A stretch of 36,714 bases of DNA from contig CAYMPD010000011.1 in NCBI GenBank assembly GCA_964392445.1, forward strand, positions 1 to 36,714, read 5' to 3'. The notes under the pieces were generated by a model, which was not told the origin of the DNA, searched no databases, and saw only the letters and a list, made by a program, of their open reading frames with translations. Positions 1 through 36,714 of this stretch are shown here, piece by piece. Source of the stretch: an uncultured archaeon. Its GTDB lineage: Archaea > Aenigmatarchaeota > Aenigmatarchaeia > CG10238-14. The position numbers and the translations under genes were made by a program. Numbering within the stretch: position 1 is the first letter of the stretch; each line of letters begins with the position of its first letter.

Positions 1-85
1 ACTAACTTTGCTCTGCTAACGCAGAATTTATCGTTTCAAAGTTTTCAGAAACTACGGTGCCAGTGTGATTTTCGGCGGTAAAAAT

Positions 86-140
86 ACTTGCTCCGCTACG
101 CTCCGCACCACGCTGCGCTTTCGTCGCTTCGCTCCTCAGG
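86..140 (-). repeat. GC-rich intergenic GAGCG/AGCGA-motif element
   Basis: Minus strand reads GAGCGAAGCGACGAAAGCGCAGCGTGGTGCGGAGCGTAGCGGAGC, a GC island in AT-rich DNA. It shares GAGCG-N-AGCGA and GAAAGC words with the elements at 27126 and 27925. Confidence 0.5.
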
Positions 141-273
141 AAACTTAACAGGAATTTAACGAGAAATGGTTCGGCTCGCAATTTCCCCAATTTTTACTTC
201 GCAAAAACTTCTCTAAATCCTAATGTTAAAATAACCTCAAAACCCTTAAAACTCTCAAAATCCAATTAAAGTT

Positions 274-612
274 ATGAAAGTGCAAGATTACTTCTTTGGA
301 AAAGTGGAAATAAACGGAAAGACCTACACTAATGACCTAAAAATATTTCCTGATAAAATTAAGTCTAACTGGTGGAGGGAAAGAGGCCATTTACTCCAAG
401 TAAAAGATGTTGAAGATGTTTTTGAATTTGAACCCGATCTGTTAGTTATAGGTAAGGGGGCTTACGGTGATATGAAGATTAGTCAAAAATTAAGAGAAAA
501 ATTAGAAAGTTCTCCCTTTGAATACATCGCTAAAAAGACCTCCGATGCTATTAATGATTTCAATAAAAGTAAAAACCAAAAAATAGTTGGTGTGTTTCAC
601 TTGACTTGTTGA
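274..612 (+). CDS. Mth938/DUF498 (AAMDC-like) domain protein
   Basis: 112 aa: FG-x-V-x-INGKTY..D, WWR..GH, LVIG-x-G, and C-terminal HLTC, all typical of the family. Confidence 0.85.
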   Translation: MKVQDYFFGKVEINGKTYTNDLKIFPDKIKSNWWRERGHLLQVKDVEDVFEFEPDLLVIGKGAYGDMKISQKLREKLESSPFEYIAKKTSDAINDFNKSKNQKIVGVFHLTC

Positions 613-613
613 T

Positions 614-1831
614 TTACTTTTTCTTAAGCGCTTCTAGCACGGGTAATTTTTTCCCAGAAAGATACGTTATCAAAGCACCACCAGCAAGACTCACGTGATT
701 ATAACCATTCCTACTAATATTAAATCTACTCATCGCTGATAGTGTATGTCCTCCTCCAATTAATGAAGTACCATCCGAATTTCTGATTGCTTTTAGGATT
801 GTTTTAGTTCCTAACCCGAATTCATCATCTTCGTAAACCCCAGCAGGTCCCTTCATCACAATATTCTTGGACTCTTTGATTATCTTTGTGTATTTACTCA
901 TGGTCTTGATTCCAATATCCATTAACTGATTCTTAGCGGGTAAATCTTCGACAGAAATCTCTCTTCTTTTTCCTTTGTAATCTTCGGCTAAATCCACTGG
1001 TATCATTATTTTTTTCTTATATTTTTTCCAGATTTTTTTAGTGTGAGGTAGGAATTTAAAGTATTCTTTTTCTTCGAGAAAATCCACTGTTTTTTGACCT
1101 AGGTTATAACCGTCGGCTATCATGAATAAATGGCCAACTATACCAGTGACTAGTACTGTTTCCAAAGTTCCTTCCCCGAGCATGTGTTCCATTATTTCCA
1201 AGGGGTCTTTTGGTTTTGCTCCGCCCAAGACAAATGTATCGTGTTCGGATTTTTTCATTCGAGTGAAGATTTTTTCTAGGGAACCTATCTCCTTTTCCAT
1301 TATTCGACCTATGTAAGAAGGAAGTGCTGCTGTAAAACCGACTAAAGAAGCATGAGATCTATGTGCGGCCGAGAAAGCATCATTAACATACACATCTGCT
1401 AGCGGAGATAAAACTCGAACTAGTTGGCTCTTGGAATGTTGTTTGGGTGTTTTATTATCCTTCTCGTCGGGTAAGAATCTGACATTATCTAAGAGAATTA
1501 CTTGACCATTTTTTAAGGATTTAACCGCTTTTACTGCCTCTTTCCCAATTATATCATCGATGAATTTGACTTTTTTCTTGGAGTACTTGGTTAATATTCT
1601 GGCGTGCTGTTTTAGAGGTAAAAAATCATCTCTCCCTTTTCTTCCTTGGTGAGCAAGTACAACTAATTTAGCTTTCTTGTTAGATATTTCACGAATAGTT
1701 TTTGCTGCCTCGATCGATCTATCTGAAACTTCCACCTTTCCGTCTTTGTCGACCGGTGAGTTAATATCTACTCTAAGTATGGTAGTTTTTCCTTTGAAAT
1801 TACAGTCATCGATTGTTTTGTAGTTTTTCAT
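614..1831 (-). CDS. pgk: Phosphoglycerate kinase
   Basis: LRVDINSP, LAHQGR, LLDNVRF, VNDAFSAAHRSHAS, VLGGAKP, GPAGVYE, GGGH, HVSLAGGA. Confidence 0.97.
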   Translation of the reverse strand: MKNYKTIDDCNFKGKTTILRVDINSPVDKDGKVEVSDRSIEAAKTIREISNKKAKLVVLAHQGRKGRDDFLPLKQHARILTKYSKKKVKFIDDIIGKEAVKAVKSLKNGQVILLDNVRFLPDEKDNKTPKQHSKSQLVRVLSPLADVYVNDAFSAAHRSHASLVGFTAALPSYIGRIMEKEIGSLEKIFTRMKKSEHDTFVLGGAKPKDPLEIMEHMLGEGTLETVLVTGIVGHLFMIADGYNLGQKTVDFLEEKEYFKFLPHTKKIWKKYKKKIMIPVDLAEDYKGKRREISVEDLPAKNQLMDIGIKTMSKYTKIIKESKNIVMKGPAGVYEDDEFGLGTKTILKAIRNSDGTSLIGGGHTLSAMSRFNISRNGYNHVSLAGGALITYLSGKKLPVLEALKKK

Positions 1832-2860
1832 TCAGATCCCAAGAGATTTATCCGTCTTCTTAATCGACTTATCTTTGTCCTTTTCCAATCCAAGCATAGC
1901 TCTAATACAATCAATATTCTCAGGAATAACAATGGATTCAGGATGTACCATATGGGCCCAAAAAACATCATCATTCTGTGTGTTAATAGTCTCATCCCAA
2001 ACAACAACTTCAGGCATATCATACCTTGGTCTTAGTAAGTCTCGATACCTCTCAATAACTTGTGCAGTTGACTCATATCCGTGCCCAGCTTTGAGAACGG
2101 TAATTCTCGGTGTTTTTTGGAATTTTTTCTTGATTTCTTCTGCCTTTGGTAGATTTTCAACCTCGCAATGGAATACATGAACATGCGCTAATGTGGTTGG
2201 TACTTTGACCGCCATAGTTTTGATGTCGATATCTGGTAAAACTGTCTGAACATCTGGTCCGTGATGGGATGGTACGTGCATGACGGGGACTATCGAATTG
2301 CCCACACCTTTATTTTCTGGTGGATCCCCTGCACGTCTTATTAATGCTACATCCACTTCAACAATCTTGGTTAATTTGGATAATGTATGTAATAATCTTA
2401 TTAGTGAGGTAGTATTACAACTAGGAACACGGACATAATCATGATTAACCGCTTCATTGTAATTGACAAATGTGTTGAAGGTCATTGGTGCTACTTCATC
2501 TTTTTCCCCGCCCTGGAATATTGCTTTGACTCCATACTTCTTGTACAGTTTCTTATTTTCAGCACCTACTTTTTTCGGAGCACAGTCAACAACCAAATCC
2601 ACTTCGCCTTTCTCAAGCAATTCTCCAAGTGAACCATTAACATACATTCCGTCTTCTTTCATTTTTTCCACCCATTCCGGAGAACAGGCGTAGAGATCAG
2701 TTTTATGCAGAGGTCCCTCTGGTTCGAGGAGTGTTCTTAGGGTTGAGGATGCTGACCTAGTTGATATAGCATGAAGTTTCATATCATCTTGGAGTTTAAT
2801 TGCATGAGCAACTCTTTTTCCGATTATTCCCATTCCGTTTACAACAATATTGGCTGACAT
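1832..2860 (-). CDS. gap: Archaeal type II glyceraldehyde-3-phosphate dehydrogenase
   Basis: NGMGIIGKRVA, FQGGEK, catalytic VPSCNTT, RRAGDP, PSHHGPDV, HPESIVIPENIDCIRAM. Its stop abuts the pgk ATG (TGAATG). Confidence 0.95.
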   Translation of the reverse strand: MSANIVVNGMGIIGKRVAHAIKLQDDMKLHAISTRSASSTLRTLLEPEGPLHKTDLYACSPEWVEKMKEDGMYVNGSLGELLEKGEVDLVVDCAPKKVGAENKKLYKKYGVKAIFQGGEKDEVAPMTFNTFVNYNEAVNHDYVRVPSCNTTSLIRLLHTLSKLTKIVEVDVALIRRAGDPPENKGVGNSIVPVMHVPSHHGPDVQTVLPDIDIKTMAVKVPTTLAHVHVFHCEVENLPKAEEIKKKFQKTPRITVLKAGHGYESTAQVIERYRDLLRPRYDMPEVVVWDETINTQNDDVFWAHMVHPESIVIPENIDCIRAMLGLEKDKDKSIKKTDKSLGI

Positions 2861-2925
2861 ATTACATCACTGTAGTATAATTTGTTCTATGTGGTAGAAA
2901 TAATTTATTGATACTTGGGTAATAT

Positions 2926-4290
2926 TTAGGAAATTAAATTAAACCCGAATGCAGTTAAAAATACTATCAATAGAATAATTATACCTGTCAATATTTTATC
3001 AGTTAGTATTTTCTCTACTATATTTTTATTTTCCCATATTTGGTTGAATTTTTTAAGAGACCTATCAGAGGCGAAATATATATTTTGAATAAACAATCTT
3101 CTCGGAATAGCATGTTCCAAGCAAACAGGATTTTGAAGTAGGTAATCTATTTTTTTATGATAAGCGCATAAGATTTTACCACAGACTGGACATAAATACT
3201 TGTTTTTATCGAAAAATGTTTTATTCCTACCACAAATTATACATTTATTGAGTTCATTTTTCGTATAAAGTAGCTTATTTTGATTACAGAACAAAACCTG
3301 CTCATAATTATTATCAATTATATTAATTTTATTCTCGAATTTAGGTAAATAAATTGGGAATGTCTCAGTTATCTTAATGTCCCTAAATTTTGGTTTACAA
3401 ATTTTATTATACTCAACATTATTTCCCCCTACATATCTTACGTTTTTTGTGTATTTCCTTATGATTAAATTAATTGCTTTCTCTTCAAGTTCATTCTCGC
3501 TAAATTCGAAAGGTATTATTTTTTCCTCCTCCTTTTTATTTAAATGCCTCAAATTTGGAAAGGATTGGAAAAATAGATTATAATATTTTGAGTCAAGTTC
3601 AGATAAAGAATTAGCCTCCAGAACTATCCTCTGATTAGCATTATTCACTTTATATATACGTCCCACATTTGTGCTTATTGAGGAATTTACATCATAATGT
3701 ATACAATAAGAAGGAATTAAGCCCAATTCACTCTTTGATTTTAAGAAGTTGGTATCTGAACCCAAAATTTTCTTAAATTCCCTCTCTATGACTTCTTTCA
3801 TTTCTTTTTTATTAATATGTTCTACGACATCATGGGCAATTACTTGTATTTTTCCGTTAAATATGATTATACCATTATCTTTACATATTTTTCTTAATTT
3901 TTTCCCATCTATTAATTCTATTTCCATCTGATTTTTATAGTCCCTGTTAATTTCATCAACATAACTTTTGACAGTGGATGAAAATTTACCAGAAGTAACT
4001 ACAATTCCTTTTATGTAGGGGCTACTCCTTTTCTCATGTAGCATTGCTCCTTGGAGTTTTTGAATAACGGGTCTGCCCACAGATTCCTTATGTTTACATT
4101 CAACAACTACAGGACAAGAAATATCACCCTTTTTATAGGTCATTAGAATATCTTTACCTTTATCATTTACTCTATCTGCAATTTTAACATTATAATAACC
4201 TATTTTACTCATAATTTTTGCTACTAAGTCTTCAAACTCAAACCCAGAAAGATTATCGATATCAAGACGGGATTTTTTTGGTTTTGACAT
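2926..4290 (-). CDS. Mrr-type PD-(D/E)xK nuclease with C-terminal Zn finger and transmembrane anchor
   Basis: N-terminal Mrr_cat motifs GFEFEDLVAKI...DKGKDI...VECK...VGRPVIQKL...GIVVTSGKFS...LIDG. C-terminal CxxC..CxxC..CxxH..CxxH and hydrophobic tail ILTGIIILLIVFLTAFGFNLI. Confidence 0.8.
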   Translation of the reverse strand: MSKPKKSRLDIDNLSGFEFEDLVAKIMSKIGYYNVKIADRVNDKGKDILMTYKKGDISCPVVVECKHKESVGRPVIQKLQGAMLHEKRSSPYIKGIVVTSGKFSSTVKSYVDEINRDYKNQMEIELIDGKKLRKICKDNGIIIFNGKIQVIAHDVVEHINKKEMKEVIEREFKKILGSDTNFLKSKSELGLIPSYCIHYDVNSSISTNVGRIYKVNNANQRIVLEANSLSELDSKYYNLFFQSFPNLRHLNKKEEEKIIPFEFSENELEEKAINLIIRKYTKNVRYVGGNNVEYNKICKPKFRDIKITETFPIYLPKFENKINIIDNNYEQVLFCNQNKLLYTKNELNKCIICGRNKTFFDKNKYLCPVCGKILCAYHKKIDYLLQNPVCLEHAIPRRLFIQNIYFASDRSLKKFNQIWENKNIVEKILTDKILTGIIILLIVFLTAFGFNLIS

Positions 4291-4406
4291 TTATTTAGAT
4301 ATTCTCCTAAGGAAAATAAATATTTTTTAAAAAATCAGAACTAATTCAATTCATTAAGTGTTATAATATGGAAAGGGGGAAAGTGTTCCTTTAATGATAT
4401 ATTTTT

Positions 4407-4422
4407 TATATCAATTGATATA
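4407..4422. other. Perfect 16-bp palindrome TATATCAATTGATATA
   Basis: Read directly from the sequence, between the iPGM stop and the nuclease start. Function unknown. Confidence 0.6.
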
Positions 4423-4435
4423 CTAACTTCCCTTC

Positions 4436-5962
4436 TTAGACTTCTGATATCAAACTCTCCCCACTCATCTCCTCAGGCTTATCCAAACCCATCAGCCCAA
4501 GCACAGTAGGAGCAACATCTTTCTGACCACTATCCTTCAACTCAATTCCCTTCAACCCACCCCCAATCACAAAAAAATTCACAGGATTAGTCGAATGACT
4601 AGGTTTAGGTGTACCATCAGGATATAGTTTATCCTCAACACTACCATGATCCGCGGTCAAAACGACAACATAATCGTTCTCCAAAGCAACACCAATCACT
4701 TTACCAGTACATTCATCCACATTCTCAATCGCCTTGATTATAGCTTGTTTATCAGCAGTATGTCCAACCAGATCACAGTTAGCAAAGTTAATCAGGATAA
4801 AATCAAACTTCCCAGAAGATATCTGTTTTTCAGCTTCCCCAGCAATCTCATAAGCCGACATTTCAGGTTTTTGGTCATAGGAAGGAACTTTAGCACTGGG
4901 TATCATTATCCTTTCCTCGCCCGGATAAGGTTCATCCCGCTGACAATTAAAAAAATAAGTAACATGTGCATACTTCTCTGTCTCTGCAAGTCTTAACTGC
5001 TTCAAACCATTCTCAGAAAGAACTTCACCTAAATCCCCATCAATCTCAACTTCTTCAAAGGCATTAATGTCCCCAAAATCTTCCTCATATTCAGTCATGG
5101 TAACAAAATGAACATCAGGATAAACATCTCTTTCAAACTCGTTAAATTCCTCAGCAATAAATGCTTTAGTCAACTGTTTTGGCCTGTCAGTTCTAAAGTT
5201 ACAAAATATGAAACCGTCATTATTTTCAACTTTCACGTCTTCTATCAATGTTGGTTTAATGTAATAATCGGTTTTTTCACCTCTCTCATAAGCTTTCTCA
5301 ATCGCTTCTTTTGCTGAATTCGCTTCAAATCCTTCTCCTTTTGTTAGCAAATCATACGCCTTCTTAGTTCTCTCCCAGTTATTATCCCTGTCCATCGAAT
5401 AGAATCTACCACAAACAGTTGCGATCTTACCCACACTCAATTCTGAGCACTTATCCTCTATCATCTCCACATACTTCTTCGCAGACTTCTCAGGAACATC
5501 CCGACCATCAGAAACAAAGTGAATGAAGACTTTATCCAAATCATTATTCTTAGCCATTTTTAACAAAGCGAACAAGTGATTTATGTGTGCATGAACACCC
5601 GCATCAGAACAGAGACCAGTTATATGTAGTTTAGAATTATTTTTCTTTACTTTTTCCATTAATTCGTTTAACTTTTCATTCTCAAAGAATGATCCGTCTT
5701 TAATCGCACGGTTAATCAATTCATAAGGCTGCCAAACGATTCTTCCCGCTCCCATGTGAAGATGACCAACCTCAGAATTCCCTTGAGATCCTTCAGGTAA
5801 TCCGACAGCATTTCCCGCAGCCTGGTTCAAACAATGAGGATATTTCTCTAGGAGGCTATCAAAAACCGGGGTTTCAGATTTTGTAACGTAATTCCCAGGA
5901 CCATCTGGAGCAACACCCCATCCATCAGCAATCAGTAATATAACCTTGTTCTTAACTTCCAT
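4436..5962 (-). CDS. gpmI: 2,3-bisphosphoglycerate-independent phosphoglycerate mutase (bacterial GpmI type)
   Basis: LIADGWG, GNSEVGH, DGRD, MDRDNNWER, NFRTDR, AETEKYAHVTYFFN, NFANCDLVGHT, TADHG, HSTNPV. Confidence 0.96.
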   Translation of the reverse strand: MEVKNKVILLIADGWGVAPDGPGNYVTKSETPVFDSLLEKYPHCLNQAAGNAVGLPEGSQGNSEVGHLHMGAGRIVWQPYELINRAIKDGSFFENEKLNELMEKVKKNNSKLHITGLCSDAGVHAHINHLFALLKMAKNNDLDKVFIHFVSDGRDVPEKSAKKYVEMIEDKCSELSVGKIATVCGRFYSMDRDNNWERTKKAYDLLTKGEGFEANSAKEAIEKAYERGEKTDYYIKPTLIEDVKVENNDGFIFCNFRTDRPKQLTKAFIAEEFNEFERDVYPDVHFVTMTEYEEDFGDINAFEEVEIDGDLGEVLSENGLKQLRLAETEKYAHVTYFFNCQRDEPYPGEERIMIPSAKVPSYDQKPEMSAYEIAGEAEKQISSGKFDFILINFANCDLVGHTADKQAIIKAIENVDECTGKVIGVALENDYVVVLTADHGSVEDKLYPDGTPKPSHSTNPVNFFVIGGGLKGIELKDSGQKDVAPTVLGLMGLDKPEEMSGESLISEV

Positions 5963-5971
5963 ATAACCATC

Positions 5972-7273
5972 CTAAATTGTTTTTCTAAATTCTTTTCCTG
6001 CTGGCCTTGCTTTCTCTCCCAATTCATCTTCTATCTCCATTAGTCTGTTGTACTTACAAGTTCTTTCTCCTCTGGAAGGACCAACTTTAATAAATCCTGA
6101 ACCCACTGCTACAGCCAAATCCACCATTGAAGTGTCATTAGTCTCCCCACCACCTCTGTGCGAAACAACCGTCATCATTCCGTGTTTCCTCGCAAGCATA
6201 CAGCAATCCACACATTCAGTCAAAGATCCAATCTGGTTAAGCTTGATAAGAATGGAATTAATCGCCTCCATATCAATTGCTTTTTGCAGTCTTCTCGGGT
6301 TAGTGACTGTTAAATCATCTCCCATTACCGCAACCTTATCCCCAACCTTCTGCATTATTTTTGTCCAAGCATCCCAGTCATCCTCGTCCAGAGGATCTTC
6401 TAAAACCATTATCTCCGGATATTTCTCTACCCAATTAACAAAATAATCAACCATCTCGTCAGAGGTTAATTTTTTACCCTCTTTTTCAAGATTATATTTA
6501 CCATTTTCGAATATTTCTGAGACTGCAGGGTCCAAGGATATTCCTATATCTTCTCCTTTCTTATAACCGGTCTTTTCAATTGCTTCAAGAATAAGAGGTA
6601 ATGGTGCTTCATTCGATTTCAATCCGCTCGGAGCAAAAGCACCTTCATTTCCCACATTTACAGTAAATCCTTTCGACTTGAGTAATTTCTTGAGTGTTAA
6701 ATAAGTCTCAATCCCCATTCTAACATTTTCCTTAGCAGATTGTCCCCCCATAGGAGAGACCATGTATTCCTGAAGATCTGTTGAGTCATGAGCATGAACA
6801 CCACCTTCAATCACAACCATCATGGGGTTAGGAAGCATCCAATCTTGGATATCTAGGCTAAAAACTTCTCTTATATACTTATACAGGGGTATTAGCTTCT
6901 CATTAGACGCAGCTCTGGCTACAGCCAAAGAAACCCCAAGGATAGCATTACCACCTAATCTGGATTTGTTCTCCGTACCGTCAAGCTCAAGCATTATTTG
7001 GTCTATTTTTCTTTGATCATAAGGTTCTTTTCCTATCAATTTCGGTGCTATTTCGTTATTAACATTACCAACCGCCTTGAGCATACCTTTACCCATAAAC
7101 CTGTTAGGATCTTTATCAAGCAACATAAAAGCTTCGTGACTACCAGCCGAAGAACCGAAAGGGACTGATGCGACTCCTTCCCGAGTACTACTTAATTTAA
7201 CTTTTACTTCCAATGTTGGAACAGAACCAGAACTTAGTATTTCTCTTGCTTTGATTTTTTTAATTTTTGTCAA
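5972..7273 (-). CDS. eno: Enolase (variant)
   Basis: GGNAILGVSLA, GGVHA, LQEYM, NEGAFAP, EDPLDEDDW, GDDLTVTN, IKLNQIGSLTE, SHR, KYNRLMEIE. TTG start preceded by an AGGTG SD. Confidence 0.93.
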   Translation of the reverse strand: MTKIKKIKAREILSSGSVPTLEVKVKLSSTREGVASVPFGSSAGSHEAFMLLDKDPNRFMGKGMLKAVGNVNNEIAPKLIGKEPYDQRKIDQIMLELDGTENKSRLGGNAILGVSLAVARAASNEKLIPLYKYIREVFSLDIQDWMLPNPMMVVIEGGVHAHDSTDLQEYMVSPMGGQSAKENVRMGIETYLTLKKLLKSKGFTVNVGNEGAFAPSGLKSNEAPLPLILEAIEKTGYKKGEDIGISLDPAVSEIFENGKYNLEKEGKKLTSDEMVDYFVNWVEKYPEIMVLEDPLDEDDWDAWTKIMQKVGDKVAVMGDDLTVTNPRRLQKAIDMEAINSILIKLNQIGSLTECVDCCMLARKHGMMTVVSHRGGGETNDTSMVDLAVAVGSGFIKVGPSRGERTCKYNRLMEIEDELGEKARPAGKEFRKTI

Positions 7274-7378
7274 TATATCACCTGTTACTAATAATAGGAA
7301 TTCGGTAGAATTTATGACTTTTGCTCTTGGGAATAAACTTTTTAATTCGCATTAATCAAATGTATTACTAGTGTTAGC

Positions 7379-8149
7379 ATGACTAGAACAATTGGCGTAA
7401 TGTCAGGTAAAGGTGGAGTAGGAAAGACAACAATAGTCTCTAATCTGAGTACAATACTAGCCAAAAAAGAGAAAAAAGTAACTGTTCTTGACTGTAATTT
7501 CACTACTTCTCATCTTCTTATGCACTTTGGAAAGGTTTATCATCCGAAAACACTGAATGATGTTCTTAGAGGTCAATCTTCTATGGAGGAAGCTACTTAT
7601 TTCAACTTCACTGGGGTTAATATTGTCCCTGCATCCCTGGATCTTTCGGACATGATGGGTGTGGATGTTAAGATGCTTGATTCGAAAATAAGAAATATTT
7701 TTCAGGATCAGGATTTTGTTTTTCTGGATAATGCTGCGGGATTTGGTCGGGAATCAATCTCAGGTATGATGGCCTCTAGGGAAGCAATTCTTGTAGCAAC
7801 ACCTTATCTTCCTGACATCACTGATATCATCCGAGGTAAGACTATTCTTGAGGATTTGGATATTGAGATACTTGGGGTAGTTCTTAACAAAATCACGGGA
7901 AAGGATTTTGAACTAAAAGATGAGGAAATTTTGGAATTGACGGAATTACCAATATTAGCAAAAATACCATTTGATTACAAGGTTATGGAAAGTCTGGGTT
8001 TGAAGACTCCTTTGACATTTTACGACAAGAAATCCCAGGTTTCCAAGGGATTCCATAGGTTAGCTTCTACTTTGGCTGGGGAGGATTATATTCCTACTGG
8101 AGGAGGTATTCTTGATACATTGAGTGCTTTGTTTAGGAGATGGAGTTAA
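7379..8149 (+). CDS. minD: MinD/ParA-family ATPase
   Basis: Deviant Walker A SGKGGVGKTT, DNAAGFG, LGVVLNK, IPFD; divergent from eno. Confidence 0.85.
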   Translation: MTRTIGVMSGKGGVGKTTIVSNLSTILAKKEKKVTVLDCNFTTSHLLMHFGKVYHPKTLNDVLRGQSSMEEATYFNFTGVNIVPASLDLSDMMGVDVKMLDSKIRNIFQDQDFVFLDNAAGFGRESISGMMASREAILVATPYLPDITDIIRGKTILEDLDIEILGVVLNKITGKDFELKDEEILELTELPILAKIPFDYKVMESLGLKTPLTFYDKKSQVSKGFHRLASTLAGEDYIPTGGGILDTLSALFRRWS

Positions 8150-8244
8150 TTATAGAATATTTTCTGTTTATTTTTATTTTGGGTCTTTGTGATTAGATAG
8201 GACTAAAATCATCAAACTCTTAACGTAGAACTCCTCAAAGTTAA

Positions 8245-9462
8245 TTATTCCGTCGAGTAGTAGTAATTATTCATCTTCTTGTATATCTCTTCTCTTATAT
8301 CATGAGCTTTATCTATAAGACCTTCAACTTTCTTGTCCCCAGATATTCTCTGTAATTGAGTAAAAGCCTTTGATTGTATTTCTAATCCTGCCAAGAACCT
8401 CGAAGCAACCCTATGCCATTCATCTCTAGTAAACCACCAGTACATACAGCTATACTGACTCTTATCAACAACATTTCTTATAGTCCCGAATTTACTTTTA
8501 AGTCCTTTTTTACCCTTTAATTTACCTTCTACTATGTCCGAAGCATCAATAAGCAATCCCAAATGGTCCCAAGCAAGTTTATGCACACTCTTGAACGGTT
8601 CCTGGTGTCTTTCTAACCAAAGAGGGAAATAATTACCTGCTTTAATATCCTCATAAGTAGTAGACCAACTTGACGGAAAAGCATCTACTTCACCTAAATG
8701 TTCGAATTTCTCAAAGATTTCACTACAAGTTATTGTCTCCACATCAGGGTTTTTTCTTATTTTTTCTAGTGTCTCTCTCATTCCTTTAACCATAAACGGA
8801 ACATGATGACCTATAGTTTCACCGTCTAAAGCCGTAAAACAGTAAGTTCCTTTATTTTTAGTTAATTCATCAACAAAATTATTATCTGTTCGACCAAAAC
8901 CTATGTCCAGACTTATTCTATCATCCCTAAATATAACTTTTAGACTATTTTTACCATTTTTAACGGTATGATAACCTTCATTTGTCCATTTACCATTAGA
9001 AGCTACTCCTACTAGAGGAACCCATCTATATCCTGCTTTTTTAATCGCTGAGATAACTTTTGGGGAATAAGCCATTTCGGGTAACCAGACTCCTGTAGGT
9101 TTATAAGCATCTCCGAAAGCCTTCCTGTTGATTTCATCATTAATTTTTATCTGTCTTATAATCTCCTTTTCTGGTAAAAGCGGACAGATTGTGTGATAAC
9201 AAGGTGTAGAAACAAATTCTAATTGGCCATTCTCGGCTAATTTCTTGAACCCTTCAATTACGTCCCACATTTCATGATCCATCAGTAACTGGGTCAAAGA
9301 AGCGTTGATGTTTAGCGTTAATTTAGCCCCTGGGAAGTCTGAGTACAGTTTTATTATTTGTCTGTAAGACTCATTAGTGACCTTTTCTAACCATTCCTTT
9401 GTCTGGACCGGAGGCTGATAAATATGCCATAATGGAGCCCAAAATACTTTGTTCCCGGACAT
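8245..9462 (-). CDS. GH57 glycoside hydrolase (no. 1)
   Basis: HIYQP, YHTICPL, nucleophile WLPEMAY, acid/base LDGE, SSW. ATG at 9462 preferred over GTG 9471 (AGTGA SD). Confidence 0.88.
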   Translation of the reverse strand: MSGNKVFWAPLWHIYQPPVQTKEWLEKVTNESYRQIIKLYSDFPGAKLTLNINASLTQLLMDHEMWDVIEGFKKLAENGQLEFVSTPCYHTICPLLPEKEIIRQIKINDEINRKAFGDAYKPTGVWLPEMAYSPKVISAIKKAGYRWVPLVGVASNGKWTNEGYHTVKNGKNSLKVIFRDDRISLDIGFGRTDNNFVDELTKNKGTYCFTALDGETIGHHVPFMVKGMRETLEKIRKNPDVETITCSEIFEKFEHLGEVDAFPSSWSTTYEDIKAGNYFPLWLERHQEPFKSVHKLAWDHLGLLIDASDIVEGKLKGKKGLKSKFGTIRNVVDKSQYSCMYWWFTRDEWHRVASRFLAGLEIQSKAFTQLQRISGDKKVEGLIDKAHDIREEIYKKMNNYYYSTE

Positions 9463-9571
9463 AGTTGTCACTAACTAATAGTTATAACTAGTATATAAAT
9501 ATTACTATAGAGTAGTAAATAAGTTAGAAAAGGAAGGGAGTTAAAAAAAAGAAGTATTCACGATTGAATTT

Positions 9572-10048
9572 CTAGAATTCAATAACTCCTCTATCATACA
9601 GGAAACTGATCACATCTCCGTTGTATCTAACACCCCTAAAAGATTGTCCACTATGATACTCAGCTAATCTCTCTATTCCTTTTCTGATTCTATGTGGATT
9701 TCCTTCTGCCAATCCTACTAAAGCTTTAATGAAAGAATGATCATAGTTTCCGAGAAGTCCTGGCGTTAGTCTCGATACAAAATCCTCTACAATAACACTA
9801 TAACCTCTCAGAAAGGCTGGATATCTCATAGCCTCTTCATAGCCCAAGAACTCTGCAACTTCTTTCCATTGTGAAGCGCCCCATGAATCTGGTTTTTCTC
9901 TGAATTTGAACTCAAATGCTTCTAAAGTATCTCTATTTTTTACTTCTTCAAAAAGGGCCTCAGATACCTCTTCATCCCTCATATCTTCAACAGGTATTCC
10001 ATACAACTTAGCTCTAGATCTTAGTTTCTCCCCACTAATTCCTGACAT
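9572..10048 (-). CDS. Hypothetical protein (158 aa)
   Basis: Open frame with a GTGA SD before ATG 10048, co-oriented with the glycogen genes. No family recognised. Confidence 0.7.
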   Translation of the reverse strand: MSGISGEKLRSRAKLYGIPVEDMRDEEVSEALFEEVKNRDTLEAFEFKFREKPDSWGASQWKEVAEFLGYEEAMRYPAFLRGYSVIVEDFVSRLTPGLLGNYDHSFIKALVGLAEGNPHRIRKGIERLAEYHSGQSFRGVRYNGDVISFLYDRGVIEF

Positions 10049-10143
10049 TTTAATCACTTCCTAGTTGTAATAATAGTGTGGGTATTTAAATATTTTTTTA
10101 CCAAAAAATGAGACAAATGTTTCAAAATATAACTAACTAATAC

Positions 10144-12039
10144 CTAAATTCTCTCCAAAATCTTCCCAACACTCCAAGCCTGAGAAATACAACCTCTACT
10201 TTCATGAGGATCATCACCATCAATTATCTCAGAAATAGCGCCCAACCCAAACTTCATTATCTCCCTTTCAACAAACTTTTTGATCCATTTTTCGTCATTT
10301 TTCACCAAAGTACTCATCCAAGGCCAGATTGTGCCCTGATGATAAGCTCTATCTCTTTGGTCAACATTACCCGAATAAACGCCACGATAATTCTGATTCT
10401 CCTTAGGTAAAGTTCTTAATCCGTAATCCGTCCAAAGTTCTTCCTTAACCGATTTAAGTATTTTTTCCTCGCCTTTATCAATAATCTTGAAAGGGAGATT
10501 TAAAGCAATCAACTGGTTAGGTCTCAAAGTATCATCATCCAAGGTATCTTTCAAATAATCCCCATTCCAAAATTTCTTGTTAAAATTCTTCTTAGCCATA
10601 TTATCATGAAACTGATATCTCCTATAATCCTTTCCTAACTCCTTGGCAAAGAATTCAGCGACACAAAGAGCGTTATACCACAATGCTTGTATCTCAACAG
10701 CTTTACCTGCTCTCGGAGTGATATATTCTCCATTAAGTTTAACATCCATCCAAGTCAATCCAGAACCATGTTTTAGCAAGAAATTCTCGTCCATCTTTAT
10801 CCCATCAACCCCTTCAACGTGTTTCTCAACTATGTCTATGATGACTGGCCACATTTTCTTAATGAATTCTTTGTCTTCAGTTTCCTGATAATAAAGGTAA
10901 ACACAATTAACAAACCATAATGTCCCATCAACAGAATTATAATTAGGATCATCATTGTTTTTCACGGGAAAAGTATTAGGTAATAGTCCTTTCTTGAGTT
11001 CTTTGGAATATCCTTCCAGTATTTTTTTAGCTTCTTCCAACCTTCCAGTTTTCAGGCAAATCCCAGGTAAAGATATCATCGTATCTCTTGCCCATTCTCC
11101 GAACCAGTGATAACCAGCAATAATAGAATACTTACCATCAAACCTTTTAATCAAATGATTATCCGAAGCCAGTACCAACCATTTAATCCAATCTTCTTTT
11201 TTCACTTTATTTTTCTTGAAAAATTTGTCTAATAATTTCTCTTTCCTTTTCTTCTCCTCTTTTTTAAGCTTACCGTAATTGTAATCTTTCTTATCACAAT
11301 AACTGGCTATAATTTTGAATTCGAACTTACCCTTACCTTTAATCTCAAACACGCCAGGATTATAACAATTATCTATCGCGTCTTCCCCTCTCTGAGCTTC
11401 CATATCATAATAAAAATTTTTGTACCATTTCTGATCTTCTTTTAACGTACTCGGATAGTATTTTCCCTCAGTTGTAGAAATCCTAAGAAACTTATTGTCC
11501 TCAAAATTAATTTTAATTTCATCATCTTTGTTTTCGGTATTGAACAATCTTTTAGTTTTTCTAACCTCGTAAATTGACCTGTAATTTATCAGCGGCTTTA
11601 ACCTTAGCAGGACTTTCTTGTTTCCAGAATCAACTTCATAGGATATCACAACTACATTTTTTTCCCTTAGCATGAACACTTCTTTCTTGATCTTAACTCC
11701 TAAAGCCGAATAAAAAAAGTTTGGATTATCGTTTAACTTGAATTTTTCAAGGAATTCAAAACCTTTGGGATAAAGTGTATCCACATACTGATTTGTCGAC
11801 AACTGAAATTTTTCATCATCAACAACTAATTCCTCTTCCAATTTAGAAAGAACGACCTTCCTATCAAGCGGAGGCTTTTCAGATGTTATCAATAATCCAT
11901 GATATTTTCGGGTATTCATTCCGGTTATCGTTGAGGAAGAATAGCACCCTCTCCCATTAGTCACTATCCACTCGAGTTTTTTAGATTTCTCAATCTCTCT
12001 AATTAGGTCTTTATCTATCCTTAATTCAGGTAATTTCAA
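10144..12039 (-). CDS. Amylo-alpha-1,6-glucosidase / glycogen debranching enzyme (GDE_N + GDE_C)
   Basis: EWIVTNG.G, TRKYHGLL, IAGYHWFGEWARDTMISLPG, TWMD, PRAGKAVEIQALWYNAL, YHQGTIWPW, ISEI, QAWSV. Confidence 0.93.
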   Translation of the reverse strand: MKLPELRIDKDLIREIEKSKKLEWIVTNGRGCYSSSTITGMNTRKYHGLLITSEKPPLDRKVVLSKLEEELVVDDEKFQLSTNQYVDTLYPKGFEFLEKFKLNDNPNFFYSALGVKIKKEVFMLREKNVVVISYEVDSGNKKVLLRLKPLINYRSIYEVRKTKRLFNTENKDDEIKINFEDNKFLRISTTEGKYYPSTLKEDQKWYKNFYYDMEAQRGEDAIDNCYNPGVFEIKGKGKFEFKIIASYCDKKDYNYGKLKKEEKKRKEKLLDKFFKKNKVKKEDWIKWLVLASDNHLIKRFDGKYSIIAGYHWFGEWARDTMISLPGICLKTGRLEEAKKILEGYSKELKKGLLPNTFPVKNNDDPNYNSVDGTLWFVNCVYLYYQETEDKEFIKKMWPVIIDIVEKHVEGVDGIKMDENFLLKHGSGLTWMDVKLNGEYITPRAGKAVEIQALWYNALCVAEFFAKELGKDYRRYQFHDNMAKKNFNKKFWNGDYLKDTLDDDTLRPNQLIALNLPFKIIDKGEEKILKSVKEELWTDYGLRTLPKENQNYRGVYSGNVDQRDRAYHQGTIWPWMSTLVKNDEKWIKKFVEREIMKFGLGAISEIIDGDDPHESRGCISQAWSVGKILERI

Positions 12040-12048
12040 ACTATCTCC

Positions 12049-13050
12049 TCATTTAAGTTTCTTTCTCAGAATTTCCGCGGCTTCTTCAGGAGAAATTGTT
12101 GTAATATTCATCCCCGCACCCAATTCAAAGCCTGCATCTTTTTCTAATCTAGGACTAATTTCAATGTGAAAATGATATTTTTGTGGGACATGATCTCTCA
12201 TTCTTAGATAAGCTGTGTGTAGGTAGAAATTAAAAGGTGGGTCATCTAGGACTTTGTAATATGTATTGAGTACTTTCCCTAAAGCTTCTAATACAGCTTC
12301 TTCGGATTCTTTTGACATCTGGATAGATGGACTGTGTTTCTTAGGGAATATCCAGACTTCAAATGGCCACAATGGAGCGTAAGGACAAAATGCTATCACA
12401 TGATCATTTTCAAATACAACTCTTTTTTTGAGATCACTTTCCATCCTAATAATTTCACAAAAGATACATTTCCCATTAAATGTGTAATAATCATCTGCTG
12501 CTGCCATTTCTTCGTTTATCAGATGAGGGACCGCGGGTAAAGATATTATTTGAGTATGTGGGTGAGGTTGCGAGGCACCAGCATCTATACCTCTATTTTT
12601 AAAAGCTAAAACGTATTGAATATTTTCATCTGCGGCCTCTTGATTAAAAACATCCTTAACGGTTTCAAACCAAAGTTTCCATTCCTTCTTTTTATAAAGA
12701 GCGGGATGAGAATTGTGGACGGGTGTATCAATCATTAAATAGTGAGAACCATAGCCTGTTTTTTTGTTCATTAGTTTACCAAAATTTTCATTGAAATTCT
12801 CTTCCTTATCAACAGCTGGATATTTATTTCCTATTACTCTTGTTTTCCAGTTTTTACTTGATGGTTTTTCTACTAATGGATCAGGGCACATTTTCTCATT
12901 ACCAGGACAGAAAGGACAGTTTTTTGATTTTTTGGGCAATTTTTTCTTCTTGGATTTATCCTTAGGTTTAGGTCTGAATTTTCTTTTTTCAGAAATTATA
13001 ACCCATCTATTAAGGAGGTAATCTTTTCTGATTTCAGCCACTTTTACCAA
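12049..13050 (-). CDS. galT: GalT-family hexose-1-phosphate nucleotidyltransferase
   Basis: EIRKDYLLNRWVII, CPFCPGNE, NKYPA, catalytic GASQPHPHTQ, CIFC, HFHIEI, AGFELG. Start may be GTG 13041; overlaps the glycogen synthase stop. Confidence 0.9.
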   Translation of the reverse strand: MVKVAEIRKDYLLNRWVIISEKRKFRPKPKDKSKKKKLPKKSKNCPFCPGNEKMCPDPLVEKPSSKNWKTRVIGNKYPAVDKEENFNENFGKLMNKKTGYGSHYLMIDTPVHNSHPALYKKKEWKLWFETVKDVFNQEAADENIQYVLAFKNRGIDAGASQPHPHTQIISLPAVPHLINEEMAAADDYYTFNGKCIFCEIIRMESDLKKRVVFENDHVIAFCPYAPLWPFEVWIFPKKHSPSIQMSKESEEAVLEALGKVLNTYYKVLDDPPFNFYLHTAYLRMRDHVPQKYHFHIEISPRLEKDAGFELGAGMNITTISPEEAAEILRKKLK

Positions 13051-14872
13051 CTCTTTCTTTCATCTTTTTAACAGCTAATCCATGGGCCTTGAAATAATTT
13101 ACAACCTGAACTTTCCAATCAAGAATATCAACTGTCTCTCTAGTTTTAATCTTTAATCTAGTCTTATCCTCCTTCTTCATAAACACAAAATATTCCAAAA
13201 TATCAGCTAATTCTTTATTCACATTATTATTGGAATTATTCATCATATGTAATACCTTGATTGGGTTTTCTTTTGGAACGTTTTTAAGAATGAATTTACC
13301 GAAACCCGCAACATCTGTGGTAACAGAGAGTGTTCTAAGGACGGCCGTCTCGAATGGTGTATATCCCCAAGGCTCATATCTAGATGGGAATACTCCTACA
13401 GAAGCACCAATCACAAATTCATTGTAATCTAAACCCATAAGACCATCAGAAGGTGAAAGATAAGTTGGGTAGAAAATTATTTTAACCTTATCTTCCTCTT
13501 TGTTCGTCAGGCTAGCTTCTTGGAGTGCTTTGATTATTGTATCTTCCTTCTCATCATAATCCAATTCATATGCACATAGAGGTGGATTTTTGCCTTGATG
13601 CTTCATGAAAAAGTTGGAAAGAATTTTCATATCATTTAGGAATTCCTCATCCAATATTTCCCCCATATCTATTTTCTTGTGATATAGCATTTGTGATACA
13701 ATATCATCAGTAACCTCTACCATTTTTTCTTTGACTAAATCCCTCATTTTTTGGTAATGAACTAGATTTCCCAATATACTACTCTTGGGTCCCTTAATTC
13801 CCGAAGGTATTAGAATAAAAGCAAAAACTAGTTTTTTAGAATTTCTTTTCTTTAATCTTTCGTTAAGATCTTTTAGTGCATTAATATAGATATCCACTCC
13901 TTTGTTGAGATACTCATACCTACCAGATACAAAAATTACCATATTGTCTTTCATGTTAATCGGATAATAAGGGGAGAAATAAGCTTCTAAGAATTTGTCG
14001 ATCTTTTCCCTGTACTTCTCATGTAATATAGTAAGTCTTCTGGTCCTGTAAGCACCTGTTAGATCTAAGGCATTGGGAGCAACTACTTCTGGTGTTCTTT
14101 TGAGGATGTATTTTGCTTCTTTTTTAACGATATCACTTACGGTTGTGAAAATGTCTGCTTCTTTTGCAGTAGTCAATTCCATCATATGCTGAGCCTGTAA
14201 TTCATATTTGTAGGCTTCTTGATCGTCAAAATACTTTCCTTCTTCAAGACCTTTATTAACTTCTTCCATTAGATTCTCTCCACATCCAGATTTTGCTCTA
14301 CCTATTCTTGTAGCATGCGTTGTAAATACTAAACCCACTGGAAGGTTTTTTTCTTTAAGATAAAGTAACCCAGCACCAGATAGCCATTCGTGAAATTGCG
14401 CAACTGATTTTTTACCTTTGATTCCCTTCATTCCAAGCATTTTTTCTATAAGCATCCCTACTGTATAAGACCAAACAATTGGTTCATCAAAATCAAAACC
14501 AACATTAATAGAATCTATCTTATAGTCCTCCCAAAATTGTTTTTTGATATCAGTTACTTTTTTCTCATGGAATTTTTTAGGGTCTATTAATATCAAATTC
14601 ACATCGTTAGCCTGGAACCATCTACCATAATAACACTTAATACCCTCTTTTTCCAACTCTGAGAATATTTTTTCAAGTTCCTCCGGTATTTTTTTCTCCT
14701 CAAAATTGTTAATGTACTCCTTAGGATTAAAGAAACCGATAGTCCAATAATTATCTCCATATTTATTCTTCATTTCGCCGCTTTTTGACTTCAATATAGT
14801 GAAAATACCACCTACTTTATTCCCACATTCAAATGAGACTTCAAAACAGACTTCAGGTTCTTTTTCTACCAT
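13034..14872 (-). CDS. GT3 (eukaryote-type) glycogen synthase
   Basis: FEVSFECGNKVGGIFT, HEWLSG, FTTHAT, GRYEYLNKG, IFYPTYL, GVFPSRYEPWGYTPFE: matches fungal/animal GSY motifs, not GT5 GlgA. Confidence 0.9.
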   Translation of the reverse strand: MVEKEPEVCFEVSFECGNKVGGIFTILKSKSGEMKNKYGDNYWTIGFFNPKEYINNFEEKKIPEELEKIFSELEKEGIKCYYGRWFQANDVNLILIDPKKFHEKKVTDIKKQFWEDYKIDSINVGFDFDEPIVWSYTVGMLIEKMLGMKGIKGKKSVAQFHEWLSGAGLLYLKEKNLPVGLVFTTHATRIGRAKSGCGENLMEEVNKGLEEGKYFDDQEAYKYELQAQHMMELTTAKEADIFTTVSDIVKKEAKYILKRTPEVVAPNALDLTGAYRTRRLTILHEKYREKIDKFLEAYFSPYYPINMKDNMVIFVSGRYEYLNKGVDIYINALKDLNERLKKRNSKKLVFAFILIPSGIKGPKSSILGNLVHYQKMRDLVKEKMVEVTDDIVSQMLYHKKIDMGEILDEEFLNDMKILSNFFMKHQGKNPPLCAYELDYDEKEDTIIKALQEASLTNKEEDKVKIIFYPTYLSPSDGLMGLDYNEFVIGASVGVFPSRYEPWGYTPFETAVLRTLSVTTDVAGFGKFILKNVPKENPIKVLHMMNNSNNNVNKELADILEYFVFMKKEDKTRLKIKTRETVDILDWKVQVVNYFKAHGLAVKKMKERVGKSG

Positions 14873-14901
14873 ATAGTATATTATTACATATTTTGCCTCA
14901 A

Positions 14902-14929
14902 ATAAAATTAACGTATAAAATTAACGTAT
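14902..14929. repeat. 13-bp tandem duplication (ATAAAATTAACGT)x2 in divergent promoter region
   Basis: Exact tandem copy read directly, between the GT3 start (14872) and the PGM/PMM start (14957). Confidence 0.75.
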
Positions 14930-14956
14930 TTGTTTCAAAAATCATATTAATTATAG

Positions 14957-16300
14957 ATGAAAGAGACTATATTCAGGAAATATGATATAAGGGGAGTAGT
15001 CGGAAAGGATTTTCTGATTGGGGACTCTAAACATGTGGGAGCTGCTTTTGGTACTATATTAGGAGAAGGTAAGTCGGTTTCTGTTGGTATAGATGTTAGG
15101 CTCACAAGTGAGGATATAAAAGATGGTTTAATAGAAGGTCTCAGGCTGGTAGGTTGTAATGTCACAGATATTGGGATAGTTCCTACGCCATTGTTGTATT
15201 TTCACCTATATCGTAAGAATAAAGATGGCGGAATTATGATAACCGCATCTCATAATCCTCCAGAATATAATGGCTTTAAATTCAGAAACAAAAAAGCAAC
15301 CCCATTTCATTATGAAACTATATTAGAAATAAAAAAAATGATAGAGAAAAATAAATTTAATGTTGGTAAAAGAGGGAAAATTAAAAGAGAGGATGTAGTT
15401 AAGGAATATCTTGAATATATCAAAGAAAAAATTGATCTGCAGAAAAGTTTGAAGGTTGTAATTGATGCAGGTAATGGTACATGTGGTGAAATAGTTCCCA
15501 AGATTTTACGAGATTTAGGGTGTCAAGTCGAAGAACTTTATTGTAAACCTGATGGAAATTTTCCCAATCACATACCAGATCCAAACATGGAAGAGACATT
15601 ATCTGATATTCGAGAGAAGGTCGTTGAAACAAATTCAGATATTGGTATAGCATTTGATGGTGATGGTGATAGAGTTTCTTTTGTTGATGGGAAAGGAAAT
15701 ATAATTCGAAGCGATATTGCAATGCTATTATTTGCTAAGGAAGTTTTAGGAAAATATGATAACCCCAAGATTGTTCATGAGGTCAAGTTTTCTCGTATAT
15801 TTATTGATTATGTTAAGAAGAATGGTGGTATTCCAGTTATGACAAAAGTTGGATATCCTAATATAGTTTTTAAAATGTTGGAGGAAAAATCACCTTTAGG
15901 GGGAGAATTTAGTGGTCACTTTTATTTCAGGGAAAATAATTATTATGAAGATGCTATTTTTGCTGCAGCGAAATTTGTTGAAATCGTTTCAAAACAAGAT
16001 AAAAGCCTTTCCGATTTAATCAAGCCATTTTTAAAATATGTCTCCAGTCGGGAATTTAGGATACCTTGCCCTGACGAAAAAAAAGAAGAAGTAGTTAGAA
16101 AAATCAAAGAAACATTCGAATCTCGAGGTTACGATATAAATGATGTAGATGGTGTAAGATTAGAATTTAAAGACGGTTGGGGTTTAATAAGACCATCAAA
16201 TACAGAACCAGAATTATCTGCAAGATTTGAAGCTACTACAAATGAAAAACTAAAGGAAATAAAAAAAATGGTATTAAAAGAATTAAATAAGCAAATGTGA
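14957..16300 (+). CDS. Phosphoglucomutase/phosphomannomutase
   Basis: IFRKYDIRG, phosphoserine ITASHNPPEYNG, metal loop FDGDGDR, GGEFSGH, RPSNTEP. Confidence 0.95.
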   Translation: MKETIFRKYDIRGVVGKDFLIGDSKHVGAAFGTILGEGKSVSVGIDVRLTSEDIKDGLIEGLRLVGCNVTDIGIVPTPLLYFHLYRKNKDGGIMITASHNPPEYNGFKFRNKKATPFHYETILEIKKMIEKNKFNVGKRGKIKREDVVKEYLEYIKEKIDLQKSLKVVIDAGNGTCGEIVPKILRDLGCQVEELYCKPDGNFPNHIPDPNMEETLSDIREKVVETNSDIGIAFDGDGDRVSFVDGKGNIIRSDIAMLLFAKEVLGKYDNPKIVHEVKFSRIFIDYVKKNGGIPVMTKVGYPNIVFKMLEEKSPLGGEFSGHFYFRENNYYEDAIFAAAKFVEIVSKQDKSLSDLIKPFLKYVSSREFRIPCPDEKKEEVVRKIKETFESRGYDINDVDGVRLEFKDGWGLIRPSNTEPELSARFEATTNEKLKEIKKMVLKELNKQM

Positions 16301-16311
16301 ATAATTTATTC

Positions 16312-17259
16312 ATGACAATAGATGTAACAATAGTGGGGGATATAAATGTTGATGTGATTACTCATCCTTTGGAGGGTATACCTGAAAAGAACAAACAATT
16401 ACTAGTTCCTTATATTTATCTTAATACTGGTGGATGTGCATGTAATACCGCAATAGCCTGCGCGAGATTAGGAATAAAGACAAGATTGATAGGTAAGGTT
16501 GGTGATGATGCTTTCTCGGCCTTCATACTGGATACTTTGAAAGAGGTTGGTGTGGATAGAAAAATAAAAATTTCGGAAAAAGAAGATACAGGTATAACAC
16601 TTGCTTTAGCACTTCAGGATTCTTCACGTTCTTTTATCACTTACAAAGGCGCAAATGATACATTTTCCACAAAAGATTTTTCTATGGAACTAATAGATGG
16701 TGAAGTACTCGTACTTACTGGATATAATTTACTGGATAGTTTGAGAAAGGAAGCGGGTATTCTATTTGAATATGCTAAAGATATGGAGATGGCAACTTTT
16801 CTTGACCCTAATTGGGATCCGAAAGGCTGGACCAAAGAAAGAATAAATGATATAAGTGAATTATTGAAAATAACAGATATTTTTTTCCCAGATTTAGAAG
16901 AAGGAAAATCAATGACTTTTACAGATAATCCTAATTTAATTACAGTTAAATTATTGATGCATGGTCCTAAATTTGTTTGTCTGAAATTAAGTGATCAAGG
17001 ATGTTTATTGGCAGATGATGATAGTAGTCAATTAGTTAAAGCTTTTCCCGTGAAACCAATTAATACCACTGGGGCGGGAGACGTCTTTCTTGCTGCTTTC
17101 ACTAAAAAATGTCTTGAAGGGGAAGATCACGAAGAATCAGCTTTATTTGCGAATGCAGCTGCTGCTTTATCAACGACTAAGTTTGGTTTGGAGAGATATC
17201 CAACTTATCAAGAAGTAAAGGAATTTATGAGAAGAGAGGAATATGAAGAAAGTTCATAA
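16312..17259 (+). CDS. PfkB-family carbohydrate kinase (no. 1)
   Basis: VGDINVD, GGCACNTA, IGKVGDD, NTTGAGDVF, ANAAAA. ATG 16312 preferred; GTG 16297 possible. Confidence 0.9.
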   Translation: MTIDVTIVGDINVDVITHPLEGIPEKNKQLLVPYIYLNTGGCACNTAIACARLGIKTRLIGKVGDDAFSAFILDTLKEVGVDRKIKISEKEDTGITLALALQDSSRSFITYKGANDTFSTKDFSMELIDGEVLVLTGYNLLDSLRKEAGILFEYAKDMEMATFLDPNWDPKGWTKERINDISELLKITDIFFPDLEEGKSMTFTDNPNLITVKLLMHGPKFVCLKLSDQGCLLADDDSSQLVKAFPVKPINTTGAGDVFLAAFTKKCLEGEDHEESALFANAAAALSTTKFGLERYPTYQEVKEFMRREEYEESS

Positions 17260-18307
17260 GCTGAAAGAAACCAGTATTAAAGTTATTAGAGATTGTTGTT
17301 TGGAAAATGGTGCTATAGTTGCTGCTAATCCAAGCAAGAAATATTATCCCTCCCAAGCAAAGCATTATTTTTATGTATGGCCAAGAGACGCATCTTTTGT
17401 TTGTATGTGTGCGGATATAATTGGAATTGAGAGCATTCAAGAGAAATTTTTTAATTGGTGTTTGAATAGAGCCGAAGGCTTTAAAAGAACAACTTTATTT
17501 TTTGAGAAATATTATGTCAATGGGCTTAAAGCCTTGCCCAGATTCCAACCAGATCAGGGTGGTTCTATACTTTTTGCAGTCCATCACCACTATAAAGAAG
17601 AACCGTCCAAAGCATTGAAATTCAAGGAATTAATTAAAAAGACAGCTGATGGATTATGTTGGTTTTGGAAGGATGACCATTTTGATCGGATGACTAATGA
17701 CTTATGGGAAGAGAGACATACTTTTCCTGATTTAAAGGATAACTTCACCTATGATCTTGCAGCTTGTTCAAAGGGATTAGAAAAGGCAAATGAAATAATT
17801 CCGAATTCCAGATGGGAGGAAGTATCCAATCAAATGAAAAAACTTTTAGAAAAACATTATAATGGTAAATTCTTTGTGAGATCTCATGGTATTCTTAGTG
17901 ATGAGAGGATTGATGCCTCAATGTTAGGTTTGGCCTATCCATTTGAGGTTATAAAACCAGATGATAAAAGAATGAAATCTACCGTCAAGGAAATTGAGAA
18001 AAAACTTGTGATTAATGGTGGTGTTCACAGGTATGAACATGATGAGTATGATGGTTGGATGTATGAGAGTTTTCACAGAAAGAAAGGAGCAGGTGCTTGG
18101 CCATTATTGAATTTTTGGTTATCGATTTACTATTCTAATTTGGGAAAAAAGAAAAAAGCTAAGAAATATTTTGATTGGGTTGTTGATAGGGTTGATGAGT
18201 ATATCCCAGAACAGATTTTTGATAACGACATTCAAGTTTCTGTTTCTCCATTAACTTGGTCGCATGTGATGTTTTTGATTGCGGGAAAACAATTGGAACT
18301 ATTTTAA
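17243..18307 (+). CDS. GH15 glucoamylase-like hydrolase (catalytic domain only)
   Basis: YVWPRD, QPDQ, DLWEER, DASML, GVHRYE.DEY, WPLL, IPEQ, PLTWSH. Confidence 0.88.
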   Translation: MKKVHKLKETSIKVIRDCCLENGAIVAANPSKKYYPSQAKHYFYVWPRDASFVCMCADIIGIESIQEKFFNWCLNRAEGFKRTTLFFEKYYVNGLKALPRFQPDQGGSILFAVHHHYKEEPSKALKFKELIKKTADGLCWFWKDDHFDRMTNDLWEERHTFPDLKDNFTYDLAACSKGLEKANEIIPNSRWEEVSNQMKKLLEKHYNGKFFVRSHGILSDERIDASMLGLAYPFEVIKPDDKRMKSTVKEIEKKLVINGGVHRYEHDEYDGWMYESFHRKKGAGAWPLLNFWLSIYYSNLGKKKKAKKYFDWVVDRVDEYIPEQIFDNDIQVSVSPLTWSHVMFLIAGKQLELF

Positions 18308-18309
18308 AT

Positions 18310-18528
18310 TTACTTAACAATCATCTTTCCCTGTTCCCAGTTCTCCCATTTAACTTTACAATCCTGACATTTCAATACGTTTTCTGCTTTCAAGAATGTA
18401 CTATATCCAGAAGAAGTGTCTGATTTAGCATGGACTATTGTATCTTTGTTACCATGATCATAACAAACCCCTCTCCCACAGAATACACAAACCCCTCGTG
18501 CTTCTTTATCACAGAACCAGCATTTCAT
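18310..18528 (-). CDS. Small Cys/His-rich zinc-finger protein (72 aa)
   Basis: CxxC..CxxCGRxxCxxH..CxxC; ATGA overlap with the upstream GT4 stop. Confidence 0.75.
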   Translation of the reverse strand: MKCWFCDKEARGVCVFCGRGVCYDHGNKDTIVHAKSDTSSGYSTFLKAENVLKCQDCKVKWENWEQGKMIVK

Positions 18529-19694
18529 TCTACCAATTCCTCATAAACATTTAACATTTGATTAGCTATATTCTCCCAATTAAAACTTTCTTCAGTTGCT
18601 TTTCTACCATTTTCACCCATCCATCTGGCCTTATCAAAATCAGAAAACACGCTATTAATTCCCCATTTTAGAGAATTAGGATTATTGTAGACCTTTAGCC
18701 CTGTAACATCGTGCCAGACCAATTCACCCGAACCAGTTCCATGCATGGCTACAACTGGTTTTCTAGAAGCCCAACTTTCAAGTATAATCATCCCAAATGG
18801 CTGATTTCGACTTGGGTCACATAATACATCTGATGCTTTGAAAAGTTCTTCTTTCCTTCTTTGGTCAGATATCCATCCTGTGAATCTGGCCGCATGGCCC
18901 ACTCCAAGCTGATTGACCCGATTTTCCAGATGTTCTTTCATGTCACCATCCCCAACAAAAACGAATTTGGAACTTGGATTATCTCTTAATATGGCAGGAA
19001 TACTTTCGACCAAAATATCAGGACCTTTCATATGGGTTATCCTTCCAATAAAGAGAACAGTCGGATCCATAGGTCCTATCTCTAAACTTTCTTTAACTTT
19101 GCCAACATCAATATGATTATTATAATTATTTGGATGTATTCCATTATGAACTACCCTCATTTTTTCTCCCGGTACTCTATGTAGCCATTGGACTTCTTTT
19201 TTCATTGTATTAGTACAAGTTGTTACTATATTTGCAACATAACTTCCATACCATTCCAAATTACGGATAGATTGTGCTATTCCATTATGAAATTTATTAC
19301 CATCTCTTCCAAATTGGCTTGAATGGCAAGTCCATACAACCTTTCTCCCTCTTTCTTGTTTTATTTTATCTAACGCAGGAACAACATGCCAATCATGACC
19401 ATGGGCTATATCAAATTTCCCAGAATAGTCCTCACAATTAAAGAAGGCATTAGCCATAGAACTGCACATATTATGCATCTCTCGAAATAACTCTGGGCTA
19501 AATGCGAATGGGCATCTATGATAGTGAACTCCATCTATTCTTTCATAATTAGTTTGCCCAGAACCAACTCTTGTAAATACATGAACCTCATGTCCCTCTC
19601 TCTCTTGAGCTGCAGCAAGTTCAGTGACAACAGGAGATATACCTCCCACATGAACAGAATGAAGAGATTCCCACGAAAAATGTGCTATCCTGAT
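18525..19694 (-). CDS. GT4 glycosyltransferase (no canonical start codon; E-to-Q in EX7E motif)
   Basis: Frame is open upstream of GTG 19649 and encodes IRIAHFSWESLHSVHVGG. HGHDW, NGI, FIGR..KG, PSRNQPFGMIILE. Start placed at ATC 19694 by inference. Confidence 0.75.
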   Translation of the reverse strand: MRIAHFSWESLHSVHVGGISPVVTELAAAQEREGHEVHVFTRVGSGQTNYERIDGVHYHRCPFAFSPELFREMHNMCSSMANAFFNCEDYSGKFDIAHGHDWHVVPALDKIKQERGRKVVWTCHSSQFGRDGNKFHNGIAQSIRNLEWYGSYVANIVTTCTNTMKKEVQWLHRVPGEKMRVVHNGIHPNNYNNHIDVGKVKESLEIGPMDPTVLFIGRITHMKGPDILVESIPAILRDNPSSKFVFVGDGDMKEHLENRVNQLGVGHAARFTGWISDQRRKEELFKASDVLCDPSRNQPFGMIILESWASRKPVVAMHGTGSGELVWHDVTGLKVYNNPNSLKWGINSVFSDFDKARWMGENGRKATEESFNWENIANQMLNVYEELVE

Positions 19695-19741
19695 TTCAGT
19701 CGCCTCTATCTACTATTGATTTTACCCGTAATTAAATTTTC

Positions 19742-21010
19742 CTATTTAATGGAAAATTCCAAATCTTGTATTTTTTTCCCTAGAGTCTCAAGTGTTTTTC
19801 TAGCCTGATTAAACCAAAATTCTGTACCCCAGTAAGTATAACAACTGGTTTCTACGGCAAGTAAATAATATTTTGTTGTTTTGTACTTTTTTCTGATCAC
19901 TTCGTTCGCTTCAATCGATTTAATTTTCTCTTTTATTCTATGAAAGCTTCTACTCAATTTGAGAATTTTTTTATTAATTTCACGTCTTTTATCCCCTTCT
20001 TCCCAATTTCTGTGCCCACCAATCCAAGAACTACCCTCTTCGGTTATCTCAACTTCAGATTCTATATTTGGATAATATTCTTGAAGGAATTCCGAAACGG
20101 TCAAAGAGGAAACTCTATCATCAATCTTTTCTTTAAAAAATATTTCAAACGTTTCAGGGAAAAACTGATTCATCATAGTATTACCATTTTCCCCATCAGA
20201 CGCTGGAACAACTAAGGCTGGTTTATCACTTACTTTACCAAAAATACCTGAAGCTAACAGAGATTTCTCATAAACACCCGAAGCATCGCATCCTGCTTGC
20301 TGATCAATGAAATTATGTTTAACTCGGAATATAACTGGTATTGATTCTTTTTCCACTTTTAATAAATGAGGTTGACTTGCTTTTATCACCCTTTCTTCAA
20401 ATCCCATTTGCTTCTCATTTTTCAAAGCTTCTAAGGGGAGTATCAACCACTCATATCCGAATTCCTTTACCATTCTAATAAGATGCTCTAGTTTATCTTC
20501 TTCACCAGGAACGCCCATTTCAGGTAGCCAAAAACCTTTGACATTTTCTAGATTTTTTTCCCCAAATAAATCCTCAAAGGTATTTCTCCACTCCTCTATT
20601 TGAAACCCCCAGTCTTGTTCAGGGGTTACGGGAAAATAACAATGTGAGTATGCTGTCCCAGCGAATTCAATTGATTTAGGATATTTTTTCATAACCTCTT
20701 TGTAAAATTTAATTATATCCCCTATATTTTCCCCTTTAACCTCTATTTTATTTAATTGATTTTTTATTTTGTTCAAATTTTCTAATAGTAATCCGGAAAA
20801 ATCTAGCATTATTTTAGCAGAATGGTTTTCACTCCTTAATTTCTCGACATATTTAGCAGGATTTTTATAGGCTCTTATCATCAACTTTGCTTCCCAGACT
20901 TCTTTATCATCGCTTGAACCCAGCATCTTCTCAAGATTTCCCACTAATTTACCGTTTTTCCAAACTAATGGTTGGTGCATATGCAACCAGGAAACATAAA
21001 CTGAATTCAT
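19742..21010 (-). CDS. GH57 glycoside hydrolase (no. 2)
   Basis: LHMHQP, GTAYSH, GFWLPEMG, SDGENG, SSW, ETSCY. Confidence 0.85.
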   Translation of the reverse strand: MNSVYVSWLHMHQPLVWKNGKLVGNLEKMLGSSDDKEVWEAKLMIRAYKNPAKYVEKLRSENHSAKIMLDFSGLLLENLNKIKNQLNKIEVKGENIGDIIKFYKEVMKKYPKSIEFAGTAYSHCYFPVTPEQDWGFQIEEWRNTFEDLFGEKNLENVKGFWLPEMGVPGEEDKLEHLIRMVKEFGYEWLILPLEALKNEKQMGFEERVIKASQPHLLKVEKESIPVIFRVKHNFIDQQAGCDASGVYEKSLLASGIFGKVSDKPALVVPASDGENGNTMMNQFFPETFEIFFKEKIDDRVSSLTVSEFLQEYYPNIESEVEITEEGSSWIGGHRNWEEGDKRREINKKILKLSRSFHRIKEKIKSIEANEVIRKKYKTTKYYLLAVETSCYTYWGTEFWFNQARKTLETLGKKIQDLEFSIK

Positions 21011-21056
21011 GGTAAATAATTTCTTTTAGGAAGATAATAATTTACTTGTGGAATAA

Positions 21057-22205
21057 ATGTGTTTATTTAAAAAATTTTCAAAAAAACCTACTGATTCAAA
21101 GAATATGAAACAAGAGATAGGAGATCAGGGATTATCGATTAAACTAACAATTGAAAAGGAACTAGAAAATATCAAGGAAATTTCAAAAAAAGTAAAGAAA
21201 TCGGGTAAATTCATTTTCTCGGGTTGTGGAGATAAATACATAGTTCCTTTAGCTTCAGAATATTTGTGGAAAAATATTTCAAAAAAACCATTAGATGTTC
21301 TTCAATCCTGGACATTGAAGAATTACCCACCAAAATATCTTGATAAAAATACTTGTATAGTCCTCGTGAGCCAATCTGGTACAACTTATGATACGGTTGA
21401 AGTTTGTGAACTTGCTATTGAAAAAGGTTGTAATGTAGTCGCTTTAACAAATCTTAAGGAAGACAAGGATGGTAGTTTAGTTGAATTATGCGAAGATTAT
21501 GAAAAAGGTTATGTTATGAGGATGCATACTAAAAGCTATCCAGAAAGATCCTTACCTAGTACAGGTTCTTTTCACTCATCACTCGCAGTTTTAAATTTAT
21601 TCACACTCTTTGTCAATGGTAGCCCCGACGAATTTCTTCATTTACAAACTAATTATATCCCAAAAATTGTTCATGAATTAAGTACTTTAGATGGAATTAA
21701 AAAGTGGGCTGGAGAATATTCCCAAAAGTTGAGAAAATTCGATAATTTTTATGTGGTCGGTGATGGTCCGAGATATACTGTTGCAAGAAAACAAGCAAGA
21801 ATAATGATGATGGAGGGAGTTAAAACTAACGCATGTGATGTTGAAGGTGAAGAATTCGTACATAGTCTTATTGAAACGCTTGAATCCAAATCAAATCCTC
21901 TAATTTTACTTAAACCTTTAATTGATTGGAAAGATTCGTTTCAGGTTTTTAAAATGGTTAAGAAATTCTGGGGAAAATATTCTGATAAAAATATGGTTGT
22001 TATAATTGATCCTTTCCGATACTTGGGTGCGAAATCAAGACAATTGTTTTCAGGTATAGAAGGAAATATTTTATCTCCATTTTTGTATGCCCCCCAGCTC
22101 GAATGGTTGAGTTATTATCTCGCCTTAGAAAAAGGGATGGATCCAAGTATTGGTACTTTAGTTAAAAAAGTTAGAAGTGAAGCGGAGATAAAAAGTTTGA
22201 TATGA
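21057..22205 (+). CDS. Double-SIS-domain sugar-phosphate isomerase/deaminase family protein
   Basis: FSGCGD, VSQSGTT.DT, ALTN, PST.SF, second SIS VGDGP..E..EEF.H. No glutaminase domain. Start may be ATG 21105. Confidence 0.8.
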   Translation: MCLFKKFSKKPTDSKNMKQEIGDQGLSIKLTIEKELENIKEISKKVKKSGKFIFSGCGDKYIVPLASEYLWKNISKKPLDVLQSWTLKNYPPKYLDKNTCIVLVSQSGTTYDTVEVCELAIEKGCNVVALTNLKEDKDGSLVELCEDYEKGYVMRMHTKSYPERSLPSTGSFHSSLAVLNLFTLFVNGSPDEFLHLQTNYIPKIVHELSTLDGIKKWAGEYSQKLRKFDNFYVVGDGPRYTVARKQARIMMMEGVKTNACDVEGEEFVHSLIETLESKSNPLILLKPLIDWKDSFQVFKMVKKFWGKYSDKNMVVIIDPFRYLGAKSRQLFSGIEGNILSPFLYAPQLEWLSYYLALEKGMDPSIGTLVKKVRSEAEIKSLI

Positions 22206-22250
22206 GAACCTTTATTTAATGATAAAACGATAATATGGTTTAGATTTATT

Positions 22251-23717
22251 ATGCCTTCAGTAGTATTGTGTTTTGAAGTTCATCAGCCCTTTAGAGTTAA
22301 CCATTTCTCGGTCAATGGATGTAGTCTAACACAAGAGAAATACTTTGATCAGTTCTTTAACAAAAATCTTAACAAGTTCATATTCGATCGGGCATCTAGG
22401 AAATGTTATCTACCTACAACCGACACAATTCTAGAGTTGGTAGATACATTCAAAAAAGAGAAAAGAAAATTCAAATGTGCATTTAATCTTTCTGGGGTCT
22501 GGTTAGAACAATGTGAAAAATGGCAACCAGATTTATTAGAGAATTTCAAACAGTTATCAGAATCTGGCATGGTTGAATTTCTGGGAAGTACTTACTTCCA
22601 TTCTCTTGCCGGATTGTTTAAGAATCACGATGAATTTAGGGAGCAGATAAAAATGCAGACTCGAGCAATTAAAGATTATCTAGGTCACAAGCCAAGGAAC
22701 TTTGTAAACACCGAAATGTTGTATAATAACCTGATTGCAAAAACAGCTGAAGAGCTAAAATTCAAATCAATATTTACTGAGGGAACTGAGAGGGTACTTG
22801 ATTGGAGATCCCCAAATTATATATATGCTAGAGGACCCGTTAAAGAAAATGATAAACCTCTTAAAAAAAGAATAAAAGTTCTAACAAGGAATTACAGATT
22901 AAGTGATGACATCGGTTATAGGTTTTCTTCACGAGATTGGAATGAATGGCCTTTAACTGCTGAAAAATATTCTGTTTGGTTATCTGCTACTAATGGACAA
23001 TATATTAACATTTTCATGGACTTCGAAACATTCGGGGAACATCAACCTGATGATTCAGGAATATTCTTTTTCCTGAAGGCTTTACCTTGGAAAATTTTTG
23101 AATGGAAAAATCTTGATTTTAAATTACCATCGGAAATTGTAAAAGAAAAGGATCCTGTTGCTGAATTAGATGTACATGAGAATAATACGGTTTCATGGGC
23201 AGATATGGAAAGGGATAATTCTGCCTGGCTTGGAAACTCGATGCAAAAGATGGCTTTCGAAGAACTGGTGAATGTGGAATCTTTGGTAAAACAAAATGGT
23301 AATAAATTACTGAGGTTTTGGAGGCTTTTGCAACAGAGTGATCATTTCTATTATATGTGTACTAAGAGGTGGGAAGACGGGGATGTTCACCATTATTTCT
23401 CGCCATTTTCAACTCCCCATGACGGTTTCATTAGTATGATTTCTGGAATTTCTGATATAAAGGTAAAACTTGCTAAGGAGTTAGGAAAAAATGAAGTGCT
23501 TAATGGGAAGAAGAAAAAGAGTTTGAAGAAAGTAAGTAAAGGTAAGAAAAGAATATCCAAGGTAAAAAAAGAAGTAGAAGATTTGAAAAAAATTAAAACA
23601 CCCTTAAAACCCAGATCTGAGATTGATTTCATCATGAACGAAAAAGTAGCTTATCCTACAACCAAAATTGAAAAGGAAAAATTAGAGAGAATTTCACAAG
23701 ATTTTAAAAGACGATAG
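22251..23717 (+). CDS. GH57 alpha-amylase-type hydrolase (no. 3) with Lys-rich C-terminal tail
   Basis: FEVHQP, TYFHSL, NTEMLY, MDFETFGEHQ, SWAD.ERD.SAWLGN.MQ, SDHFYYMCTK. Confidence 0.9.
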   Translation: MPSVVLCFEVHQPFRVNHFSVNGCSLTQEKYFDQFFNKNLNKFIFDRASRKCYLPTTDTILELVDTFKKEKRKFKCAFNLSGVWLEQCEKWQPDLLENFKQLSESGMVEFLGSTYFHSLAGLFKNHDEFREQIKMQTRAIKDYLGHKPRNFVNTEMLYNNLIAKTAEELKFKSIFTEGTERVLDWRSPNYIYARGPVKENDKPLKKRIKVLTRNYRLSDDIGYRFSSRDWNEWPLTAEKYSVWLSATNGQYINIFMDFETFGEHQPDDSGIFFFLKALPWKIFEWKNLDFKLPSEIVKEKDPVAELDVHENNTVSWADMERDNSAWLGNSMQKMAFEELVNVESLVKQNGNKLLRFWRLLQQSDHFYYMCTKRWEDGDVHHYFSPFSTPHDGFISMISGISDIKVKLAKELGKNEVLNGKKKKSLKKVSKGKKRISKVKKEVEDLKKIKTPLKPRSEIDFIMNEKVAYPTTKIEKEKLERISQDFKRR

Positions 23718-23718
23718 A

Positions 23719-25956
23719 TTATAATTTTCTTAACTTTCCAATCAAACCTTTCTCAGATTCAGCAACAATTCTTCTAGTCTTATCTACGACATCAGGGTTA
23801 ACTGAAATGCTAGTAATACCCCACTTGACTAACTTTCTCGTTAACTCGGGATAAAAACTGGGGGCCTGACCACAAATAGAACTAGTAATGCCATTTTTCT
23901 TACAAGCCTTAACAACACGTTTAATACACCATAATACCGCAGGATCCTGTTCATAGAACCATCTTTTCATCGTTCTAGAATCCCTGTCAGTAGCAAGAAC
24001 GAATTGTGTTAAGTCATTTGTTCCGATTGAAATGCCGTCTATGCCCTCTTTTATAAAATCTTCAATGAGTATAGCAGAGGAAGGAACTTCGACCATTATC
24101 CATAACTTGAATTTTTTATCTTCTAGAAGCCCCGCATGCCTAATCAACATTTTAATTTGTTTTAATTCCCAAGTTGTTCTCACAAATGGTATCATTAACC
24201 ATAGATTATCGTAACCTTCATCTCTTACTTTTTTGATTGTCTCAAGTTCTAACTTAAAGAGTTTTGATTCTGTGATATAACGGGAAGCTCCCCTCCAACC
24301 TAACATTGGGTTTGACTCTTTGGGTTCGTATTTCTTACCTCCTTCAAGATTAGCATATTCATTTGTTTTTAGATCAAGTGAGCGATAAACGACGGGTCTT
24401 GGGTGGAAAGTCTTCGCAACTTTCTTGATTCTTTTTGAAAATTCTTTTACTATCTTTTCTTCATCCCCCTTCTCGATTAAATAGTTAGGATGTTTTCCTA
24501 ATTCTGCGACCATAAATTCTGCACGTAAGAGACCAATACCATCACAATTGACGTTCTTGTATTTTTTAGCAAGGTTTGATTGACCCAGATTCATGTAGAT
24601 TTTTGTTTTGGTTTTAACATTTTTTGTTTGAGTCTTTTTCTTTGATTTTGCGGGAAATTTACCCAGATAAACTAGTCCGTCATCGCCGTCTATTGTTATA
24701 ACATTACCATTTTTCAACTTCTTTGTCGCTTTTCCAGTACCAACCACGCAAGGAATTCCAAGTTCTCGAGCAACAACAGAAGTATGAGATGTTTTACCTC
24801 CTTCATCTGTAATAAGTGCTGAAATTTTTCCCATGGCTGGAATATAATCGGGATTTGTCATCTTTGCGACAAGAACATCACCATTTTTTATTTTATCCAA
24901 TTCATGGGGATCTTTTATTATTTTAACCTTCCCAGAAACAACCCCTGGTGAAGCGGGTATTCCCTTTATTATTGGTTTTTCCTTAGTTGCAACATCCTCT
25001 CCTTCTTCTTTTTTATAAACGACATTAATAGGTCTTGATTGTATCAAATAAAGTTTACCGTCTTCGATGGACCATTCAAAATCTCGAGAACCTTGATAAT
25101 ATTTTTCTAACTTCAATGCTAGGTTGTATAGTTGATTTAGTTGGTAATCACTTATGACCTCTTTCTTTTGTTTACTTTTAGGTACTTTTTCAGTTTTTAA
25201 TCCACCTTTTTTACTAATTATTTTCATCTTAGCTTTTGTTTTAATTTTTTTATCAATAATTTCACCGGTTCTCTTATCAATTACATATCTATCTGGGGTT
25301 ACATATCCTGATGTTATGCCTTGACACTGCCCCCAAGAAGATTCTATTATAATGTTATTCTTCCCAGATGAGGGATCTACAGTAAAGCCAAGCCCAGATT
25401 TGTCTGAATTTAATTGTTTTTGTACTACTACAGCAACTGAAACTTTTCTATGACTCATTTTCTGTTTTTTCCGATAGAATATTGACCTTGCTGTGAAAAG
25501 AGATGACCAGCACTTTTTAACTGATTTGATGACTTCATCTTCGCCTTTAACATTAAGAATAGAACTAGCTCCAGGTAAATCCTCTATTGTTGAAGAGCTT
25601 CTAACAGCAACCCACTCGGATTTTTTTCCGAATTCTTTTGACAATTTTTTATAAGAAGAGATGATTTCATTTTTTATTCGATGAGGTACTTCTGTTTTTT
25701 CTATTAATTCAAGGATTTTATCTGAACTCTCCTTTAATTGATCGGAATCGTTAATGTCGGTTTTTTTCAGGATATCAAATATTGCAACTTTAATCTGAGT
25801 TTTTTCGAGGAAATATTTGTAAGCCTTAGTATTGATAACAAAAGCATTGGGAACGGGTAAATCCATATTATACATTTCTGCTAGATTTTCCCCTTTTAAC
25901 CCTACTTTTGATGAACTTTTCTTTGGGATTTCTTTTAAAAATTTTACAAATCTCAT
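23719..25956 (-). CDS. ppsA: Phosphoenolpyruvate synthase-like protein
   Basis: His domain TDEGGKTSH..VARELGIPCVVG; PEP domain GLLRAEF, NPMLGWRG, MVEVPS, SIGTNDLTQ, ICGQ. True start is MRFVKF at 25956; the ORF-track extension overlaps the divergent gene. Confidence 0.88.
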   Translation of the reverse strand: MRFVKFLKEIPKKSSSKVGLKGENLAEMYNMDLPVPNAFVINTKAYKYFLEKTQIKVAIFDILKKTDINDSDQLKESSDKILELIEKTEVPHRIKNEIISSYKKLSKEFGKKSEWVAVRSSSTIEDLPGASSILNVKGEDEVIKSVKKCWSSLFTARSIFYRKKQKMSHRKVSVAVVVQKQLNSDKSGLGFTVDPSSGKNNIIIESSWGQCQGITSGYVTPDRYVIDKRTGEIIDKKIKTKAKMKIISKKGGLKTEKVPKSKQKKEVISDYQLNQLYNLALKLEKYYQGSRDFEWSIEDGKLYLIQSRPINVVYKKEEGEDVATKEKPIIKGIPASPGVVSGKVKIIKDPHELDKIKNGDVLVAKMTNPDYIPAMGKISALITDEGGKTSHTSVVARELGIPCVVGTGKATKKLKNGNVITIDGDDGLVYLGKFPAKSKKKTQTKNVKTKTKIYMNLGQSNLAKKYKNVNCDGIGLLRAEFMVAELGKHPNYLIEKGDEEKIVKEFSKRIKKVAKTFHPRPVVYRSLDLKTNEYANLEGGKKYEPKESNPMLGWRGASRYITESKLFKLELETIKKVRDEGYDNLWLMIPFVRTTWELKQIKMLIRHAGLLEDKKFKLWIMVEVPSSAILIEDFIKEGIDGISIGTNDLTQFVLATDRDSRTMKRWFYEQDPAVLWCIKRVVKACKKNGITSSICGQAPSFYPELTRKLVKWGITSISVNPDVVDKTRRIVAESEKGLIGKLRKL

Positions 25957-26053
25957 ATTACATTCCTTAATTAATTTAGTATTACATAGAAAATAGTTTT
26001 TCGTAAGATTTTTCTTTAAGTTCTCAAAAATATTAATTATTAGTTGATTGGTT

Positions 26054-27001
26054 ATGGATGTTGCTGTAATCGGCTCTGCTATGCTTGACACTATTATTTA
26101 CACGAACAGACTGAAGAAGTTCAAATTAAGGAGAAAACAGTATTTAGGCTTCCCATATTCCTCAAAAACAGAAATTGAGAATCTAAGGTTCGATGTCGGT
26201 GGTTCTGGTCATAATATTGCTGTTGGTCTTTCAAAATTGGGAAATAAAGTAAATTTCATCGGTAGAATAGGTGATGATCCAAATGGTGAAATGATACTTA
26301 CTAATTTCAAATCTGAAGGGGTTGATACGACTTATCTTAAGAAAGATGAGGACAAAATGACAGGATTTTCTCAAATATTCATAACACCTGATGGGGAGAA
26401 GAGCTTATTGACGTATAGAGGTGCTAATAACAGTTTAATCCCAGAAGATATACCAGACTCAATTGAAAATGTCAAATGGTTTGTTTTCACTACTGTAACA
26501 AGTGATCAGACAGTTAAAGCTGTGAAAAAATCGGTGGAATTAGTTAAAAGAAGTGGTGGTAAAATATTAGCAAATCCTAGTATAACTATGGTAAGACACA
26601 GGAAAAGAGAATTAATGAATCTGATAAGAAATTCAGATATAGCTATTATGAACAAGGAAGAAGCTTGTGAATTAACTGGTACAAGAAATGAGAAGAAAGG
26701 GTTAAAAAAACTATTAGAATTAGGAGTTAAATCGGCTGTTGTTACTTTGGGAAAAAATGGAATAATAGGTTCTGACGTAGAAAATAGTTACAAACAGAAA
26801 CCTTACAGGGTTAAAATTAGAGATACAACAGGCGCAGGAGATGGTTTTACTGCAGGATTTTTACATTGGTTGATGAAAACTGGTTCATTCAAAGAGTCAT
26901 TGATGTTTGGTAATGCTACTGCCGCATTGAATATCGAAAGTGTTGGTGCAACGAAAAACTTACCTTCTGAAAAAGATATAATTAATTTGATGGGAAGATG
27001 A
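26054..27001 (+). CDS. PfkB-family carbohydrate kinase (no. 2)
   Basis: GGSGHNIAVGLSKLG, IGRIGDD, VTLG.NG, DTTGAGDGF, GNATAA. Confidence 0.9.
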   Translation: MDVAVIGSAMLDTIIYTNRLKKFKLRRKQYLGFPYSSKTEIENLRFDVGGSGHNIAVGLSKLGNKVNFIGRIGDDPNGEMILTNFKSEGVDTTYLKKDEDKMTGFSQIFITPDGEKSLLTYRGANNSLIPEDIPDSIENVKWFVFTTVTSDQTVKAVKKSVELVKRSGGKILANPSITMVRHRKRELMNLIRNSDIAIMNKEEACELTGTRNEKKGLKKLLELGVKSAVVTLGKNGIIGSDVENSYKQKPYRVKIRDTTGAGDGFTAGFLHWLMKTGSFKESLMFGNATAALNIESVGATKNLPSEKDIINLMGR

Positions 27002-27125
27002 TAAAGTATCTTTCATTTTTCCCAGATCAAATAAAATCAAATATTTTCTATCTTTAGTGTAACGAATTTTTTTCGAATCTTAATTATATAATCGTAATTC
27101 AAAATCCGAAAATATAATTTCCTTT

Positions 27126-27187
27126 TAGGGGGTGGGAATGAGCGAGTGCTGAAAGCACACAGGGAAAAATAACAAAACCACAAACTA
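27126..27187 (+). repeat. GC-rich motif element, left flank of HEPN/MNT
   Basis: TAGGGGG..GAGCGA-GTGCT-GAA-AGCAC (5-bp hairpin)..AACAAAACCACAAACTA. Confidence 0.55.
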
Positions 27188-27194
27188 TTGAATT

Positions 27195-27521
27195 TTAAAC
27201 TTCTATACCTTCCTCTAATGCTTGTCTAACTATCGTGACTTCATTCTTCATTTTTTCAAATTCTTTTGGTGTATAGCAGATAAAATCGACAGGGAAATCC
27301 TTTTCTTGTTCCACATGCCATTCCCATGAAAGTTTTGACATAAATTTACTTTTTTTCCTTATTTTATTGGAAATTACTAACAAGTCTATATCACTCCACT
27401 TATGAGTTCTTCCAGTCGCAAAAGATCCGAATAGAATAATTCTCTCTATACCAAATTTCTTAGCAATTCTTTTTTTGAAATCCTTCACAAGTTCTAAAGC
27501 TTCAGATTCTTTTCTACCCAT
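27195..27521 (-). CDS. Minimal nucleotidyltransferase (MNT)
   Basis: LFGSFATG..SDIDLLVI (GS-x10-DxD), VDFI..TP.EF. Confidence 0.92.
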   Translation of the reverse strand: MGRKESEALELVKDFKKRIAKKFGIERIILFGSFATGRTHKWSDIDLLVISNKIRKKSKFMSKLSWEWHVEQEKDFPVDFICYTPKEFEKMKNEVTIVRQALEEGIEV

Positions 27522-27859
27522 TTTTTCACCTTTTCACCCTTATTGATTATTTCTCTTGCTGTTTTCTTATTTATCTCTTCTTCCATATCAGGATATCTTG
27601 AAATCGTATAAAAAGGGCTGATGTCTTTACAAGAAGTCAAAATTTCCTTTGGTGCGTTAAGTTTTTTAGCAATACTCAACAAGTCATGAATTTTATCAAA
27701 ATCATCTGATTTTTCTATTTGTAAAGCTTTTAGAGATTTTTCAACAGACTGTTGAACTAAAAAAGTGACTAACTCATAATTTTTTCCATCAAAATTATAT
27801 TCTGCATTTTCCAGATCTTCTATCGCCTTATCAAACCATTTTTTAGACTCTTGTTTCAT
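27494..27859 (-). CDS. HEPN domain protein
   Basis: A.EDL..A, QQSVEK.LKAL, HDL, SRYPD; overlaps the MNT start. Confidence 0.9.
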   Translation of the reverse strand: MKQESKKWFDKAIEDLENAEYNFDGKNYELVTFLVQQSVEKSLKALQIEKSDDFDKIHDLLSIAKKLNAPKEILTSCKDISPFYTISRYPDMEEEINKKTAREIINKGEKVKKWVEKNLKL

Positions 27860-27924
27860 TTTAACCCTTGATATTAATTTCTCTGTTATTGTTTTATAGT
27901 TTTATAATATGATTTCTTTTCTTA

Positions 27925-28026
27925 TAGGGGGCGAGCGATAGCGAGCATGAGTGACTGGAAGGAACGAGAGCGTGGGGAAAGCACGCAAAAATTAAGAAAG
28001 AAGTGGAACAAAAAACCAACATACTA
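27925..28026 (+). repeat. GC-rich motif element, right flank of HEPN/MNT
   Basis: TAGGGGGCGAGCGATAGCGAG..GCGTG-GGGAAAG-CACGC (hairpin)..AACAAAAAACCAACATACTA; same word order as the left element. Confidence 0.55.
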
Positions 28027-28075
28027 ATAAACTATAATAAAATCCATCACCTAATATTACATTAGTGATAATACA

Positions 28076-28846
28076 ATGTTATTCAATAAAAAACAAAAAA
28101 GAATGAATAAAATAATAAACCCAAAAACTGGTAAAGGTGTACTTCTAGCATTTGATCATGGGGTTGAACACGGGCCTGCTGAATATGATGGTATAGACAT
28201 AGATCCCCTCCGAATAGCAAAGATAGCAATAGGGGGAAATGCCAATGCGTTGATTGTTCATCCGGGTTCTGCCAGATACATAAGAAAATTCATTAAAAAA
28301 TTACCTCTGATAATAAAACTAACTGCTAGAACTAATTTAGCTCATCACAAGTTACAATCTATGACCGGGACTGTGACTGAGGCTGAAGCACTTGGTGCGG
28401 TTGGCGTGGCTTGTACTATTTATGTTGGATCTAAACAAGAACATATTATGCTTGAAAATTTCTGTAAAATTAAAGAAGATTGTAGAAAAAGAAAGATGCC
28501 ATTGGTTGGATTTATGTATCCCAGAATTAAAGGTAAAAAATCTACTAAAACTAAACATGTTAGATATGCTGCAAGAGTAGGTGCTGAACTTGGATTGGAT
28601 GTAGTTAAAACTTATTACACAGGCTCATCAGAATCGTTCTCAAAGGTTGTTAAAGATGCTAATTTTGTCCCTGTTGTTGCTGCAGGTGGAGGACCAAAGG
28701 ATAACGAGTTAGAAGTTCTAGAACTAGTCAGAGAAATAATGAAATCTGGTGCCTCAGGAATGGCTATTGGAAGAAATATTTGGACAAGGGATAAAGGTAT
28801 GTTTGTTTTAGATCACGTACAGAAGATCGTTCATGGGAGGAATTAG
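28076..28846 (+). CDS. fba: Class I (DhnA/archaeal-type) fructose-bisphosphate aldolase
   Basis: AFDHG.EHGP, IKL, MYPR, RVGAELG.DVVKTYY (Schiff-base Lys), AAGG, GRNIW. Confidence 0.9.
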   Translation: MLFNKKQKRMNKIINPKTGKGVLLAFDHGVEHGPAEYDGIDIDPLRIAKIAIGGNANALIVHPGSARYIRKFIKKLPLIIKLTARTNLAHHKLQSMTGTVTEAEALGAVGVACTIYVGSKQEHIMLENFCKIKEDCRKRKMPLVGFMYPRIKGKKSTKTKHVRYAARVGAELGLDVVKTYYTGSSESFSKVVKDANFVPVVAAGGGPKDNELEVLELVREIMKSGASGMAIGRNIWTRDKGMFVLDHVQKIVHGRN

Positions 28847-29518
28847 ATGAGATTACCAATAATTATCATCAATTTCAAAAGTTATGCAGAAGGTACGGGA
28901 AAAAATGCTGTTAAATTGGCTAGAATCTGTGAACAGGTTTCAAAGGAATATGATGTTAATATTACTGTCGCCCCACAAGATACAGATATATTCCGTGTAA
29001 GTTCTAAGGTTGATATTCCAGTATTTGCTCAGAGTGTAGAACCTATTGAACCGGGTGCACATACAGGTCATGAGTTACCATTAGCTGCAAAAGAATCTGG
29101 GGCCGTTGGGACATTAATAAATCATTCCGAAAATAGATTAACCCTTCCACAGATAGGCCAGAGTATTTGGATTTCGAGAAACAATGGTTTGAAAACAGTT
29201 GTTTGTGTCCCTGATTTGGACTATGCAAAAAAACTAATAGAAGAAGATCCTGACTTTTTAGCTTATGAGTTTCCTGAACTAATAGGAACTGGTAGACCAA
29301 TATCAAAAGAGATGCCTGATTCCGTTAAAAAATTTGTAGATATTGTTTCTGAATCTGAGCCTGAAATAATACCATTATGTGGCGCGGGTATATCGACAGG
29401 TAAAGATGTAGAAGCAGCATTGAAATTGGGAACGAAAGGTGTGATTGTAGCTTCAGCGGTGGTAAAATCAAATAAGCCTAGAATGGTATTGGAAGACCTA
29501 GTAAAGAGAATAAAATAG
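28847..29518 (+). CDS. tpiA: Archaeal-type triosephosphate isomerase
   Basis: INFKSY, GAHTG, LINHSE, AYEFPELIGTG, LCGAGI, VASAVVK. Confidence 0.95.
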   Translation: MRLPIIIINFKSYAEGTGKNAVKLARICEQVSKEYDVNITVAPQDTDIFRVSSKVDIPVFAQSVEPIEPGAHTGHELPLAAKESGAVGTLINHSENRLTLPQIGQSIWISRNNGLKTVVCVPDLDYAKKLIEEDPDFLAYEFPELIGTGRPISKEMPDSVKKFVDIVSESEPEIIPLCGAGISTGKDVEAALKLGTKGVIVASAVVKSNKPRMVLEDLVKRIK

Positions 29519-29534
29519 AAAAATAAAAAACAAT

Positions 29535-29840
29535 TTATTTCTTAGAAACTTTCTCTTCCTTCAACAATTTCTTCGCGATGAAAAAGACAACAAATGCTAT
29601 TATCACGAAGTTTATCAAAGCACTCAAAAATGATCCCCACTTTATGACCACAGGTCCAAGCGCCAGTGTTGCTGTTTCCCAAGATCCACCTGGAATCAAC
29701 GGAGATACTACTGGCATTACTATGTCATTTACCAATGACTGGACCAGGGTTGTTAATGCAGCACCTATTATGAATGCTATTGCTAGTGCTATTGCGTTGT
29801 ATTCCTTGAGAAAGTCCATAAAATTTTTTACTAAACTCAT
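29535..29840 (-). CDS. mscL: Large-conductance mechanosensitive channel
   Basis: F..FL..YN.I.LAIAFIIG.A...LV.SLVNDIVMP; GSFL.A.INF.IIAFVVF. GGAGGTG SD. Confidence 0.93.
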   Translation of the reverse strand: MSLVKNFMDFLKEYNAIALAIAFIIGAALTTLVQSLVNDIVMPVVSPLIPGGSWETATLALGPVVIKWGSFLSALINFVIIAFVVFFIAKKLLKEEKVSKK

Positions 29841-29878
29841 TGATACACCTCCTCTTATTCAATAATAGGATTTTCCCG

Positions 29879-30301
29879 TTATTTAATCCTTTCTAGTATT
29901 ATCGCGGGACAAACTCTGGTTATTCCTCGTGTAGATTCCAATTTTTTAATGAATTCTGTGAGTTCCTGAGAGCTCTTAAACCAGCATCGCATCATAATCA
30001 TGTGATCTCCAGTTGACGAATACAAGCTCTTAACTTTTTCTAAATTCTTTAATTTCTCAATCATCGAAATGTAGTACTCGGGTTCAGTATCTATTCCTAT
30101 TAGTGTATCTACTTGAAATCCCAATTTTCTTGGATTGACGTCTACTGTGTACTTCTTTATAATCCCCAAATCTTCCATCCTCTTAATCCTCTTTCTAACT
30201 GCCGTGTCCGTAACTCCCAGTTTTTTTGCTATATCAACAAAGGTCGCTCTTGAATTACTTTCAAGAATATTTAATATCTCTAAGTTTGAAATTCGAACCA
30301 T
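29879..30301 (-). CDS. Lrp/AsnC regulator, LrpA/Ptr2-like
   Basis: IAKKLGV.DTAVRKRI, NPRKLG, SSTGDHMIM, C-terminal VCPAIILE as I recall for Pyrococcus LrpA. True start MVRIS at 30301. Confidence 0.9.
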   Translation of the reverse strand: MVRISNLEILNILESNSRATFVDIAKKLGVTDTAVRKRIKRMEDLGIIKKYTVDVNPRKLGFQVDTLIGIDTEPEYYISMIEKLKNLEKVKSLYSSTGDHMIMMRCWFKSSQELTEFIKKLESTRGITRVCPAIILERIK

Positions 30302-30366
30302 ATTCTTTATATAAACAAACATACTTATATAGTTTATCGAACATATAATAATAGAGGTGCGTTGAA
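30302..30366. promoter_or_regulatory. Divergent promoter region lrp / peroxiredoxin operon
   Basis: 65-bp AT-rich spacer with TATA-like TTTATATA and CTTATATA and a GAGGTG SD before the prx ATG. Confidence 0.5.
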
Positions 30367-31032
30367 ATGGAACGAGAAAAAATAAATTTTCCTTTGATAG
30401 GTGATAAGGCTCCATCTTTTAAGATACAAACAACTAAAGGGAAGATAAATTTTCCTGATGATTACAAGGGTAAATGGGTTGTGTTATTTTCACATCCTGC
30501 AGATTTTACACCAGTATGTACAACAGAATTCGTAGCTTTTCAGAAAAGATACAAGAAATTCAAAGAGATGAACTGTGAATTGATTGGCCTAAGTATTGAT
30601 CAAGTTTTTAGTCACATGAAATGGACAGAATGGATAAACGAGAAATTAAAAGTAAAAATAGAATTTCCGATAATTGCGGATGATATGGGTAAGGTTGCTA
30701 GTTTGTTCGGAATGGTACATCCAGGTAAAGGAACTAATACAGTCAGAGCGGTTTTTGTAATTGATCCAAAAGGTATTATTAGAACTATACTCTACTATCC
30801 ACAAGAAGCGGGTAGAAATATGGATGAAGTTTTAAGGATTGTTAAAGCGTTACAGACAGTCGATAATAACAAAGTCGCTACCCCAGCCAATTGGCCAGAT
30901 AATGAATTGATAAAGGACAGAGTGATTGTATCACCAGCAAAAGATGAAGAAACTATAGAAAAGAGGAAGAAACAAGAAAAATCTGGAGAGATAGAGTGTT
31001 ACGATTGGTGGTTATGTCATAAGAAATTGTAA
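30367..31032 (+). CDS. Peroxiredoxin (archaeal Prx6-type)
   Basis: [31 protein letters not shown]-terminal CYDWWLC. Confidence 0.95.
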
Positions 31033-31044
31033 AGGTGTATTGAT

Positions 31045-31197
31045 ATGAAATATGGGAGATGGTCAATGGAATCGAGTGAAGATGATTTCGATCCATTAAT
31101 GCGTTTATACAGACCTAAACCATCTCAGGTAGCTTATGAAAAAGCCGTTGGAATACAAGAATTGATGGGAGTGCGTCCACGTTCGGACATGGATTAA
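31045..31197 (+). CDS. Small hypothetical protein, 50 aa (not in ORF track)
   Basis: MKYGRWSMESSEDDFDPLMRLYRPKPSQVAYEKAVGIQELMGVRPRSDMD; AAGGTG SD 7 nt upstream; fills the gap between prx and rubrerythrin. Confidence 0.55.
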   Translation: MKYGRWSMESSEDDFDPLMRLYRPKPSQVAYEKAVGIQELMGVRPRSDMD

Positions 31198-31217
31198 AAC
31201 TGAGGTGAAAATTTAGA

Positions 31218-31610
31218 ATGAGTAAAACTGAGGAGAATCTAAAAAAAGCATTTGTTAAAGAATGTCAAGCCAACTTAAGATATGTTTTCTTCGCGGAAAT
31301 GGCTGATGAGTTGGGTCATCCACAAATTGCTGATATGTTTAGAAGTATAGCCAAAGGTGAAGAATGTCATGCCAAAGGATTTTTATTTTACCTAGCGAAA
31401 TTAGGGGTGGTTAAGGTTAACGGCGTAAAAGACGCTTTGGAAATATCTATAGAAAAAGAACTGGATGAAACCGAAAACATGTACCCAGAAATAGCTGAAG
31501 AAGCGAGGGAAGAAGGACATGAAGATATAGCCAAATGGGTTGAAAGAGTTGGTAAAGCAGAAGGGAGACATATGAAAGCCTGTAAGAAATTATTGGAGTC
31601 ATTGGATTAA
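31218..31610 (+). CDS. Short rubrerythrin-family di-iron protein (no rubredoxin domain)
   Basis: TEENLKKAF..E.QA..RY, EExH, E..MYP..A..A.EEG, ExxH. Confidence 0.88.
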   Translation: MSKTEENLKKAFVKECQANLRYVFFAEMADELGHPQIADMFRSIAKGEECHAKGFLFYLAKLGVVKVNGVKDALEISIEKELDETENMYPEIAEEAREEGHEDIAKWVERVGKAEGRHMKACKKLLESLD

Positions 31611-31619
31611 TTGATAAAA

Positions 31620-31874
31620 ATGATGGGAAATATTATAGAAGAATCCATTAAAGAATTCAACGAATACAGATCCCCAGAAGCAAACGCGGAATTAATATCA
31701 CAGAAAAATAAGAGTTCCAAAATCAGGTTCACAGGAACTTTTTGCAAAACATGTGGGTTTTATGATTACTTCGATGACCTCAAGATTTTACTTGAAGATA
31801 AAGGGCTGAAAACCAAAATTGGTAAAATAAAAGAAATTGATGATGGAGCTATTGTTGAATTTGAAAGTGTATAA
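31620..31874 (+). CDS. Small CxxC protein (NifU-C-like pattern)
   Basis: YRSPEA.AEL...IRFTGTFCKTCGFYDYFDDL; in operon context. Confidence 0.7.
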   Translation: MMGNIIEESIKEFNEYRSPEANAELISQKNKSSKIRFTGTFCKTCGFYDYFDDLKILLEDKGLKTKIGKIKEIDDGAIVEFESV

Positions 31875-31918
31875 AGTTATAACTAAATAATTTTAATCAA
31901 AATAAGGAGGTGTAAATA

Positions 31919-32413
31919 ATGGGAACAATAGGTAAAAAAATTGTAGGACTTGATGTTAAGAAATTAGTGCAAGAAATGAACAAAGCTCTTGCTGATGAAT
32001 GGCTTGCTTACTACCAATACTGGGTTGGTTCAAAGGTGTTAGTAGGTCCAATGAGAGGAGCGGTTGAAGCAGAACTAGTGGAACATGCCAATGAAGAATT
32101 AAAGCACGCAGAGATGTTGGCTGGGAGAATAATCCAGTTAGGAGGGACTCCAATTCTTACACCAGAAAATTGGTATAAGAAAACTAATTGTGGTTATGAG
32201 AGCCCGGAAGATTCAGATGTTAAAAAAATAGTGAAACAAAATATCAAGGGAGAGCAATGTGCAATTAGGGTCTACCAAAAGTTAGTAGAAATGACACATG
32301 GAAAGGATCCAATTTCGTATAACATGTTTTTGGAAATTCTCGAAGATGAAGTTGAACACGAAGAAGATCTTGAAACCATAATGGAAGATATGAATATATG
32401 TGAATGTAGTTAG
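31919..32413 (+). CDS. DPSL-type ferritin-like protein
   Basis: [16 protein letters not shown]...RI.QLGGTP, Cys pair (TNCGY / GEQCAI), EDEVEHE.DL. Confidence 0.88.
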
Positions 32414-32421
32414 GGGATAGG

Positions 32422-32799
32422 ATGCCAAAAAAACTAGAACTTTACAAATGTGAAGACTGTGAAGATATAGTAGAAGTAATACAAGAAGGTAAAGGTAATT
32501 TTATTTGTTGTGATAAACCGATGAAATTACTTGAACCTGGGACAGAAGATGAAGGATACGAAAAACATGTACCAGTGATAGAAAAAACTGACAAGGGGAT
32601 AAAAGTCAAAGTAGGATCAGTAGAACATCCGATGGTAGAATCACATTTCATACAGTGGATTGAAGTGATTGCTGATGGAAAAGTTTACAGGGAATATTTG
32701 AAACCCGGTCAAAAACCTGAAGCAGAATTCTGTGTAAAATCAGAAAATGTAACTGCAAGAGAATATTGCAACATCCATGGACATTGGACTTCTTCTTAA
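32422..32799 (+). CDS. dfx: Desulfoferrodoxin (2Fe superoxide reductase)
   Basis: Centre I CxxC..CC; centre II EKHVP, HPM..H.I.WI, CNIHG.W. Confidence 0.95.
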
Positions 32800-32809
32800 T
32801 TTTTCTTTT

Positions 32810-33124
32810 TTAAATATTTTTTAGAATATTTTTTCTTCTAATCCATTTAGCTTGGGTAGGTGTATATCTCCAAGAAACATCGCATCTGCTGTCAGTCTGG
32901 ACTTTCCAAGGTTTTACTAATATTAGATCTCCAACACGTATCCATATTCTTTTTCTCATTTTTCCTGGGATTCTTGCTATTCTTTCTTTTCCGTCCTCAC
33001 ATTGAACTCTAAGTTTATCTGAACCGAGCATCTGCTCTACCATCGCATATACTTCTCCCTCTTCTGGTCTCTTGATTCTTCTAATCTCTTCCTCTTCTGT
33101 TACCTCAGGGCGCTTATAAGCCAT
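32810..33124 (-). CDS. eif1a: Translation initiation factor aIF-1A
   Basis: V.QMLG..RIARIPGKMRKRIWIR.GD...V.PW..Q, WRYT.TQ. ATG 33124 after a GGTGA SD. Confidence 0.95.
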   Translation of the reverse strand: MAYKRPEVTEEEEIRRIKRPEEGEVYAMVEQMLGSDKLRVQCEDGKERIARIPGKMRKRIWIRVGDLILVKPWKVQTDSRCDVSWRYTPTQAKWIRRKNILKNI

Positions 33125-33188
33125 TATTTTCACCAATACTAATGGTTATGTTATTAGATTTATAACTCTTTGGGTCTTAAATAGTGTT

Positions 33189-33713
33189 ATGTCTGTTTGG
33201 GTTTTACGTTTGGGTCATAGATTACCTAGAGATGAGAGGGTTTCCACCCATTGTGGTTTAGTTGCTAGAGCTCTGGGAGCTGACGGGATAGTATTTTCTG
33301 GGCAGAAAGATCAGGGCTTGTTAGAATCCATAAATAGAACGACTGAAAAATGGGGGGGTGATTTTAAGGTTGAATATGAGAAAAATTGGAGAAAATTAAT
33401 TAAAAACTTTAAAGATAAAGGTTATTTTATTATTTATTTGACTATGTACGGAGCTAATCTTCCTGATATTGTTAATGAAATTAGAGATAGGTCTAATCTG
33501 CTTGTAATTATTGGGAGCCAGAAGGTTCCTGGTGATGTTTATGATCTATGTGATGCCCAAATTGCTGTTGGAAACCAGCCTCATTCCGAAATAGCTGCTT
33601 TGGCTATTTTCCTCGATAAATACTTTGAAGGGAATGAATTAAAGAAAGATTTCTCTGATAAGATTAAAATTATCCCTAAATTAAAAGGAAAAGAAATAAA
33701 AGAACTTTTTTAA
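33189..33713 (+). CDS. trm56: tRNA (cytidine56-2'-O)-methyltransferase
   Basis: VLRLGHR..RD.R.STH..L.ARA.GA, LTMYG, IGSQKVP, GNQPHSE.AALAIFLD. Confidence 0.95.
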   Translation: MSVWVLRLGHRLPRDERVSTHCGLVARALGADGIVFSGQKDQGLLESINRTTEKWGGDFKVEYEKNWRKLIKNFKDKGYFIIYLTMYGANLPDIVNEIRDRSNLLVIIGSQKVPGDVYDLCDAQIAVGNQPHSEIAALAIFLDKYFEGNELKKDFSDKIKIIPKLKGKEIKELF

Positions 33714-34009
33714 CAGCAACCCGGAGGCTCTAGTGCCCTTGTTTTACAAATATTATCTTCACAATAACATTCCGTACATGGTCTACATTCCTCTGTACAA
33801 ACAACTGGCTCATCTGGTAATTTTATCGTTGAAGCATAATCTTTACTGACACACTCATGTGATCCCTGATGACATTTTGATGGTAAGTGAACACAATCAC
33901 TGTCTGATTCACAATAATACTTGTCCACTGAGTTTGTCTGAGTACAACCACTCATAAATAATATTCCCACAAGCATTAGCGAAATTAATAATAATTTTCC
34001 CAGATTCAC
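33710..34009 (-). CDS. Cys-rich lipoprotein (99 aa)
   Basis: GTG at 34009 overlaps the upstream TGA (GTGA). Signal KLLLISLMLVGILFMSG-C followed by 12 further Cys. Confidence 0.75.
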   Translation of the reverse strand: MNLGKLLLISLMLVGILFMSGCTQTNSVDKYYCESDSDCVHLPSKCHQGSHECVSKDYASTIKLPDEPVVCTEECRPCTECYCEDNICKTRALEPPGCC

Positions 34010-34533
34010 ACCTCCACAATTCTTTTTCTCTTCATCAATATTATAACAAATATACCAATTAAAGCTAACACAAATAAGCCAATCGACAAATAAAGGAACC
34101 ATGGGGGTGTACTAGGAGTCATCACATCCGCGGCTGCTCCTCCGGACACAGTTTTTTCCAAGACTTCTGTTTCAATGTTAGCCATTCTGTAAGAGGGTTG
34201 GGATAGATATTTCATTAATGATAATGTTCCTCCGAGTAATGATAGGAATACAGATGATAGGATAATTATTAATTGTTTGGACTTACTTGATACGTATGAT
34301 TCTCCTTTTCTTGTTAATGTGTAAAATACCCATTTTCTACCTTCTCTCTCATGTTTTTCTACTAGTCCTGCTTTTATCAATTTCTCTAGATGCTCGACTA
34401 TTGTTGACTTACTCTTATCCAACATCCGACTGAGATCTGATGGTGTTCTTTCTCCCTCTGAAAGGGTTTTGATTATGTCCCTTCTTGTATCTGACACCAG
34501 AGCTTTTAGGAGTTTTTCATCTTCTTTTACCAT
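34006..34533 (-). CDS. ArsR-like winged-HTH regulator with two C-terminal transmembrane helices
   Basis: KAL.SDTR..I.K.L...T.SDLS..L.KSKSTI.EHL..L..AGLV..R.W.FY.LT.KG; two hydrophobic stretches; KRKR tail. Confidence 0.87.
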   Translation of the reverse strand: MVKEDEKLLKALVSDTRRDIIKTLSEGERTPSDLSRMLDKSKSTIVEHLEKLIKAGLVEKHEREGRKWVFYTLTRKGESYVSSKSKQLIIILSSVFLSLLGGTLSLMKYLSQPSYRMANIETEVLEKTVSGGAAADVMTPSTPPWFLYLSIGLFVLALIGIFVIILMKRKRIVEV

Positions 34534-34689
34534 AAGAATTAATTATCGGTTAGGTTTAAAATTCCTTACTATTATGTTAGGTGATAGCCGAACGGTTAAA
34601 TTATGAAAATTTTTAAGTGGTTTCAGTTAATATCAAGCAATTACATGTCTAAATTTTAATAACAAAAACTAAATATTGTTTAAACTAAA

Positions 34690-36714
34690 TTGGGGGTGGA
34701 CAATATAAAAAATGTTAGTTTAGATAATCCTAGAAAATCTACCTCTAATCATATTTTTAACAGAAGGTCCCATGTCTATCCCCAATTGGGTCCTTCTGGT
34801 TTTTCCTTTGATTTAAAGAAAGTGATATTACCCTTATTAGTAGTCATCTTAATAGTAACATCATCAATTAAATCCCAATTATCGGAACTTCAAGAAGAGA
34901 AGAGCACAAAAATTATTGAGAATGATTTATCTGGATCGATAAGCCCACATTTAGGGGAAAACCGAAGAAATCTAATGAGTGAAAAAAATAAATATCAAAA
35001 TAAAAGTGTTGAGAATATAACCAACAAATCGACTACAACAGTTATTCCCATAACTAAAACAACTGTGGTTCAAACGTCAACTACAACTAAAACAACATCA
35101 AGTTTGGAAATATCTACTTCCACTTCAACGACTTCTGTTATTGGTGAATTCACATCCACAATGATAACTTCAACTTTAGATTCCAGTACAACTTCTACAC
35201 AAATGATTACCCCCGAAAGCAGCACTACCTTAGACCCAACAAACTCTCAAGTTACATCCACGTCAGTGGTAATTACTCCCACATTAGATACTAGCACAAC
35301 CTCTACTGTAACAACAGCGTTAGATCCCACAACAACTATAGTCACTCCCATACTAGGCCCTACCACTACTGAAAGATCAACTACAACTAAAACAACATCA
35401 AGTTTGGAAATATCTACTTCCACTTCAACGACTTCTGTTATTGGTGAATTCACATCCACAATGATAACTTCAACAACCAAAATCGAGGATAATACTGAAA
35501 AAGTAATTACAAGTACCACGATTAGAGAAAAAGAAAAAATACGATCAGAAGAATTAGAGTTAGTTCAGGAAAAAGCTGAGATAGGTAGATATGTTAAATG
35601 GGAAAAGCATATCTCTGTGAAAAACAAACAGCAAATTAGAGCGGAGAGAATAGTAGAATTTGAAGTACCGTCCCAATCTAAAAATGTTGAAGTTAAAGGG
35701 AAAGTAAAATTACTATCAAAAATTGTAAGGGAAAGAAAGATTCGTTCTAAAATTATGAGAAATGTGGATAAAGACTACAAAGTTATTAGATTTTCAGATG
35801 ATTTTGAACCATCTGAAGAAAAGATATATACCATTAATTTTGAAACCCCCGCTCCGGAAAAAATAGAAAGCCCTCCAGAAGAGAAAGAAGGTAAATGGAA
35901 AAAGGAAATTAAAGTGGTTAGTGATGATTCTTTACATTACAAGGATGTTCTGAGTTATACTGATATTAAAGAATCCGAAAGAGAAAGAATTCATCTTTAC
36001 TGGATGATTGATGGTGAAAAGGTGGATGTCATAGATGACCCGAGATTTAATGTTAAAATGATTGATACCAATGATAATGGGCTGATCGACAGACTGGAAT
36101 GGATTGTTCCTGAGTTGTCAGAGCAGACTTTTGTTGTGGAGATTGATATTACTGTTCTTAATCCTTACACCTACTTGCGAGATGGTGAAACCTGGACAGT
36201 TGCTTTCAATACTACTGGTACTGCTGATCTGACTATATCTTCTCCTAATGCTGGTTGGACTGAGTTATTGACGGATAATCCTGACACTTTTGACGAGATG
36301 GAATTCTTGGATTTGAGATGTGGGGAGGAATCTCTGAAAGATAGTTTGCAACTGATTGATTTTGAAGGAAATTACTATAATTATGATGAATTAACTGAGC
36401 AGAGTTATATTGATGTTGAAAAATTCTTGATAGAGGACTACACCTGCCAGGAAACAGGTTACTTTTCCAACTACATGCATAAGGCTGGTTATGCTACACT
36501 GAAATTTGAATATAGTAGCGAGAATTATTCGGTTAGTGATTATGCTTATGATCCTCCTCAGTGGTCTGGTAATAAAACTAGACCTATGAATGATGCCCAA
36601 TATTCACCACATCAATCTTATCAGTTCAACATCACTTGGGCGGAGATGGATGACGCAGTCCTAATAGAACACAACTTCACTGGATCATCCACACCACACA
36701 ACGACTCATTCACT
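34690..36714 (+). CDS. Large membrane-anchored surface protein, N-terminal part (runs off window)
   Basis: Frame open from TAA 34681-34683 to the window end (about 675 codons). TTG 34690 or GTG 34696 start, TM KKVILPLLVVILIVT, Thr/Ser stalk, then VKW.K, ETPAP, DTNDNGLID..EW.VP.LS.Q.F, W.V.FNTTG.A.L. Confidence 0.85.
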   Translation, partial: MGVDNIKNVSLDNPRKSTSNHIFNRRSHVYPQLGPSGFSFDLKKVILPLLVVILIVTSSIKSQLSELQEEKSTKIIENDLSGSISPHLGENRRNLMSEKNKYQNKSVENITNKSTTTVIPITKTTVVQTSTTTKTTSSLEISTSTSTTSVIGEFTSTMITSTLDSSTTSTQMITPESSTTLDPTNSQVTSTSVVITPTLDTSTTSTVTTALDPTTTIVTPILGPTTTERSTTTKTTSSLEISTSTSTTSVIGEFTSTMITSTTKIEDNTEKVITSTTIREKEKIRSEELELVQEKAEIGRYVKWEKHISVKNKQQIRAERIVEFEVPSQSKNVEVKGKVKLLSKIVRERKIRSKIMRNVDKDYKVIRFSDDFEPSEEKIYTINFETPAPEKIESPPEEKEGKWKKEIKVVSDDSLHYKDVLSYTDIKESERERIHLYWMIDGEKVDVIDDPRFNVKMIDTNDNGLIDRLEWIVPELSEQTFVVEIDITVLNPYTYLRDGETWTVAFNTTGTADLTISSPNAGWTELLTDNPDTFDEMEFLDLRCGEESLKDSLQLIDFEGNYYNYDELTEQSYIDVEKFLIEDYTCQETGYFSNYMHKAGYATLKFEYSSENYSVSDYAYDPPQWSGNKTRPMNDAQYSPHQSYQFNITWAEMDDAVLIEHNFTGSSTPHNDSFT
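35077..35474 (+). repeat. Exact 98-bp direct repeat (35077-35174 and 35377-35474)
   Basis: Identical copies exactly 300 bp apart, encoding STTTKTTSSLEISTSTSTTSVIGEFTSTMITST. Confidence 0.95.

Follow-up and report, generated by a model that had tools for sequence, protein, structure and literature searches.

PEP synthase (PpsA) and pyruvate phosphate dikinase (PPDK) are textbook examples of enzymes with a swivelling domain. The archaeal PpsA proteins from Pyrococcus furiosus (8a8e) and Staphylothermus marinus (9dae) possess an ATP-grasp domain, a swivelling His domain and a PEP domain in this order. PPDK works by the same three-domain swivelling mechanism, and the extra subdomain of its nucleotide-binding domain (NBD) and its use of Pi/PPi set it apart from the protein described here. 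An FAGQQ-type loop is near-invariant across PpsA, rifampin phosphotransferases (RPH) and prodiginine ligases. The equivalent loop of PPDK (...SMPGMMDT...) is as long as that of PpsA, and in the Clostridium symbiosum enzyme Gly101-Met103 of this loop lie at the ATP site. PTS Enzyme I combines His and PEP domains in a PEP-dependent autophosphorylation and has an HPr-binding domain where PpsA has its ATP-grasp domain. RPH and HapC/PigC have an NBD homologous to that of PpsA, differ in the substrate domain and domain order, and keep the FAGQQ loop. The residue roles used in this study were taken from RPH and HapC (K22, R117, G132, T136, E217, E297, Q309, and R311). The available excerpts of PMC13534948 count RPH G132, T136, and E217 with the conserved residues that bind ATP, and the γ-phosphate forms hydrogen bonds with G123 (= RPH G132) and R311 in a docking model of HapC. 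The contact of RPH T136 with the α-phosphate and the roles of the Mg/phosphate ligands of the ATP-grasp site are given in the excerpts of PMC13534948 and PMC4844700. The RPH mutation T136V abolished the phosphorylation of rifampin and left the ATP-grasp domain able to carry out its partial reaction (excerpts of PMC4844700). Furthermore, a glycolytic role of PpsA without pyruvate kinase was already proposed for Aenigmarchaeota and Thermococcales in the available part of PMC8407114. No description of an FAGQQx deletion or of a PpsA without the loop was found in our literature searches.

The window, which means the whole analysed stretch of 36,714 nucleotides, contained a PpsA-variant gene at 23719..25956 on the minus strand, encoding 745 amino acids plus stop, with a likely ATG start at 25956. 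The reading frame was unbroken, and the open reading frame including a longer GTG-initiated frame spanned 23719..26091 (minus strand). The Pfam domains were found in the order PPDK_N (residues 17-321, E-value 7e-90), PEP-utilizers (357-427, 2e-28), and PEP-utilizers_C (439-734, 4e-74). They corresponded to the ATP-grasp NBD (24994..25908), the mobile phospho-His domain (24676..24888), and the PEP/pyruvate-binding domain (23755..24642), respectively, all on the minus strand. The variant scored above the cut-offs of both PpsA equivalogs (NCBIfam TIGR01418, 824.5 bits versus 739.75; NF005057, 867.5 versus 598) and below those of PPDK (TIGR01828, 182.1 versus 843.45) and PTS Enzyme I (TIGR01417, 185 versus 342), with the Enzyme I match confined to the His and PEP part. 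Foldseek matches to PPDK had E-values of 1e-37 to 1e-43. Judged by family membership, the gene product is a three-domain PEP synthase. The catalytic-His motif G386-GKTSH391 (24784-24801, minus strand) was a canonical GGxTSH with the adjacent Thr. In addition, the PEP domain was fully canonical: R478, E480, R525, R555, E623, N647, D648, and C695 followed the pattern of 165 fully canonical sequences. The variant thus shared the domain order, the catalytic His, the PEP-site residues, the Lys, the Arg, and the Mg ligands with the two archaeal PpsA proteins; the PEP domains were about 44-51% identical. It differed from them in the absence of FAGQQx, in GLK and GQCQ, in T132S and A124I, and in changes beside the His.

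In the HMMER alignments with the solved PpsA sequences 8a8e, 9dae, and 2ols, the six residues FAGQQx were missing after Ser131, just past DLPGAS, where the three references carry FAGQQE or FAGQQD. The junction lay between residues 131 and 132 (between 25564 and 25563 of the window), and the shortened loop, R119-SSSTIEDLPGAS-S132 (25561..25602, minus strand), also contained A124I and T132S. By analogy with the RPH crystal structure and the HapC docking model, the lost loop would have held the Gly reported to bind the γ-phosphate of ATP. In the canonical GGK motif, read here as G19-L20-K21 (25894..25902, minus strand), the catalytic Lys was retained and the preceding Gly was substituted. The canonical G(L/Q)GE was replaced by G209-Q-C-Q212 (25321..25332, minus strand), and the counterpart of its Glu is the ATP contact E217 in RPH. 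A preliminary description of this DNA had listed the loss of FAGQQE, GLK, GQCQ, and the canonical GGKTSH and PEP motifs, all of which were borne out by HMMER comparison with the solved PpsA sequences and by the homologue alignment. It had also derived GQCQ from GLGE, which holds for the last two positions only: a second-position Q is ordinary in Aenigmarchaeota, and the special changes are G211C and E212Q.

Lys21, Arg119, Asp292, Glu294, Gln306, and Arg308 were all present in the variant; K21, R119, E294, Q306, and R308 are the counterparts of RPH K22, R117, E297, Q309, and R311. The Mg/phosphate ligands in D292-F-E294 ... Q306-S-R308 (25033..25083, minus strand) were all canonical. The adenine/ribose-side residues Q183 and I186 of RPH correspond to Q179 and L182 in the variant, which were kept or conservatively substituted. 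The catalytic Lys, the Arg, and the Mg ligands did not vary across the six core members of the deletion clade. Arg308, the other reported γ-phosphate contact, was retained in 7 of the 8 members and replaced by Lys in P0011, which carried D292N, Q306D, and R308K. With these substitutions, the nucleotide site of some clade members may be undergoing further drift. The retained Arg308 fits an unchanged γ-phosphate/Pi site and a changed one equally well.

Among 48 aligned relatives, 8 carried the deletion; these were 58-92% identical to the query. Among the 119 nearest homologues covering the region, 112 possessed the 14-residue loop together with GGK, while the remaining 7 had an 8-residue loop and all lacked the second Gly of GGK, an association that goes beyond chance. 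G[LTVK]K was found in all 8 deletion-bearing sequences. These sequence clusters came from separate assemblies, including G041, G010, the metagenome contig L032, and Logan-derived proteins. Moreover, a Logan contig of run X1, which may be the source sample, spanned 25200-25798 with zero differences; contigs of run X2 covered only about 40 bases at a likeness under 90%, and run X3 gave no coverage. In the full-length tree the 8 sequences formed one clade (SH-aLRT 96), and in the tree of the His and PEP domains 7 of the 8 formed a supported clade (99); monophyly of all 8 was not rejected by the AU test (p 0.44). The clade belongs to the Aenigmarchaeota PpsA and is sister to canonical forms of the same genus in the same glycolytic locus. 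The canonical sisters (P0007-P0010 and G067, the last of the same genus) had 64-69% identity to the variant and the same neighbours, and differed from it in retaining every canonical nucleotide-site motif.

The preliminary description had called the ATP-grasp domain degenerate, and this view was not upheld by the kept catalytic residues, the divergence of the domain or its modelled fold. Dividing (1 - NBD identity) by (1 - PEP-domain identity) gave 1.23 for the core deletion clade, compared with 1.27 and 1.41 for canonical clades. The dN/dS of the NBD was 0.055-0.103 in the deletion clade versus 0.047-0.109 in canonical pairs; these values are rough, as dS was near saturation (1.1-2.0) and, of 32 estimates by pair and domain, 2 had no defined dS, including one from the deletion clade. 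On these rough values, purifying selection on the nucleotide domain matches that in canonical relatives in strength. P0011 and P0032 sat on long branches, and their NBDs changed faster (1.63 and 1.52, respectively, by the same ratio). Where 40 canonical relatives agreed to at least 90%, the clade showed 11 fixed changes: 8 at the 102 such positions of the NBD, 3 at the 50 of the His domain, and none at the 109 of the PEP domain (hypergeometric p = 0.002 for the absence from the PEP domain). Those beside the catalytic His were A378I, A393S, and I394V. The AF2 model had a mean pLDDT of 84.3 and a folded NBD, with values below 50 only in the residual loop 125-130. By Foldseek, the NBD, modelled with confidence as a normal ATP-grasp fold, matched the RPH ATP-binding domain 5hv6_A with a TM of 0.89, and the modelled PEP domain matched 8a8e_A with a TM of 0.94.

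The PpsA variant lies beside a divergently oriented PfkB-family sugar kinase (26048..27001, plus strand), which adjoins PpsA in deletion-bearing and canonical relatives. A DeoC/LacD-type aldolase and a triosephosphate isomerase (TIM) follow at 28076..29518 (plus strand). A SIS-domain protein and a GH57 glycoside hydrolase (21057..23717, plus strand) are convergent with PpsA and kept in relatives. The conserved TIM-aldolase-PfkB/PpsA/GH57-SIS block was common to deletion-bearing (the window, L032, and G041) and canonical (G067 and L034) loci. The variant is the positional orthologue of PpsA in the glycolysis/glycogen gene cluster of Aenigmarchaeota.

The host genome was a 54-contig MAG with 94.9% completeness. 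Pyruvate kinase, whose absence from the gene cluster had been pointed out before, was found neither in this genome nor in any of the 23 genomes of its family. ADK-type adenylate kinase, ADP-dependent kinase, RuBisCO, PPK2, and a second PEP-utilising enzyme were likewise not found at this completeness. The single PPDK_N match and the single PEP-utilizers_C match were both the PpsA-variant gene, and no second intact ppsA was found in the 94.9%-complete genome. HPr (PF00381) was not found in it either, while the control search matched 7 of 14 reference genomes. 2-Oxoacid:ferredoxin oxidoreductases were present. In the canonical sister lineages, pyruvate kinase and ADK were also not found. A mutual exclusion of PpsA and adenylate kinase was apparent in the family, where ADK scored above the cut-off in four genomes only, in genera without true PpsA. 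However, it failed at the order level, where ADK was found in 67 of 101 genomes, many of them also with PpsA; what holds is the lineage-level result that ADK was not found in the genera g1, g2, and g6. A symbiont could import ATP, which would weaken the metabolic argument.

The reading we favour, with a probability of about 0.5, is that the variant would be a functional enzyme for the conversion of PEP to pyruvate, which has kept its use of an adenine nucleotide but has a reshaped γ-phosphate/Pi subsite. An altered use of nucleotide or phosphate had been an alternative in the preliminary description, and it is the most attractive idea remaining. The nucleotide half-site was remodelled in one small clade and thereafter stayed fixed. 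The changes are the deletion of FAGQQx, the change of GGK to GLK, the softening of two further nucleotide contacts (T132S and E212Q), and the alteration of three residues beside the catalytic His, with the PEP half-site unchanged. In the reaction, the phosphoryl group of PEP would pass to His391 with the release of pyruvate; the phospho-His domain would then swing to the nucleotide domain, where the phosphoryl group would pass to a bound adenine nucleotide (AMP). We infer that the enzyme is active, that it runs in this direction and that AMP is the acceptor. The deletion would alter the handling of the γ-phosphate/Pi position, in kinetics, Pi dependence or product. The enzyme probably stands at the last step of sugar breakdown with altered nucleotide handling.

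A possible but less probable explanation is an ordinary PEP synthase, in which the loop is dispensable or compensated and the stoichiometry (ATP + pyruvate + H2O <-> AMP + PEP + Pi) is unchanged. The scores above both PpsA equivalog cut-offs, the retention of all six catalytic and ligand residues, the locus shared with canonical orthologues, and the strong purifying selection are in agreement with it. However, the 14-residue loop was retained in almost all of the nearest homologues. Among 150 distant representatives, the 11 forms with loops of at most 11 residues had also lost His or PEP-domain residues. Moreover, three other nucleotide contacts and residues next to the His underwent fixed changes along with the deletion, a pattern that resembles a shift to a new optimum rather than a neutral loss. 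The inteins of relatives also target the loop itself, and inteins tend to occupy functionally critical sites.

A more specific and rather doubtful proposal is a PEP:AMP phosphotransferase, which would convert PEP and AMP to pyruvate and ADP without Pi, the γ-phosphate loop being lost and the α/β-phosphate machinery retained. In the available part of PMC13553574, the minor reactions of glucan, water dikinase include the transfer of the ADP β-phosphate and the phosphorylation of AMP to ADP, so ADP/AMP chemistry has a precedent in the superfamily. If this proposal is true, a dikinase would have come to fill the role of pyruvate kinase. Each PEP would then save one phosphoanhydride bond and not two, the driving force would be much larger, and AMP would be re-phosphorylated in a lineage where adenylate kinase was not found.

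It is improbable that the nucleotide site is catalytically dead and that the protein acts in the manner of a PEP phosphatase or of PTS Enzyme I, with His391 taking the phosphoryl group from PEP and handing it on to a partner protein, a small molecule or water. The loss of the γ-phosphate contact and of the GGK glycine, together with the removal of a charged nucleotide contact by E212Q, would suit such a protein. In addition, some metagenome PpsA-like proteins of about 720-810 amino acids (P0149, P0150, P0151, P0155, P0161, P0164, and P0220; 37-42% identity to the variant) are far more degraded, with intact TSH and PEP-domain residues, and therefore such a state exists in nature. In these, the second Gly of GGK is replaced as well; however, the Arg motif and/or the Mg ligands are lost, and the loop is changed in sequence and not cleanly shortened by six residues as in the variant. 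The NBD of the variant is constrained as in canonical relatives, unlike the HPr-binding domain of Enzyme I its N-terminus is an ATP-grasp (PPDK_N) domain, and the six core members show no variation in the catalytic Lys, the Arg, and the Mg ligands. A dead site would also leave no recognisable route of AMP re-phosphorylation, as ADK, PPK2, and a second dikinase were not found in the genome. The Enzyme-I-like relay to the PfkB/SIS neighbours, suggested earlier, is not specifically supported, as the same neighbours flank canonical PpsA and HPr was not found.

It is hardly probable, too, that the nucleotide domain acts as a regulatory sensor (e.g., of AMP/ADP) gating PEP turnover, or that it uses a non-adenine nucleotide or PPi. 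The conservation of the reshaped site is consistent with both. However, the adenine/ribose-side counterparts Q179 and L182 argue against another nucleotide, and the catalytic residues are conserved though sensing alone would not require it. The deletion-clade PpsA is neither an assembly error nor in decay, and this explanation has a negligible probability, as the frame was intact with a dN/dS of about 0.07, the independently assembled contig was identical over the site, and the same deletion recurred in 7 other sequence clusters of other assemblies.

A natural lineage with a clean loop deletion, re-tuned contacts, and strong selection is a ready-made test of the loop function, for which γ-phosphate binding, Pi dependence, and the swivelling trigger are candidates. 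It also bears on the closure of glycolysis and the recycling of AMP in genome-reduced DPANN archaea without detectable pyruvate kinase or adenylate kinase. Automated annotation gives a plain "PEP synthase"; if the stoichiometry has changed, metabolic reconstructions may carry a wrong ATP yield. As for the origin of the deletion, imprecise intein loss was considered and found unsupported. The insertion point of the relatives' inteins, DLP|S...HN|(S/T)ASFAGQQ, lies three residues upstream of the deletion, and the retained GAS indicates that the deletion is not contiguous with the intein site.

The open reading frame of the PpsA variant extends over window positions 23719..26091 on the reverse strand, and a sensible ATG start at 25956 gives a protein of 745 amino acids (P0001). 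The Pfam domains were the nucleotide-binding domain (PPDK_N, NBD; residues 17-321), the mobile His domain (residues 357-427) and the PEP-binding domain (residues 439-734). P0001 exceeded the cut-offs of two NCBIfam PpsA equivalog models (867.5 against 598 and 824.5 against 739.75) and scored far under those of the PPDK and Enzyme I models. The closest solved structures were archaeal and bacterial PpsAs (8a8e, 9dae and 2ols), and the nearest homologues carry the source annotation Aenigmarchaeota (DPANN) PEP synthase. All sequence observations of the preliminary description were upheld. The six-residue loss was recovered as a HMMER gap that follows DLPGAS and faces FAGQQE or FAGQQD in the solved PpsAs; the junction falls at residues 131/132 (window 25564/25563). 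Furthermore, the change of GGK to GLK (residues 19-21) was confirmed, as were the canonical GGKTSH motif (386-391) and PEP-site residues. The GQCQ reported in place of GLGE is present at residues 209-212, but Gln is usual at its second position in Aenigmarchaeota, and only G211C and E212Q are unusual.

The 14-residue loop and GGK occurred together in 112 of the 119 nearest homologues covering the region. An 8-residue loop was found in seven (P0002-P0006, P0011 and P0032), all of which also lacked the second Gly (G[LTVK]K). In the full-length tree of 45 sequences, these seven and the query formed one clade (SH-aLRT 96) inside the Aenigmarchaeota PpsAs, with the canonical P0007/P0008 as sister. 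The tree of the His and PEP domains, which has no columns in common with the deletion trait, placed seven of the eight in a supported clade (99) and the long-branched P0032 just outside; monophyly of all eight was not rejected by the AU test on these domains (delta lnL 0.55, p 0.44). Both states were present in the genus of the window among species-representative genomes, with the deletion in the window's genome (G000), G041 and G010, and the canonical form in G067. Therefore, the deletion arose in one fairly recent event and was then inherited, across a divergence given as 58-92%. A further PpsA of G041, fully canonical and 803 amino acids long (L045 2363-4774, contig G041:C67), is only 39% identical to the window protein and has no counterpart in G000; horizontal acquisition, retention of a paralogue or a binning error could account for it.

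The positions scored for fixed changes were at least 90% conserved in 40 canonical relatives and invariant in the six core members of the clade (without P0011 and P0032). Eleven of them were changed in the deletion clade. The NBD has 8 of these among 102 positions (A124I, T132S, A151S, A158S, V189L, G211C, E212Q and V215T), the His domain 3 among 50 (A378I, and A393S and I394V, two and three residues past His391) and the PEP domain none among 109 (hypergeometric p 0.002). Thus, the remodelling was limited to the nucleotide half-reaction and the His-domain face that must dock there.

The function of the loop has been studied in homologous enzymes. The conserved ATP-binding residues in HapC and in rifampin phosphotransferase (RPH) are given in RPH numbering as K22, R117, G132, T136, Q183, I186, E217, E297, Q309 and R311, and in the HapC docking model the gamma-phosphate is hydrogen-bonded to a Gly (HapC G123, RPH G132) and R311 (PMC13534948). 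The RPH mutant K22A was inactive, and R117A and T136V lost rifampin phosphorylation and kept the partial reaction of the ATP-grasp domain (PMC4844700). In the alignment, the Gly of the deleted FAGQQ corresponds to G132, and Ser132 and Gln212 replace the residues equivalent to T136 and E217. In addition, inteins of relatives lie inside the same loop (DLP/S...HN/(S/T)ASFAGQQ), with three residues between them and the downstream site of the deletion, a position that fits a functionally critical site. Their carriers were L027, L030, P0132, P0144, P0157 and P0165 (AEDLP/S-I-...-T-H-N/(S/T)ASFAGQQ); in P0023, P0033, P0034 and P0063 the intein is placed at the catalytic His motif. The equivalent Gly101-Met103 loop of Clostridium symbiosum PPDK was reportedly implicated at the ATP site by mutagenesis.

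The favoured explanation, to which we give a probability of about 0.5, is that the variant is an active enzyme whose gamma-phosphate/Pi subsite was reshaped and then kept by selection. The phosphoryl group would pass from PEP to His391 and on to an adenine nucleotide. The retained Arg308 favours an unchanged stoichiometry, with ATP made from AMP + Pi. A change is favoured by the loss of the Gly contact, by a bulky Leu next to Lys21 and by the loss of charge at Glu212. A reaction of PEP + AMP to pyruvate + ADP is a tentative suggestion with the odds against it; if it were true, a dikinase would have become an analogue of pyruvate kinase that also recycles AMP. For glucan, water dikinase, minor reactions with ADP as donor and AMP phosphorylation were described (PMC13553574). 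An ordinary PpsA in which the deletion is tolerated is possible but less probable than an enzyme with a reshaped subsite.

The degenerate ATP-grasp domain proposed in the preliminary description was not upheld, and the NBD is not decaying, since the catalytic residues were kept, the constraint was like that of canonical relatives and the model was well folded. Lys21, Arg119, Asp292, Glu294, Gln306 and Arg308 were retained in all six core members; in P0011, three of them are replaced by chemically similar residues (D292N, Q306D and R308K). The NBD/PEP-domain divergence ratio was 1.23 in the core clade, against 1.27 for its canonical sisters and 1.41 for further canonical Aenigmarchaeota, with faster NBD change in the two outlying deletion-clade members (1.63 and 1.52). 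Nei-Gojobori dN/dS of the NBD was 0.055-0.103 in three deletion-clade pairs and 0.047-0.109 in four of five canonical-only pairs (the fifth, G067/G056, was undefined), rough figures because dS was near saturation (1.1-2.0) and undefined in 2 of 32 pair-domain estimates. The AlphaFold2 model (48-row alignment) had a mean pLDDT of 84.3 with a well-folded NBD, and fell below 50 only at the residual loop (residues 125-130), interdomain linkers and C-terminal tail. Foldseek matched its NBD to the ATP-binding domain of rifampin phosphotransferase (5hv6_A, TM 0.89) and its PEP domain to 8a8e (TM 0.94).

Family searches of G000, a 94.9% complete MAG, found no pyruvate kinase, and the enzyme was found in none of 23 genomes of the family. 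Likewise, the search for a second dikinase gave one match each for PPDK_N and PEP-utilizers_C, both being the window gene. ADK-type adenylate kinase (PF00406), which 67 of the order's 101 genomes have, was found in none of the 11 genomes of genera g1 (5, including G000), g2 (5) and g6 (1), and these lineages may rely on PpsA for AMP re-phosphorylation. ADP-dependent sugar kinase, RuBisCO and PPK2 were also not found in G000. PpsA in place of pyruvate kinase has already been proposed in published reconstructions of Aenigmarchaeota (PMC8407114). On that reading, no route other than the variant is recognisable for the conversion of PEP to pyruvate or for AMP re-phosphorylation, which argues for a working nucleotide site. 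An NBD that is dead, with chemistry like that of Enzyme I or of a phosphatase, is improbable; HPr was not found in this 94.9% complete genome. An NBD acting as a sensor or serving another nucleotide is slightly less probable still. An artefact or pseudogene is scarcely credible, as a contig assembled independently from public run X1, possibly from the same sample, was identical across 25200-25798 and orthologues in other assemblies share the deletion, which rules out an assembly artefact. 2-Oxoacid:ferredoxin oxidoreductases were present in G000; the POR_N matches on G000:C39:6-668 and G000:C40:6-668 had identical coordinates and near-identical scores (199.6 and 194.9 bits), which suggests duplicated or strain-variant contigs.

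A wider survey classified 271 PpsA-like proteins, namely the query together with the 120 homologues closest to it and 150 proteins that represent clusters at 50% identity. All three domains were canonical in 165, the NBD was altered with intact His and PEP residues in 20, His or PEP positions were altered beside a canonical NBD in 15 (mostly intein-bearing), all parts were altered in 37, and 34 were incomplete. The deletion clade made up eight of the 20, and seven were strongly degraded unnamed forms (P0149, P0150, P0151, P0155, P0161, P0164 and P0220), in each of which another residue stands for the second Gly of GGK. Loops of at most 11 residues occurred in 11 representatives, all of which had lost His or PEP residues too; therefore, a clean short loop with the rest intact was unique to the deletion clade among the sequences examined. 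The 37 representatives altered in all three domains may be pseudoenzymes. The degraded metagenome proteins were about 750 amino acids long.

The gene lies in a glycogen-plus-glycolysis supercluster of about 29 kb (window 614-29518) with lower glycolysis (PGK, GAPDH, iPGM and enolase), upper glycolysis (two PfkB kinases, a SIS protein, a DeoC-type aldolase and TIM) and glycogen metabolism (three GH57 enzymes, debranching enzyme, glycogen synthase, PGM, GH15 and GT4). A block with PpsA divergent from TIM-aldolase-PfkB and convergent with GH57-SIS was common to deletion-bearing (window, L032 and G041) and canonical (G067 and L034) loci, and PpsA was flanked by PfkB and aldolase in another genus as well. 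Therefore, the variant is an in-situ orthologue, and its neighbours indicate nothing special about it. A nucleotidyltransferase/HEPN pair (27195-27859) lies between the PfkB and aldolase genes, where L032, L038 and L039 have nothing, and a Mrr-type restriction endonuclease-like gene (2926-4290) between GAPDH and iPGM. In relatives, ORFs of 1811-1944 amino acids without homologue in the window stand beside TIM (L032 1-5433 and L038 1599-7433). An open-ended ORF of 675 amino acids on the forward strand (34690-36714) had no Pfam match.
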